DNA from: a virus
Reading direction: 5' to 3' (one strand)
Length of the DNA: 64,000 nucleotides
IMG/VR virus record: IMGVR_UViG_3300025018_000098
Span: 104,875 to 168,874 of that record
The notes beneath the pieces are model-generated. The model was not told the DNA's origin, did no database searches, and was given only the letters and a program-made list of their open reading frames with translations. The position numbers and the translations under genes were made by a program. The first letter of the stretch is position 1, and every line of letters begins with the position of its first letter. Of this stretch, positions 1 to 64,000 are shown piece after piece.

Positions 1-641
1 GCCGCAATAAACCGCCCACCGTTCGTACGGTAAGTCACTCGGTACGGATGGTCTTCGCTCTTCTTAGCTAGTTCGATGGCGTCCCGAATGACCTCGTGGT
101 CGTCCGAGTGAACATGTTTCCAGAACTCATCGATCTTCCCGCTGAACGTCTCGGGGTCTGCATCAAACATCTCCATCATCTGGGGATCCCAAACTAGAGC
201 ATCTGTGGCAAACTCCCAGCGCCAAACACCGGCCTTTGCTGCGTCTAGGGCCAGGCGGAGATGTTGCTCGCTCCTCGCGAGCTTTTGGTAGGCGAGGTAC
301 TCCTCCGTGGCATCCTCCAGCATCACAGAAGCGGTTCGGGGACGGACCCAGGTTATGTACGTCCGATAGACCCGCCCACGCAGGCTCACCGATATGATGT
401 CTGGCTGCCCTCCTCGGGCAGCCTCAGCGACCTCATCTGCCAGATTGGAGGCACCCAGCAGCGGCAGCGGGATGTCGCCTATCGACGCACCCACGTATTG
501 GCGGAGGTCCGTGCCGTCCAACGCCTTGTTGTTGGCCCACAGCAATACGAGCTCACGGGAGGAGCTCGTATCGTTTGGCAGCTCCCAAACTGTAGTGGCC
601 AGCGGCAGCCGCTGGATCACAGCGTTGAGTAAGTGGGGCAC
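1..641 (-). CDS. Tandem PAS-domain sensor protein (partial, runs off window)
   Basis: Not in ORF track. Manual translation from GTG at 641 (overlaps upstream TAG) is open to position 1: VPHLLNAVIQRLPLATTVWE...LLWANNKA...MLEDAT...SEQHLRLALDAAKAGVWRWEFATDALVWDPQMMEMFDADPETFSGKIDEFWKHVHSDD, a typical PAS_3-type pattern. Confidence 0.85.
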   Translation of the reverse strand, partial: MPHLLNAVIQRLPLATTVWELPNDTSSSRELVLLWANNKALDGTDLRQYVGASIGDIPLPLLGASNLADEVAEAARGGQPDIISVSLRGRVYRTYITWVRPRTASVMLEDATEEYLAYQKLARSEQHLRLALDAAKAGVWRWEFATDALVWDPQMMEMFDADPETFSGKIDEFWKHVHSDDHEVIRDAIELAKKSEDHPYRVTYRTNGGRFIA

Positions 642-1336
642 TAGGCGCCGGCCCATTCCTGAGAGATGTACGCGGGGACGTCTGCGTCATACGGGCCATC
701 GTAGACGTAGCCCGCAATCCAGTCGCCGTTCATCGGGTAAAACGCACCGTTGGTCGCGCCGAGCGTCAGCGGCATGTTTGCCTGAAACGTGGAGCCGCCT
801 TGAGCTTTCGGGTATGTCCCTGTCGGATCGCGTAGCGTCATGGTACCGCCTGCGATCGTCTCCAACGAGAACTGAAACAGGGAGCCCATGTACATCGGTA
901 TGCCCAAGAAGCTATTGGGCGACGCTACCGAGTATGGGACGTACTCGTTGCCCGTGGTCCATGCACCTAGCCAATGCGGCCCACCACCAAAAATGGCGCG
1001 GTAGTTCGTCGACACGTTGTCCATCTGACCCACAAAGTAGTAGGTGCGCGTGCCCCCAACCACTGCCGGTGTGATGCTGAAGTTGGCGTTATAGAGACGC
1101 CTGCCCCCAGCGAACCGAATCGCGGTATGACCGCCGATGGTCGAGATTGTCGGGCGCGTCGACGGACTGGTCATCGTGTAGCCGTTGCCGCTGACATCAG
1201 GGACCGAGTCCACGTCGCCAGAAACAAGCACGGCATCACGTGCTTCCCAGCCGCCGCGAAGGTCCGTAGTCGGTAGAGTGAGCGCGGGCGCGCCGCTCAC
1301 CCCCGCCGCAGCGATAGCTCCTACGCTCGACAACAT
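641..1336 (-). CDS. LamG/concanavalin A-like domain virion protein
   Basis: Likely start MLSSVG at 1336 (TGATG overlap). W-ARD...VDSVPDVSGNGYTMT...RPT...AIRF and terminal LGA...NGDWI...VY pattern is typical of LamG-like phage adhesins. Confidence 0.6.
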   Translation of the reverse strand: MLSSVGAIAAAGVSGAPALTLPTTDLRGGWEARDAVLVSGDVDSVPDVSGNGYTMTSPSTRPTISTIGGHTAIRFAGGRRLYNANFSITPAVVGGTRTYYFVGQMDNVSTNYRAIFGGGPHWLGAWTTGNEYVPYSVASPNSFLGIPMYMGSLFQFSLETIAGGTMTLRDPTGTYPKAQGGSTFQANMPLTLGATNGAFYPMNGDWIAGYVYDGPYDADVPAYISQEWAGA

Positions 1337-3183
1337 CACGCGATGACTCCGGCCGCCCACGCCTCGGTGGCGCTCAGCTTGGTGATGGTGACCCCTGCGT
1401 AGTCCGCAGCAGCGTCGATGGTGCATTCGCCAGCGGTGGGCGTGTCTGCGCTGGGGCCGACAATGGCGAGCCCCCCGGACCCGTCGATTATACCCTCGTA
1501 CGTGGCGTCGCCGGGCTTGATGACCAGCGCGTTGAAGCCATCTCGCAGGTCGTGGGCGACCGTCATGACGATATCTGCACCCGCCGTCGCGGTGTCGAGG
1601 ATAAACGTCTTGCCGCTGTCTGCGTCTGTGAAGGCGCGCGATGCTGTGATGGTCACGATCTCGACGAACCGGCTCACCATGGGCGGGACGTTCAGCAGCT
1701 GGAGCCGGTTTCCTTCGACCACCCACAGAACCTGAACCGTTCCTGTTGAGGGCTCCGTAGCCGTGTAATACGGCGCGACAGACGACGACCAGTACTGGGC
1801 GCCGTCTGTAAGGCCGTGGCCGCCTACCAGCTCGTGGAAGCCTTGGAGTTGGATCACGAACTCGTTCGCATCTACCACTTCGACCACGAAGGCTTGCTTG
1901 GTGTGTGCCGGCGTGGACAGGTCAGCAGTCACCCAGGTCCCTGCGTTGTAATAGACCGGGATTGGGATCCCCGACGACAGCGTGAAGCCGTGGGCACCCT
2001 GAAAGACGGTCTGCTGCGACGTACCTGGCACGTAGTCGGACAAGGTAGATGGCACCCCGTACCGGTTCACCGAGACCGTACCGCTGTACGCCGCCTGCGT
2101 GCCGCCACCAACAGGGCAAGCCGTCATATACTGAATCGTTAAAGTCCCGTTCCCGGTCACTATGTTGTCTGCGAAAGCGGACCCGACCAACCGCACAACG
2201 ACGTCTATGCCAACGCCGATGTCCATGACCTCCCCGCTGAAGGCGGCGATGGTCGAGTGGCTCTCAGTGATGTTGAGGTTCGCCTGCACGTCCATCAAGA
2301 GGCGCGTGCCGTCTACGCTGACCAGGGTGGTATCCACCAGCGTCAGGGTGCTCTCCTCATCGTAGACCAGCGGCGTGACCACCGCAGGCCCCGCGACAGA
2401 TCCGGCGTACAGGAACAGACTCTTGACCCCAGCCAAGTTTGTGAACACGCAGTTTTCTGCGAACCCCATGAAGTTCGAGTCCACGACGCCGAAGGTGCCG
2501 AGCAACGTGATTCCGCGCATGTCCCAGGTACCTGTCGGGAAGTCATCATTCGTGACCTTCACCGCAAGTGTGCCGACCGGGCTCACCCGCACCGCGTTGT
2601 ACGCCTCCTCGAACGTGGCATAGCGACCCACAGAGGCATCGGTGGCTTGAAGCGGATCCCACTCAGCGCTCGAGGCACCACCACCACTGTTGACCGCCAC
2701 GGCCAGATCGTAGGCCCACTGGCCCCAGCCCCTCCAGTTCTGCCCGGCGGACCCGCGACCCGCCAAGTCAGCGTACACGGCGTTGTCCAAGGACTCGTCG
2801 GGGTCATTCACGCTCAGTGTTTGGCTCGCCGGAGCTCCCTCACCGAACAAGGGTGGTCGTAGCCCACTGCCTATATGGGGCACACTGGCCAGGCGCTCCG
2901 TGAACGTGATTACGCCGTTGTCCGTGGCTGTTAGACGGATACGGAAGGCGCAGAACTCCACGATATCGAGAGCAGGTCCGATCGTGACTGTGCTCCCAGT
3001 GATCGCGGAGAGCACCGCCACAGATCCTACCGCGTCTATGAGCTCCCAGATGTAGGAGACCCCGGCGCCCGGCGCTGGGTCGACAGCCTCAAGCGTAATG
3101 ACCTCCCCTGAGATGAGGTCATGCCTGGATTGCCCTGCAGTTCCCGCACCAGGGGTTGCTTGATCGATACGAAAGGTGGCCAT
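1336..3183 (-). CDS. Tail fibre / virion structural protein with N-terminal Ig/PKD-like domain
   Basis: 615 aa, rich in G/T/A/V; YIWELI...FRIRLTATDNG Ig-like pattern; coupled to the LamG-like gene. Confidence 0.55.
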   Translation of the reverse strand: MATFRIDQATPGAGTAGQSRHDLISGEVITLEAVDPAPGAGVSYIWELIDAVGSVAVLSAITGSTVTIGPALDIVEFCAFRIRLTATDNGVITFTERLASVPHIGSGLRPPLFGEGAPASQTLSVNDPDESLDNAVYADLAGRGSAGQNWRGWGQWAYDLAVAVNSGGGASSAEWDPLQATDASVGRYATFEEAYNAVRVSPVGTLAVKVTNDDFPTGTWDMRGITLLGTFGVVDSNFMGFAENCVFTNLAGVKSLFLYAGSVAGPAVVTPLVYDEESTLTLVDTTLVSVDGTRLLMDVQANLNITESHSTIAAFSGEVMDIGVGIDVVVRLVGSAFADNIVTGNGTLTIQYMTACPVGGGTQAAYSGTVSVNRYGVPSTLSDYVPGTSQQTVFQGAHGFTLSSGIPIPVYYNAGTWVTADLSTPAHTKQAFVVEVVDANEFVIQLQGFHELVGGHGLTDGAQYWSSSVAPYYTATEPSTGTVQVLWVVEGNRLQLLNVPPMVSRFVEIVTITASRAFTDADSGKTFILDTATAGADIVMTVAHDLRDGFNALVIKPGDATYEGIIDGSGGLAIVGPSADTPTAGECTIDAAADYAGVTITKLSATEAWAAGVIA

Positions 3184-3241
3184 GTCCGGAGTGTACCACT
3201 ACCTATCCGCGGGGAGGAATGCACAAAAGGGCTCTCTGCGC

Positions 3242-3312
3242 GCTAAGATCTACCTCTTCTGACCTATGAGCAATGTGAAGGAAACGGGTATTTCGCCCGT
3301 GAAAGGACCAAC
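3242..3312 (+). promoter_or_regulatory. Phage promoter motif copy with hairpin leader
   Basis: GCTAAG-17nt-TATGAG within CCTATGAGCA (3263-3272), then GTGAAGGAAACGGG..CCCGTGAAAGGACC leader before ATG 3313. Confidence 0.65.
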
Positions 3313-3828
3313 ATGAACAAGATCACCAAGCTACGCACCGCACTCTCTGGCATCTACCGGGAGAGCGCCGCGTACATCAAGCACCTATCTATTCGTGGGA
3401 AAGTGGTGCAGTCCCTCTACCGGGGGGCGTTCCTGCCTCTGAGCCTGGCCCATGTGCTGGTGTCCGAGGATGCAGTCAAAGACTACGCAACGGATGAACA
3501 GCGAGCCGCAGACATCCAGGTCTGGGTCATCATGAACCAGGCTCGGTTGTCAGCGAACGGATTCCCGGCCTCGTCCGACGCATGGTTGGATTATCATGGG
3601 GTACTACTGCCCCACGACGACACGGATCCTCGGATCCTGAGGGAGCTCTACCGCTTCTTCGACGGCCCCTCGCGCTCCCCGCGAGCGTTCGTCCAGGCGT
3701 TCGTCTCGGCCATCACGGTGGCTGTCCGCATCGCCGAGGAAGAGGCGGAGTCGGTCACTGTCGATATCGAGTCGACGGATCTTAGCGACAACCGAGTCAT
3801 CCTCGTGAACTTCGGCAACAAGGGTTGA
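3313..3828 (+). CDS. Hypothetical protein
   Basis: 171 aa ORF with SD, its own promoter motif and a downstream GC hairpin (about 3833-3853). Confidence 0.75.
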   Translation: MNKITKLRTALSGIYRESAAYIKHLSIRGKVVQSLYRGAFLPLSLAHVLVSEDAVKDYATDEQRAADIQVWVIMNQARLSANGFPASSDAWLDYHGVLLPHDDTDPRILRELYRFFDGPSRSPRAFVQAFVSAITVAVRIAEEEAESVTVDIESTDLSDNRVILVNFGNKG

Positions 3829-3866
3829 CACACAGGGGGCCCCAGCCCCCCTGCGCAGTCCCTTTG

Positions 3867-4286
3867 CTATACGATGGTCTCGGGCCCTTCCCCGTCGTTG
3901 TACACGAAGAGGAGGTCGGCCGGCTTGAGCAGAATGATCCCTGCACCGAACTGATGCTGGATATGCTCGTTGGTCGCTTGCTTGTCCCGGAAGCGGAGGA
4001 AGCAGCACTTGAGCCCCACCTCGAGATCGGGGATGGGCACAGGCTCCTCGAGGAACTTCTGACGCCCATACTTCTTGGGGATCGAGCGGATGTAACCGAA
4101 CGCCAGGATGGTGGCCGTGGTGTAGATGGACTCGATGGCCTTCTCACTGGCCTTGAAGATGAGCCCAGACGTCGTCTTGTCCGACGTCGGATCCACACGC
4201 ACCAGGATGTGCTCGTTCACGAGCTGGAAGCTGCGCCCATCCTCGAAGGTACACTCGTCATATGGGTGTCGCTCAGCCATAACCAT
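3867..4286 (-). CDS. groES: GroES/Cpn10-like co-chaperonin
   Basis: QLVNEHILVRVDPTSDKTTSGLIF mobile-loop motif, ATILAFG, and ILLKPADLLFV C-terminal pattern. Confidence 0.8.
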   Translation of the reverse strand: MVMAERHPYDECTFEDGRSFQLVNEHILVRVDPTSDKTTSGLIFKASEKAIESIYTTATILAFGYIRSIPKKYGRQKFLEEPVPIPDLEVGLKCCFLRFRDKQATNEHIQHQFGAGIILLKPADLLFVYNDGEGPETIV

Positions 4287-4767
4287 GCTCGCTGTCCTTG
4301 AAGGGCCTGAAGTCCCGCTCTGCCGAGTAGCGCTGCTGCCTCATGGGCGGCTCAACCTCCATAGGACCGAGGGGCCGCCTGCCCTGCAGCTTCCACAGGA
4401 GCTTCTGTGTCGCCGTGTCCTCATCCTCACGATCCTGGGTGAGCTTCCTGATGGTCTCTTCTACGGCTACCTTCTTCTGGACCGCCACCTGCTTCAGCTC
4501 GGGATCCCCTACATGCACCTCAGGCTTCTCCAGCTCGCCGCCCCCTCGAATCTCATCGGAGTCGTGGGGAACCAGTGGGATACCGAAGTAGGTCTCCACA
4601 TCGGCCTCTTTCGCCAAGACCCACAACCACCCTGGAACGCGGAAGCTGGCGGGCCCGGTCCCCTCGATGACCATGTGGCCTTTGATCTCGTCGTCGAAGG
4701 CACGCCGGATGTTGCCATCTTGGTTGGTCACCGCGGCAATCCATAGGTCTCTGGGTGTGAGCTTCAT
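4273..4767 (-). CDS. Hypothetical protein
   Basis: ORF overlapping neighbours; start MKLTPRD after GGAGG. Confidence 0.6.
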   Translation of the reverse strand: MKLTPRDLWIAAVTNQDGNIRRAFDDEIKGHMVIEGTGPASFRVPGWLWVLAKEADVETYFGIPLVPHDSDEIRGGGELEKPEVHVGDPELKQVAVQKKVAVEETIRKLTQDREDEDTATQKLLWKLQGRRPLGPMEVEPPMRQQRYSAERDFRPFKDSEHGYG

Positions 4768-5156
4768 CGAGACACCTCCTCTGGGGTCACAGGACCCCAA
4801 TCATCTGAGAGCATGTCCGTCTGACTGGCGAGCCACCCGAGGACCTTCTTCCCATCTGCAGTGTGCATCATAAGGGTAGGTAGGATGGTGCTGTCCGCCA
4901 GCTGCGCCATGAGCGAGTCCATGAGCTGATCCTTCACGCCTGCATCGTGCCACCCCTTAGCGTAGCCTTGGAGCGCCTCAGTCAGGACCTTTCCGGGCAC
5001 GACCCGGACCCACATCTTTTTGCCGTTCCAGCCCTTCCTGGCGATGCAGCTTCCTGTGTGCCGTGTGTAGCTGAGGGCCTTGCTAAAGCTCCAGTTGAAC
5101 TCTGGAGTGACGACGGCTGTGGTCTCGCCGGTCAGCATGTGGTCGACCTCACTCAT
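4764..5156 (-). CDS. tad2: DUF2829 / Tad2-like (Thoeris anti-defence 2) protein
   Basis: FSKAL...IARKGWNGKKMWV...LMMHTADG...GWLASQTDMLSDDW signature. Confidence 0.85.
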   Translation of the reverse strand: MSEVDHMLTGETTAVVTPEFNWSFSKALSYTRHTGSCIARKGWNGKKMWVRVVPGKVLTEALQGYAKGWHDAGVKDQLMDSLMAQLADSTILPTLMMHTADGKKVLGWLASQTDMLSDDWGPVTPEEVSR

Positions 5157-5517
5157 CGGAGGCACCTTCATCCAACGAGAAGTCCTCGAGGGCGTTGGCC
5201 ACACTAGCCTCGTCGGCCACCGCTGCAGCTGCGCCGTTGTCCAGCTTCTCCAGGTGCGCCAGGACCTGTTCCAGCATCTTCTCCGGCAACGAGCGGAGCT
5301 GGGTGCTCATCTGCTTCTCATCGGCCAAGAGGAAGATACCTGGGCGGCCGTCCGGAGTCTTCCCGAAGCGGTTGACGAGGCACATGGACTCCTTGCCCTC
5401 GCTGTTGGTGTACCGGATCGCGTACTGCTGGCACTCAGTGATGCTGAGGACCTTGTTCTTCTGCGAGTGGTACTTTGCCTTGGGCGTCTCGTAGCTCTGA
5501 ATCGTTCCGTTTCCCAT
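5149..5517 (-). CDS. Hypothetical protein
   Basis: ORF with AGGAG SD and acidic tail. Confidence 0.6.
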   Translation of the reverse strand: MGNGTIQSYETPKAKYHSQKNKVLSITECQQYAIRYTNSEGKESMCLVNRFGKTPDGRPGIFLLADEKQMSTQLRSLPEKMLEQVLAHLEKLDNGAAAAVADEASVANALEDFSLDEGASDE

Positions 5518-5525
5518 TGTGTCTC

Positions 5526-5798
5526 CTATGGCCACTGGCCGATTAGAAAGTCAGCTGCGCCCTTGCGTCCGTCACGGATCGCTTGGACTTGTCGGGGGTA
5601 GAGGACCACCTCCGACTTGGGTGTGTAATCACCGTTGATGTACACGCCCACACGATTGTCGCTGTGCCTGGCGATGTGTGTGCACAGCAGGGTCAGCATC
5701 TGTTCCCGAGTCAGTACGACATCGGAGGGTTCAGCCTCCGCATCGTAGACTCCCGCCAGGTAGCCGTTCTCTTTGATCTCGAGGTACAGGTACAGCAT
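5526..5798 (-). CDS. Hypothetical protein
   Basis: 90 aa ORF tightly packed in the operon. Confidence 0.55.
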   Translation of the reverse strand: MLYLYLEIKENGYLAGVYDAEAEPSDVVLTREQMLTLLCTHIARHSDNRVGVYINGDYTPKSEVVLYPRQVQAIRDGRKGAADFLIGQWP

Positions 5799-5800
5799 GC

Positions 5801-6655
5801 CTAACCCTGTGCGAAGCCCTCGTCATCGAGGCCGGGGAGGGTGGGTGCCCGCTTCTGCGGGATCTGTGAGGGGTCTGGGGCGCCAGCCTCATCTACTTGG
5901 TGTGGGGCCAAGGTACGGATGGGCACCTGCTGGGCGCGCTCACGCAGCTTGGCGATGACGTCTCGAGGCACAGGCCGGTTACCGAGGGTCTCCTTGATGT
6001 TGGCCTTCCGCTGCTGGGTTGCTGTGGGCACCTTGGGGCGTTCCGGCGACTTAGGGTTCAGGATGTCCTCGAGGTCCGGGCCCTCGCTGTCTTCGAGGTC
6101 GTCTGAGCTCCCCTCGTGCTCCTCCACACTGCTGTAGAAGGCGTCGATGTCGCTCTGGGTCGCTCGAGCAGTGTCTTCAAAGAGACCCTCAGGTACGTCG
6201 ACTGGGCTCTGGATGACGTCTTCGAACTGGGGCGGTACGAAGACCTTGCCCACATCAGGACGAGCCGCCTCTCGCTGGGCGATGATGGTCTGCAGCGTCT
6301 CAGCCACCTCGGAGATATCGTCACCATCTTGAAGGGCGGCCTCGATGGTGCTCCACTCGACGTCCGCCTGTGTCCCGAGCTGCCGCAGGTAACGCTCCTG
6401 GTCCGGCAGCGGGGCTCCAATGCGGCCCACTGGGGGCGCTTCGGGTTCAACCCACCCAACTGTGTGTGGGACAGACACAAGATGCGACTGGGCCGCCTTC
6501 CGCTTGGCGTCGATGATGACCTTCTGCACCTCTGACTCAGTGGTGGGTACGCGGATCTCACGACCCCCTACTTCGAACACCAGGAAGAAGCTGTCCTGTT
6601 GGGTATCGAGCACATAGTTCTGCTCGACTCGCTTGATGTCTACTACGATCTTCAT
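5801..6655 (-). CDS. Hypothetical acidic protein
   Basis: Likely start MKIVVD (ATGA overlap); D/E-rich centre. Confidence 0.65.
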   Translation of the reverse strand: MKIVVDIKRVEQNYVLDTQQDSFFLVFEVGGREIRVPTTESEVQKVIIDAKRKAAQSHLVSVPHTVGWVEPEAPPVGRIGAPLPDQERYLRQLGTQADVEWSTIEAALQDGDDISEVAETLQTIIAQREAARPDVGKVFVPPQFEDVIQSPVDVPEGLFEDTARATQSDIDAFYSSVEEHEGSSDDLEDSEGPDLEDILNPKSPERPKVPTATQQRKANIKETLGNRPVPRDVIAKLRERAQQVPIRTLAPHQVDEAGAPDPSQIPQKRAPTLPGLDDEGFAQG

Positions 6656-7005
6656 CTTGGGCCTCGTGGGTCTGGTGGTTGTACCGAAGCCGCCTGAGAG
6701 CGTGCTTGGTCTTGTTGTTTCTTGGATGCCCGGGCGTCGTCCTTCTTGCGCAACTGCACGAACTCGAGAGCGGCGTCTGCGATGGTCGCCACAGCCGAAA
6801 GCATCAAACATCTGTCTGCTCCTGCGGCCATGGGGATGAGGCGGTTGTACGCCAGGCAATCAGGGGCACAGATGCGGTTGGCGTTGTGCCAACACACCTC
6901 CCCATTCTTGGCCTCCCGCTCCGAGGGCTCTTCCTCGTGGATGTAGGGTCGGTTGAGGTCTGCTTGGAGCTCCTCGAGCTCTTGGTCGCGGGTGTCAGTC
7001 GACAT
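6652..7005 (-). CDS. Hypothetical Cys-containing protein
   Basis: CWH...ICAPDCLAY...CLML cysteine pattern. Confidence 0.6.
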   Translation of the reverse strand: MSTDTRDQELEELQADLNRPYIHEEEPSEREAKNGEVCWHNANRICAPDCLAYNRLIPMAAGADRCLMLSAVATIADAALEFVQLRKKDDARASKKQQDQARSQAASVQPPDPRGPR

Positions 7006-7621
7006 CGGGCGGTACTCCTAGAACCGAGGCTCCGGCAAAGTGCTCAACCACTGGGGCGTCCTTCGGAACCAGCCAGGGCCACGTCAGCTTGTTGGCTGTG
7101 CCCTCCCAGTCGCACGATCGGCAGGCCGCACGGTTCTGGGGGGACTGGAGAGGCTCCGCATTGCGGGTGAGATTGATCGTGGTCTTGTGGCACTTGGGGC
7201 ACTTGGGCTTCTGGTCCTCCTCGAGCTCCGCTACCTGCTTCTTGAGGTACACGTCGTGTGCCGCCGTGAACGCCGTCTCGACTACCGCGGCGACGACATG
7301 AGACATGATGTAGTCCTTGCCTTCCTGGTCGTCGTCCTCGACAAGGCCGATGAACTTGAACGCCTGCATCAGGGGTCCGGATAGCTGGGCCGTCACGAGG
7401 CGCAGAAGCACCTTTGAGATCCTCTCGATGTCCCAGACAGCCTCGTTCGTGACGGTACCTACAGCGTCCGAGAGGCTGCCAGACCAGCTGCAGTTGGGGC
7501 ACCTCGTGTCGATGTTCTTGAGCTTGTCCCCGGCAGCATCGAGGAGCGTCACGGCGCCCTGCTTGATGACGAGGTCGATCGACCCACAGTCCGGGCACAT
7601 ATACTTGGCGGTGGTGGTCAT
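6995..7621 (-). CDS. Protein with two zinc-ribbon modules
   Basis: CPDC/CPNC and CPKC/CRSC pairs, each followed by W-G. Confidence 0.65.
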   Translation of the reverse strand: MTTTAKYMCPDCGSIDLVIKQGAVTLLDAAGDKLKNIDTRCPNCSWSGSLSDAVGTVTNEAVWDIERISKVLLRLVTAQLSGPLMQAFKFIGLVEDDDQEGKDYIMSHVVAAVVETAFTAAHDVYLKKQVAELEEDQKPKCPKCHKTTINLTRNAEPLQSPQNRAACRSCDWEGTANKLTWPWLVPKDAPVVEHFAGASVLGVPPDVD

Positions 7622-7623
7622 AT

Positions 7624-8013
7624 CTACTTCTTCACGAGCCGGAGCTTGCGCTGTGTTGAGGCGAAGTTCCTGGCTTGATGGTTGATGTTGTCTATGAGGG
7701 AGAGGTTGTCCTCGACCTTGATCTCACGGAGGATGCACACCTCTCCGTACGCTCGAGCCAGGGCAAAAGGGTGAGTACCTTTGCGGTGAGCGCCTTTGCC
7801 ATTCCGCACGAAGTACTCCTGTGTGGGGTCTTCCATGTAGATCGAGGGCAGGTAGGCCGTCTGCATCGTCACGATGACGTCCACGTACCCAGACGTGGCA
7901 CAGGCGACCACAACATTGTCCACGGGCCAACCATTGAGGAAGGTGATGTAGAGCTCCTCGAGGGGATCATCAGAGATGGTCCTGTAGTCGAGGTAGTCGA
8001 GGTCAGTGTCCAT
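7624..8013 (-). CDS. Hypothetical protein with C-terminal LRLVKK tail
   Basis: ORF in the operon; ends KLRLVKK. Confidence 0.55.
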   Translation of the reverse strand: MDTDLDYLDYRTISDDPLEELYITFLNGWPVDNVVVACATSGYVDVIVTMQTAYLPSIYMEDPTQEYFVRNGKGAHRKGTHPFALARAYGEVCILREIKVEDNLSLIDNINHQARNFASTQRKLRLVKK

Positions 8014-8689
8014 AGTTGAACCCGAAGATGTACTTCTCGCCATCGATAGTGATCACCTCATCGTAGGAACCGCAGCAACCCCCGTCCCGAGCGCGTCGCC
8101 ACTCCTTCATCTGGAAGCCGTTGGACATCTTCGCCCAGCGCTCGTTGTCTACGAAGTCCCTGTCTTTCGTGGCAGCCTTGAGTGCATCCCCAAGAGGGCC
8201 ATGCACAGCGGGGTCCAGGTAGTCGTGACGGATGCACCACATCTTGAACGGCGGGGACTTCACGGTTGCCTCGTACCGGAAGATCTTTCGATACCACCGG
8301 ATCCAGGCTACGGGGTCGAAGCGTGCCTCCCCCTCCAGAGGCTTCATCCCAAAGGACGTGTTGTACTTGCGAATGCATCCGAGGTACGCGTCCAGCTCCC
8401 TGAGATCTGGCGTCCAGTAGTCCCGGGTCCTTAGCCCGGACAGGCCCCGGGCCCGGCACTCCTCCCAGTGCTTGTACGTCTCGCAGATGTACGTCTCGCT
8501 CTCTACCCGCTTGTAGATGTCCTTCCAGACCAACGGGTCCTTGCTGTCCCACGGGATCTGGTTCTTCTTGAGCCAGTCCACTAGAGTTGACCGAGTACGG
8601 ATGTACTCCTGCGCCTCTTCCGGACCATCCGCTTGGAAGTAGTGGATGACCCGGGGCTCACTTGGGTGGTTGATACAGTACTGAGGCAT
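8003..8689 (-). CDS. Hypothetical protein
   Basis: Likely start MPQYC; ends GCCGSYDEVITIDGEKYIFGFNYGH. Confidence 0.6.
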   Translation of the reverse strand: MPQYCINHPSEPRVIHYFQADGPEEAQEYIRTRSTLVDWLKKNQIPWDSKDPLVWKDIYKRVESETYICETYKHWEECRARGLSGLRTRDYWTPDLRELDAYLGCIRKYNTSFGMKPLEGEARFDPVAWIRWYRKIFRYEATVKSPPFKMWCIRHDYLDPAVHGPLGDALKAATKDRDFVDNERWAKMSNGFQMKEWRRARDGGCCGSYDEVITIDGEKYIFGFNYGH

Positions 8690-9074
8690 TGGGCGGGGTG
8701 TCTGCTTGTCGGAAGGTTCGAAGACTGCTTGGGATGGCTCGAGCACGCTGGCGTCGAGCTTGGTAGGCATCAGCTTGCTGCTTGTAGACCTTGCCGAGAC
8801 TGATCTTGGCGACCGACTTGACGAAGTCCTTGAGAGCTTCCTGCTGATCCTGGTCTCCCCGCTTCGCCGCCTGAGCGAGGAACGGGAACATGCGGCTGCA
8901 GTACATCTCGAATGCCTCGATGGCGGGCTTCTGCTCCTCTTTGGAGAGGGAGGCTTGTACGAGAGCACGAGTGGCCAATAGCTGCTCTTCCTGACGCTGC
9001 AGGTAGATCAACACGAAGACTGACTCCAGAAGGGTCCCCCTTGGAGGGACACCAACATACTTGTCGTAGAGCAT
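8658..9074 (-). CDS. Putative tail assembly chaperone C-terminal extension (GT-like)
   Basis: Frame stays open upstream (KWLKTPGGWAYAN) to the A AAA AAT site at the end of the upstream gene. Confidence 0.5.
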   Translation of the reverse strand: MLYDKYVGVPPRGTLLESVFVLIYLQRQEEQLLATRALVQASLSKEEQKPAIEAFEMYCSRMFPFLAQAAKRGDQDQQEALKDFVKSVAKISLGKVYKQQADAYQARRQRARAIPSSLRTFRQADTPPNASVLYQPPK

Positions 9075-9103
9075 GTTGGCATAAGCCCATCCTCCTGGAG
9101 TCT

Positions 9104-10030
9104 TCAGCCATTTTTTATGTCGTCCAGGACGAAGAGCTTGTTCACACGCAGGTTGAACCAGTACGAGTGTGTCATCAGCGTGTGGACAAGGGCCGGGGGA
9201 TAGCGCCGCACGAGCTCGTACTTGCGCATGAACTGGTCCTCGTGGAAGACCATTTGGCTGGCTGTGCCAGTCACGTGGGCCGGGAGCCTGGAGCCGTTGA
9301 GCTGCACGAGTGAGGCGACGCAGAGCATGAGGCTGAACCGCTCAGACGTCAGCCCAATCAGTCGCTTGTCGTCGAGCTCCATCTGGAAGATGATCTTGCG
9401 GATCTCTTCGTTCTCCATGGGCGAGACAGAGCGGAACTTGACGGTCAGCACGTCCTTCTTGATGGGGACCACCTGAGAGAACTCGCCCGTGGCCAGCCCC
9501 TCGCCCAGGTCCAGCGGCGTGACGAGCTTGTCGATGAGCTTCTGCTGCTCGGGGTTGTTGATGAGGTCCTTGTTGCTCCGTCGCAGCATCTGCTCGAGCT
9601 CGAGGTCGTCCATCTGCTCCATGATGGCAGCCATCTTGTTCGGCGACGCCCCCGTAGGGGTCTCATTCTGCGGCGGAACGGCGGTCGGCTGCTGGGTACC
9701 AACCTCCTGCTGCAGCGCAGCAAGGCCTGCCAGCGTCCCCTGGCTCAGAACCCGCTTCGTAGGGTCTGCGGCCTCGCCCCCGATGCCATCAACGGCCTTC
9801 TGCTGCATCGCCAACGAGCCCAGGGTCGTGTTGCCGTCTCGAGCCACCTCATGTTGGGCCGCGGCCCGGTTGAGATCTGGGATGGGTTGCTGCGCCCGGC
9901 GAGCCTCCTCAGCCTGGCGGGCACGTTCAGCTACATCCTGCTTGTACTGAGCTGCAGCTGGATTCTCGACGCCCTTCGGCTGGGGAGGAAACCCTACCGT
10001 CACAGGGCCACTACGCTTGGAGTCGGTCAT
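9104..10030 (-). CDS. Putative tail assembly chaperone (G-like)
   Basis: 308 aa; V-FRSVS..E and terminal IKNG* with an in-frame slippery heptamer. Confidence 0.5.
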   Translation of the reverse strand: MTDSKRSGPVTVGFPPQPKGVENPAAAQYKQDVAERARQAEEARRAQQPIPDLNRAAAQHEVARDGNTTLGSLAMQQKAVDGIGGEAADPTKRVLSQGTLAGLAALQQEVGTQQPTAVPPQNETPTGASPNKMAAIMEQMDDLELEQMLRRSNKDLINNPEQQKLIDKLVTPLDLGEGLATGEFSQVVPIKKDVLTVKFRSVSPMENEEIRKIIFQMELDDKRLIGLTSERFSLMLCVASLVQLNGSRLPAHVTGTASQMVFHEDQFMRKYELVRRYPPALVHTLMTHSYWFNLRVNKLFVLDDIKNG

Positions 10031-10050
10031 GCGTAGTGTTTACAGAACGT

Positions 10051-10455
10051 CTACAGCTTTGTCAACGCATCTCTCGCATCAGCTAGGATTGCGCCCACAT
10101 ATGCAGGCTCCAGGGCCTTTTCCAGCAGGAAAACAGCACTCTCACAGACCGGCCGACTGTCGTTCCAGAGGCGGAAGGCCCCACCGAGGGCTGTGAACGC
10201 CTCGAGGTCGATGCTCTCAGACGACATGCAGCATCCTTCGTACAGCGAGGGAGTGTCTCGAGAGCTCATTTGGCGCAGAACGACCTGTTGGCCGAGATTC
10301 AGGGCCTTGCAGACCACAATCCGCCCGTACAGCTCACTCTCGGCGACGCCCCAGCGGCTGCTCCAGGCCCAGAGGTCCCCAGCTGGGCCCCATATGCTCA
10401 GAGAGCCCGCTCGGGGCTCCAAATGGGCTCTGGAGGGAACTGTGACACTAGCCAT
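10051..10455 (-). CDS. Hypothetical protein
   Basis: ORF overlapping the upstream gene. Confidence 0.5.
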   Translation of the reverse strand: MASVTVPSRAHLEPRAGSLSIWGPAGDLWAWSSRWGVAESELYGRIVVCKALNLGQQVVLRQMSSRDTPSLYEGCCMSSESIDLEAFTALGGAFRLWNDSRPVCESAVFLLEKALEPAYVGAILADARDALTKL

Positions 10456-10735
10456 CGATGACCTCTCGGTGGTCTGCTCGGAACTTGGGCAGGATATCGG
10501 GCTTCGAGGGCGTCTTTTTCCGCGGCTCGAAGCCGCTGCCGCCCCGGAGAAGGCCCTGCTTGAGGATGTGGTGCTGCAGCCAGTTCATGGAGGCGACTTT
10601 GGCCTTGGCCAGCTCCTGATTGATCTCGGCCTCGGCCTTCTCCGCCATCACACCGCAGCTGGGACACAAGAAGAGGCCCACAATCTGGGTCATGGTCGTG
10701 GCCGGGACGTCCTTGGTGCAGCTGAGGCACCTCAC
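10448..10735 (-). CDS. Small zinc-finger protein
   Basis: CLSC...CPSC. Confidence 0.55.
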   Translation of the reverse strand: MRCLSCTKDVPATTMTQIVGLFLCPSCGVMAEKAEAEINQELAKAKVASMNWLQHHILKQGLLRGGSGFEPRKKTPSKPDILPKFRADHREVIDG

Positions 10736-10965
10736 TTGTTGTACCGGAACTCGACGGTCAGCGCTCCCATCCCTGTGGGGACGTGCGTGCTCGTGGTGAA
10801 GGGATCAGCCTCGCTCGTCCTCTGGAAGCCCCGAGTCTGAGAGACATTGATGGGGTCAGCATGTCCTCCCTCGATGGCGTCCGCCAGATTGCGGAGCAAG
10901 GTCACCGACAACTCGCGTGCCCGGGCATCTACTACGTGTTCTGCGTTCTTACTTGGCTTAGACAT
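10732..10965 (-). CDS. Hypothetical protein
   Basis: Start MSKPS after AGGAG. Confidence 0.55.
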   Translation of the reverse strand: MSKPSKNAEHVVDARARELSVTLLRNLADAIEGGHADPINVSQTRGFQRTSEADPFTTSTHVPTGMGALTVEFRYNK

Positions 10966-10980
10966 ATCAACTCCTATGGC

Positions 10981-11108
10981 AAAAAAGACCAGGCACTGTG
11001 AGAGGTTGTTTGAGGGAACAAACTGCTGAAGGGTGCACCTCTCATAGTGCCTGGGCCCGGGCCACATCGACCCATCCACGAACCAAGGTTCGCACCGAAG
11101 ACAGAGTG
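10981..11108 (-). ncRNA. Candidate structured RNA / terminator with CU-rich loops
   Basis: 18-bp stem (10989-11006 with 11037-11054, one mismatch on minus) enclosing two small hairpins with ACCCUUCA and UUCCCU loops, followed by U6. Confidence 0.5.
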
Positions 11109-11579
11109 TTACCCGAGACGAGTACCGCTGTCCACAAAATCCAGTAGACGATCTTTGGCCACCTCCCACGGAACTACATAGGAGGTGGCTGCGAAGAGCC
11201 CGGCCTGGTCGAAGTAGTTGAACCCTGCCTCGTCGAGAAGCTCACGCAGCACAACTGTCTGCTCGTTCGCTGGGTAGTCGTGTGGCTGGTACCCGGCGTA
11301 GACCATCCCGAGCCAGGTGTTGAAGCTGTACCTCATCTCGTCCTCGACCTCGAGGCAGTGGGTGTACCCCGCCAGCGTCCGCATGGGGACGGCGATGCCG
11401 TTGCCGTCTCGAGAGCCGAACTCGGAGCACTCGGTATCTATGATCTCGATGACGTCGATGACCAGCGACATCTGCCGGCTGCCCATGGTGGCCTGCACAC
11501 CGTCTTGGAACTCTTGTCTCTCCAGCATGTACCTGTTGGGCTTGAACAGAGACGCCTGTTTACGTTTACGTAGCTGCAT
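11109..11579 (-). CDS. Hypothetical protein
   Basis: Single gene behind promoter motif 11598-11607 and AAGGAG SD. Confidence 0.7.
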   Translation of the reverse strand: MQLRKRKQASLFKPNRYMLERQEFQDGVQATMGSRQMSLVIDVIEIIDTECSEFGSRDGNGIAVPMRTLAGYTHCLEVEDEMRYSFNTWLGMVYAGYQPHDYPANEQTVVLRELLDEAGFNYFDQAGLFAATSYVVPWEVAKDRLLDFVDSGTRLG

Positions 11580-11597
11580 GGTGTTCTCCTTCTACCT

Positions 11598-11640
11598 TGC
11601 TTATAGGCGGAAAGAGAAAGAACTCCCACCGAAGTGGGAG
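11598..11640 (-). terminator. cUUCGg terminator hairpin followed by a promoter motif
   Basis: Minus strand reads CTCCCAC-TTCG-GTGGGAG TTCTTTCTCTTT, then CCTATAAGCA. Confidence 0.7.
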
Positions 11641-11650
11641 CCTCTCGTCG

Positions 11651-11944
11651 CTAGCCTCGCTTCTGCGGGCTCAACAGCTCCCGCAGCGCTACCAAGGCCT
11701 GGGGCATAAGGGGCATTGAACCGACAACACCATCCCTGCCGATGTAAATCGCCCCATCATCCTCGTCCATCTCGAGCTCGAGGTCTCCCAGCGTGGCTGC
11801 GAGGGGGCCAGACAGCGTGAGGTACTCATATGTGGCGTCCAACCACTTGGCCTCCTCCGGCGTCAGCACCAGCAGCTCACCATACTTGTAGACGGTGGCC
11901 TTCTCGAACGTGATGCCTTCTGCCTTGTTTTTCTTCTCGGTCAT
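11651..11944 (-). CDS. Hypothetical protein (LT..EA.W paralog family)
   Basis: LVLTPEEAKWL...LGDLELEM. Confidence 0.6.
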   Translation of the reverse strand: MTEKKNKAEGITFEKATVYKYGELLVLTPEEAKWLDATYEYLTLSGPLAATLGDLELEMDEDDGAIYIGRDGVVGSMPLMPQALVALRELLSPQKRG

Positions 11945-12273
11945 TCTTTCAGTCTCACTTCCAGGTTGTTGATGTGGCTCAGTTGTAGGTGGATCTCACT
12001 GCCGCGGCTCTTCCGCTCGAGGCTTACTCGCTCCCCGTCCTCGAACATGCAGAGTTCGAGGTCTCCAACACAGATGATCTCGTACACAGCGACGGCACGC
12101 ATGAGGCGAACTGTGGCCACCACCCAGACGGCCTCTTCTTCTGTGAGACAGAACTCCCGGATGCGGTACTCCATACATGCAACCTTAGTGAAGACATGCC
12201 CGAGAGGTACTAGCCGCTCGTCGATGGCTTCCGCTACTTCCCGCGCCTCTGCCTCCTCTGTGTCATAGCTCAT
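11941..12273 (-). CDS. Hypothetical protein (tandem paralog of 11651-11944)
   Basis: FCLTEEEAVWV...VGDLELCM. Confidence 0.6.
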   Translation of the reverse strand: MSYDTEEAEAREVAEAIDERLVPLGHVFTKVACMEYRIREFCLTEEEAVWVVATVRLMRAVAVYEIICVGDLELCMFEDGERVSLERKSRGSEIHLQLSHINNLEVRLKE

Positions 12274-12506
12274 GGTTCCCTGCTTTCATGTGCGCGATGC
12301 GCTTCTGCATGACCGTCACCTTGCGGTAGCGGTCGGTGAAGGACTTGTGCTTGCGCAGGACGGTTGTGTCCCCCGCCGCGGAGCACGGTGTCGAACAGGA
12401 CACCCAAGGTGTGGACCTGCTCTTCGGTAAAGGATTGGGACGCATGGGGCTTCTTGTTCTTGGTGCCCCATTTGTTCTCAGGCTTCGTATCTGTTGTGTC
12501 GTCCAT
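12263..12506 (-). pseudogene. Small gene with apparent +1 frameshift at a G5 run
   Basis: MDDTT...VLRGG joins DTTVLRKHK... if one G at 12370-12374 is removed. Confidence 0.45.
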
Positions 12507-12874
12507 GTCAGGTTCCAGGTAGTTGGAGGAGCTCCTCGGGGAGGGTGCATACACTGTGACTCCGCCAGCTGTCACGCTCCCAGAAGAAGTTCACCTTGTC
12601 GAAGGGTGAGCCGAGCTTGTACATCGCCGAGAAGATAATCTCCTTGGCCCGCTCCTGCTCAGCCAAGTAGGCCATCTTCGCCTGGTACACGACGTCGTCT
12701 CGGTAGGTACCCAGGAAGTGAGACACGCTTCTGCTAGTCCCCACCTGCCCGTAGTTCTGCTGGAGCCCGCTACGCACCACCCGGTGCGTACCGTCGAACT
12801 TCTCCCACGCCGTCAGGATGCTCCCGAAGGTGATGTCCCCGTACCTGAAGGGCTCCCCAAGGATGTAGATGTGG

Positions 12875-13271
12875 TCAATCTGCATCAGGCACCTTGAGAG
12901 AGTAGCTCGCAGCCACCGACCGGAGTTTCCTAGCTAGTGTCTCCCGGCAAGATTTCTCCGTGCGTTCCATATCGGAGCCCATCCAGAGTGCCGCCTTATA
13001 CCACTCTGCCGCCACACTATCGTGAGCCTGCTGAAGGCCTCGCAGCAGTCCCGCCTGCTCGGGTATGCCCAATAGGCGTTCAGCGAACCAGGCTGCGTGC
13101 TTCTTCTCATAGTTCTCATGGTAATCCTCATCCGGGATGAACAGCCCAATGGCACACTTGGCTCCATCATCTCCACGGAGACGGCACCACCCCCCACGAC
13201 GTAACGCTGTACGGGCTCTTCTTCACGATGAAGTGATCCCAGACCTTGTCGAACATCTCCTGGGGCGTCAT
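12875..13271 (-). pseudogene. Paralog of 16029-16397 with +1 frameshift at a G6 run
   Basis: MTPQEMFDKVWDHFIV... continues WCRLRGDDGAKCAIGLFI...LQQAHD if one G at 13190-13195 is removed. Confidence 0.7.
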
Positions 13272-13735
13272 CAGCACCACGACCCGGTCAAGATGGTGGG
13301 CTCCGTGGTCTGCTCCAGAACCTCCCGGAACGTGGACAAGCCTCCCTTATCGTTGCGTAGCACGTAGGTGTTGAGTTCTGCTTCTGTGGCTGCTCGGGTG
13401 ACGGTGTCTTCCCGCAACTCGGGCTCCGTCACATCCGTGTGGTGTAGCTCCACCGCCTCGCAGGATGTCCTGGCGATGACCCAAGATGACTCATCAGTGC
13501 TCGGCTCGCACACAAGCCACAGGGCCAGGGGTGTGGGCACCTCCTCCAACTCGACCTCGTCGTTGACTAGTTCATCCACCGCCCCGAAGATCTTATGATC
13601 CAAGACCTTGAAGTTGCCCTCGAAAGGGGTCTTCTGCTCTACCAACAGGCTGAACAACGCTTCTTCTAGTGTCTCGGCAGCCACAATCGTGGTGCCTTCT
13701 GCGGTGTACATCATCTCAATCTTCCACTTCTTCAT
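13271..13735 (-). CDS. Hypothetical protein
   Basis: C-terminal domain resembles that of 17538-18218. Confidence 0.6.
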   Translation of the reverse strand: MKKWKIEMMYTAEGTTIVAAETLEEALFSLLVEQKTPFEGNFKVLDHKIFGAVDELVNDEVELEEVPTPLALWLVCEPSTDESSWVIARTSCEAVELHHTDVTEPELREDTVTRAATEAELNTYVLRNDKGGLSTFREVLEQTTEPTILTGSWC

Positions 13736-14393
13736 GTCTTCCTCGCTGTCTTGGTTGGCTCGAGGTTGGGCACCCCGTGTTGTGCATACTCGAGAGTGGG
13801 AAGCACAACCAAAACGGCCAGCATGAAGCCAGCCGCCAAGGTGCCCACCACCACCACCATCAAGATGTTGTCGAAGGCCTTAGTCACAGATGTTGCCTGT
13901 CTGGGCATCGATGATGCTCAAGTCCTTGGGTGGGGCTAGTTCAACAGGCTCCACCGAGTGAGGCAAGGGCAGGTGGACGATCACGAACCGATGCAGGCAA
14001 GGCCGCAGTGACTCGAGGTAGTCCGTCATGTCCTCGTAGGTCTCGAAGTCCTTGTTCCACCAAGGGCCCTTGGGGCGCTCGAGAGGCACCCCCTTGAACC
14101 AGTAGTGGAGCCGCCAATGGTTGTTCACGTAGTTGCGCATTACAGACGTTCCTTGTTGCAGTTTGGACAGACCCACCCGTAGCGGGTACTTGAGTACTTC
14201 CATCCGTTCTCCTCCAGCTCCTTGTCCGAGAGGGTGAAGAAGGTGAGAGTGCTTGGTACACGCTCCACGAGGATTGCTCCAGGGCTTGCGTCGTAATCAG
14301 GCTCGAGAGTGGCCGTGAGCTTGAGCTTCCTCTTGCATCGGCCCGAGCTTGGGGTCCCGGCACACTGGAACTTGACCTTGAATGTTACGGTGT

Positions 14394-14936
14394 TCATCGA
14401 ACCACCACTTCCGTCATTATTTCCCACGCTGGGTTTAAGGGCTCCGGGACTCTGTCCCCAGGCAAGTACAAGGGGTGCCCAGGGAATCCCTCCTTGGTCG
14501 CGCCCAACGTTTCGACCGGGAGGACATCTGACGCATCCTTGATCATACGGAAGACATTGTCCGCACGGTTTATGCCTCTGCACACCTTTGCGGCATTGGA
14601 ACCCCATCCGCAGATGACTCGGTCACAGTCGTCCAGAGCTGCCTTGATGAACGCGTCTGCTCTCGGCCCGACCACGTCTATGTCCTTGTACGATGCCTTG
14701 ATGAGGTCCTTAGGGCATGTGGCCCGCCAAGCAAAGAGGTTGACTACCTTCAGTCGATCATACCCCCACAGCTTCGAGTACTTTGTGATCTTGCGGATGG
14801 TGGCGTCGTCTTCCTCCCCATCCGCCGTGCTGGGGTTCAGCATGATCCACAGGATCCCAGTACCATAGACGTCTCCCCACTCTCAGCTGAGCTCATACCG
14901 GTACTGACCTTCGATGTACGCAGACTTCTGCGTCAC
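14394..14936 (-). pseudogene. DUF1643 family protein with in-frame TGA
   Basis: GTG start, YRYELS*EW...WIMLNPSTADGEEDDATIRK...VNLFAWRAT.P...WG...HPLY; TGA at 14883-14885. Confidence 0.75.
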
Positions 14937-15216
14937 GACTCCGCCGCCTTGTCTGCCCAGTACTTCTGCTCGGCAGCGTTCATGGCCTCGATGAGGATGC
15001 CCAGGGGCGTCTCAGACTGGGCTGCTCCGTACAGGAAGGCGACTGCCCTCCCGAGGTCATGGCCCATGCTGATGGAGGCCTCTCGGCTGTTGAAGTGCTT
15101 GCCCTTGATGTGTGCGATCACGACCTTGCCCGCACGTAGGAGGGTCTCATTGCCTCCGTCCTTGACGTCCATGCCGATCTTGCGTGTCCAGCTCGTGATG
15201 TTGTGCGACCACGGTG

Positions 15217-15729
15217 TCATGACTTCTCTCCTTCCTGCATCTGCCTCTCGGCCCGCTCGGTGCGTTGCTGCTGCAGATTCTTCAGGACGTCCTCGTCCCA
15301 CGTGTTGATGGTGTACCAGCCTTCAGCGGTCACGAGACAGGCCCCGCCGCCGAAGACATCCGGCACAGCGGACCCGGCACCCTGGGACCAGGTGAAGAGG
15401 ATCGTACGCTCTGGGTTGTTCTCCCGGAGGAACACGGACAACCATGAGGCCGTCGATGCGATCTCTCCTTCTTGGGTCTGACTCGGGTCTGCATAGAGAT
15501 GCACGGCCCCGTCCTCGAGGCGCATCTCAGGCACCCAGAGGTAGCAGCTGTCCTTGTGGAAGTTCTTCTCGATGAGCTCCGTCTGACGCCCCTCGATGAT
15601 GCCCGTGTCCTCCGACGTGCTGATCAGTTCGATCAGCTCTCCCAGCTCTTCGTAGGAGGTCTTCAACCACCTCCGCTCTTTCGGTGTCAGTTCCAGGATG
15701 AATGAGAAGTGTGTGTAGTACTCTTGCAT
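15217..15729 (-). CDS. Hypothetical protein (paralog of 25898-26389)
   Basis: YYTHFSFILELTPKERRWL...DVFGGGACLV; behind promoter motif 15746-15755. Confidence 0.7.
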   Translation of the reverse strand: MQEYYTHFSFILELTPKERRWLKTSYEELGELIELISTSEDTGIIEGRQTELIEKNFHKDSCYLWVPEMRLEDGAVHLYADPSQTQEGEIASTASWLSVFLRENNPERTILFTWSQGAGSAVPDVFGGGACLVTAEGWYTINTWDEDVLKNLQQQRTERAERQMQEGEKS

Positions 15730-16028
15730 ATGCTCCCTTTCACACTGCTTATAGGAAAAGAGAAGACCATCTTGGTCCTCTCTCCAGGCGTCACTTCCGC
15801 CTGTTCTTCTGTTTGCTGCGTCGAGCCGTCTTGGAGCGGCTCTTCTGCTTGGGGGTCTTGTATTGCTTCTGCTCAGTAGGCCCGTCGAGTACAGCAAGTG
15901 CTCTTGCTACATCCAGTTTAGGCTTCGAGCGCACACCACCTCGCGATATCTCACGATCAAGCAGACGCTGCGCAGCGAGCCGGATCTCGAGCTCGCTATA
16001 ATCCCTGTTCAACAGGCTGTCTTCGGGC

Positions 16029-16397
16029 TCAGTCACTGGGCACCTGAAGCCCATGGTCCTGCGCCACGTCCACAAGTAGCTCCCGGAACACGTCTCCACG
16101 CCTAGATAGCGCGCAGATGTCGTGCGCCTGTTGGAGTTCGTACAGCAGGTTTTCGTGGTCCTCGCACCCAGGCTCGAGTGCCCCAAGTAACTCATCTGTG
16201 TGCTCTCCAAGGCCAACTCCCTCAAAGAGTGGGTCGTAGTTGTCGTCAGAGATGAAGAGGCCAACGGCACACCTGACCCGAACCCCATTGTGTGTCCCCA
16301 CGCCCCGGTAGGCGCACTTCCGCCCGTTCAAGCTGAATGGGGCCCCACCCACGATGAAGTGTTGCCACACCCTGTCGAAGATCTCTTGTTCGGTCAT
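16029..16397 (-). CDS. Hypothetical protein (C-YR...CAVG...LQ-AHD family)
   Basis: MTEQEIFDRVWQHF...CAYR...CAVGLFISDDNY...LQQAHD. Confidence 0.7.
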   Translation of the reverse strand: MTEQEIFDRVWQHFIVGGAPFSLNGRKCAYRGVGTHNGVRVRCAVGLFISDDNYDPLFEGVGLGEHTDELLGALEPGCEDHENLLYELQQAHDICALSRRGDVFRELLVDVAQDHGLQVPSD

Positions 16398-16668
16398 CGC
16401 TTGTCCTCTCGAGCCATAAGGCCCTCCGACACGTAGATCCCCACCTCTTTGGTGACGTCCCCGTGCAGTGGGCATTGCTTCTGTTCTGCTCGCCCCACGA
16501 AGTGGGTGCATCGCCCTGCTGCCTTGCCGTCTCCCGTCACCGTGATGATAGGGCAGTTGTTCGGCATCCAGGGCTTTGGCCTATCCAGTTTGTTCATACT
16601 ACTTCTCCTTCACCTTGCTTATAGCAAAGAGAAGACCATCTTTTGTGGCCTTCTCCCGTCTCTACCGT

Positions 16669-17032
16669 CTACTGGGGGATTTGTAGATCCTCGTTCTTCG
16701 CGATCCTCTTGAGGCCCGCCTTTAGCTTCGAGTGACGCTCCCTCACAGAAGCATCATCGTGAGCTGTCTGGAGTACCGTGAGTAGCTCCACGTGGTCTCG
16801 AGCATCTGGCTCCACACAGGCGAGTATCGCCGCACGGGCATCCTCGTACACCAGTGCGGTCTGCTCAATCTCCGGATCGTAGAGCTCATCTGAGATGAAG
16901 ATCCCGATGGCACACCGAGACCCATCCGGGCATCGGTACCTGCACATCTCGTGCTCTCCGCTGTAGCTGAGTGGGGCGTTGTTCACGATGAAGTGATCCC
17001 CAGACCCGATTGAACACGTCTTGCTCGGTCAC
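16669..17032 (-). pseudogene. Paralog of 16029-16397 with +1 frameshift at a G4 run
   Basis: VTEQDVFNRVW joins DHFIVNNAP...CRYR...CAIGIFISD...LQTAHD if one G at 16998-17001 is removed. Confidence 0.7.
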
Positions 17033-17319
17033 GCCGTCTCCCCAATCGCCGAGGCTAGAGTGTCAATGTCGTCCTCGGTGAACAGGATTCGTGTCCCGTC
17101 CGGGAAGGTGATGGTGTACGTGTCGCTCAGCTCAGTGGCCCTGGAGCACTCCACGAGCACCTCCCGGAACGTTGCACACTCGCCCGGGAACAACTGGTTA
17201 GACGCCATCTCGACGATCCACTTGGCATCCCGGTACTCCAGCTGGTGCTTGTTGTTGATCACCACTCGGGTGATGGTCTCCATGGTGTTGACACACTCGG
17301 TCTTGTTCTTGTCAGTCAT
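17029..17319 (-). CDS. Hypothetical protein (paralog of the C-terminal half of 20563-21126)
   Basis: ITRVVIN...AKWIVEMA...PGE...LFTEDDI matches VTRVEID...IRWLVDMA...PGE...MLTEDHI. Confidence 0.65.
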   Translation of the reverse strand: MTDKNKTECVNTMETITRVVINNKHQLEYRDAKWIVEMASNQLFPGECATFREVLVECSRATELSDTYTITFPDGTRILFTEDDIDTLASAIGETA

Positions 17320-17537
17320 CGATGTCTCCTTGTTCTTGTTTCAGTGTGATGATGAAGCAGTCCGACCGAAGTAGGGACTCCCTCTCACCTTCGTCATCGC
17401 GCACCCAGACACGTACCCCGCCATCGTCGGGGCCCTCCAGGGTGTACTTGCTGTACCCGTAGAAGTTCCTGCACCAGACAGTAGCGCCTGAGTGCTCCAT
17501 GTCTTGGATCGGGCGGACCTGGACTCGCTTCAAGATG

Positions 17538-18218
17538 TCATGGTCGGTCATGGACGATGGAACTCCCGAGGTAGGTGGGCGTGGCAAGCCACTCCGGATG
17601 GGCTTCAAGGACCTCAGCCAGGTTACTGGTGGCGCGTCCTTCTTCGTCATCTGCCCAAGGTAGTTCGCTCGGATCCTCTACGAGGATGACGTCCCTCTCC
17701 GTGAAGGGGTCATCCTCGTAGACCTCCCACTCATGCATCTGGTTCATGGTCTCTACCGCCTGTTCCCAGGTTGCTGCAGTGACCCAGAAGAGCCCACCCC
17801 CGGCGTCGAGCTGCCACACTTGGAGTTGGACCACCTCTTCGTCCTCGAGGGTATCCGGCTGCTCACTGAGCAGGACCTTGAGCTCGCCGGGCTCCCAGTC
17901 CTCGCCACAGAAGGGACAGTAGTTGATGAAGCAGTACTGATCCTTCCCCTTCCCGCCGCGGTAGGCGATGCCGTACAGGTACTCCTTGTGCTCACCCTTC
18001 TTGAACTCCTCCATGTTGACCCGGAGGACGGCGTGCAGACCCTTCCCAGTCCCGTTCGCAGGACCAAGCATCCGGGTCATCGTCGGGCAGGTGTGGTTCT
18101 CCCATGGGCGGCACCACTCCACCCTCCCCTTCTCGACTAACTTCTGGGCTAGCTCCTGTAGGCGTTCCATAGGCCCAATCATCTCCAAAGACTGATTCTT
18201 CTCGTTCGTTGACGTCAT
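17538..18218 (-). CDS. Hypothetical protein with INYCPFCG zinc motif
   Basis: ORF with AAGGAG SD behind a variant promoter motif. Confidence 0.65.
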   Translation of the reverse strand: MTSTNEKNQSLEMIGPMERLQELAQKLVEKGRVEWCRPWENHTCPTMTRMLGPANGTGKGLHAVLRVNMEEFKKGEHKEYLYGIAYRGGKGKDQYCFINYCPFCGEDWEPGELKVLLSEQPDTLEDEEVVQLQVWQLDAGGGLFWVTAATWEQAVETMNQMHEWEVYEDDPFTERDVILVEDPSELPWADDEEGRATSNLAEVLEAHPEWLATPTYLGSSIVHDRP

Positions 18219-20562
18219 GTGCGTCTCCTTCTACCTCACTGATAGCCAAAAAAGAAGGAATACTCACGCTGGAGCACCCCTTCTAGTTCACCATCCGCTC
18301 AGCTCAGAACGGGATGTCGCCATCGGAACCTCCTTTGTCTGGGTATCTCTCCTCGAGGTACTCGTAAGAAGCCTTCGCCTTCAGGTAGCCATACACTCGG
18401 AATGGGGCTCGCAGGAAGGCGAACGGGACGAAGAGTGTCACCCAGATCCCTCCTACGAGTAAACAGAGAGCGCCCTCAACGATCTTGTTGGCATAGTTCA
18501 CCCAGGACAACGCCTCCTCCAATAGGTCTGTGTCCCCGCTACGGTTGAGGATATCCGTCCAGTGTGGCTTCGCCCACCACCCAACTTTGCGTAGCTCCTC
18601 CACGTACGTCTTGAGCTCATACTCAGTCAGGTGATCTAGGTGCTTGGGCTTGGCCTTCACAGGTTGTGCTCCGCCACTAGACATACAACCTCGATCTCGA
18701 CACCGAAGGGGAGCTTAGCCAGCCGCCGAGCCTCCGATGCGTTGGCGCGCTCATCGTGGAACGTGGCCTGTGACATGGCTGCCACAGGCGTAGTGGGGTG
18801 TTGGTATAATCCCCATCAGGCGGAACAGTCGTGTGTAGGTAGTCACCAACCTCCCACTCAGGGAGATCTACGCGTGTCGAGCTAAACACTCGAAGCACAT
18901 ACATGCAGTCACGGTCATCCACCCAACGTCTCCTCGTTGCTACACACGTCGATCAAGGCCAGGGCCAGCAGGGTGTTGAAGTCCGAGCCTGTGTAGCGCC
19001 TGCTACCCATGTCGTTGTCGATCCTGACGCTGAAGAGGTCATCGTCGTTCCTGAAGAAGATCCCCGGGTACCCGCACTCAACCAGCTGCTTGATGAAGTA
19101 CCCAGTGAAGGACTTGTGCGTAAGGTCGGGAACCACCCGCTTGTTCTGCGTGAGGCATGGCATCCCAGGCTCCCACTCCCAACCAGGGCAGTCGATCAAC
19201 TGTTCCGCCACACTTCGCTGTTCCATGTTCATCCTTGTTTCGCCTTCTCGCGCACTTCTGCACGTAGTTTGTATAGTCGGTAGAGGTCGCCCGGGCGGAT
19301 GGTTGGGGGCACCTTCTCGATGCTGTCCCGAACCTCTCGTGTGAGCCCAAGCCAGGGCCTGTCCATGAAGTCACGAATATAGTCCGCTCGAGTGTCGTCC
19401 CCGTGGAAGTCGAGAGCCTCCATCAGGTACATGAGGGCGAGGAAGATATCCACCTCCGCCTCGTGATGGGACAGCATCGGCTCCTCTTCGATGATCTGTC
19501 CCTTGCTGCTTATGCCGATGACGGGTGCGCCCATTTGTCGAAGTCACTCCACAGCCTTGTGGATCCCCCGCCCAGCCGCCTCAGTGGTGGCTCGAGCGAA
19601 GTCGGAGGGTAGGCGGTGCGCCTCCAGCATGTGCTTCGAGCAGATGTCGAACCATTGGGTCTCGCCCTCCCCAAGCACACCGATGACACAGTGGGATGCG
19701 GATCTGGGTGACCTGTCCGGACCTCCGATGGTCAAGGTCACAACGAGGTACTTCTGTGCAAAGGCCTCTGCAGCGTGTGCCGCGGTCGGCGCCTCAATGG
19801 TCTCTGGGCCGGAACCCTTCCGCCAGACTTCCCAAGTGGGACCCTTGGGGGGCTTGGGCTTGGGTTGCGGGCACAGGACCTCGTACGTGCACTGGAGATA
19901 GCCCTCCATACGCACGATCTCGTCATATTGTTCTTGTAGTGTTCGGTCGACGTTCATCATTCTTCACCTTCTTTCTCGTTGATTGTGACCACAACGCAGT
20001 CCGCGGCCCAGGCGTCTGTCCCATCCTTGAACAACAAGAGCGGTGTGTGCTCCGAGGGATAGTCGATCCCAGTAAGGACCCGGCAATCCACCCGGGACCC
20101 AATCAGCACCCAGACACGCGTACCTATCGGCTCACCCGGCCGAGGCCGCCGCACGTGAACACCGAGGTTGGGCTCGGGCACCCCCGGAATCAGGGCAAGG
20201 GCTTCCTGAAAACAGTTCTTGCAGAACCACCGTGAGCCGTCTCCCGAGTACTCCATCATGATGACAGTAGGTAGGCCCTTGGCGCCGCACTCATCACACG
20301 TGTACCCCAAGTCGGCACTACATAGACGCATCGGGCTGTTCCTCCTGGATGGCCGCCCGCTGATCTCCGTCCCAGGCCAAGGTAAGGCGCTCATTGCATG
20401 CTGCAGCGAAGGTCGCCCAGTCATCCTCCCGGTCTGGAAAGCGGCCGGCGCAGAAGCCCAGGGCCATATCGAAGGTGTCGAGGATGGCGGCACAGTCCAC
20501 CTCAGCTACCCACCTACTGAACTCAAGGAAGAGATCCTCGAGATCCTTACTCATCTTGGTTG

Positions 20563-21126
20563 TCATATGCAGTCCTCCAGCTCTGTGATGTGGTCCTCTG
20601 TGAGCATCCAGGAGTTGCCTTCGTACTGGAAGATGTACTGCTGCCCTCGGTAGCCCTCGTCGTCCTCCTGGAGAGGAGCCTGCTCGCAGGTGATCCTCAT
20701 CCCATTATACATGCTTCTCTCCCCTGGAGACATCCTGCATGCCATGTCAACTAGCCAACGGATCTGTGCCCTGTCGAAGACCACGTTGTCAATCTCTACG
20801 CGGGTGACCGCATCGATGGTGATGTAGGCGGGCTCGGGCTCTTCTGCCATTGCAACCGCCGCCGTGCCTAGATCCGTTGGCTTGACCTCTTCCTCCGTAC
20901 CTGCGAACTGGAAGGTCTCTCGGTACTGTGCCATCGCTACCTCCACCGAGTACTTGTGCGGACTCCCCTCAGCGGGGGACACCCCGAGGAACGTGACAAG
21001 GATGTTGCCTCGTTGGACGGTGTCGCCCGAGTTCTTGAGCGTGCCCACTATCAGGCGCACCCAGAGCCACTCTCGGTCAGTGAGTGGTCGTCCTACTACG
21101 TCGAACTTGTTGATGATCTGTCCCAT
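20563..21126 (-). CDS. Hypothetical two-domain protein
   Basis: Behind promoter motif 21144-21153; contains two family-like repeats. Confidence 0.65.
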   Translation of the reverse strand: MGQIINKFDVVGRPLTDREWLWVRLIVGTLKNSGDTVQRGNILVTFLGVSPAEGSPHKYSVEVAMAQYRETFQFAGTEEEVKPTDLGTAAVAMAEEPEPAYITIDAVTRVEIDNVVFDRAQIRWLVDMACRMSPGERSMYNGMRITCEQAPLQEDDEGYRGQQYIFQYEGNSWMLTEDHITELEDCI

Positions 21127-21204
21127 ATTCTTCCCTTTCACCTTGCTTATAGGCCAAAGAAGGTCCCTCTCAGGACCTTCTTCTACTCAGCACTAGCTCG
21201 CTGG

Positions 21205-21615
21205 CTATACCAGTCGGAGCTTACCCTTGGGCTTCTTGGGCCCAGAGAGCTTCTGCGTGGTCTCTGCCTGCGTCGGGGTAGGCCTCTCCTCCCCTCTGGT
21301 GGTGCCGACAGCACCCATCTTGCTGAAGGACATCACGTCATCCATGTCTGGTCCATAGATGATGGCAGCAAGTGCCGGCCATGGGATGTAGCAGCTGAAG
21401 GATCGCATGTTGAACGAGAGCACTGCCTCGATCCCCTCCTCATGCATCTCGACCTTTGGCGGTCGCGCTAGGCCCTCGCCTAAAGAAAGCCGTACGAAGT
21501 CCTGCGACATCAAGTCCTCAGGTAGTTGTACGCCCGGTGTCTGCGGACGCACCATGACGTCATACAAGAGCTCGTTTTCTGCGACCATCTCTGCAGCTGC
21601 CCACACGTAGTTCAT
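21205..21615 (-). CDS. sspB: SspB-like ClpXP adaptor
   Basis: PGVQLPEDL...VRLSLG...GIEAVLSFN...CYIPWPALAAI, a flexible linker and a C-terminal KLRLV XB-like tail. Confidence 0.8.
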   Translation of the reverse strand: MNYVWAAAEMVAENELLYDVMVRPQTPGVQLPEDLMSQDFVRLSLGEGLARPPKVEMHEEGIEAVLSFNMRSFSCYIPWPALAAIIYGPDMDDVMSFSKMGAVGTTRGEERPTPTQAETTQKLSGPKKPKGKLRLV

Positions 21616-22454
21616 TCTTCCTCCAAACCACCCGAGGGTGCTCGTGCCTCTACCTTGATGTCCCCTACTCGGCAGTGGTACCGGTCCCCAATGGTTGAGG
21701 TCAGGAAGACGGTGTCTTCATGCCCTGCCTCGATCCACGCCACTATGAAGCTGTGGGCAGCTTGGGGCGGGGACTGAGTCGCTGGCCACCCTATCTGATC
21801 CCCAGTCATCACCATGCAAGGGCCCATAGCGCTCATCCAGTGCACGTAGTTACCAAGCCGACCTTGCATGGGCACGATCTTCGGAGGCTCCCCCAACTCC
21901 TGTGCGATGCGGTCCTTGTATTCCTTTTGGAACTCCTCATCAGTCATGTGGACTGACTCAGCCTTGTGTATCTCCACGCTCTTCGACTTGGGGAATGGGG
22001 CTCGGAAATCGGGGTGCCTGACCTCCTTGAAGGGGACCTCGAGTGGAGAAGGTGGCTCTCTCTTGTCTTGGTGACGCTGCTCGTTGAGGTTCATGAGGTG
22101 GTGGACACTCATGTGCGGGCTGTACACCTGCACACCGAGGTAGCGGAAGTGCTCACCCAGCCGGTGCTCCAGCGAGGTGCGGACAGCCTTGTAAGCCGTG
22201 CGAATGATCTCCGTGTCTGTGGAGTACGGGCTCAGGTACCACTTGCGTGCCTTCTGCAGCACAGGTCGGCCTGGGTCCCCGGGGACACCCCCGTTCACGT
22301 CTGACTCGTAGTACGTGAACTGGAGCAAGAAGCCGTCGCCCTTCTCCAACAGGAGGAACTTGGGACGGTCATACAGGACCCTGCCGAGATCGATACGCTC
22401 GAGCTCGGCCATGATGTCAGCTCGGGTCTTCCGCTCTTGCTTAGCCATGCTCAC
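21612..22454 (-). CDS. Conserved phage hypothetical protein
   Basis: RKWYLS...EIIRTAYKA...EH...E.F.Y.G...SPH pattern. Confidence 0.6.
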   Translation of the reverse strand: MSMAKQERKTRADIMAELERIDLGRVLYDRPKFLLLEKGDGFLLQFTYYESDVNGGVPGDPGRPVLQKARKWYLSPYSTDTEIIRTAYKAVRTSLEHRLGEHFRYLGVQVYSPHMSVHHLMNLNEQRHQDKREPPSPLEVPFKEVRHPDFRAPFPKSKSVEIHKAESVHMTDEEFQKEYKDRIAQELGEPPKIVPMQGRLGNYVHWMSAMGPCMVMTGDQIGWPATQSPPQAAHSFIVAWIEAGHEDTVFLTSTIGDRYHCRVGDIKVEARAPSGGLEEE

Positions 22455-23395
22455 CTCCGCAGTCGATCATCCGTGCACCTAGCTGCTCCATGATCGAATC
22501 GATCGTGCGTACCCTGTCTTCCACACGCATACGCACGGTGTGTCCCTCCCTCAGGAACAAGTGAAGGATGTGCGGGTTCTCCCCGTCCGGCCGGATGTGG
22601 ACGTTCTGCCCAGCATCCAAGATGTCGTCGTATATTCGAGTGAATCCCATGTCTACCTCATTGGCCCGGGGTGCAGTAGGCGCAGTCTACCTGCACCCAC
22701 TGCCCGGGCTGTCCGTTGATGCTCAGTGTGTGGTACCGCCCCCGCCCGCTGCAGTGCGGACAGGAGTGGCGGGTGTACCTCTTCGGGGCTGGCTCCAGAG
22801 GGACAACGGCACCAGTTGGTTCGTCATTTCTTTTCGGCTCGTCTGATGTATGGGTCATTTGGCTGGCATGACGGTGGTTATATCCATCGTGTGTCCCAGC
22901 ACCATCCTGGTCTCTTCAAGCGCCTCGATTATCCGGGTGTGTGCCAGCGTTGCTGCAGTGTCTAAATCCTCGGCGTCCACCAGTAGGGTCAGGTGCATAG
23001 TTACCTCTACCTCATACTTTGACATCTTGTCTCCTCGTCAGGCTGCACGGTCCACGGGTTTCTTGTCGGTCAGCTCGCACCAGCAGACCGAGCACGCTTC
23101 TGGATGCTTGTCTGCGCCACCGTTCTCCCAGCCGTCCCAGCACCCGCAGTGTGGACAGAGGAACCAGTCCTGCTGTTCTTCGATGAGGAGCGTGTCGAGA
23201 AGAGGATCAAGATCAGCGCGAACATTTGTCTGGCCGACCCTCAACATGAGCTCAGTGTGTGCCCTCTTGTACGCCTCAAGCCCTTCTTCCTCTTCTAGCT
23301 CCTCAAGGGCGTAGTACTCCTCGTGTGTCAGGTACGTGTACAGCACGGTACCGTTGGGATCCATGTTGGCGTCCCACAGCAGTGGGTACTCACAG

Positions 23396-24007
23396 TCAGC
23401 CAGAGTACGCATAGTCGTCTTCCTCTCGCTGCCGTACGAGATATCCCTGCATCTCGTTGTAGAGCACAGAGAAGGGGAATCGTGCGCGAAGCATGTCGGA
23501 GCACGGAACTCCTGCGAACTCTGCAGACCCTACGACTGAGTCTGCTTGTGGGTACATTCGTGTGGGCGCGATCTGGAGCACAGCACGCAGGGCATGTATA
23601 TGGACGGGGAAGTCACTGAGTTCACCATAAGTACCACCTTGTTGTGCACGATACTCCAACCAGGCCGACCAGGCCGACGTTCCCCGGGCTGTCTTGCCCG
23701 TCGCCATGAGGTCCCTGGCCAGCGACTTGTCCTCTTCGGAAGCATGTTGCTCCCAGATGGGAACTGCTGCCTGAGCACATTCTCGAGCAAACTCTAGATA
23801 GCGGTCGTGCTCTCCATCATCTAGTTCCCAGAGCAGCCAGAGCATCCAATCGCTACGAGTACAGTTCTCCCAGAGCCACTTGAGATCTTGGTGGATGTTC
23901 GCACTTACCCAATCCGTGGCTTCTTCACATGCGTACAGCGTATGCAGCAGATCCAGGAATGCTTGGCCCTGCATGATTTCTCCCTCCGCGATTTTGGAAT
24001 CATCCAT
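23396..24007 (-). CDS. Hypothetical protein (AC-EA..W / C-R-DWMLWL; Imm5-like helical part)
   Basis: ACEEATDWV...WENCTRSDWMLWLL...FARECAQAAVPIWE. Confidence 0.55.
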   Translation of the reverse strand: MDDSKIAEGEIMQGQAFLDLLHTLYACEEATDWVSANIHQDLKWLWENCTRSDWMLWLLWELDDGEHDRYLEFARECAQAAVPIWEQHASEEDKSLARDLMATGKTARGTSAWSAWLEYRAQQGGTYGELSDFPVHIHALRAVLQIAPTRMYPQADSVVGSAEFAGVPCSDMLRARFPFSVLYNEMQGYLVRQREEDDYAYSG

Positions 24008-25239
24008 GTTTGGTACCTCCAGTTGGTGTGGTCGGTGGTTCAGGTGTGTGCCGCCAATGGGTGGGCGTTCCCATCCGGACACCGTCTTGGTCCACCCAGT
24101 CTTCCCACCCCTCGTACAGTGTGCCCAGCTCGAGCACCTCGTTCTCTGCATTCCACGTGAGTACGAGCTCATCCCGCGGTGCCTGGTCCATGGGGAACCA
24201 GGGCTGCTCCCGTTCATCATCCATCGCCTGCAGGATGACCTGGGCCATCGCGACAGCCACATCGTCCGGGATGTTCGCGCCCGGGACCTCAAGACAGTCC
24301 AACATAGCCGCTCGAGCCTTGTTCATGGCCTCCCAAGCAACCTTCCGGGCCTCGATCTCTGCATGTTGTAAATGTCGGGCTCTGTGGTCCTTGCTATTGG
24401 CCGCTACGAACTCGGTACACAGCTCGTACAGTCCTCGGGGCTCATCATTTGGTGTCTGGGTCATCTTTGTCTCTCGTTTGCTTGTTTGGTGCTTCTGCCC
24501 ATCTACGTGGCCGTAAAGTGGCGTCTATTCTGAAGTTGGGGTGGATTATGGTGTTCATAGCCTCTCCAGGGGGCCTCAAATCCTTAGGCGCTGTAGAGAG
24601 CTCTGGTGTTGGGGGCATCTTCCCGACGTACATCTCAGGGCCTACTGCATACCTCGCCCCCCTCCTTCTTCAGCCTATCTGCGATGAGGCGGCCCAATCT
24701 GTTCTCTGGGGGCATCTCCTCGAGCCTACCCATGGCCTCTGGGGTGAAGATGGCCTCCTTTAGCCCCTCCGCGTCTTTACCGTACACCGCAGAGTGCACG
24801 GCCACCCTGAGTCGCTTGTACGCATCGTGCAGTGCCCTGTTCTCATCATCCATGGCTGCGATGATGAGTCTGGCTGCATCCACATGGGTACTTGTACCCT
24901 GCATCGTTCTGGGGTGCCCCCAGCCCTGTCTCTTTGGCCACGGCCTCATGCTCCTTCCACAGGCTGTATAGGAGCTCGATGGCCTGTGCGTTGCTTATCC
25001 CAGGTCTCGTAGGTGGTGATGACCTCGAGCAACTTGGAGCGCAGCGTCATAGCCACACGCCGTGCCTGTTGTGAGAGTCATCCGAGTCGTCGAGCTTGGC
25101 CACATCCGCGGTGTACGCCTCCACATACTCATCCGTGAGCATCCCATCTTGAATAGCCCGGCTGACCTCCTGTTCGAGAATGTACGTGAGGTCTTCGTCG
25201 GTGGTTAGATCACCACGATTTCGATCTTGTATGTCTTCA

Positions 25240-25713
25240 TCAGTCTGAGTTCTCCCATGTCAGGATGGCCCGGGCCCCCTTGAGATCTTGTGAGGGCTCA
25301 TCTTTGCCCAGGCTGAGTGGGTCACCCCACTCCAGTGTTGGTAGCTCTTCGATGACCACAGGCAGCCACGCCTCCCCGAAGTGCTTCTGATCCCCGAGAA
25401 GGTGTGAGCTGATGGCTATCTCTGGCGCGGTCATGAACCTGAGCCATGGGTACATGCTGCCGGGCCCTACGAGATCCATGGCCCGTGCCCTAATCTTGTT
25501 TAGGGGTGCCCAGAAGTCCCGCACCTTCTCGTAGGCATCATGTGGTCCTGGTGTGAACCCTGTGCTTAGGGGAACCAGATGCCCCTTCGCCCGGGGCTGG
25601 GCACACAGCGTCCCGCCTGTCTGGTTGCTGTACCAGATCCCGTTGGGGCTCAACAGGATGAGGTGGTCATCCTTGATGGGGAATAGTGAGATCGTCACCT
25701 TGTCTGTACTCAT
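25240..25713 (-). CDS. DUF6210-like protein
   Basis: YSNQTGGTLC.QP...LVPL...EAWLPV...LTWENSD. Confidence 0.5.
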   Translation of the reverse strand: MSTDKVTISLFPIKDDHLILLSPNGIWYSNQTGGTLCAQPRAKGHLVPLSTGFTPGPHDAYEKVRDFWAPLNKIRARAMDLVGPGSMYPWLRFMTAPEIAISSHLLGDQKHFGEAWLPVVIEELPTLEWGDPLSLGKDEPSQDLKGARAILTWENSD

Positions 25714-25897
25714 CAGTAGGGGTTGCTCCAGGTGTCTGCCTGCTCTTGTGTGATGACCCCGCTCTTCTGGAGACTGTCCACGTAGTTACACCACTCTTGG
25801 CTGCGAGCAGGTTTGTCTACGATGCCGTCCTTCTCGTACTTCTTCTTGATGTGCGGAAGGACATATTTCTTGAAGTTCTCAAGCACCTCGGCCTTGG

Positions 25898-26389
25898 TCA
25901 TGTGGTCACCATCGCCGCTTCGGCCTTCTCTTGTTTGTCCGTCTCCCACCGGGCCAGCAGAGTATCCATGACCTCGTCGAAGCAGCTGAAGTAGTAAGCG
26001 CCTGGGACCACGAGGGCTATCCCTCCGCTGAAGGCATCCGCCCGAGGCTTGTCACACCAACAGGCGTAGGAGATAGGGATGCCTGTGCTATGTGGGCGGT
26101 GCAGCTCCAAGAACTTGGCCATCCACGCCGCGGCGATCTCCACATCCCCCTCGGACTCATCCGAGTAGATGTACGCCCGATGTCCCCCGCCCTTGTCGAA
26201 CTCCACAGTGGGGATCGAACCGATGTTCTCAATGTCGTAATCACACAGGATGCTCTCCACATCCTTCTGCTCTGCCGCCCCATCCATCATGAGGTCAGTC
26301 AGGACCTTGTTGGTCGTCGTGAGCCACTGCTTCTCCGCATCTGTGATGTTGATGAGGCTGAAGCTGAACCCGTTGTAGTAGTTAGCCAC
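25898..26389 (-). CDS. Hypothetical protein (paralog of 15217-15729)
   Basis: NYYNGFSFSL..ITDAEKQWL...DAFSGGIALV. Confidence 0.7.
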   Translation of the reverse strand: MANYYNGFSFSLINITDAEKQWLTTTNKVLTDLMMDGAAEQKDVESILCDYDIENIGSIPTVEFDKGGGHRAYIYSDESEGDVEIAAAWMAKFLELHRPHSTGIPISYACWCDKPRADAFSGGIALVVPGAYYFSCFDEVMDTLLARWETDKQEKAEAAMVTT

Positions 26390-26650
26390 TGGTGTCGTCC
26401 TTTGGGATGCGTGCGAGTTCTTTCTGATTCACGTCCGGGATCTCGATGCCGAAGTCTTCGTACATCGCCTTCATCATGTCTCGAGAGGCGAACCTCCGAG
26501 CTCGAGCCTCCCGGAACTTGACGTACTCATCCGAGTAGAGCTCACTCCCGGAGCTGACCCAGGCCTGGTACGCCTTGATGTGCTCGTAGATGAGCTTCTC
26601 TGTGATGATGGCGGCCTTGTCGTAGGCCATGTTGCGCTTCCTTGCAGTGC

Positions 26651-27232
26651 TCATGGCAACTCCTGCCGTACCCGCTCGGCGTACGTGTTCTGGGCCTCAG
26701 CCTCAAAGGACTCTGCGCTGAGCTCAGCCCAGATCATGTCTTCGAGGTGGTCCTTGTCTGGGTGCCCCTCCCGTACAACGGCCAGAAGATGCCCAACCTC
26801 ATGGATGACTAGGCCTGTGGACCTCATCAACGTGCCGTGTATGTCCTCCACCACCAGCATGGGGATGCTCCGCTTTCCGATCTTGGCCTTGGCGTAAGTC
26901 TGCACCCCGTGGAGATCCTTGTTCACCTTGATGGCATAGTGCACAACCAGCTTGGGGTAGTCCTTACCTATGGCCCCGTGCCAGGGTGTGTACCGAAGCC
27001 AGATGTTACCGCAGATATCGAGGGCCTTGGCCAGATGCTGCAGGTACCTATCCTGCGTCGCAGTTGGGTACTCCCGCTCGAAGATGGCAATCACCTCGAT
27101 GCCCCGGATGTTGACGACCCGTCGAGTGCCAGTGGGATACTGGATCTTGCGCCCCTTGGTGACGAGATAGATGCCCATGCCAACGAAGGCCGCGGCGGTG
27201 ATAGCTGTGATGATGATCTGTTCTATGCTCAT
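26651..27232 (-). CDS. Membrane-anchored HExxH protein
   Basis: N-terminal hydrophobic helix; VIHEVGHLL. Confidence 0.5.
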   Translation of the reverse strand: MSIEQIIITAITAAAFVGMGIYLVTKGRKIQYPTGTRRVVNIRGIEVIAIFEREYPTATQDRYLQHLAKALDICGNIWLRYTPWHGAIGKDYPKLVVHYAIKVNKDLHGVQTYAKAKIGKRSIPMLVVEDIHGTLMRSTGLVIHEVGHLLAVVREGHPDKDHLEDMIWAELSAESFEAEAQNTYAERVRQELP

Positions 27233-27406
27233 GTTTCTGTACTCACTTCTTCAGGCCATACCCGAGTATCTGTTGGGTGAATACCACCCTGTTTCTTCTT
27301 CTCCCGCTCAGTGAGTCGCATGGCTTCCCATGCAGCTACCTGCGTCTTGTGCGGCCCACCCTTGATGAGCCCGCCACCTGCGGCGAACCACACGATCTTC
27401 TTCTTC

Positions 27407-28075
27407 TTAGCCATGTGTGCCCTCCTTGAGCTGCTTCTCGATAATGGCTGCGATATCGGAGGGCTTCCATCCCTCGGGCTTGAGGATCTTGCCGTCCTCT
27501 CGGCGCGTGATGACTCCATTCGGGGCCTTGGCCATGTTGGTGCGCTGCACCTCCGCGAAGACCTCGTTGATGTCGATGCCGAGGGTCAGGGCGTAGCCGT
27601 AGGTCACGTACAGGATGTCGGCGAGGGCATCAGCCATCTCCACGAGATCCTTCTTCGCGATGGCGGCCCAGAGCTCTTCTGTCTCCTCCTCGATCATACC
27701 TATCCGCAGGGTGTGCACCTCCTTGGACACGTCGATGGGGTGTGGAGGGATGTTTTGCCCCACCAGCTCCATGAACTCCCGCACCTGATCTTGGTGTGTT
27801 GTGATGGCGAGGATATCCTCTGCGTCTATGCTGCATTGGAACCTGCTTCGAAGCATGTTGTGTCTGTCACTTGCTTCGTGCATCGCCACCTCGGCCTCGC
27901 CAAACTGTCGTTGGAGACTGATCAGCTCTGCTGTGTGGGTTTCCAGGTGCTGCACCTTTTTGCGGCGTGCTGCGAGCTTATCCTTGGCCTCGTGCATCTT
28001 GTTGATGGCTGCTGTTTCGGCAGCCTCAGCTGCAAGCACCTTGCGTGCCTGCTCTTGTATCTCGATTAGGGTCAT
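27407..28075 (-). CDS. MazG-like nucleotide pyrophosphohydrolase (dUTPase-like) with coiled-coil N-terminus
   Basis: IEEETEEL...EMADALADILYVTYG...EVQRTNMAK...REDGKILKPEGW. Confidence 0.85.
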   Translation of the reverse strand: MTLIEIQEQARKVLAAEAAETAAINKMHEAKDKLAARRKKVQHLETHTAELISLQRQFGEAEVAMHEASDRHNMLRSRFQCSIDAEDILAITTHQDQVREFMELVGQNIPPHPIDVSKEVHTLRIGMIEEETEELWAAIAKKDLVEMADALADILYVTYGYALTLGIDINEVFAEVQRTNMAKAPNGVITRREDGKILKPEGWKPSDIAAIIEKQLKEGTHG

Positions 28076-28636
28076 GGGTCCTCCAGTGGGAATGCAATGG
28101 CCAGCCTCAGCGCCAGCTCAGCTCGATCGTTCTCGTCGTCCAGAGACAAGCTGCTCGAGGTATCCAACAGCGCCCTGTACTTCTGCGCCTGGGTGTTGCA
28201 GCGGATCTCCTTCTCGAACTCTTCCAGGTTGTTGAGAGCCTGCACCAACGTGAGACCCTCATGCTCTAGTCGGTGCTTCTCGTACTTATTCCGCCAGTGC
28301 CTGGCATAGTCGATAACGCACGTTCGAAGCTGCTCAAGTTGGTCCTCTTGTCGGGCGTCCATCACCTCCGGATGGGTCTCCTCGAGGAGACACGACTCGG
28401 CATGGTTCGCCCAGTGCCGGAGTGCAGACGCTAGACGTTCGGCCACCTTGCTCTGTGCCATACTGTTATACTCTGGTGCATTAACCCAGGCCATGTAGAG
28501 GGTCTCTATCTCCCCGTTGAACTGTGTGGGGAGCCCCCCCCCCCTTGGGCCAGAAGTGCTCATGTGGTGCCTGCGTCAGCTTGCGCGCCCCATCCCGTGC
28601 GATATCGATCAACTGCTTCTTCGTATAAACTACCAT
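28072..28636 (-). CDS. Hypothetical protein, probably frameshifted at a G11 run
   Basis: MVVYTKKQL...FWPKGG joins LPTQFNGE... if one G at 28534-28544 is removed. Confidence 0.45.
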
Positions 28637-29195
28637 CTGTATCTTCCTGTTATGCAGACTCATCCACCTCTGGGCACAGCCAGAGATCGGGGCACGCTTG
28701 GACACGAGCTGCAGCATCGTCACATGACGAGGCATCTCGCTCTTGTCCCTGTTCAGGCACCCCTATGTCAACGACTACTTGTACAACCCCAGCATCTACA
28801 GCTTCGTAGACAGGTAGGGGCATACTCACGATGGGGTCGGATATGGCTTCTTGGATCGATGGATGCAGCGAAGCACCAAACAAGATCCCCACCACCCCCA
28901 CAATCCAAAGATGCTTCGTCATCCTGTTCCTCCATCGGTGTCGAGGCCCCCTCCCAAAGGAGGAGCACATCGAGTGACTCTTGCTTGACTGGGATGACCG
29001 AGAGGTCCTCGGGCCCATAGGGATCCACTGAGAGGCGGGCATAGAACATGTCCACCTCTCGGCCTGCAAGCTCCTGTTGGTGCTCAAGGTCGAGCTGGTG
29101 CTCGTGCTCGAGCCAGGCGAGCTCGCACTCTTTGTCCAGCTGCGTCATCCATGCGATCTCGATCTCGAAACAGCAGTGGATAGTGGTGGGACTCT

Positions 29196-29903
29196 CTACC
29201 TGAACTTGATGTAGTAGTTCGTCAGCCACTGCTTCACCAGCCCTCGCTTAGTGCCTGCATCCCCTCCAACCCCTTCCACGATCTCATCGTACATCACACG
29301 ACCTGCCCGGATGCCCTGAAGGTTCGCCCCTTCCGTGTTGGACACGATCTTTGTCGCATCTGCAAAGGTCAGCCCCTTGCCGTACTCCGGCCGAGCATCG
29401 TGAAAGCGGGAGGCCAGGAACACTCTCGAGCCCTCACGCAGGTGGCAGTAGGTGAAGATGCCCAAGTCGCCTCGAGACGTCATGTACATACTGAGAGGAG
29501 TCACCGCCCGTTCCTTGCGGTCCTTGCGCATACCCGTGTAGTCGATGTGCAACGTGCTCCCGTTGGCAAGGGCAACCACACATGTCGTGAGCACCTCCAC
29601 TATCGTCTCAGTCTCCGCAAGACGCTTGACCTTAGGCAAGGCCTTCTGCAGCTTGTCCAGCTCGGTTGGGGTGAACAGGTACGACGCACCATCCTGGCGC
29701 ACCCCCACACCTTCCGGCGCATTGTGTCTATACCGAACATGGATCTCGGACGTATCCGTCTTGACGAGCGCCTTGGAGTCCTTCCGCTTCCACATCTGAA
29801 TGACCCAGTGGGCGTCCTCCAAGCTGAGCTCTGGGTCATGCCCCTGTTCCATGATCCTCGTGGCGTCCAAGAGGATCTTATTGCCTGCTACTTTTATCTT
29901 CAT
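29196..29903 (-). CDS. WYL-domain protein
   Basis: LHIDYTG....KERAVTP......TYCHLREGSRVFLASRF; behind promoter motif 29939-29948. Confidence 0.8.
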   Translation of the reverse strand: MKIKVAGNKILLDATRIMEQGHDPELSLEDAHWVIQMWKRKDSKALVKTDTSEIHVRYRHNAPEGVGVRQDGASYLFTPTELDKLQKALPKVKRLAETETIVEVLTTCVVALANGSTLHIDYTGMRKDRKERAVTPLSMYMTSRGDLGIFTYCHLREGSRVFLASRFHDARPEYGKGLTFADATKIVSNTEGANLQGIRAGRVMYDEIVEGVGGDAGTKRGLVKQWLTNYYIKFR

Positions 29904-29996
29904 CGTGTTCTCCTTCGCAGCACTTTGCCGCTTCACCCTGCTTATAGGAGCAAAGAAGAACTTCTCAGCCGAAGCTGAGGTCCTCCTTTGTTGTGG

Positions 29997-30459
29997 TCAG
30001 AGGTTGATCACCCCGACCGTGCCGTCGATGTGGTAGCCGTCCACATCGACCCTCTTGGTCGCGACCTTGGCAGGCACATGGGACGGCATCTCCCCCAGTC
30101 ACCCAGGTTGTGTTGGTGGGGTCGCTGTACCGCTTGAACACGGTCAGCACCCTGGGTGCCGCGGCCCTCTCTAGGAGATAGTGGAGCTTGGTTAGCCCCC
30201 CATCCTTGATGGCGTCCTCAATGTTCGCTGTGGACAGCGTTGTTTGGCGGAGAAGCATGGAGATGTACTCCCTCCCGTACGTGTCCTTGCCGTACAAAGC
30301 GGGCACCCCCCGCGAGGTGAACTCAGCCACCTCGATGCTGTCGAGGTAGCCGGTGCTGCCGCAGAACCCCTGCGACTCCTCTTGGGTGAGGCGGGCCAGG
30401 CCGGTGTCCTCCTGGTCAAGGGAGTTCAGGGCGGAGGCGATAACGTTGTCTGTGATCAT
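29997..30459 (-). CDS. Hypothetical protein (probable +1 G error at 30092-30096)
   Basis: GKDTYGREYI...TVFKRYSD...TWV; the alternative frame gives a plausible end ...VGVINL*. Confidence 0.55.
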
Positions 30460-30570
30460 GATGGGTCCTTTCACGGACGAAGTGTCCGTTTTCCTTCACC
30501 TTGCTCATAGGCCAGATGGGGGTCTTCTTAGCAAAAAAAGTAACTAACTAACGCGATAGTTAGTTACTTT
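30460..30570 (-). promoter_or_regulatory. AT-rich palindrome plus promoter and hairpin leader
   Basis: Perfect 14-bp inverted repeat 30537-30570, then GCTAAG-17-TATGAG and leader GTGAAGGAAAACGGAC..GTCCGTGAAAGGACC. Confidence 0.65.
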
Positions 30571-30598
30571 CGCTCTTGCCTCAGGACCGATCCGCAGA

Positions 30599-31057
30599 TC
30601 AGTTCATGAAGATGGGGACCACTGAGGTATCCCGCATTACGGAGCGTGCCCACTGGAGCCCCCACATGAGCTGCTCCTCTTCGGTGCCGCCCGTGCACTG
30701 ACCGCAGGCACAGCTGCCATACAGCTCGGGACACATAAGGTGGGCGAACTTGAGGACAATGGCCTCGAAGAGGCTGTAGGCCTTTCTTCGATCTGCAGGC
30801 GGAACTCTGCTGGCCTGGTGGATGCCCGTGTCTCGAACTTTCTGAACCACCGCCCAGCAGTAGCTCAGTCGATCCTCGGGATCGCCCCCACACAACTCCA
30901 GGATGGGTAGGTTGTGTGGGTAGGCCCCGTCAATATCTGCCGGTGTGGCTACCACGAGGCTGTAGACGAGCGTCGTGACCACCTCAGCAAGGCGGAGGCA
31001 GCCAGGGCATGTGGCGGGATCGTGTTCTTCGTTCGTATCGTGTTCAGTGTTGGACAT
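30599..31057 (-). CDS. Hypothetical Cys-rich protein
   Basis: CPGC and CACGQC; behind promoter motif 31075-31084. Confidence 0.6.
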   Translation of the reverse strand: MSNTEHDTNEEHDPATCPGCLRLAEVVTTLVYSLVVATPADIDGAYPHNLPILELCGGDPEDRLSYCWAVVQKVRDTGIHQASRVPPADRRKAYSLFEAIVLKFAHLMCPELYGSCACGQCTGGTEEEQLMWGLQWARSVMRDTSVVPIFMN

Positions 31058-31107
31058 GGTGTCCTCCTTCACACTGCTTATAGGCCAAAAGATGCTCTTC
31101 TAGCAAA

Positions 31108-31147
31108 GAGAAACCCCAGGGCGCACCATTGCACCCTGGGGTTCTCC
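31108..31147 (-). terminator. Intrinsic terminator
   Basis: AACCCCAGGGTGCA..TGCGCCCTGGGGTT stem followed by TCTCTTT. Confidence 0.65.
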
Positions 31148-31203
31148 GTGTACTAGGCAACAACGATTCAATAACACCTACCTAGTTACTCTTGGGGGGT
31201 CCT

Positions 31204-31752
31204 CTACGAGCGGTCGTACACGCTCCAGAAGAGGTTGGGCGGCAGACGCCGCTCGGGGTATTGGAAGTCGACCAAGCACTCCACTTGTCGGGAGCCTGGA
31301 CCCGGACTGCCATCCTGCACACTACCCCAGTGTCGGGCGCCCGGACACGGATTGCGCGCCTCACCGGACAGGGTACTGCGCACCGCATTGACGGTGTCTG
31401 CCCACTTCGCTTGAAGCGAGGGGCGCAGACGTGCAGGCCGTTCTGGCTCAGGGAGGCGAAGGCGTAGGATGTGCTCGCGCCTTCCTCGGAACACGGCTGA
31501 GTAACCACGCGCCACGGTAGCTAGCCGAGCTCGAGGTACGAGGTTGTCTCGCCGCCACATAATGACGTGTGTCACCGCGGCGCACTCTTCTGTAGTGGCT
31601 CCCTCCCAGCCCACCTCCCCGATGCACATTTGCGCCAGTGTGAGGACATCTCGCTCATTGGTCTCGGGCGGGGATCGATCCCCCAGGGCCTCTGGCGTAG
31701 CGAGTAGAAGGGACATACAGATCATCGAACAGATTAGGAGCAGCTTGCGCAT
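31204..31752 (-). CDS. Secreted SleB/Hydrolase_2-like cell-wall hydrolase
   Basis: Signal peptide; LAQMCIGEVG...AAVTHVIMWR...NPCPGARHW. Confidence 0.65.
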   Translation of the reverse strand: MRKLLLICSMICMSLLLATPEALGDRSPPETNERDVLTLAQMCIGEVGWEGATTEECAAVTHVIMWRRDNLVPRARLATVARGYSAVFRGRREHILRLRLPEPERPARLRPSLQAKWADTVNAVRSTLSGEARNPCPGARHWGSVQDGSPGPGSRQVECLVDFQYPERRLPPNLFWSVYDRS

Positions 31753-31834
31753 ACTTCCTCCTTGTATGAGAAAGCCCCCTGCCGGCCGGAGCTAGCAGGG
31801 GGCTGACAACATGTGTGGGGGGGGGGTCGGTCGT

Positions 31835-32146
31835 TCAGACCAGGGCTTGGAGCTTCTTGACGCGGCTCGAGGCCGCCTTCTGGGTTGCCTTGTCGGCATG
31901 TTTCTCGGCGTCCGAGGCGATGCGCTCGTACTTGGCCACCAGGCTCGGGATCTGCTCCTGGTCGAAGCGGGCGAGGCGAGCGGCCGGGGAGCGATCGAAG
32001 CGACCGGCCTCGGACAGGTGCGCCTTCGGGCCCTTGCCGGTGACCTTGGCGTCGTCCGCCAGCTCCGCCTTGCTCTTGGCCTTGCGCGGCGCCTTGGTCT
32101 TCGGGGCCGCCGTCTTGGTCGTCTTGTTTCCGCTACGTGTCTTCAT
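31835..32146 (-). CDS. Small Lys/Ala-rich (histone-like) protein
   Basis: KTTKTAAPKTKAPRKAKSKA composition. Confidence 0.5.
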   Translation of the reverse strand: MKTRSGNKTTKTAAPKTKAPRKAKSKAELADDAKVTGKGPKAHLSEAGRFDRSPAARLARFDQEQIPSLVAKYERIASDAEKHADKATQKAASSRVKKLQALV

Positions 32147-32150
32147 GGTT

Positions 32151-32801
32151 TTACTCTCTCTCGGGAAGGGACCACTTATCAGTAAGGGGTCTGTGGTGTC
32201 TAGTTCGGCCATGGTCAACCAACGCATCGAAGTGTTGGTCGGTCCCATAGCCAGCATTCTTGTCAAACCCATACTCAGGGTACTCGCGGTGGATGATGTT
32301 CATCGCATCGTTCCTGTACGTCTTCGCCAGGATAGATGCGGCGCCCACGGCCATGTGGTTCTCATCCGCCTTTTTCTCAAAGATCATTCTCATCCCAGGC
32401 CTAAGTGCCTGTACTGCCTCGAGTGCTCTAGTGTTGACCGACCCATCAAGGAGAAGATCAACGAAGCCGTAGGGTAGTTCATATTCTTGTAGGTGCGCAA
32501 GTAAATCTTCCACTACTCGAACCACCCCACGAACCCAGGCAGTACCCTGGGTGTGTTCACGTATCTCGGGCACCCCCACAGATGTCACGGGACAGAAGGA
32601 GCTTGCCCCCTCAATGACGGGTACGAGGGTGCGTCTAGCTACGTCACTGAGCTTCTTCGAGTCCCGCACCCCCTCTATCACCTGGCCATACTCTAGTAGG
32701 ACCCCGGCAATCATGAAGGGCCCTGCGAGGGCCCCAGTACCACTCTCGTCGATGCCGAATACGTACCTAGTCGTCGTCTTCTTCGTCTTCGAGGAGGTCA
32801 T
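32151..32801 (-). CDS. rnhB: Ribonuclease HII
   Basis: GIDESGTGALAGP, VRDSKKLS, KAD...VGAASILAK, YGFDKNAGYGT. Confidence 0.95.
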   Translation of the reverse strand: MTSSKTKKTTTRYVFGIDESGTGALAGPFMIAGVLLEYGQVIEGVRDSKKLSDVARRTLVPVIEGASSFCPVTSVGVPEIREHTQGTAWVRGVVRVVEDLLAHLQEYELPYGFVDLLLDGSVNTRALEAVQALRPGMRMIFEKKADENHMAVGAASILAKTYRNDAMNIIHREYPEYGFDKNAGYGTDQHFDALVDHGRTRHHRPLTDKWSLPERE

Positions 32802-33737
32802 CGATGTCTTCGGGTTCGTACTCCTCCCCGGAGTCATCCCGGATGCGGAAGATGAGCCACTTGACGATGATGACCCACCAGCGGACCCGCGTGTTCTCCG
32901 TATCTTCGCACTCAAGCTCATCTTCCGCGACATCGATCACCTCACGCAGGTACTCAAAGAACTCTTCCAATGAAATCATTTCATCTCCTTGTTAGAACCA
33001 GAAGTCCGGAACTACGCACGATCGTACACTTCCAGTCAAGAGCCTCAGCCTCTCGCAGAATCCTAGCAGCAAGACTGCCTGGGCCTGCGATGGAGGCAAT
33101 GAGCTCGAGGTGCCTTCGGCTTACCTCGGGCTTTAGGGGGGATATGGACAAGCTAGTCGCCGTGTACGTGACACGTCCTTACGATGATGTGGCTGGGCGT
33201 CTTGCCCGCTTCGTAGCGGTAACCCCAGCCATGTTGGTTGTCCATGACAGGGCAAGTGCACCCAATCTTGGTGGCCTCTGTACCACCGGGGGACCAAGAC
33301 GCACGCACCTCTGCCAGCCTCTGGTAGCCCACGTTCCTAGCCATCAGCATGAAGCAGAGCCACACGAAGGCCGTGATGAGCTGAACAATCCCCAGCACCA
33401 GCCATCCCGTGGCTAGCAGTAGGACGCTCACCACAAGGTTGGCCAGCACCACCCTGGCCCACATCCAAGAGATCTCCTTGAACTCCTTGGCCTGCTTGGT
33501 CACCGCTGGATGCTCTGGGTGTTCCTTGATCTTAGGTGGGTCTCGATAGGTCATAGTCTTCCTTTCGTACTGCTTATAGGCAAGAAGATGGTCTTTGCCA
33601 CACGCCCAGGTTTGACCTAGACTAGGGCACTAAACTACCATCAACGCATGAGCGCCAGCCAGCCACAGCTATCTAGTACGCCTACGCTGGTATGGCCTTG
33701 AGTAAACAGCGGCAAGTACCGCAAGTAGGAGATCAAC

Positions 33738-34460
33738 ATGAGTAAGCTATTCGGTAATGAACGCGCCGCGAAGCCCCATCTCGTACGTGGTGGCGGAGGC
33801 ATCTCCGGTGAGATCGTCGACCTGCGCGGCGACATCGAGCGCGCCTTCAGCACCCTCGAAGACGGTAGTCTCTTCGGCCTTCTCGTCACGGAGGAGTTCA
33901 TCAACGTACCTGCGGCGGACCCCGACGCCCTCAGGACAACAACGTCCACGTCGGGCGCACCCGCAGAGTTCACTGCGGCCATGGACTTCGACGGTGTGTC
34001 TGCTGGCGCCGAGCTAGTGCCGCCCCGCAACGTCACGATCACCACGTCGGCCCATGCGGACGTCGATGCCGTGGCTGTTGAGGTCACAGGTCGTGTCCGC
34101 AATGCCGACGGCGATCTCGTCGCCCAGACCGACACCTTCAACCTGACCGACGGTGGTGGGGTCACCGACGCTGGTGCAGCGATGTTCTCGTTCGTCGACT
34201 CTATCACCATCGAGGCCCAGAGCGGCAATGGTGGTACGCTCCAGATCGGCTTCGGCGTCCTGATCGGCCTCGCCAACGCCATCAAGGCCCGCGCCGGCTT
34301 CATCGCCCCTATCCGTGAGATCGCGGCAGGTGCGATTGTCACCACTGGGACCTTCACGAGCCCCGCGACCAACTCGCCCTACGGCGCCTACACGCCTGCG
34401 ACGGCGGCCAATGGGACCAACGACTACGCGATCACCTACGAGGTCGACGCGAGCGTCTGA
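33738..34460 (+). CDS. Putative virion (head decoration-like) protein
   Basis: 240 aa, rich in G/T/A, AGGAG SD, downstream hairpin at about 34479-34511. Confidence 0.55.
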   Translation: MSKLFGNERAAKPHLVRGGGGISGEIVDLRGDIERAFSTLEDGSLFGLLVTEEFINVPAADPDALRTTTSTSGAPAEFTAAMDFDGVSAGAELVPPRNVTITTSAHADVDAVAVEVTGRVRNADGDLVAQTDTFNLTDGGGVTDAGAAMFSFVDSITIEAQSGNGGTLQIGFGVLIGLANAIKARAGFIAPIREIAAGAIVTTGTFTSPATNSPYGAYTPATAANGTNDYAITYEVDASV

Positions 34461-34767
34461 TCTCAGCCTGTCAGCACTAGAGCGGCGTCCCAGGAGTGGG
34501 GCGCCGTCTCCTATTCTGGCCTCGACAGCTCCTTGTCCAGCCTCTCGATCTCCTCCACGAGAGCATCTACCTTCTGGATGTCTCGGTAGTTGTGCCAGCC
34601 CAGGATGAGCATGATGGCCCCGAGCACAACGACAGTAGGCCAACGTTCCATGTACACATGGAACGTCATCGCAGACAGCATCAGGCAGATACCTGCAGTA
34701 GCTATCGCCACTATATTCCTGCGTGACCGGTAGGCCGTTTTCAGGTTGGGACTAATCTCTTTCTTCT

Positions 34768-35256
34768 TCATACGGGTATCAGTGTCTCTCTCTGGATGAA
34801 GTATTGGATGAGGGTCTCTGCGAGCTCGCGTGAACGTGCCCTTCGGATCTCATGGCTGATGATCTTAGGGGCGTTCTCAAGGTGTGTGTACTTATGGAGG
34901 TTGCGCATGCACCCGCGCAAGATGCCCTGGCGTAGCTCACGCACAGCACACACCTGCCGCATCACCAAGTAGGTTATGGCAGACGCTCGTATCTCGTTGA
35001 AGTCTGATGCCCCAATCCCCAGCTTGGCGATGTGCTGCCCAATGTTGGATGCCTCCTGCACCTGCAGAGGCAGGCCCATGTCCGCAGCATGTGCCAGCTC
35101 ATGTGTCACAAGCTCGAGTGTGGCATACCTGATGCCCGCCTGTGTTCTGTGGTTTCGAATGGCAGACAGAGACAGGTATTCGTACCGATCCTCGAACCCT
35201 GCTGCAGCTATATCTACCGCCAGCCTCTCCTCGGCTACCCGATACTTGATCTTCAT
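34768..35256 (-). CDS. HExxH metallopeptidase-like protein
   Basis: LVTHELAHA...NEIRASA. Confidence 0.5.
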   Translation of the reverse strand: MKIKYRVAEERLAVDIAAAGFEDRYEYLSLSAIRNHRTQAGIRYATLELVTHELAHAADMGLPLQVQEASNIGQHIAKLGIGASDFNEIRASAITYLVMRQVCAVRELRQGILRGCMRNLHKYTHLENAPKIISHEIRRARSRELAETLIQYFIQRETLIPV

Positions 35257-36524
35257 TTGATGCCTCCGATCTTACGTACGGCGTGCCGCATGGGGAGGGA
35301 CTCATCCCCCACTACGGTCTCTGCCACTCGAGCGACCTTCATGGCCACCCACTCTGTGTTCTCCTTCATGGGGTGTCCCCGCAGCTCCATCTGCTCGCGC
35401 CGCAACTGAGGTGGGTGCTCGAGTTCGTAGATCTCGTAGCTGTACTTGGTACACCACTCCCGATCCTCGAAGGACATGGGCAAGGGCCCGCGGCGGAACT
35501 TCATGCGGAAGTGCCCAGCACGTAGGTGGCGGTACCGAATCTTGCTACGCTCAGCCACCTCCTTCGTGAGGTCCCGGATGTACCGCTTGGTGTCGGTGGG
35601 GATCACCATCGAATAGTACTCTAGGGGGAGGGGCGCAGGCTCTCTCCGCTTCTTCGCCTGCTTACGCAGCCGCTTCATCTCCTTCTTGGAGGTGAGGACC
35701 TTATCGCATTTGCGGAAGAAGGACCGACGTACATGGGAGTCGGCTATGCCAAGCGCGCCAAGGGCCACCGAGTCTGGGTGGGTAGTGCTCCGAACGCTGG
35801 CTACGTACCCATACACCGCCTCCGGCCCACGGGGGTAGCAGCAGATCTCTATGGTGCATGTGGTCGTGTACAGAACACCCAACACCACAAGGCACCCACT
35901 CAGCCTAGACCTGGCGATCCAACGTGAGGCCGGCACCAAGTGCCCGAGGTCAATATCCACCGCCCGAGGTACGAGCAAGATGGCAGGGAATGGGAGCTCC
36001 TCCAAGGCACATCCTTGAGGCTCATATTTAGCGGCAAACCCACTGCATGGGTCGTGCATCAGGACAGTTACCTCACCCGCTGTGTCCAAGTACACAGGGA
36101 ACCCCAACGCATTAGCGAGTTCCTGCAGTATCTCTGCGCTGCTGCCGCCGCCGTTTCTGATCAGATCGAGCTTGCCTCGTGCAACCTCAAGAGGGGCGCT
36201 GACTAGGTCTTCAAAGAACTCCCCAGGGACCTGGTACACGGCGGCCTCATCCAAGGTCTTCAACAGGGGGATGCCAAAGATTCGATCGTCGGTTCCCGCC
36301 TTGATCGCGTACTGGAGTGCAGTGCGGCACCGCCCCCTCTGATGAATAGCCCACGGACGTGGGTCCCCAGGGGGTATCATATACCTGATGTCATTAGGGA
36401 GCTTGAACGGGTAGTACTTGTAGTTCTCCAGGTATGTGTTGAGCTTCTCCATCTCTCGGTCGAACTGCACTTCATTATCTTCTTGAGTGGGTGCGTCGAA
36501 CAGTAGATTTAGATCAGTGAGCAT
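35253..36524 (-). CDS. Hypothetical protein
   Basis: 423 aa, HLRAGHFR motif; behind promoter motif 36543-36552. Confidence 0.7.
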   Translation of the reverse strand: MLTDLNLLFDAPTQEDNEVQFDREMEKLNTYLENYKYYPFKLPNDIRYMIPPGDPRPWAIHQRGRCRTALQYAIKAGTDDRIFGIPLLKTLDEAAVYQVPGEFFEDLVSAPLEVARGKLDLIRNGGGSSAEILQELANALGFPVYLDTAGEVTVLMHDPCSGFAAKYEPQGCALEELPFPAILLVPRAVDIDLGHLVPASRWIARSRLSGCLVVLGVLYTTTCTIEICCYPRGPEAVYGYVASVRSTTHPDSVALGALGIADSHVRRSFFRKCDKVLTSKKEMKRLRKQAKKRREPAPLPLEYYSMVIPTDTKRYIRDLTKEVAERSKIRYRHLRAGHFRMKFRRGPLPMSFEDREWCTKYSYEIYELEHPPQLRREQMELRGHPMKENTEWVAMKVARVAETVVGDESLPMRHAVRKIGGIK

Positions 36525-37006
36525 ATTACTTCTCCTTCTTCTTGCTTATAGGAAGAAGTAGAAAGAGAAGAGGCCGCCGGATGGCGACCTCTTCTCTCAC
36601 GTACACAGCGCTGTCAGGACCCTGTACTGGCCTTGCGTACGCGGTACTCGCTGTTGTTCTGCCGGAAGCCATACTGGCCCTGCTTGTCCACCTTCTTGGA
36701 CACGTACACCTTGGCTCCGGCCAGGCCCATGCCGAAACCGACACCAAGACTGAACACACTGAAGACGACTACGATGATTCCATCCATGCTCAACTACCTT
36801 CTGCCTTCCCGAACGTATGTGCGTCGGAGATGGCGTCTTCGAGGAGGTCCACCAACTTGCGGTAGCCCTTGCTCTTCTTGTTGATCAACCCGTCGGTGGC
36901 TTCAGACCATTCTGCGGCCACCTTCTCTGCTCGCTTCCGCGGGTTCATGATGTACCCCGAGGCTAGCAACTCTCGACGGTACCCGAGCTCTGATACGGAC
37001 ACCACC

Positions 37007-38020
37007 CTAGTCTTCATCGTCGTCTAGCTCCAGGTTGTTCCACTCCTCTTGGTCGTCCTTCATCTTTCGGACAGCCCCACGAAGAATCTCCTTGTCGCGC
37101 TCTTCCTGGGCGAGCACCTCCCGGTACTTATCCATGTCGATGAGCTGGTCGAGGGCCCCATCGATCAGCACCTGCAGGACCTTGGGCGGCAGTGCATCCA
37201 CCTCCCAGGAGCTGTGTCCATATTTCTCGATGTAGCCCTTCGCCCGCGAGTCTGAGACCTTGGTGGGGTTAGGCGGCGGTCGGTACTTGTGTACCTGCTC
37301 GATGGTGAGCCCCAGCTTCTCGACCGTCAGGTCAATGTGGGGCTTCCGGTCTCGAGCGTCCTCCGGATCTTCGATGTCATCAAGAGTCCCGCCCTCGGTA
37401 TAGCTCACCTCGAGACCGGCGTTGAGGAACATCTCGGTACGGTCACGAATGTCCCGCACCATGTCCTCCCCGCTGGGGTCGAGGTCCCCGAGGTACAGGA
37501 TGGCGGCATCCCGAACACTCAGTTCATCACAGGCCCTTCGGATACGCTCCGCGGACTCCCGCATAGCCGAGGAGCTCGAGTACCCTCGGTTGACCATAAG
37601 CGTCACGTGCCTGCGCCGTGCAATGGGTGTGAGCACGCTGGCCAGCGCATCCTTCTCCACCCAGAGCTCGACATACACATCCTGCCCCTTCATACGAGGG
37701 AGGCGATAGGCACGCAGAGCAACCTCGAGTAGGTCGCCAACACTGTTGAACGCCTGGGGGACCTCTGGGCTGCGCATGCGGTCCTCGATCGCATCCCAAT
37801 CCAGTAGCCCACCAAGTCGACCACTGCTGATCAACTTGCCCAGCTTCTTGTAGCTCTTCTCGGTGTTGGGGATCGTGTTGGCTGTGACCAACTGGTAGTA
37901 GAGCTGACGCAGGGTCAGCATGATGTGGTCTGCCTGGTAGGCCGTGATCACATCACGCGCTGCTACGAGTAGCTGAGCAGACTTCGTCGTGGGTGAGTAG
38001 GGGGTATACAGTTCGTACAT
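37007..38020 (-). CDS. Topo VI-A/Spo11-like winged helix plus Toprim protein
   Basis: TLRQLYY...WVEKDAL...NRGYSS...YLGDLDPSG...WEVDAL. Confidence 0.8.
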   Translation of the reverse strand: MYELYTPYSPTTKSAQLLVAARDVITAYQADHIMLTLRQLYYQLVTANTIPNTEKSYKKLGKLISSGRLGGLLDWDAIEDRMRSPEVPQAFNSVGDLLEVALRAYRLPRMKGQDVYVELWVEKDALASVLTPIARRRHVTLMVNRGYSSSSAMRESAERIRRACDELSVRDAAILYLGDLDPSGEDMVRDIRDRTEMFLNAGLEVSYTEGGTLDDIEDPEDARDRKPHIDLTVEKLGLTIEQVHKYRPPPNPTKVSDSRAKGYIEKYGHSSWEVDALPPKVLQVLIDGALDQLIDMDKYREVLAQEERDKEILRGAVRKMKDDQEEWNNLELDDDED

Positions 38021-39996
38021 CAGTGGCCTCTCATAGTGCCTCAAGCACCGCCTGTGCAGCTGCTGCCCACGCCTCTTGGATGTTCGAGGGAAGGACGTCC
38101 CACCCGGGGATGTCCTTGTTGTCGTAGGTCTTTCCATCCTGTGCGGCGCAGTACGCCTCAAAGGCTGTCCGACCTCGAGCCTTACGCTGACGTGCCCGCT
38201 CCTTGGCTGGGTGTTGTGCACGCTCCTCAGCCTCATCGAGCACCTCCTGCAGCGGTCGATCGAAGAACTTGCGGTCCCTCTCGAGCGTGCCCATCAGCGA
38301 GCCGTAACCATGGCCCTTGTTCACGTCCTTGGCATCAGGGTTACCCAACAACGTCATGGCTGCCTCGCACAGACCTACGAACACGGACAGATGGATCTGC
38401 TTATTACTCGTCCGTGTGATGGTGTATCCCAGCAGGCGACGCTTCGGGATCTCGTAGTCCACGCCCATCTTGAAGAACCCGTTCAAGAACTCGTGCGCCT
38501 GGGTGATTTTCAGCCGTGTGATCGGATCGATACCTTCGCTCATCAACTCTTCTCCGAGGTAAGGTACCAACCAAGGATACTTGGGTTCACGTCGAGCATC
38601 TCGAGAAGACGTTTGAGTTCCCCCTCCGCTTCGGTGGGTACCTCGTACAGCTTCTCGAGCCTGGCTGCGCCATCGTCCAGAGACACCTCCTGGCCCAGAT
38701 TCTTTGCGCAGATGAGGAGGGTGTCATAGTTGTAGCCCGAGCCTACTGCCTCGATGTGCCCCATCTTCAGCTCCTCCAAGAGCGTCTCGAAGAAGATGAG
38801 GGGGTCGTCTGCGAAGTCATCGAAGACCCACCCGAGATTGTCGAATGCCTCTTCGGTGAGTAGGGTGGGTCCATCTTCATCGTGTATCTGTGCTCCGTAG
38901 AAGATACGGGCGCCTATGTGTTCACTCACTTTTCATGCCTTTCGGTAAGGGCTGCATTGATCTCTGTGTCACACGCGTTGCACCAGTCGTGGTCAAAGGG
39001 GTCCGACGTATCGACCCTCTCCCCGCCGTTGAGATAGTACCACTGCGTGCGAATCACGTCGGTACTTTCACACTCCGGGCAACGGTACATCTGCCGCCTC
39101 CCGGTGATCCCCGCCCAGGTGCGCTGTACCCACAGCCAAGCCACTCCCACAAAGGGGGTCGCCGCGGTGAGAGCCAGTAGCTCGTCTCCACAAAAGTGCA
39201 TCATCGTCTCCTCTTTTTCTTGCTCTTCTTTTGTTTACGTTTTGCGAGGCGCAGGTACCAGTTGTAGTCTGCGACCTTGTACTGCCAGTAGCCCCACCAC
39301 TCTCCCGGGGCGTAGTCGTGCACACGGCGGAGGGACCACCAGAAGAGCCCCTTGATGGGCTCCTTGTCGTCGTACTTGCAGTACCTGTCCACGCAGTAGA
39401 CGAACCACTCATGAAGCAGTTCGTCTCGATCCACGAGGCTCAGCATCACCCCTCGAGCTTCGGCTTGTTGGTGTCCTTGAGCTCGGTGATCGACTGGATG
39501 TTGTTCGCCCACAAGTAGCCTTGTATGAACCCGAGCCAGCGCATGGCCTTCTCCCGCCGCCCATCTATTATGAACGTGAAGATCTCACGAGACATATAGA
39601 GGACATGGCTAGCCATGTCTGCTTTACTGTGAATCACCCCGGGGTTCATGTTGAGACGCTCAGGAGCAAGTAGGCCCTGCTTGAGAGCGTCTGGGAACTC
39701 CTTGGTGAACCAAGCGATCACGGACGCCGCGGCGCCCGCCGCAGCCTCCTGTACCAAGTGGTCAGACATCCCGGGCCGCTTGCCATCGAGAGCATCGAGA
39801 ACCCAGCTGCGGCTGGCATGAGCTTTGGCCCATGTCCGCATCTTGGTCAGCGCCTCCCCGTAGTTATCCCCCTCCGTCTCGTGGATCAAAGCAGAGGTGT
39901 GCCTGAAGAGCATCGTGGGGTTGCGTTCTGAGTAGGCAGCGATGCGTTCGATCTGCCCATGCTCGTTGATGATCACTAGTAGGTATGCTGCAGAGC

Positions 39997-40581
39997 TCAT
40001 TCGTATGTCTTCTTCTCGGCTAGGTCGTTGTGGAGGATGTGGTAGTTCAAGGAACCAACCACCATGTTGGGGTGGAACACTTCGATGAGTCGCTGCTCGT
40101 GCCTCTCGTGCAGGCGTAGCGTGATAGGAGCCGGGGTCACGACACGGTAGAACTTCCCCGCCTTCCTGCTGGAGGGCAGCACCCGTATAGCCCCCAGCCA
40201 TCGAAGCACGGCGTCCATGTTGTGCGTGTTGTTCTTGCCTGTCGGGGCACCTACCCCGAGCAGGGGCAGCTCGCCCTTATATGAGCAGCCGAACCCGAGG
40301 TCTACATCAACCTCCAAAGACTCCAGTCCGAAGACTGCAGTCACGTGGGCTGGGTAGTCCCGGAAGCGATAGCCCACAGATCCGTAGATCTCCGGCCCAC
40401 GCAGCACACGTACCGTGGCTCTCTTGAGCACGTTCTTGTCCGTGTCTGGAAGTAGGTCGTCTAGTCCTGCCGCGAAGCTCTTCTTGAGCTTCGCAGAGAG
40501 GTCTGCAGCATGGGGCTTCTCCCAGACCGCATCGACCACTACCTTGTAGTGGTTCTTGAGCTCATGGTTGTTCGTGCTCAC
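39997..40581 (-). CDS. Degenerate SNase/thermonuclease-like protein
   Basis: YPAHVTAVFGLESLEVDVDLGF...LLGVGAP. Confidence 0.45.
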   Translation of the reverse strand: MSTNNHELKNHYKVVVDAVWEKPHAADLSAKLKKSFAAGLDDLLPDTDKNVLKRATVRVLRGPEIYGSVGYRFRDYPAHVTAVFGLESLEVDVDLGFGCSYKGELPLLGVGAPTGKNNTHNMDAVLRWLGAIRVLPSSRKAGKFYRVVTPAPITLRLHERHEQRLIEVFHPNMVVGSLNYHILHNDLAEKKTYE

Positions 40582-41182
40582 GTCCGGCCACCCCCGACGA
40601 CGTAGATGAGGAAGCCATCACGCACCGTCATGGGGTCCCACCCATGCATCTCAACCAGCGTGTCGAAGAGGTAGTCAGCCGTGTCGGCGTCCTCCACACT
40701 CCGCACCCAGTAGGTAGGTAGCTCCTTCTTCTTGAGCTTGGGTCGGTACTTACCCTTGTACGTGTGGCACAGCTCCCCGTACGCCTGGATGCGTGCGACG
40801 GGCTTTGCCTTGGGGTCCTTGTAGACACGGACCAACCGGGCCACCCTCCGAGCACGGCGCCCATCGAGCCCCTCCGGGTGTGCCAGGCCCAGCAGCAGTT
40901 GGTTGAGCCTCTTGGCTGGCTTCACACTCAGTCGCTTTTGTGCGGGCTTTGGAATGGTCGGCTTGGCTGGCTTGGCTTTCCTCATAGGGTACCCATATGC
41001 CCTCTCAACTGCCTCCCTGATCGCCTCGCTGTATTGGAACTCCAGGACGTCCTTCGACGACCTGGTGTGTCCTACTGCATGCTTCGGGAAGTGGTCATGT
41101 AGGTATCGGTACCGCTGAGCACGGTTGAGCTCGCGGAAGCGGGATGGACTAAGTAGGTGTGGGTTGTTCATGTTCTTCTCCT

Positions 41183-41701
41183 TCAATCTACAGGTTCACC
41201 CCGGAGGAACCACTTCTGCTTCCACCAGGGCGGGATGCGTACCTCTCGGAAGTTGCGCTCCATGAGTCGCAGCCGTCCGAAAGGTACGCCGTGAATCTGT
41301 CTCTGGTACGCCAGCATAAGATCCACAGGGATGTTGATGACTGTGGCCTGATAGCCACAAGCATCGGCCAAGGCCGTGTACGGAGCACACTCCGCGGTGG
41401 TCAAGTTGGTGTTGTCCACGATGATGTCTCGCCGGCCGTCCGACTGGACGACACGCAAGAACACCCTCAAGCACTCTGCGTGTGCCTGGCTCAGCTTCGC
41501 AGGGTCGAACACATAATCCATCCCCTCCATGAAGTAGTTGTCCGAGGACACCCATACAGGTGCCCCAGGAATGTCCGACACGGTTCGGGGGTTGTGTGCG
41601 CTGGCTGCGTTGAAGTATCCCCGCGCTATGTAGGACTTACCTGCTCCAGGGATCCCTCGAAGAATATAGGCCTGAGGGGGTTTGCTGACTGTGTCTGACA
41701 T
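41183..41701 (-). CDS. P-loop kinase (AAA_33 / polynucleotide-kinase-like)
   Basis: ILRGIPGAGKS, SSDNYF, IIVDNTN, HGVP. Confidence 0.85.
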   Translation of the reverse strand: MSDTVSKPPQAYILRGIPGAGKSYIARGYFNAASAHNPRTVSDIPGAPVWVSSDNYFMEGMDYVFDPAKLSQAHAECLRVFLRVVQSDGRRDIIVDNTNLTTAECAPYTALADACGYQATVINIPVDLMLAYQRQIHGVPFGRLRLMERNFREVRIPPWWKQKWFLRGEPVD

Positions 41702-41749
41702 AGTATCTCCTTCACCCTGCTTATAGGGCGGATGAAGGAGATATTGCAG

Positions 41750-42616
41750 TTAGCGGCGTGGACGATAAGGGACACCAGTGTACCGGCTATCCCAAGCCTC
41801 TGGGATGGGGGCACCCTCTCGCAGCGTGTAGCCGGGCCCGCCGTCGGTCAGGCCGAGCTCGCGCTGTGCCCACATGCCCACCTCTTGCCAGACCTTGGAG
41901 CCCGGGTCGCTCAGCTTCATCCCATTCGTCTGTCGGTGGGCGTGGATGTGTCTGAGCCTTCCGCCTTCATCGTAGACAGTGTTGTAAATGTGGGTGACCA
42001 ACAACCGGGTGTCATGGATCTGCTGGTCAGTGATGCTGTCCGGCCCTGGGTTGCCTGCGAAGCCACCCTTCCATGCCGTACGGGGGTCCCCTTCGATCCC
42101 AGCAAAGCATCCGTTGATCTCGATACCCACGTCCGGCTTGTTGAAGGCGTTCCCGTGCCACACGATCGAACGCATGTCGTGCATCTGCACAACACCATGG
42201 AAGGGGCGTTCCCGAATCACGGCAAAGTGGGCTGGGACGTTCTTGAAGCGCTCCGGCTTGTTCGACATCATGATGCCGGTCTGGTGCAGCGTGATCCCTG
42301 TGATGTCCTTCCACGCCCGGGACCCTTTGATGATGTTGCCTTTGCTTGGTGTCGTGCGGGCGATGTCGAGCAGCCCTACCCGGGGCGGCCTACTCTTGGC
42401 CCCGATGATCGTCTCGATGAGGGCATCAGGTACCGACTCCATAAAAGCCGTCGCGTCAATGCCGTGGTCATGCGCGTACTCCTGCACGGCGTGCAGAGTC
42501 TCGTACCCAAAGTCACCGTCAGCTCCGTACTTCGGAAGGTCATACTCGAGGGCGAGTAGTGCCCCCTGCAGCTTCAGCACATCGGCGCCCTTAGTTTTTC
42601 GTACTAGGAATGGCAT
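41750..42616 (-). CDS. Endolysin: peptidoglycan-binding domain plus amidase_2
   Basis: LQGALLALEY...DGDFGYETLHAV; ITLHQT...AHF...WHG...GIEING...HAHRQ...DPG. Confidence 0.85.
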   Translation of the reverse strand: MPFLVRKTKGADVLKLQGALLALEYDLPKYGADGDFGYETLHAVQEYAHDHGIDATAFMESVPDALIETIIGAKSRPPRVGLLDIARTTPSKGNIIKGSRAWKDITGITLHQTGIMMSNKPERFKNVPAHFAVIRERPFHGVVQMHDMRSIVWHGNAFNKPDVGIEINGCFAGIEGDPRTAWKGGFAGNPGPDSITDQQIHDTRLLVTHIYNTVYDEGGRLRHIHAHRQTNGMKLSDPGSKVWQEVGMWAQRELGLTDGGPGYTLREGAPIPEAWDSRYTGVPYRPRR

Positions 42617-43122
42617 GTCGTTCTCCTATAGCAAAATGAGACATGCGGCCCGAGCGGGCCGCGTCTCAGATGTTACTGCATGTCTCAGCCCTTGGGGGAC
42701 GCCACCTCACCGAGGTACTCGAGAAGCTCCGTGAAGCTCTCGAACTCCGTCTCTTCGACCCCCTTCTGGTAGACCACATAGGTGCACCCAACGATGTCCG
42801 GATCGCTGTCCGTGTACACCCCTGCTTGGTTGTCCTTCATCCAAGTGAGCACATTCTCGATCGTCGTCTTCATCTTTGTTGTTCCTTGCTCGCCATGATG
42901 ATCCCCACTACGAGGATCGTGAAGAACCCCAGGATTAGGGTCGCCGCGACAACAGGTGCCAGAAGTAGGCACCCGCGCCTCACCCACAGGCTGTGTTGCG
43001 TACCGCGCAGGCACACCGACACAAGCAATAGGGAGAAGCTCCAGTACGCCACTAGAAGTAGGTGCGTCATGTCGTTTCCTTCATCTTGCTCATAGGAAAA
43101 AAGAACATCTTCTTAGCAAAGA

Positions 43123-43156
43123 AGAAGGCCCCCTACCGAAGTAGGAGGCCGTTCTC
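43123..43156 (-). terminator. cUUCGg terminator upstream of promoter motif 43087-43096
   Basis: GGCCTCCTAC-TTCG-GTAGGGGGCC TTCTTCTTT. Confidence 0.65.
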
Positions 43157-43714
43157 AGCGCCGAGGCTCCATCTGGCGCCCACAGCATGTGGGGACGTCA
43201 TCCTTGATGGGCTTAAGGCTCCCACACTTGGTGCACTTGGCGATGGGCTGGGTTTCTCCGGTCTTCTGCATGAGCATTCTCCTGGGTGGGGGTCACAGAA
43301 CGAGGGTAGCACGCCTGCTTGAAGGCGAAGGACCGGATCATCAGGGTACGTGTGTTCTTGTTGATTTGTTGCTGCATAGCCAGCCGTCTTCCTTCTGCTC
43401 GATCGAGGGTCTTGCGTCGTTGACGACGTATCCAAGCCCCCCAGTTTCTTCGTGTCCACTCCCTGCTCTCGCAGTCGGCGGTACCAGGATCGCATCGTCA
43501 GGGCCTGCCTAGCGCTGTTGCAGCTAAAGCAGGCCGTCACGAGGTTGTGTGGGGCGTTCCTGCCCCCACGGTTGCTAGGCGTCACATGGTCCAACGTCAG
43601 GCGTAGGGTGGACCTGCAGTAGACGCAGGCGAAGCCATCCCGATGGTAGATAGCTAGCCGAGTACTTCTACGTATCCACTTGCTGCCGTGCTTGGCTGGC
43701 CTAGCCGGGCCCAT
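43133..43714 (-). CDS. HNH endonuclease (C-terminus probably frameshifted at G6, 43437-43442)
   Basis: RDGFACVYC...TLDHVTP..RGG.N...NLVTACFSCN. Confidence 0.85.
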   Translation of the reverse strand: MGPARPAKHGSKWIRRSTRLAIYHRDGFACVYCRSTLRLTLDHVTPSNRGGRNAPHNLVTACFSCNSARQALTMRSWYRRLREQGVDTKKLGGLDTSSTTQDPRSSRRKTAGYAATNQQEHTYPDDPVLRLQAGVLPSFCDPHPGECSCRRPEKPSPSPSAPSVGALSPSRMTSPHAVGARWSLGAENGLLLR

Positions 43715-44082
43715 GACGTACGGCGCTCGCCGCGGCGATGACCCTCGTCATCTTGCTCTCGTCCAACAGGTCAGACCACTGGAAGTCCATGTGCTTCATG
43801 GCGTCCATGATCTGTGCGAACTGCGGGCTCGCTAGGCGCCCACCTTCCTGCCTATGTAGGATGTTGCCTACTAGGCCCTCGATGGCTCCGTTCACCGCCT
43901 CTGCCTGCCCCGGGGTAGGCTGTACCTCCTGCATGAAGGTAACGATGAACCCGAGTACACAACGAACGGCCACCGACTCAGGTAGGTGACTGAGCAGTGC
44001 GAAGGTAAGTCCCTGCACGAGGTAGTCGTGGATGACCCCTTCATGCAGTTCCTTGGGCACCTTCTGGAGGATGGGTCCTAGA

Positions 44083-44751
44083 CTATCCTTCATAGGGGAA
44101 CCCAAAGGCTTTGCAGGTGCGCTGAAGGACACCCTCATCCAAGAAGAGGAAGGCGCCGTTGTTGAGGTCGAGCAGCCCCACAGGAGCTTGGTCCTCCTTG
44201 AAGACCTTCCCGGCCAGGTACTCGTGCACATGACCAGGATATCGCTTGAAGCTGCCTATGTACTGGGGGCCCTTCCCAAAGAGCCTTCGGTACATGTCCT
44301 CCATAGGATCGAGGTGCTCCTCTCTTGCTAGCAGGAACACCTCACGCTCGGCTGTGGAGTTCAGTGTGACCTTCTTGTCCAGCTGGTAGGTGCTAAGCGG
44401 GCGGACGCTGCTCTCCCGGAAAGTCATCTTGCGTACCCGGAACCACTCACGATCACGGTGCATCTTGCTCGCGCAGTCGGGCAGTGCCCCGAACTCAAAC
44501 TCGGCGGCACCCATGTAGTCGATCATGAAGAGCTTGTCCAAGACCGCACGGAGCTCTGGGCTCAGCCCCAGCATCCCGCCCCCGAAGGCATAGGCGACTG
44601 CCTGCTTCTGTGCGACAAGCACATGCGGTAGCTGAGTCAATCCCTGCAGTAGGAACCTGTTCTCGCACCAGGGCACGAGCTCTCGATCTGCGATTCGCTG
44701 TGCCTCGGTTGCTCTCTGGCGGCCCTTCTTCGTTGTGCTCTTCTTAGGCAT
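44083..44751 (-). CDS. Hypothetical protein
   Basis: DYMGAAEFEFGALP motif. Confidence 0.6.
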   Translation of the reverse strand: MPKKSTTKKGRQRATEAQRIADRELVPWCENRFLLQGLTQLPHVLVAQKQAVAYAFGGGMLGLSPELRAVLDKLFMIDYMGAAEFEFGALPDCASKMHRDREWFRVRKMTFRESSVRPLSTYQLDKKVTLNSTAEREVFLLAREEHLDPMEDMYRRLFGKGPQYIGSFKRYPGHVHEYLAGKVFKEDQAPVGLLDLNNGAFLFLDEGVLQRTCKAFGFPYEG

Positions 44752-46712
44752 CTTGCACCACCTGTGTCCTGCGTTGTTCCTGCAGCTTGATCTCCTTGCG
44801 GCACTTCACACAGGTCACCCTGTCATCTCGTGTCTCGAGTCGGGTGGTGGTCTTCGCCCCGCACAGGCTATTCCGCCCTGCGTCCAGCTTGTGTATCGGT
44901 TTCTTCTTAGCCATCCGTCATCTCCGTTATGTGCCCTTCTGCATCTACGAGGAAGACAGGTATCTCCCTCTCCTCCAGTAGTTCTTCTAGTACCTCCATG
45001 AGAGGGCTCACCTCCCCGAGAGTGTGCCCGGGGTTCCTAGAGTGGAGCACCAGTACGCACACAACATCGTCGAAGCACTCAGTGTTGGGCTGGTCCATCG
45101 TGAACTGCTCCGGGTGCGTACGGACCTGCAGCTCCGCGGCAGCGTCTCTCACACAGACGTCGAACCCCCATAGACCTCCTACTGAGGCGATAGGTTCGAT
45201 CCACGCATCCATGAACGTCTCTAGGATGTCCCCAACGATCTGAGTGTCGCTCCTCCATGTCCGGTTGATGTGGCCAACGAACGCCACGCGGTGTGCGCCC
45301 TCGGGCAATGAGGTCGCAAACCTGAGTAATGATTCCATGTGTCTCCTCAAGATACTGATAGGTGATCTGGCCATGGAACTGGCGGAGTATTCTCACACTC
45401 AGCGAGAGCATCATCGATTGCCTGCCTCAATCCGATCACCTTCGGGACGTCTGCGAAGGGCAGCAAGTACTCCTCTCCGCAGGCGTAGCACAGCAGCTGC
45501 ACCCCTCCTGTGTAGCCCCGCTTTCGATTGAGGTTCAACGACCAGTCCTCTCCATTCCACACGTGGGACGTCCAGTAGAGACATGGCGCGTTCGCATCGA
45601 TCACGCGGGGAGTATCGCCCACCTCGAGCCCAATAGGAAAAAGAGAATCCCCTGGCCCGCAGGCCAAGGGATTTCTAATCATCGAGACAGCTCGAGCGCG
45701 TCCCACGCCTTGACACTCAGGGTCATCTTGCGCCTCCGCACCACATGCTCCCGTATGTCCTCATCCTTCAAGTACTGCAGCACCAGGGCCTCTGGAACCA
45801 GTGCCCGGAGTCCACGCCTGTCCGCCAACTCGAGAAGCACAAGTCCTTGCTCGCCACACCTCTCACAGAGCCGATCATCATCGACCCTGCATCCGTAAGG
45901 GAGGTCAACATCGGTGGGATCCTCATCGAGCTCCGCCCACTTGTTGCCGATGAGCTCGTCTCTCTCCGCCGCTGTAGTGCGCCCATACGCTCGAATGCCC
46001 GTGTCCTCTTGGCACCCGGGGCACCGCCGGTAGACCCAGTGAACCCGGGCCATCACATCGCCCCACTGTGCTGGAAGTACTCATCGACAACCGCCAAGCA
46101 GTTGCGTAGTTGGGTTTCGTGCGTCTCCGTGTCCTCTTGCAGGAAGTTCCTCGCGAAGTAGGCCACATGCCGCAGCAGTGCCTTGGGGTTATTGACGTCT
46201 TCGATGCTGAGCTCCTTCCCGGCCTTGACCCGACGGGCCTCACCGAGCCACGCCGTCAGGTAGTCATACTCTGACTGCTTGTAGATCTTGGAGGACAAAG
46301 CCTTCTTTCTCCAAGTGGCGTAGTCCTTGGACTGTCTTCGGTCCCGGTCCCCTAGCTGCAGGTCGATGCTCCGTAGGGAGTAGCGAAGTAGCCGCAACCT
46401 GTCCTTGCAGTCACGGATATCTACGGGGGTCTCAAACGTTGGTGCGTTGTGTGCCATGGGGCTCTCCTTCAGAGATTTGGTACACGTAACAGAGCTTGCG
46501 CTCCGCCCGTGCTTTGTTGATGGTCTCTCGTATGCAGGGGGTGAGGCCAGAATGGGCCACAACCACTACATCGGCTTTCGCCATTGTTGTGTATTTGGTG
46601 ACGCAGTAGGCCGAAGCCTTCACTGCATCCTTTCGATGTTCTTCTAGTCCCAAGTAATAGGCGTTCATCTATCTCCTCATCTTGCTTATAGGAAAAAAGA
46701 GGGTCATTCCCG

Positions 46713-46762
46713 ACCCTCTTTCCTCACCCTCTTTCCTCACCCTTGCTCCTCACCCTTGCTCC
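46713..46762. repeat. 13-bp tandem repeat, about 4 copies
   Basis: ACCCTCTTTCCTC x2, then ACCCTTGCTCCTC and ACCCTTGCTCC. Confidence 0.8.
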
Positions 46763-47940
46763 AGCCGATGATACAGGGTCGTCATCCGCTCCTGTGGGTC
46801 ATTGTTTGTCAGGGCCTGATGGATGCCTTCCTCATTGCCCATGAGCACAACACCACGCTTAGCTCGGGTCACTGCGGTGTACAGGATCTGCCGACTCAAC
46901 ATGTACTTGTGTGCGTCGTGACAGATCACAACAACCCAGTCCCACTCGGACCCCTGTGACTTGTGGATCGTAAGGGCGTAGGCGAGACGGAGCTTCATGG
47001 CCTGTACTGCATCCAGGGACAGGACGGTGCCCTCAAAGTCGACAGTCACTGTGTCAGGTGCGACTGCCTTGACCACGCCCTCCTGCCCGTTGAACACCCC
47101 TAACTTATAGTCGTTGGCTGTGTAGATGATTCGGTCTCCTGCGGTCAGGTCGTAGTAGGTGTCATCCCTGTAGATCCTGAAGGTGTCTGCACCATCCTCT
47201 TGTGGGTTGATGCGTGCCTTGAGCCCCACGTTCAGGAGATCCACCCCGAGGCCATACTTGTTGTAGGGACCCAGCACCTGAACGGTGTCGTGCTCCTTGA
47301 GCATGATGCCTACCCTGCGAACAACCTGCTCTCGAGCCGCGTCCACGTTCTCGTGAAGCCTCACGTACATGAAGTCTGCGCGCTTCTTGAGGTCCAGCTC
47401 TGTCCCCTCGATGATGCGATAGGCGTTGTCGCAAACCCAGGAGCCTCGAGCAGACCTATGCACTGTCTTGAGGTGGACTGCCGGAATGCGCTCGCACTGA
47501 AGGATGTCCGCCAACACCCTGCCCGCGCCTACGGAGGGAAGCTGGTCTGCGTCTCCCACAAGAACCACTCGAGTGGTGCTCGGTATGGAGTTGAACAACC
47601 AAGCAGCCAACGTGGCGCTCAGCATGGAGGCCTCGTCAACGATGACCAGGTCCGGTGGGATCCAATCATCCCCGGCCTGCGTCTTGGTTATGAGCCACCG
47701 ATGGATCGTGAAAGCCTCTTCCCCAGTCGCCTCGGTGATGCGCCGGGCAGCCTTTCCTGTGGGCGCCAGCAGTACGTAGCGTGTCGCCACTGTCCTGCCT
47801 CCAAGGATACGGTTCAGTGCGATCCGCAGCGTGGTCGTCTTACCAACCCCAGGACCCCCGGTAACTACCCCGAAGGGGGCGTGCAGGATGAGCTGTGCTG
47901 CCTCCTCCTGATCATCATCAAGCGTGAACTCCGTCGTCAT
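46750..47940 (-). CDS. recD2: RecD2-like SF1B helicase, ATPase part
   Basis: GGPGVGKT, LAPTGKAA, IVDEASM, VGDADQLPSVG, AYALTIHKSQGSE, LYTAVTRAK. Confidence 0.95.
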   Translation of the reverse strand: MTTEFTLDDDQEEAAQLILHAPFGVVTGGPGVGKTTTLRIALNRILGGRTVATRYVLLAPTGKAARRITEATGEEAFTIHRWLITKTQAGDDWIPPDLVIVDEASMLSATLAAWLFNSIPSTTRVVLVGDADQLPSVGAGRVLADILQCERIPAVHLKTVHRSARGSWVCDNAYRIIEGTELDLKKRADFMYVRLHENVDAAREQVVRRVGIMLKEHDTVQVLGPYNKYGLGVDLLNVGLKARINPQEDGADTFRIYRDDTYYDLTAGDRIIYTANDYKLGVFNGQEGVVKAVAPDTVTVDFEGTVLSLDAVQAMKLRLAYALTIHKSQGSEWDWVVVICHDAHKYMLSRQILYTAVTRAKRGVVLMGNEEGIHQALTNNDPQERMTTLYHRLEQG

Positions 47941-48889
47941 CTTTGTCCTCCAGTCTCTGCAAGATGCACTTAGCTATCGTCTCTTCTGCGTTCGCGTACT
48001 TCCGGTGCATCAGCACAACGTGATCCTCATCGATGTCGAAGGTCACCATGGCCCCCTTGTCGACTAGGGCCACACAGGCATCCTCGAAGACACTCGACGA
48101 CAGGTGCATCTTGGTTGCGTAAGCGCTCTCCAGATCGTCGTAGTAGCTCGCTGTGTGCCCACCGAAGCTCAGCTGTTCCAGCGAGTAGAGCACCGCGGCT
48201 GACGTGCGCCGGGGATCATCCTCGGGAACGCCTGCCTGTTGTGCGAGGAAGTCGATACGTCCAAACGAGATGAGGCCATGGTCCGTGTACAGGGCGTACG
48301 GGTTCTCCTCGAACAAGCGGATGACATCCTCGAGTGTGACGTCATCCCCAAGCAGCTTCTGCCGCAAGGTTCCTATCACGTGGTCCGCCTCTCGCTGGCT
48401 GAAGCCGTACGAGAAAAAGCGAATCAGGGCTTCCCGCTCCCCGAGGTACTGGGCATACGCGTGCACGATGGCAGACATGCGGTCGTCACCAATGCCTTCA
48501 ACCTCCTTCAGTCGCTGCGGCTCTTCATCGATAACGTCCCACAGGGACTTGCCGAACGTGTCCCACACCCGCCTGGAGAGCACGTCCCCTAACAGCGGGA
48601 TGTACGTGGTCATCCAGAGGATGACGCCCACATCCGTCTTGGGCTCCTCCGCCACGTACCGGATGACCTTCACCTGCTTGCCATAGGTGGGGTGCTCCAC
48701 CCACTCCCCCTCGAGCTGCACTCGCTGCCCCTGTGTCAGCTGGTGGACGTTCCCTACGAAGGACACCTCGGTACGGGCCTTGGTCTTGCCGCTCGAGTCC
48801 GTCTCCCCGTCTGCCATCAACCGTCCGAAGCCCCAGCCTCCTGGGTAGACTCGAACGCTACTTACCTCCCCTACGATTAGCGTGGCCAT
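47918..48889 (-). CDS. recD2: RecD2-like helicase, N-terminal OB/HhH part
   Basis: GEWVEHPTYGKQ, LKEVEGIG, ENPY.L....ISFGRID, DPRR, GHT. Confidence 0.9.
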   Translation of the reverse strand: MATLIVGEVSSVRVYPGGWGFGRLMADGETDSSGKTKARTEVSFVGNVHQLTQGQRVQLEGEWVEHPTYGKQVKVIRYVAEEPKTDVGVILWMTTYIPLLGDVLSRRVWDTFGKSLWDVIDEEPQRLKEVEGIGDDRMSAIVHAYAQYLGEREALIRFFSYGFSQREADHVIGTLRQKLLGDDVTLEDVIRLFEENPYALYTDHGLISFGRIDFLAQQAGVPEDDPRRTSAAVLYSLEQLSFGGHTASYYDDLESAYATKMHLSSSVFEDACVALVDKGAMVTFDIDEDHVVLMHRKYANAEETIAKCILQRLEDKDDDGVHA

Positions 48890-48950
48890 ATGGTCTCCAA
48901 ACTTTGCCGAGCAAGATCCTATCTTGGTCTGCATTTCAAAATGTTATGAG

Positions 48951-49050
48951 AAAAAAGAGGAGCATGCACTCCTGGCCCCCGTCCACACAGAAGTGCGGAG
49001 ATGAGGAAGGGGGACCGATTCAGGGCCCAGGGTGCATGCTTCTGCTCTCA
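48951..49050 (-). ncRNA. Candidate small RNA with anti-SD-like loop
   Basis: Promoter motif 49054-49063; long stem AGCAUGCAC-CCUGG/CCAGG-A-GUGCAUGCU; loop CCCCCUUCCUCAU; hairpin UCCGCAC/GUGUGGA; U6 end. Confidence 0.6.
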
Positions 49051-49080
49051 CATTGCTTATGGGCGTCCCTGCCCCTGTTT

Positions 49081-50997
49081 TCACACCTGCTTGATGTGGG
49101 GCAGCGGGATCAACAGATCGTCCTCAGGGCCACCCAGCTTGCGCATCAAGGTCTCCGCCTGCTTGGATGTCCCACGAGCCTCCAAGAACTCGAGGAGGGA
49201 CTCAGCCAAACCTGTGTGAGACTCGAAGAAAGACGCCAAGCTGGCGCGCTCCAGGGAGCTCAAGCGAGACCCGTAGAGGGTGTGCTCCTCGAAGACCTGC
49301 CAACACTCGGGCCACAGCGCCCGGATGTAGATGGCGATGACCTGGGCATAGGCCCGAGTCTCTTCTTGCACGTCCGCCCGTAGACGCAGGTCCAGGAAGT
49401 TGAGCCAGTTGAGGAGGTTCGCCTTGAGACGAATCTTGGTGTACTGGTTCTGCGGAAGGACCAGCCGAGCGATCTCGGACGCAGTCCCGTAGGCCATGAT
49501 GGCGTCGTAGGCCGAGCGGGCGCTGACCGAGCTCGTCCCAACCAGGTGCTTCACAGCCTGCTGCAGCGGTGGTGAGAGGGGGATCTTGGATCCCTGCTTG
49601 TTGTCCGGGTCCGTCCCCTTCACTCGAGCGAGCTCAGGGATGTAGTAGAGGTCCGGCATCTCACTGTACCGTCCGGAGAACTCGTTCCGGCTTGTGAACT
49701 TCCGGAACTGGTCGTAGTCCTCGATGGTCACGTTCGAAAGGCTCACCGTCCGGTGCCTATCGAACTGCCGTAGGACGAACATCGGAAGCTGCAGCTCCAC
49801 GCAGAGCTCGTTCATTTCGAACGGGGAGTTCCCGCTGAGCACGATCTTGCCCGAGCGCCGAACAACAAGAATACCTGTTCTCGTGTGTGCACAGTAGACC
49901 CTCCCTTTGTAACCCTCCCAGCTGACATTCTGCTTCCCTTGGTTGATGACTGGGTGCGTCATGCGGCTCAGCATACTCACGGAGAACATACCTTCCACGT
50001 TCTCCAGAACATGTGCAGCGCGTCCTGCATGCAGCGCGATGAGCTGTACTGCATGGGCCACTTCCGCAACCGATGTGGAGTATAGCCAAGTACCTCTGTG
50101 CTCACTCCCATCCGATGCTCGAAGTCCTTCAAGCAGTGCTTCAGACGCTTCTTGGCCCATGTACTGCATATCCACGGGAATACGCTTGTTCCCAGCTGGT
50201 GTGTAGAACATCTCCCGAAAGTCCAGTGTGATTCCGTCCTCACGTACCACATAGTTATTGTTTGCAAGGATGCCAATCTCAAGATTGAGCTCAGCGCACA
50301 GCTCGAAGAGGTAGGCCACCTTGCGCTTCTTCTTCAGATGAAACGTGATGCCATTACGGTAGCTGCCACCAGCGTACCCATCCCCAATGAAGAACCCGTA
50401 CAGGCGTAGACGAGCAAGATCATACTTCAAGTTCGGCATTCGGTACGGGGCTAGTTTCGAGTAGCGCACCATGGAGCGCTCTCCGAGCACATCTGCTGCA
50501 CATAGCCCATAGTCTGACCAAGACTGCGTCTGGGTGACGTGGTCATACGCCTTTAGACTCACCCACATATTGTGTGACGGGGTTACTAGCAGATCGACAC
50601 CTCCATGATCTACAGAGTACATCTGCCCTTCATACTCTTCATCGACTAAGCCTTGTGGGTGCTCATAGCAGAGCGACTGCGCCTTTGGGTCCCATACCCC
50701 AAGCTCCATCTCCTTGGTCACGTCAGGCCAGGGCACAAACCCTCGTCTCTTCACCAAGACTTCCGTCTTTGCGTCATAGCATGTATGTCTGTCACCCCAC
50801 AATCTGTTGCGCAGTCGGGCGTCCTTGGTCTTGTCCACCCCAGTCAGGGTGTCCGTGGACATCCGGGCTGCCCGAAGGGGCTCGAGGTCGTCGCCCATCT
50901 TGTCCACGTACTTCACGTACCCGTGGTCGAGGATTTTGATGTGCGTCAGAGGCTTGGCTGGGTCTCCCTTGATTCGGTTCTCGTCGTAACTGCTCAT
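49081..50997 (-). CDS. thyX: Flavin-dependent thymidylate synthase with intein
   Basis: LDHGYV..VD.MG, AARMS, RHT|SPFE, RQFDRHR...NEFSGRY, EIARLVLP, FLDLR...QEETR.YA. Confidence 0.95.
   Translation of the reverse strand: MSSYDENRIKGDPAKPLTHIKILDHGYVKYVDKMGDDLEPLRAARMSTDTLTGVDKTKDARLRNRLWGDRHTCYDAKTEVLVKRRGFVPWPDVTKEMELGVWDPKAQSLCYEHPQGLVDEEYEGQMYSVDHGGVDLLVTPSHNMWVSLKAYDHVTQTQSWSDYGLCAADVLGERSMVRYSKLAPYRMPNLKYDLARLRLYGFFIGDGYAGGSYRNGITFHLKKKRKVAYLFELCAELNLEIGILANNNYVVREDGITLDFREMFYTPAGNKRIPVDMQYMGQEASEALLEGLRASDGSEHRGTWLYSTSVAEVAHAVQLIALHAGRAAHVLENVEGMFSVSMLSRMTHPVINQGKQNVSWEGYKGRVYCAHTRTGILVVRRSGKIVLSGNSPFEMNELCVELQLPMFVLRQFDRHRTVSLSNVTIEDYDQFRKFTSRNEFSGRYSEMPDLYYIPELARVKGTDPDNKQGSKIPLSPPLQQAVKHLVGTSSVSARSAYDAIMAYGTASEIARLVLPQNQYTKIRLKANLLNWLNFLDLRLRADVQEETRAYAQVIAIYIRALWPECWQVFEEHTLYGSRLSSLERASLASFFESHTGLAESLLEFLEARGTSKQAETLMRKLGGPEDDLLIPLPHIKQV
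49828..50781 (-). mobile_element. Intein (318 aa) with LAGLIDADG-type homing endonuclease
   Basis: Starts CYDAKTEVL, block B VTPSHNM, LYGFFIGDG and LEGLRASDG, ends VYC...SGN|S; less GC-rich than flanks. Confidence 0.92.
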
Positions 50998-51557
50998 TGG
51001 TCTGCTCCTTCGGTCACTTCGACCTTGCTCGCTGTCGTGCCTTGTTGGTTTTGGTACTTAGACTTGCGCCCAGGGGACCCGTAGGGCCTGGCGCAAACAC
51101 CCTGAAGCTCATGCACTACTAGCTGGCAGATACGTGCCCCATCAGGGAGGAAGATGGTATGTGGGGAGACATTGTAGATCTCCAGGGTAATCTGCCCGAC
51201 GAACCCTGGATCGATGACGCCCGCGGTGATGTGGACCATGATCCCGAGACGCCCGAAGCTGCTACGCCCATGCACCTCCGCGTAGTGATCCGCTGGGATG
51301 TCCACCCTCTCTATGGTGGTACCGAGGATGAACTCACGAGGGCTGATGTAGTACCCAGGCACCCTGATCCGCGAGTAGTACTTGTCCATGTCCGAAACAC
51401 CAGGGACCAGTGCCAAGCCCTCCACACATGGGACACGGAACTCATCTCCCAGTCGCAGGTCTATGGAAGACGGTTGGAGCTGTGTGTTCATGTCTTCGTA
51501 TCCGGTGACGAGGCCACCCTCCACGAGACGGGCTAATCGAGTGTCGCTCAGGGGCAT
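50994..51557 (-). CDS. dcd: dCTP deaminase
   Basis: QPSSIDLRLG, GRSSFGRLG, AGVIDPGFVGQITLEI, RICQLV, KYQNQ. Confidence 0.95.
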   Translation of the reverse strand: MPLSDTRLARLVEGGLVTGYEDMNTQLQPSSIDLRLGDEFRVPCVEGLALVPGVSDMDKYYSRIRVPGYYISPREFILGTTIERVDIPADHYAEVHGRSSFGRLGIMVHITAGVIDPGFVGQITLEIYNVSPHTIFLPDGARICQLVVHELQGVCARPYGSPGRKSKYQNQQGTTASKVEVTEGADQ

Positions 51558-52024
51558 CAGGCTTCTCCATAGGCCGGACCCAAGGCGGTGGCCGGCAGTA
51601 GTTGTGGAAGGGTGGTTGGGCAGTGTGTCTCGTACCGGGACACTTCTACTTCTTTGCCCACTGGATACGCGGTGTACCACACCTGGTATCGATGGTTGAT
51701 CGAATCCAGTAGAAGAACCCCGTACATGGTCCCGTCCTCGAGGGAGGCGGGCACCTCGCCGAAGTACTTCCGAAGCTGCGCCCCGCTGACCACGCCGACA
51801 ACAGCTGCCGCATCCGCATGGTGCTGTTTGGCGAGGGTGAGAACAGAGCTGACGAGACGTGGCAAAACGTCAGCGGGGTCTAGCCGTGCGATGTCGGGCA
51901 TCACTTTGCCCACACGTGTGTTGGTGTTCCTTCGGAGGAACGCGTAGCCAATCGGAGATGCCCCGGTTTCCAGGACCTCCCGTAGGTCAGCCCGCATGAA
52001 CTCAAGTATCTCTGGTGGTGTCAT
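51557..52024 (-). CDS. Hypothetical protein
   Basis: Coupled to dcd by a TGATG overlap. Confidence 0.6.
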   Translation of the reverse strand: MTPPEILEFMRADLREVLETGASPIGYAFLRRNTNTRVGKVMPDIARLDPADVLPRLVSSVLTLAKQHHADAAAVVGVVSGAQLRKYFGEVPASLEDGTMYGVLLLDSINHRYQVWYTAYPVGKEVEVSRYETHCPTTLPQLLPATALGPAYGEA

Positions 52025-52088
52025 AAAGGGTATTCCAAAAGAGGAGGGGTGGGCCGTATGGCTTCCCCCTCCTCTCTTCGTTGGTGGA

Positions 52089-52631
52089 CTAGAGTTGATC
52101 TAGTCCCTCGTTGAGCTCCTGTAGAGCCTTCTTCATCTGCCGCATCGCGCGGAAGTATGCGCCAAGCCGCAGGGGCTCAGCGGGTGGCACCAACTCGCGG
52201 ACGATATCGTCCGCGAGTACGGCGACCTTCTCGTCGGGGGTCACGGCCTTGGCATGTGGCTTGGGGGCCACCGCCCTCACCATCTCCGGCGTTACCACCG
52301 GACGATGGGTGACACGCTCACCCTTCCGAGGAGGGGCGGTTTCTCGAGCAGCTCGAAGCTGCTCATGCTGTAGCTCCCTGATCGTGCTTGCGAGCATATC
52401 AGGGTCGATGCTCAGGACGTCTATCGCCCCGGCATGTTTGTCCTCTTCCACGAAGGTGCCATCGTCCTGTTGCCGCATGGTGGTAGCAGTCAGCAGGACT
52501 CGGAACTTCCCTCTGTTGTGGAAGAACCGAAGCCCGACACCCTCACCAACACCGATCCGGTCATGGGAAGGTAGTTGACGAGCCTCTGCACTATTGCGGG
52601 CCCGCTTGAAGTAGATTTTCTGTGTTTGCAT
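52089..52631 (-). CDS. Hypothetical protein
   Basis: GGAGG SD and variant promoter motif 52648-52657; downstream hairpin at about 52039-52078. Confidence 0.6.
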   Translation of the reverse strand: MQTQKIYFKRARNSAEARQLPSHDRIGVGEGVGLRFFHNRGKFRVLLTATTMRQQDDGTFVEEDKHAGAIDVLSIDPDMLASTIRELQHEQLRAARETAPPRKGERVTHRPVVTPEMVRAVAPKPHAKAVTPDEKVAVLADDIVRELVPPAEPLRLGAYFRAMRQMKKALQELNEGLDQL

Positions 52632-53448
52632 TAGAGATCCTCCACTTGGCTTATACCCCAAATAGGTGGATCTTTAGCATCAACCCTGGGTGTAGTGACC
52701 CCGCACGTTCCAAAGATCCTCAACTGCCCGAACAGCACTCCACAAAGTCTTGGATACGAGAACACCGCCGTCCTGCAGAAGGACCAGCTGCTCGTTCTTG
52801 CGGATGAGGTGCGGGTACCACGAAGCCTCTGGCGGCAGTCTCTTGAAGTTCGCGTGAAAGCGACTGCGCATCACCATGTGGCGCATGTCGCATGCCTCTT
52901 CTTCAGGCGGAACTACCTTGTGCATGAGGATGGAGACGAGCGACCGACAGAACTTCTGCCGATCCTCCTCCGGGCCCCCCGCTAGATGTCCTATCGTCTC
53001 GCACTTCAGTCGAAAGGCCTCTTCGTCTACCAACTGTCGGAGGACCACCCGCATCTCCTTGGGTGATATGTCGTCCGAGAGCATTCGAAGAAGGATGGCC
53101 CCTGTCTTAGGCGCCGTCATCGGGAATGTCTTCAGGCTCAGGAACTGTGCTCAACTGTAGCGTCTCCACGAGAGCTACACCATCGACACTGATGGTGAGT
53201 AGTTGGTGCTCCCCAGCTAGCTTCGTGAGCTTCATCTTGACGCCCGCTGTGTGCTGTCGCCGCTGGCCGTAGAAGACCCAGGCCACTCGAGAGAGCGCGT
53301 TGTCTTCAGTCATCATGCACATCTGTATCTCGCTCAGCGTCATGCTGTCGCAGACGGCTATGAGCTCATCGATGGTCGTGGGGCTTGCTATCCACGTAAC
53401 CAGGCGGGCTATCGAAGCAGCCCGCACTTGTGTGTTGTTCATGAAACC

Positions 53449-53820
53449 TCATAGGGGTTTGTTGTTGGCGTAGAAATCGTAGTCGACGAGCAGCGTCCAA
53501 CCGACGAGGCCCCTTGGATCGTAAGTCACCAAGGGGTCCACGGGGTTCTGTGCGTTGGCCTGCAGTACAGCATCGACGTCTTCTCGAGCTATCGCACGGT
53601 CTTGCACCAGCTTGTACTGCTGGTCTTGTGGCCAGTCCATCAGGTCGATGCCTTGGGAGACGCTGCCCCCAACCTCGTACCAACGGATCCAGAGGAGATA
53701 CCTCTTGATGTTGTTGGCCGCGTTGATGGCCACCTCGAGCTGGGCGACATCGATAGCGGTGTCACCCTGGGCGGCGAGTAAGAGGGAGTTGTATTGGGCT
53801 TCAGTGAGGGTGACGGACAT
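53449..53820 (-). CDS. Hypothetical protein (possibly late/virion)
   Basis: 123 aa; TGGTAGACT 6 nt upstream of ATG. Confidence 0.6.
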   Translation of the reverse strand: MSVTLTEAQYNSLLLAAQGDTAIDVAQLEVAINAANNIKRYLLWIRWYEVGGSVSQGIDLMDWPQDQQYKLVQDRAIAREDVDAVLQANAQNPVDPLVTYDPRGLVGWTLLVDYDFYANNKPL

Positions 53821-54111
53821 AGCGCGAGTCTACCACCGTCTCACCCACTCCCAATAGGGCGGCCCTCACTGATGCTGCGGATATCTGCGAGCCGCTGCTC
53901 GAGAAGCTTCACCCGAAGGCACCACCTGTTGGCATCAGATGTCAGCGTGATGATCTGCGCCTTGAGTGACTCACGGTCCTCACTGAGATCCGCAAGCTCG
54001 AGCTCGTACGCTGTGGCAGCCGCGCGATGATTGGCTGCCTCTGCGTTGAGCTCTTCGATGCGATCCTGCGCCTGACGCAGGCGCACCGCCGTGCCGTCCA
54101 CGAGCTCGACC

Positions 54112-54516
54112 TCACTCATCGTCATCCTCATCGTCATCGAACGCATCATCACCGTCGTCATCCTCGTCGGTGCCCAGGCGCTCCCGGAGATCATCCAAGG
54201 ACATCTGCCCAGTCAGGATGTCCTTGAGCTTGTCGAAAGGCAAAGAAAGCGCGGTCGCATGGTCGAACGCATAGAAGGGTGGGTTGAGGCCCACCACGTA
54301 GATGTGCTCCGTGTCGCATGAGGCACAGAGCACCGGACCCCGAATGACCTTCTCCTTCCCGCTCGGGTAGCTATCCCACTCTGCCTTCAGCGTCGAAGGA
54401 GACACACCGCACCCGGTGGCCTTGATCGATCCGCCGCGAGCCGCAAAGGGCACAGGGATCGTCTTTTCCATCATGGCGAGGAGGTTTTCGCTGTCCCCGC
54501 AGTTTACACATTTCAT
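54112..54516 (-). CDS. Zinc-finger protein with acidic tail
   Basis: CVNC...CASC; D/E tail. Confidence 0.6.
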   Translation of the reverse strand: MKCVNCGDSENLLAMMEKTIPVPFAARGGSIKATGCGVSPSTLKAEWDSYPSGKEKVIRGPVLCASCDTEHIYVVGLNPPFYAFDHATALSLPFDKLKDILTGQMSLDDLRERLGTDEDDDGDDAFDDDEDDDE

Positions 54517-54534
54517 CGTATTGTCCTTTCAATG

Positions 54535-54566
54535 GGCTGATAGGCAGCCAAAACGTCCTATCAGCA
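54535..54566. promoter_or_regulatory. Back-to-back promoter motif pair
   Basis: GCTGATAGG-12nt-CCTATCAGC between divergent genes. Confidence 0.6.
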
Positions 54567-54582
54567 TGGTGGAGGAAGTAAC

Positions 54583-55284
54583 ATGACCAGCAATCTACGT
54601 CTAGCAGCAGTTGGAGAACTACATGATCGTGACCACGAGTTCATCGCCCTACTAGAAGACCATCCCCCAAAGACCCGTCTCCAGTACGGAGACCTGGTGG
54701 TGCTGAAAGATATCCCACCCCGGATAGCTAGCAGCGCCTACTGGCGGCTGCAGGGCATCCCGCGGGTCTGGAAGGTCCACTTCGTCGTCAGCCTGTGGCA
54801 GTTCGAGATGCACAACCTCATGCACGAGCGTGCAGGTATGGGCATCGATGAGGCCGTGACCTGCATGGAGATGGTTGGGGTCACCTCACGTAAGGAGGCC
54901 CGAACACCCATCGTGTATGCCCACGGCTTCCCACACTTCGACAACCCCAACACATGTGAGTGGTTCTTCGAGAGCTCTCTCAAGAAGATGGTGCTACGCA
55001 CAGAAGAAGCCCAGTGGGAGGAGGTCCTCGACGAGTTCAAGACACCCTTCCTTGGGTACGACCCAGGTCCTCTCGGAGCCAACTTCATACTCGACATGGC
55101 CCCAGATATGTATGGGACGTCTCAGGCCCTGCGCTACCCACTGCAGCACGAGGAGAAGGCCTTCGAGACGGCCTGCAGCGACTTCAATCTGGAGGAGCTC
55201 CTCCTGGTGAAGAACCACTCCGCGGAGCTCGAGATGTGTGACATCGACCAGGATCACGATGTGTTCGTGTACCCCTGGGGCTAG
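54583..55284 (+). CDS. Hypothetical protein
   Basis: 233 aa with GGAGG SD. Confidence 0.7.
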   Translation: MTSNLRLAAVGELHDRDHEFIALLEDHPPKTRLQYGDLVVLKDIPPRIASSAYWRLQGIPRVWKVHFVVSLWQFEMHNLMHERAGMGIDEAVTCMEMVGVTSRKEARTPIVYAHGFPHFDNPNTCEWFFESSLKKMVLRTEEAQWEEVLDEFKTPFLGYDPGPLGANFILDMAPDMYGTSQALRYPLQHEEKAFETACSDFNLEELLLVKNHSAELEMCDIDQDHDVFVYPWG

Positions 55285-55853
55285 ATCCAAGCCTCAGACA
55301 TCCCGTGGTTGAGCGCACCAATGGTGCAGTGCTTCGTGAACCTGCGTGCGATGTGCCCACAGACGATGGCGTCCGCCAAGGCCCGGTGGGCTGTCGTCTG
55401 GGGTACGTCGAGCGCGGAAGCCACGAAAGAGAGGGCCTTCCGGGACATCCCTCTATCTTTTGCTGCCTTCATCGTACAGAAGGTAGGGATGCCAGTAGGC
55501 CAGCGATCCCTCGGGATGTCGTAGGACAGCATGCGTGTATCGAACGACATGTTGTGGGCCACCCATGGGTACTCGTACAAGGAGAGCCAGCGCAGCACAT
55601 CCTCAAGCACGTCTACGAAGAGAGGGGCATCCGCGTAGTCTTCGGTGTCGATGCCCGTGATCTCAGCCGCCTCCTTGTTCATCTCCACTCGAGGATTCAC
55701 CATCACGCAGTAGGTGTCCACCACCTTGTCCCCCTCGAACAGGGCGATCCCGATCTCCACCACGCGGTCGCTGCTGCGGAAGCCAGTGGTCTCGGTGTCG
55801 ATGGCTAGGAAGGGGACATCATCCCACTTGGTGTCCAGGTTGTATGTCTTCAT
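55281..55853 (-). CDS. dnaQ: DEDDh 3'-5' exonuclease (DNA Pol III epsilon-like)
   Basis: AIDTETTG, VAHNMSFD, AHRALADA. Confidence 0.9.
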   Translation of the reverse strand: MKTYNLDTKWDDVPFLAIDTETTGFRSSDRVVEIGIALFEGDKVVDTYCVMVNPRVEMNKEAAEITGIDTEDYADAPLFVDVLEDVLRWLSLYEYPWVAHNMSFDTRMLSYDIPRDRWPTGIPTFCTMKAAKDRGMSRKALSFVASALDVPQTTAHRALADAIVCGHIARRFTKHCTIGALNHGMSEAWI

Positions 55854-56449
55854 CAGGTAATCCAGGTCTTGTTGGTTGGGTCAGCAGGGTCTTCACCCGT
55901 GTTGAGGATCTCGATGACCCTATCGGGTTCTGTCTGGGCAAGATAGGCCCGTCTTGCAAGCACGACGCTCAGCCTATCGAGCTGGCTCGGCTTGATGATG
56001 AGCAGGTTCTTGTCGGTGTCCATGTATTTTTGGAGGGCCTCATACATGACCCGAGTCAGCAGAGTGGTTGTGGCGGCCTGATGCTTCGGACGAACAGGTT
56101 CTTTTTGTGGGAGCATGGTCTTCCAGTATAAGCACATGCAGTTCACGAGATCTACAGGACGTACGTAGCGACGCGCTAGTACGATACCTCCGCCGAGGAG
56201 GTACTTCTCAGCTGTAGCTGCAGCCGCAGCTACCACACGATCACCGAGCTCTTGGGTGAACTCCCCCTCCGGGGGAGGTACCTCCGAAACGCGGATGCCA
56301 TGGTCTATCAGATGGATGGACAGGGCTTGTACCGCCTCGTCTACACCACCCTGACGACACATGGCTAGGAGGGTCTTCTGAACGTTGAGATGAAGTGCAC
56401 CTACCTGGTCCATGATGTCCACGAGGGTCTGGATTTGCTTTGATCTCAT
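55853..56449 (-). CDS. Hypothetical protein
   Basis: 198 aa, coupled to dnaQ. Confidence 0.6.
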   Translation of the reverse strand: MRSKQIQTLVDIMDQVGALHLNVQKTLLAMCRQGGVDEAVQALSIHLIDHGIRVSEVPPPEGEFTQELGDRVVAAAAATAEKYLLGGGIVLARRYVRPVDLVNCMCLYWKTMLPQKEPVRPKHQAATTTLLTRVMYEALQKYMDTDKNLLIIKPSQLDRLSVVLARRAYLAQTEPDRVIEILNTGEDPADPTNKTWIT

Positions 56450-56456
56450 AGATCCC

Positions 56457-56616
56457 TTAGTTAGTAAGTACGAGAAGTTAGTATAACTTACTAACTAATC
56501 GTACTTATTGCAAAGAAACAGGAGGGTCTCTTCAAGAAAGCGCTTGTTCCTGAACAGACCCCTACTTACTCTATTTTACTACTAACTATATAACTATATA
56601 TAAGTTAGTAAGTTAG
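56457..56616. repeat. AT-rich region with AGTTAGTAAGT direct and inverted repeats
   Basis: TTAGTTAGTAAGT (56457-56469) / ACTTACTAACTAA (56486-56498); AGTTAGTAAGTTA at 56603-56615. Confidence 0.8.
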
Positions 56617-56625
56617 CAGGAGATT

Positions 56626-57237
56626 ATGAACCCACCCAAACGCGTGCGGATCTACGTCAAGGCTGATGAAGCACACGCACGGCTAGATGACTTCAAAGAG
56701 GAGGCCGAACGCGGCCTATCCGATCGAGAGCTAGCACAGCTAGCAGGCGTCAGCCCTTCGGCTGTGACGCGCTGGAGATACAGAAGGGGGATTCGTCGCC
56801 CTGGCGGGCATCTGGGGGCCCAGCAACACGCTACTGCAACAGCCATGGTTCTCTTCGGTGATGCTGAGGAGCTCACAGACGTACGTCAGCGTGCTCGATC
56901 CTCAGCAACCCACGGAGAATGGAAGCCACCTGAGTACGTCGTTCGTGAGGGTGTCAACTATGACCGCCTTCTGAAGCACATCTATCTGGCCCACCACACG
57001 CTCGGTTTGGCCGTGAAGGATATTGCGGATGCTCACGGGTACACAGTGAGCACCGTGCGACAAGCTCTTCAGCTCTACACGGGCTACTTGAAGCAAAATG
57101 GAAAGCCCTGCCTCTCCTGCCATCGAGTCATCGATGCTGCAGAGGGGGCCAACTACTGTTCAGAGTCATGCCGTGACCTGTACGACCTCATTCTGATGAT
57201 AGGCGATACCGATGCAGAATCCCCTGAACCCAAGTGA
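56626..57237 (+). CDS. Double-HTH plus zinc-finger DNA-binding protein
   Basis: LSDRELAQLAGVSPSAVTRWR; VKDIADAHGYTVSTVRQ; CLSC...CSESC. Confidence 0.75.
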   Translation: MNPPKRVRIYVKADEAHARLDDFKEEAERGLSDRELAQLAGVSPSAVTRWRYRRGIRRPGGHLGAQQHATATAMVLFGDAEELTDVRQRARSSATHGEWKPPEYVVREGVNYDRLLKHIYLAHHTLGLAVKDIADAHGYTVSTVRQALQLYTGYLKQNGKPCLSCHRVIDAAEGANYCSESCRDLYDLILMIGDTDAESPEPK

Positions 57238-57865
57238 AGACTTCCCAGAGCTGGAGTGGGGCCAATGGGTCACCTACTCCACACGTGAGCTCAGGGAGGC
57301 CGGGGTCGACGACCCGGCCCTCGAGCGACTACAGACCATAGGCACTGAGCGACCCTACTCCTCCCGCTGGCTACTGACGCTGGGGATGTGGGGAGGGATC
57401 TACACGGCACGTCAGATCGCAGATGAGCTCGGGGCCAAGGGCACGGGCGAGGTCTACGCCTACCAGCGCTCCTGCGCCGCTCGGGGCATCCCGCTCAGGC
57501 TGCGTAAGCACAGCGCCCCGGGTGACGGAGAGCAGTTCTTCGTTGCCTTGAACGCCAAGATCCTATCGGACAAAGGACACACCCCGCAGATGATCGCGCA
57601 CGAGCTCGGCATCCTCCCCCCTGCAGCCCCATACTACGTGTACAAGATGGAGATGTTCGAAGAGCTCGCCAATGAGAATGACCCGGGCGCATTCAAGCGA
57701 GCTCTGAAAAAGGACCCGGACGTGTTCCAGAACACTTGGAACGATGCAGAGGCTGGGTTTAGGCTGTCCAGTGCGAGCCTCGGCAAATACCTCCCTCATC
57801 ACCTCAGAAGTGGCCATGACCAAGAAGACATTCGAAAGCGCGCTCTCAAGTACGTCACATCCTAG
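57212..57865 (+). CDS. Putative HTH protein
   Basis: TARQIADELG and TPQMIAHELGI. Confidence 0.55.
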   Translation: MQNPLNPSEDFPELEWGQWVTYSTRELREAGVDDPALERLQTIGTERPYSSRWLLTLGMWGGIYTARQIADELGAKGTGEVYAYQRSCAARGIPLRLRKHSAPGDGEQFFVALNAKILSDKGHTPQMIAHELGILPPAAPYYVYKMEMFEELANENDPGAFKRALKKDPDVFQNTWNDAEAGFRLSSASLGKYLPHHLRSGHDQEDIRKRALKYVTS

Positions 57866-58373
57866 TTTCGTGGAGAGGCATCGTCCTCGGCATCCTGTGG
57901 AGGAGGTCTCCGCTCTCGAGCCCACGGACCCGATGTACGCCCTCAAGTTCATGGAGGTGGTCTCGCCGGTTCTACTGCCCCGCACAGAGGTGAAGGGCCC
58001 GAGCAATCTGTACGAGGCGTATCTGGACGGCCGGCCCGGGGTGCTTGCCTCCGATGTGTCCCAGAGGCCCGATCACTACACCCCGCGGCAGCAGGCGATC
58101 GTGGCCAACCTGCAGCACAACCTCCCACTCCATCCGCCTGCCACGGATCAGGAGATGGATGAGCTCATCCTCACCTGGCAGCAGAACTCCCAAACCACCA
58201 AGCAGCGCAAAGAGCTCGTGCAAAAGATCACGGCCTCGAGGCACGCACCGAAGGACATTGCGGATGAAGCCGTACTCGAAGACTCACTACAAGGAAAATC
58301 CCCCACGGAAAAGGAGCAAATCCTCAACGCCCAAGACCCCCTCGCTGGAGGAGGATTCATCAAGATCATTTGA
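57816..58373 (+). CDS. Hypothetical protein
   Basis: Likely start MTKKTF. Confidence 0.55.
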   Translation: MTKKTFESALSSTSHPSFVERHRPRHPVEEVSALEPTDPMYALKFMEVVSPVLLPRTEVKGPSNLYEAYLDGRPGVLASDVSQRPDHYTPRQQAIVANLQHNLPLHPPATDQEMDELILTWQQNSQTTKQRKELVQKITASRHAPKDIADEAVLEDSLQGKSPTEKEQILNAQDPLAGGGFIKII

Positions 58374-58884
58374 GGAGACTGAGGCCCCTTGGTACGCTGC
58401 TCGCTTCTGGACCAAGGTGGCGGCTCGAGAGGAGGACAAGTGCTGGCTATGGGAGGGTGGGGTGTCCAACGGCTACGGATCCTTCTGGGTCCCCGGCTAC
58501 CGGGCCGTGACCGCACATCGAGCTGCCTACGCCATCGCCAACGGCGTGGACATCAAGGAGCTCGGGCAGCAGCACTTCATCGTGCGTACCTGCGGAGAGG
58601 CCCTGTGCTGCAACCCAGCCCACCTCAAGCTGCGTGATCTGGAGACAGAGGCCCTCCTGGCGGAGACTAAGGCCCTGGCAAAGCAGCAGCAGGACGAGAT
58701 GAAACGGCGGTATCGGGTCACCAACAAAACAGCAGAGGCCGTTTTTAGAGCACATGCTCGGGGCATCCCTGGAGAGCAGTTGTCGCGTGATTTCAACCTG
58801 GCGCCCGGAATACTACGTAAGGTCCTCATAACCGGTCAGCGGATCGCTCACCGTCGGAACGTCCAGCGGCGCGTGAAATCTTGA
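58264..58884 (+). CDS. HNH_3-type endonuclease-like protein
   Basis: RFWTKV...CWLWEG...GYG.F...AHRAAY...RTC...CCNPAHL; start uncertain. Confidence 0.75.
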   Translation: MKPYSKTHYKENPPRKRSKSSTPKTPSLEEDSSRSFEETEAPWYAARFWTKVAAREEDKCWLWEGGVSNGYGSFWVPGYRAVTAHRAAYAIANGVDIKELGQQHFIVRTCGEALCCNPAHLKLRDLETEALLAETKALAKQQQDEMKRRYRVTNKTAEAVFRAHARGIPGEQLSRDFNLAPGILRKVLITGQRIAHRRNVQRRVKS

Positions 58885-59015
58885 AGAGGATCTTGAATAT
58901 CCTTACGGGCGTGTATAAAAACATCTTGATCTTCCTCTCATACTCCCCATCTCATAACTTAGGTCGTGTGGGGGCGACAGGTATAACTAATGTAACTTAC
59001 TAACTATGTAACTTA
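58878..59015. repeat. AT-rich region with ATCTTGA x3 and TAACT(A)ATGTAACTTA x2
   Basis: Contains TAACTTACTAACT, the reverse complement of the 56603 motif. Confidence 0.7.
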
Positions 59016-59052
59016 TCGAGTCTTCTGAGGCCCCGTGTCCCAGAAGATCTTC

Positions 59053-59145
59053 TTTGCTAAATAGACCCCCATCTGGCCTATGAGCAAGGTGAAGGAAAAC
59101 GGTTCGACTCCGGTGCTTGTAGGGGGTGGCCCCCCAACTTCTTTG
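59053..59145 (+). promoter_or_regulatory. Orphan promoter copy, possible short RNA
   Basis: About 40 bp identical to the 30.5-kb promoter; no credible + strand gene follows. Confidence 0.55.
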
Positions 59146-59154
59146 CTATCCCAG

Positions 59155-59196
59155 AAAAACGAAAGGCCACCTCCATGGGATGTATGGAGGTGGCCT
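59155..59196 (-). terminator. Intrinsic terminator of the tail operon
   Basis: 13-bp perfect stem AGGCCACCTCCAT/ATGGAGGTGGCCT followed by TTCGTTTTT. Confidence 0.8.
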
Positions 59197-59255
59197 ACCG
59201 TCCCCGAGGCCCAAGAAAACCTCGAGTACGAGCCTCAGAAGGCGTGGGAATATCC

Positions 59256-60461
59256 CTACGCCCTCCGGGGAGCTATGGGCTGGCGGTGCTGCGTTGTCAG
59301 GTTGGTCGCTGCATCGATTCCCTTTTTGGCACCGTACAGGCCTACGCCCACCGTACCGACAGCTGCAGCACCGAGGGCGGCCTTGCCCTTGGTGAGGCCC
59401 CCAGGCTTGGCCACCGTGGCAGGCTTCGCAGGTAGGTTGGGCTTCCCAGGCTTGGCCGCCCTCATGGCGTTCATGCGGCCCTTGACGTCCTGCCCGATCA
59501 TCTTCATGCGTGTCTGTGCACCAAGCATCATGGGCTCAACCTTGGCCCTAGCGTTGGCCAACATGGGCTTGGCCTTGGCCTGGGCCAACATGGGCTTGGC
59601 TTTCGACAGGAGGTTCTTGCCTGCGCTGAGGGCAGCACCGAAGTACCCAGCCTCCTTGAGCATCTCGAGGCTGTCCTCCGGGGTGTAACCCATCTCGCAC
59701 AGGCTGACGAAGAGCTCGTCGGCTGAGACCTTGGAGAGGAGCTCGTCTGAGGCATACTTGCGGCCCAGCGTCTGTGCGAACTCCATCTGCCAGCTCGAGA
59801 GCTTGAGGCTGGAACCACCGGAGTCCGATGGATTGTTGTTGTTCGGAGAGTCCTCTGCGTCCACCCCAGAGATGATGGTGGGCTCGTTGTTCAGTGGGTT
59901 CTTCTTCTTTTTGCTGTTCGGATCTCGCTCGGGACTGGCATCCGGCCACGCTGCTCGCTTGAGGATCGAGGCAACCTTCTCTCCGCGGTACTCTTGGCTC
60001 ATGGCCTTCTCCTTGAACTCGTCCATGGGCATGGCCTTGATGGATCCGAGGAAACGCTCATCGTTGTAGTGATCGACGTACGCCTTGCGTGCCGCCTCGA
60101 GGCTGGGGAAGCCGAGCATGCACTTCTGCTCGTCGAACTCTGTCCAGGCCTTGCCATCGCCCTTGGTCGAGCCACCCTCGGGCTTCTTCTTTTGGTCCAC
60201 GATGTAGACATGGGTGGCTTCTTCATCCGGCCCCACGTACACGTCCAAGTGGTCCCCGTCTGTCCCCTCGGTTCCCCGGATGTACCCATAGTGGTGGGCC
60301 ATGGTCGTGGTCCCATTCTCACCTGTGTGGGGGTTGTGCCACGCTCGCTTGGACCCTCGAGCATTCTCGATGGAGATAGGTAGGCCCTGGAAGAGGAGCT
60401 TGCCGTCCAGCTTGTACGCTGCCGCGGTCTTGTTGAACTCGTCGATGAAGAAGTGCTGCAT
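59256..60461 (-). CDS. InPase (inorganic pyrophosphatase-like) domain protein, possible internal virion protein
   Basis: ISIENARGS.R...M...YGYIRGTEGTDGDHLDVYVGP...VDQ...FDEQKCMLGF...AY. Confidence 0.8.
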   Translation of the reverse strand: MQHFFIDEFNKTAAAYKLDGKLLFQGLPISIENARGSKRAWHNPHTGENGTTTMAHHYGYIRGTEGTDGDHLDVYVGPDEEATHVYIVDQKKKPEGGSTKGDGKAWTEFDEQKCMLGFPSLEAARKAYVDHYNDERFLGSIKAMPMDEFKEKAMSQEYRGEKVASILKRAAWPDASPERDPNSKKKKNPLNNEPTIISGVDAEDSPNNNNPSDSGGSSLKLSSWQMEFAQTLGRKYASDELLSKVSADELFVSLCEMGYTPEDSLEMLKEAGYFGAALSAGKNLLSKAKPMLAQAKAKPMLANARAKVEPMMLGAQTRMKMIGQDVKGRMNAMRAAKPGKPNLPAKPATVAKPGGLTKGKAALGAAAVGTVGVGLYGAKKGIDAATNLTTQHRQPIAPRRA

Positions 60462-60531
60462 GGTCTACCTACGACAAAGGGGGCCGCACTGAGTGGGACC
60501 CCCATACCCTACACCAGAAGGTGCACAGCTG

Positions 60532-61242
60532 TCAGGTGATGAGCTCGACGGCGTTCATGGCGATCGGAACCACCCGCTCGAACTGCATGGCCACGGACTC
60601 CTGCATGATGACGCCCTGAGCATCCGTCGCGAGAGTGTGGTTGGGGATGACACAGCTCTCGATGTACGCGGCGCCGTAGGTGTCCGTGTTGCTGTCCCCG
60701 AGGATCATCAGGAGGCCGACGGGCTGGGAGAACAGGTCGGATGCCAGGTCGATGTAGAAGTTCTCGAAGCCTGGGGGCAAGATCACATCGTGCGGATTGG
60801 CGATCGCTGCAGCACCCACGTTCGGGAACAGCGAGGGCACGACCGTCTCCGGGATGCTGTCCTGGTAGTAGGCGTACAGCGTACGAAGCATCGACGGCCC
60901 GTGGTACAGGATGCGGCTGAGTGATAGCTGCCCGATGGTACGGCCCGAGATGAAGTAGGACCGCTCCGAGCCAATCTCGAAGATGCGGCTCCAGTTGCGG
61001 TTGTGGGACAGGTTGATGTTCTGGCAGAGGCCCAGGGGATACACCAGCTGTGACGCCGCCTCTGGAGCTCCGCTGAGGGCCGCGCCGAGGCTCAAGGCCC
61101 CGCCGATGGAGGCCAGTCGCGGAGGACCGCAGAAGATGCCCGTGTAGGCACCCGTGACGAAGCGTCCGTCCACCATGCCGGGGCCATTGCCACCGGACTG
61201 CATGTAGTTCTTGTACGGACTCCAGTTGCCGAATGAGGCCAT
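60532..61242 (-). CDS. Tail tube protein
   Basis: Downstream of sheath; PLGLCQNINLS...RIFEIGS.R.YFISGR...IMQESV.MQFE. Confidence 0.7.
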   Translation of the reverse strand: MASFGNWSPYKNYMQSGGNGPGMVDGRFVTGAYTGIFCGPPRLASIGGALSLGAALSGAPEAASQLVYPLGLCQNINLSHNRNWSRIFEIGSERSYFISGRTIGQLSLSRILYHGPSMLRTLYAYYQDSIPETVVPSLFPNVGAAAIANPHDVILPPGFENFYIDLASDLFSQPVGLLMILGDSNTDTYGAAYIESCVIPNHTLATDAQGVIMQESVAMQFERVVPIAMNAVELIT

Positions 61243-61255
61243 CAGCTCCTACCTT

Positions 61256-61594
61256 TCAGCCCAACGGCCGGTTGGATGCCAGAAAGCGGTCGACCAAGGA
61301 CCGCTTGGATGCGGTCTTGGATCGGATGAGCTCTCGGACATCATCTTCATGTGTGATCTCTGCTGCGGTCTTGGCACCGGCCAAGCTGCTGCGAACCGAT
61401 GCCTCGATCTGATCGAGGGTCAAGGGGCCCGCAATCCTCTCCAGGCTGCTCGAGGTCTTGACCTCATCGCCCCCCAGGTCACTCGTAGGTGCGCTGGGGG
61501 TCGAGGCTGCGTCCTCTGCTTGATGCGAGTCCATGATGTCCTCCAAGGAGGACTCAAGGTCATGCGCTTTCTTGTTATACACAAAGTCGGTCAT
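61256..61594 (-). CDS. Small hypothetical protein between sheath and tube
   Basis: 112 aa with KTA/KTS motifs. Confidence 0.6.
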   Translation of the reverse strand: MTDFVYNKKAHDLESSLEDIMDSHQAEDAASTPSAPTSDLGGDEVKTSSSLERIAGPLTLDQIEASVRSSLAGAKTAAEITHEDDVRELIRSKTASKRSLVDRFLASNRPLG

Positions 61595-61601
61595 GGGTGC
61601 C

Positions 61602-64000
61602 TCAGATGATGAGAGTGACGCGGATTTCGTTCAGGGGGTAGAGGATGCCCAGGGTCACGTCCAGAAGGAGGTTGTCCGGGGCAGTCTCACTCTGGCGGAT
61701 GCTGTTGACGTTGAAGTCAGCCAGCACACCTGCGTCGAGGAAGAACCGCTTGAGGCCTTCCATCATCGTCGACACCGCGTTGATGACGTTGGTCGTGATG
61801 TTGAAGCGACCGATGAAGTTGCGCAGCGAAGCCCGCACCGTCTTGGCCACAAAGTCCACGGCCTTGAGGATGGAGAACTCACGCTTCTCGATGGACGTCA
61901 TGTCCGAGGTGAGCTGGTGGCGCGTGTAGATCGAGGTCCCAGGGGCGTCCTGCACCATGACCCAGCAACCACCCCCATCGAGGATGGTCATCTGGTACTC
62001 GCTGTACCGGTCGTTGGAGCCCTGGACCCCGGTGAACCCGGCCAGGCCCACGTTCGTCAGCGGTAGCTGGGGAGAGAGCGAGCTCGTCTTCCCGACCAAC
62101 GCAGCGTTCATGTAGAAGCCCTCGATGAGGGTCTCGAGGCCGTCGATGTTCGCCTTGGCCCGATCGGGCACCGTCACCACCATGCGGCGGTTCAGCAGGC
62201 TCTGCGGGATGGCCTGGTACGCGATGGCCTCCTCGGTGCGGTTGGCCAGGGCCGAGCCGCGCACAGCAATCGAGAACGGGGTGTCCACGATGCTCGAGGT
62301 CCATGGGGACGCCCCGGAGTTGTCGTAGTACCCGTCCGTACCGGTCGCAGTGGTCGTGATGGTCACCACGGAGCCGGCCACTGATGTGATCAGATAGCGG
62401 AAGGTCCGATCCTCAACCTCGAGGTGGAGATCGTCGGCCACCGTGTAGGGGCCAAGGCCCACACCAGCTGCAGCGAGCAACGCCGGGAGGTTGGCGATGC
62501 CTGTGTCGAAGGTGAACGTGGACGCCACCGCGTTGCCCAGAGCTCCGGAAGCCACCAACGTGTTGGCGCTCCGTGTGGGGCGGACGGGGTTGTAGAAGAC
62601 CACCCGTTCGAGGCCGTACTCTTCTCCGGACAGGACATCCACGTGGGCCGCAGCGATCTGCGACATCGTGGTGTTGTGGGAGAGAGGTGCGATGCCGTAG
62701 ACATCCATGTTCTCGAGGAACTCGAACGCTCGAGCCCAGGAGTCTGACGTTCCGTAAGGCTCTGTGCTCGAAGACTCGTCGACACCCAGGCCCTGTACCT
62801 CGAGGCCAGGAGCATTGAGCATGGCGAAGAACAGACCGAGGCCCAGAGGGTTCTGGGTGTCGATGGGCGAGAGCTCCGCCTCGAGGTCAGTCAGGCTGCT
62901 GTACCGAAGCGACGTGAAGTCCTCTGCGATCCCAGTCACATCCTGACGAAGCGCAGTGTACGCGATATACCTGCCGACAGTAGGTGCGGCAGTCACGGAA
63001 CCATCTGGCCCACGAAGAACCGAGGGAGGGATGAAGAGAGACCCTGTGTGGTCGATGCCCATCTCCGGCTCACCTCGGGAGTCGTCGGTCAGGTTCTTGG
63101 CAACGATTGAGTACTGGGCCCCCGTGAATCCTAGATCAACCTCAGTGTCTACTCGCAACCGGGTGGCAGCCACATTCGTGATCAACCCACGGTACACCCC
63201 ATCAACCCAGAGCTCGTCGCCATTGACGGGGACATGCGGGGTTCCACGAACCTCACCAGCAGCCAGCCCAAGGACAGTAGCAGCGCTACCAGAAACCCGG
63301 AGGAAGCTATTAGCTCCAGCTCCGTAGGGCATCGTGATCACCAAGAAGTTGCTTCCATCCAAAGCGAAGGAGAGGGACGGAATACACTCCGTAAGCCAAG
63401 CCACAAGCGCCGTCTCGTCGGCAATGGACGAGTCGATTGCCGCGTACTGGGGGGCTGTGTTGTATGACCCTGTGACGAAGAGCTCAAGGGCTGGGTCGAA
63501 GTCGCCGAGCGCCCCGTAGGTGAGCGTGGTGAGGTCTATTGAGCCTTGGACCTCGGCGGCAGCGCCTGCGGTAGCGAAGGTGCCCGCAGCAAAGTCGAGG
63601 TATGGGGTACGGCTGTCTCCGTCCCCATCATCAAACGCCGTGATGGTGTCCGAGTCACCACGGAGGTGTACCGACGTACGGCTGAGCTCACGGACGTTGC
63701 CACCCCCAAGATCCAGGAAGGCACGAACACTAGCCTGCTCCACCACGAGCTGGCTAAAGTTGCCCCGGGGGTCGGGGTAATCCGCAACAACAGTAAAATA
63801 GTCGTTGTTGTACCCGCTGTTGCCTGCGAAGCGGCCCGCAGCTGGGGCCAGGACGGCGGGCAGTGGGGCGTACGCGGGGATGTCGAGTGTTGCCTCGTTA
63901 CCCGTGGCGGTAGTCTGAATGAACAGGATCTTGTACGCACCCGAGGGCACAGTCACCATGCGTGTGACCAACCCAGGTAGAGCAAGATCATCAATCCTGG
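61602..64000 (-). CDS. Contractile tail sheath protein (partial, start beyond window)
   Basis: C-terminal sheath pattern RHQLTSD...EFSI...DFVAK..R...FIGR.NIT...D.LLLDV....YPLNEI.VTL; frame open to window end. Confidence 0.85.
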   Translation of the reverse strand, partial: RIDDLALPGLVTRMVTVPSGAYKILFIQTTATGNEATLDIPAYAPLPAVLAPAAGRFAGNSGYNNDYFTVVADYPDPRGNFSQLVVEQASVRAFLDLGGGNVRELSRTSVHLRGDSDTITAFDDGDGDSRTPYLDFAAGTFATAGAAAEVQGSIDLTTLTYGALGDFDPALELFVTGSYNTAPQYAAIDSSIADETALVAWLTECIPSLSFALDGSNFLVITMPYGAGANSFLRVSGSAATVLGLAAGEVRGTPHVPVNGDELWVDGVYRGLITNVAATRLRVDTEVDLGFTGAQYSIVAKNLTDDSRGEPEMGIDHTGSLFIPPSVLRGPDGSVTAAPTVGRYIAYTALRQDVTGIAEDFTSLRYSSLTDLEAELSPIDTQNPLGLGLFFAMLNAPGLEVQGLGVDESSSTEPYGTSDSWARAFEFLENMDVYGIAPLSHNTTMSQIAAAHVDVLSGEEYGLERVVFYNPVRPTRSANTLVASGALGNAVASTFTFDTGIANLPALLAAAGVGLGPYTVADDLHLEVEDRTFRYLITSVAGSVVTITTTATGTDGYYDNSGASPWTSSIVDTPFSIAVRGSALANRTEEAIAYQAIPQSLLNRRMVVTVPDRAKANIDGLETLIEGFYMNAALVGKTSSLSPQLPLTNVGLAGFTGVQGSNDRYSEYQMTILDGGGCWVMVQDAPGTSIYTRHQLTSDMTSIEKREFSILKAVDFVAKTVRASLRNFIGRFNITTNVINAVSTMMEGLKRFFLDAGVLADFNVNSIRQSETAPDNLLLDVTLGILYPLNEIRVTLII

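What the first reader, a model, noticed from the sequence alone, without database searches (positions are those of the whole stretch)
48951..49063. Candidate phage small RNA with its own promoter that exposes an anti-Shine-Dalgarno loop
Seen: a copy of the promoter motif (CCCATAAGCA) is followed by no meaningful ORF. Instead about 100 nt fold into a long closing stem (AGCAUGCAC-CCUGG / CCAGG-A-GUGCAUGCU) ending in U6. The stem encloses a single-stranded CCCCCUUCCUCAU and a hairpin whose G-U pair favours the minus strand. Its UUCCUCAUCU pairs over 10 nt with the leader AGAUGAGGAG (46673-46682), and CCUUC complements the GAAGG in most promoter leaders. Inference: a trans-acting translational regulator of phage early/middle genes or host mRNAs. 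Alternatively it is an attenuator upstream of recD2.
Basis: partly seen in the sequence, partly recalled or inferred. Interest (0 to 1): 0.75.

Follow-up and report, generated by a model that had tools for sequence, protein, structure and literature searches.

The report
Phage small RNA with C-rich loop
A large uncultured phage probably makes a folded RNA of about 100 bases from a promoter that drives the ribosome-rescue RNA (tmRNA) in most relatives, and its exposed C-rich loop may block ribosome-binding sites, but neither the RNA nor its targets have been shown.

Summary
The element is real. It lies on the minus strand between thyX and a split recD2 in a 169-kb phage that encodes its own RNA polymerase. 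It folds into a rod (z -6.5) with an open 21-nt C/U bulge and a U6 tail. The promoter is a variant (consensus CCTATRAGCA), but it carries the clade's upstream A-tract and sits 18 nt after the thymidylate synthase stop, as in four relatives. In five relatives (six records) this promoter leads to a tmRNA. The three complete genomes without tmRNA (this one, G015, G017) instead have a long stem from the start site enclosing a C/U loop. A sister family with covarying stems and an invariant CUCCUUCGUG tract lies behind the dNMP kinase gene in other relatives. No sequence homologue of this RNA was found, so its own covariation is untested. The proposed targets are not supported: pairing to the phage's leaders is at or near shuffle level, and the loop lacks CCUCC. 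Best reading: a trans-acting C-rich small RNA with unknown targets, whose 3' end is also a leaky terminator for recD2. The scan has noted this kind of RNA in other phages.

The parts
49081..50997 (-). Upstream gene thyX (638 aa, with a long insertion that looks like an intein); its stop codon overlaps the promoter's A-tract
   Evidence: PHROGs and Pfam Thy1 hits; the intein reading is from the sequence only
49078..49081 (-). Upstream A-tract of the phage promoter, at -19 to -16 of the core
   Evidence: A at -19/-18 in 57-59 of 99 clade sites; this 15-nt spacer is the commonest
49048..49063 (-). Variant phage promoter core (49063-49054) and GTGA start-region motif; start site inferred near 49050
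   Evidence: PWM 19.8 bits; +18 nt from the thy stop in G000, G001, G002, G004, G011
48951..49050 (-). Predicted ~100-nt non-coding RNA, a rod closed from its 5' end to the U tract
   Evidence: Folding z -6.5; ensemble analysis; no transcript data
49027..49040 (-). 5' strand of the 14-bp closing stem
49021..49025 (-). 5' strand of the inner 5-bp helix (partner 48977-48981)
49000..49020 (-). 21-nt one-sided bulge holding the C/U-rich tract (UCCCCC, then UUCCUCAUC); candidate seed
   Evidence: Opening energy about 2 kcal/mol
48982..48999 (-). Inner 7-bp hairpin with UUCU loop and one G-U pair
48961..48975 (-). 3' strand of the closing stem; overlaps a weak 6-bp local terminator-like hairpin (48973-48958)
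48951..48960 (-). C/U tail ending in U6, like the phage's other terminator tails
47918..48889 (-). Downstream recD2 N-terminal gene (SD at 48898-48895); no promoter-like site between it and the element, so it needs read-through

Best explanation
A stand-alone small RNA of about 100 nt, made by the phage's own RNA polymerase from the conserved promoter behind thymidylate synthase and ended at the U6 tail. The rod protects both ends and holds a 21-nt C/U-rich bulge open. The bulge most likely pairs with purine-rich ribosome-binding sites (GAGG/GGAAGG/GGGG-type) and lowers translation of a set of mRNAs, more likely host than phage ones. Termination must be leaky, because recD2 has no promoter of its own. 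Shown: the sequence features, fold statistics, promoter conservation and the counterparts in relatives. Inferred: the transcript, its ends, base-pairing action and the targets. Odds: discrete RNA about 0.75; acting by RBS pairing about 0.45 overall.
For: Promoter: PWM rank, A-tract and identical +18 spacing. The same promoter leads to non-coding RNA in every close complete relative: tmRNA in G001, G002, G004, G007, G011 and 17-18-bp stems enclosing CCUCC loops in G015 and G017 (z -7.0, -7.5). Of 209 promoter-like sites in 8 genomes only 5 combine a strong fold with an open C/U 8-mer: this one, G015's, two sister-family members and one unexamined site. The sister family (8 distinct sequences) keeps an invariant CUCCUUCGUG tract while 10 of 30 pairs covary (0/500 shuffles). 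G015's loop shares 12 nt with it. In G015 and G007 the loop matches one own-gene RBS over 13 and 12 nt (3 and 15 of 1000 shuffles). Unpaired UCCC motifs block initiation in RsaE (PMC2790875).
Against: No sequence homologue: model R1 found nothing convincing in 29 clade records or 80 recD2 loci, and the sister model R2 gives 7.3 bits against 105-128 for members. The counterparts are positional and architectural only; their loops share at most 5 nt with this one. Target tests in this genome are at or near chance. The loop lacks CCUCC and pairs with an ideal SD more weakly (-7.6) than the four counterparts (-10.3 to -11.0). C/U tracts are common in this phage's terminator arms.
Confidence: 0.45

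Rival explanations
1. Cis element only: a structured 5' leader, leaky terminator or RNase III site that sets the level of recD2 below that of the dcd-thyX genes; the C/U bulge is incidental.
For: Stem plus U tail resembles the phage's terminators. recD2 has no own promoter. Long hairpins, some with U tracts, also sit just upstream of recD2-N in more distant phages: L507 (about 18 bp enclosing a large loop), L508, L073/L075/L078, L074, L095 (no formal background was computed).
Against: A terminator right behind a conserved promoter makes a short RNA by itself. No alternative anti-terminator fold is within reach: forcing the small hairpin costs 18 kcal/mol. The counterparts in G015 and G017 precede unrelated genes, so the element follows the promoter, not recD2.
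Confidence: 0.25
2. Decoy or sponge for a protein (a pyrimidine-tract or double-strand RNA binding protein, or the RNA polymerase in a 6S-like way) or for another small RNA, rather than an mRNA-pairing RNA.
For: End-to-end rod with one open bulge; no significant mRNA target in the genome.
Against: The bulge is one-sided, unlike the two-sided bubble of 6S RNA (own knowledge). No Ro60/TROVE gene. Counterparts in relatives keep SD-complementary loops.
Confidence: 0.15
3. Shrunken relic of the tmRNA gene, possibly a tRNA-like-domain decoy of the kind known from mycobacteriophage DS6A.
For: It sits where relatives have tmRNA, and this genome has none. The inner helix starts with a 13/17 match to the 5' end of the G001/G011 tmRNA and ends like an acceptor stem with a discriminator A. 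TLD-only precedent: PMC4131195.
Against: No ARAGORN call, no RF00023 match at E<=1, and a clade mini-TLD HMM does not report it even at E 200. G3 faces G, not U; there is no T-loop and no CCA. The 5' match is reached by 168 of 33,768 genome windows and the 3' end shows no similarity. G015 and G017 counterparts are not tRNA-like.
Confidence: 0.12
4. A small protein gene (46 codons, 49084-48944, overlapping the thyX stop).
For: Its GTG overlaps the thyX stop in the usual 4-nt way.
Against: Not called as a gene; no Pfam hit; no relative in 17 clade records; it starts upstream of the promoter and is buried in a very stable stem.
Confidence: 0.03

Closest known systems
C-rich (UCCC) small RNAs of Bacillota: RsaE, RNAIII, LhrC (PMC2790875; LhrC paper PMC4132741 seen in search only)
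   Same: Short structured RNA with an unpaired UCCC-containing tract that could pair with ribosome-binding sites.
   Different: Phage-encoded, made from a phage promoter; the tract lies in a one-sided bulge of an end-to-end rod; no sequence similarity; no target shown.
Cuckoo RNAs (RSs0680/CcsR, ar14) of Alphaproteobacteria (PMC4615179)
   Same: Variable stems that display an anti-SD-like loop.
   Different: Cuckoo RNAs have 2-4 adjacent hairpins, each with CCUCCUCCC; this RNA has one tract and lacks that motif.
Unnamed clade RNAs found here: stem-loops behind thymidylate synthase (G015, G017) and the family behind dNMP kinase (G007, G011, G012, L509-L513, L515)
   Same: Same phage promoter directly behind a nucleotide-metabolism gene, pairing from the start site, exposed C/U tract, 60-115 nt.
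   Different: They carry CCUCC or CUCCUU; this RNA has an extra inner hairpin and scores only 7.3 bits with the family model.
tmRNA and the TLD-only RNA of mycobacteriophage DS6A (PMC4131195)
   Same: Genomic slot and a weak likeness to the 5' end and acceptor stem.
   Different: No G3-U70, T-loop or CCA; not found by ARAGORN, Rfam or a clade HMM.
Rfam SrbA (RF02872)
   Same: Best Rfam match, 22.8 bits, E 0.0009 on a 601-nt search.
   Different: Gathering score is 69 and most of the model is skipped; treated as a chance hairpin match.

Membership tests
C-rich (UCCC) RBS-pairing small RNAs | Unpaired UCCC motif | tested here: met
   UCCCCC in the bulge, predicted opening cost about 2 kcal/mol; prediction only
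C-rich (UCCC) RBS-pairing small RNAs | Own promoter and terminator signals | tested here: met
C-rich (UCCC) RBS-pairing small RNAs | Discrete transcript | not testable with these tools
C-rich (UCCC) RBS-pairing small RNAs | Motif conserved while stems covary | tested here: inconclusive
   No homologue found; true only of the sister family
C-rich (UCCC) RBS-pairing small RNAs | Pairs with target ribosome-binding sites beyond chance | tested here: inconclusive
   Phage leaders at or near shuffle level; host unknown
Cuckoo RNAs | 2-4 adjacent hairpins each with CCUCCUCCC | tested here: not met
   One tract, motif absent; no Rfam hit
Clade family behind dNMP kinase (model R2) | Covariance-model score in the members' range | tested here: not met
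   7.3 bits against 105-128
Clade family behind dNMP kinase (model R2) | Invariant CUCCUUCGUG tract followed by a long 3' hairpin | tested here: not met
   7 of 11 positions match and the tract is enclosed by the stem
tmRNA / TLD-only RNA | G3-U70 acceptor stem, T-loop, CCA | tested here: not met
   G faces G; UUCU tetraloop; no CCA
tmRNA / TLD-only RNA | Detection by ARAGORN, RF00023 or clade TLD profile | tested here: not met
Y RNA | Ro60 (TROVE) partner gene and Rfam match | tested here: not met
Intrinsic terminator | GC-rich stem directly followed by a U tract | tested here: met
   efficiency with the phage polymerase not testable

The most novel reading that the evidence does not exclude
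These phages have a conserved RNA-gene slot behind thymidylate synthase that holds either tmRNA or an exchangeable C/U-loop small RNA, so lineages that lost ribosome rescue replaced it with an RNA that steers or blocks ribosome loading; the G000 RNA may be a tmRNA remnant rebuilt into such a regulator.
Probability: 0.2. Interest if true: 0.78.

Novelty: new variant of a known kind. Interest (0 to 1): 0.52.

Why it matters
Few small RNAs of virulent-type phages have a known mechanism; most examples read in the review PMC12197685 come from temperate phages or are antisense RNAs. A clade with its own RNA polymerase that repeatedly places an SD-complementary RNA behind nucleotide-metabolism genes, apparently in exchange for tmRNA at one site, gives a testable case of phage control of translation initiation. 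The sister family, with covariation and a candidate conserved target, is the better experimental entry point; the flagged RNA is its most divergent and least supported counterpart.

Tried and rejected
Rfam at gathering level: nothing in the window. Single-sequence model R1: no convincing hit (best 21 bits, a plain hairpin). blastn against cultured phages: nothing; nearest cultured RNA polymerase only 33% identical, so no host could be inferred. HDV-like ribozyme: too few bases between the candidate helices (inspection). Cis pairing of the loop with the recD2 RBS: not formed in the ensemble. Conserved target shared with relatives: the top target gene of G007/G011 has no homologue in this genome, and no orthologue group ranks high throughout. 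I ran five different target statistics for this RNA; only the contiguous-run test was borderline (15/300), so I do not count it as support.

Full report
Setting. The window is the last 64 kb of a 168,874-bp phage record that encodes a fused beta-beta' RNA polymerase. About 110 relatives have polymerases 50-66% identical; RecD2 relatives reach only about 48%, and the nearest cultured phage polymerase is 33% identical. There is no close relative and the host is unknown. The element lies on the minus strand between thyX (stop 49081) and the N-terminal gene of a split recD2 (start 48889).

Observation. The described stems, bulge, hairpin and U6 are all present. The minus strand folds at -55.9 kcal/mol, z -6.5, 6th among distinct loci in a genome-wide window scan. 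The rod can close from the first bases after the promoter to the U tract, and the C/U tract costs about 2 kcal/mol to open. The competing 6-bp local hairpin costs 18 kcal/mol against the rod, so no two-state switch is predicted.

Promoter. The phage motif is CCTATRAGCA in about 20 gene-heading copies; this copy has C at the third position. It is still the best non-training site of a matrix, with 0.03 equal sites per shuffled genome. Two further facts were not used in that matrix. First, clade promoters have an A-tract at -19 to -16, and this one has it at the commonest spacing (lead from note e1-5678611). Second, a canonical copy sits exactly 18 nt after the thymidylate synthase stop in G001, G002, G004 and G011, as here, and at +16 and +34 in G017 and G015. 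The promoter is therefore very likely real and old.

What the promoter drives in relatives. In G001, G002, G004, G007 (nearly identical to G012) and G011 it leads, directly or after a short frame, to a full tmRNA; in G007 the promoter is 289 nt from the stop. Eleven of 30 records have tmRNA above the Rfam cut-off; the only records at least 90% complete that lack it are this genome, G015 and G017. G015 and G017 carry, from the start site, a 17-18-bp stem around a 23-25-nt loop with CCUCC (z -7.0 and -7.5). In a scan of 17 records these were the only promoter-linked stems of 14 bp or more with such loops. This is three genomes without a tree, so the exclusivity is suggestive only.

Sister family. 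Behind the dNMP kinase gene, G007/G012, G011 and six further contigs have the same promoter, an invariant CUCCUUCGUG tract and a long hairpin. On seven rows 10 of 30 pairs change on both sides, 0 of 500 shuffles reach that and slid controls give 0-1; the rows are related and the structure came from them, so this is strong but not a probability. It has no Rfam match. The G015 loop shares 12 nt with the tract. The best RBS matches in G007 (12 nt) and G011 (10 nt) fall on orthologous promoter-headed genes. The flagged RNA is not a member by model score (7.3 bits).

Targets. Two of five genomes tested (G015, G007) pass the longest-match test, but those shuffles do not preserve an SD core and so are lenient. 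The flagged loop lacks CCUCC and binds an ideal SD more weakly than its counterparts.

Rivals. recD2 has no promoter of its own, so the U tract must leak, and long hairpins precede recD2-N in several distant phages. A purely cis role stays possible, but the element tracks the promoter rather than recD2. A tmRNA origin is tempting from position and a 13/17 match to the tmRNA 5' end, and TLD-only phage RNAs are known (PMC4131195), but ARAGORN, RF00023 and a clade profile all miss it and the identity features are absent.

Verdict. A real promoter-driven structured element, probably a discrete small RNA (about 0.75), most likely acting through its C/U bulge on ribosome-binding sites (about 0.45). 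It works like RsaE or cuckoo RNAs (PMC2790875, PMC4615179) but is a member of neither. Earlier notes of this scan describe similar RNAs in other phages; these are unchecked and not counted as evidence. Interest 0.52.

Noticed in passing
L177:10449-10562 (+); L204:2941-3065 (-); L509:2268-2380; L510:1483-1597; L511:2288-2413; L512:2288-2411; L513:2122-2246; L515:2045-2169: Undescribed conserved non-coding RNA family behind the dNMP kinase gene: phage promoter, invariant CUCCUUCGUG tract, long covarying hairpin; no Rfam match; candidate conserved target gene (G007:51083, G011:42059).
   Followed up: yes
L216:17363-17435 (+), G015; L228:3920-3992 (-), G017: Promoter-linked 17-18-bp stems with CCUCC loops directly behind thymidylate synthase; the G015 loop matches the RBS of the gene ending at G015:58377 (-) over 13 nt.
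   Followed up: yes
L529-L539: Full tmRNA genes in 11 of 30 clade records, six of them in the transcription unit behind thymidylate synthase; no smpB in five genomes tested. The thymidylate synthase at this site is ThyA in G015 and different ThyX types elsewhere.
   Followed up: partly
window 59077-59200 (+): A canonical promoter copy whose next 47 nt form an inverted copy of the motif, followed by a 14-bp hairpin and no clear RBS: a second non-coding candidate (z only -2.7).
   Followed up: no
L507:1095-1200; L508 before 6121; L073, L074, L075, L078, L095 upstream of recD2-N: Long, nearly perfect hairpins, often with U tracts, just upstream of split recD2 genes in more distant phages.
   Followed up: partly
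window 46750-48889 (-): recD2 is split into N-terminal and helicase genes; many phage relatives show the same split.
   Followed up: partly
window 49081-50997 (-): thyX carries an insertion of about 320 aa with intein-like ends; Pfam reported only Thy1.
   Followed up: no
G011:148237 (+), in L210: Promoter followed by a stem of about 21 bp enclosing a C/U-rich loop; a possible second RNA of this kind, downstream of the tmRNA.
   Followed up: no
L189:8795-8870 (-), G002; L200:3485-3560 (+), G004: Promoter leaders that share a short A/C-rich word with the G017 loop (13 nt in G004) but fold poorly (z -1.0, +1.2).
   Followed up: partly
L046 near 18675-18774 (-) (G000:78774): Strongest-folding window of the genome: two hairpins, one of 16 bp, outside the window.
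   Followed up: no
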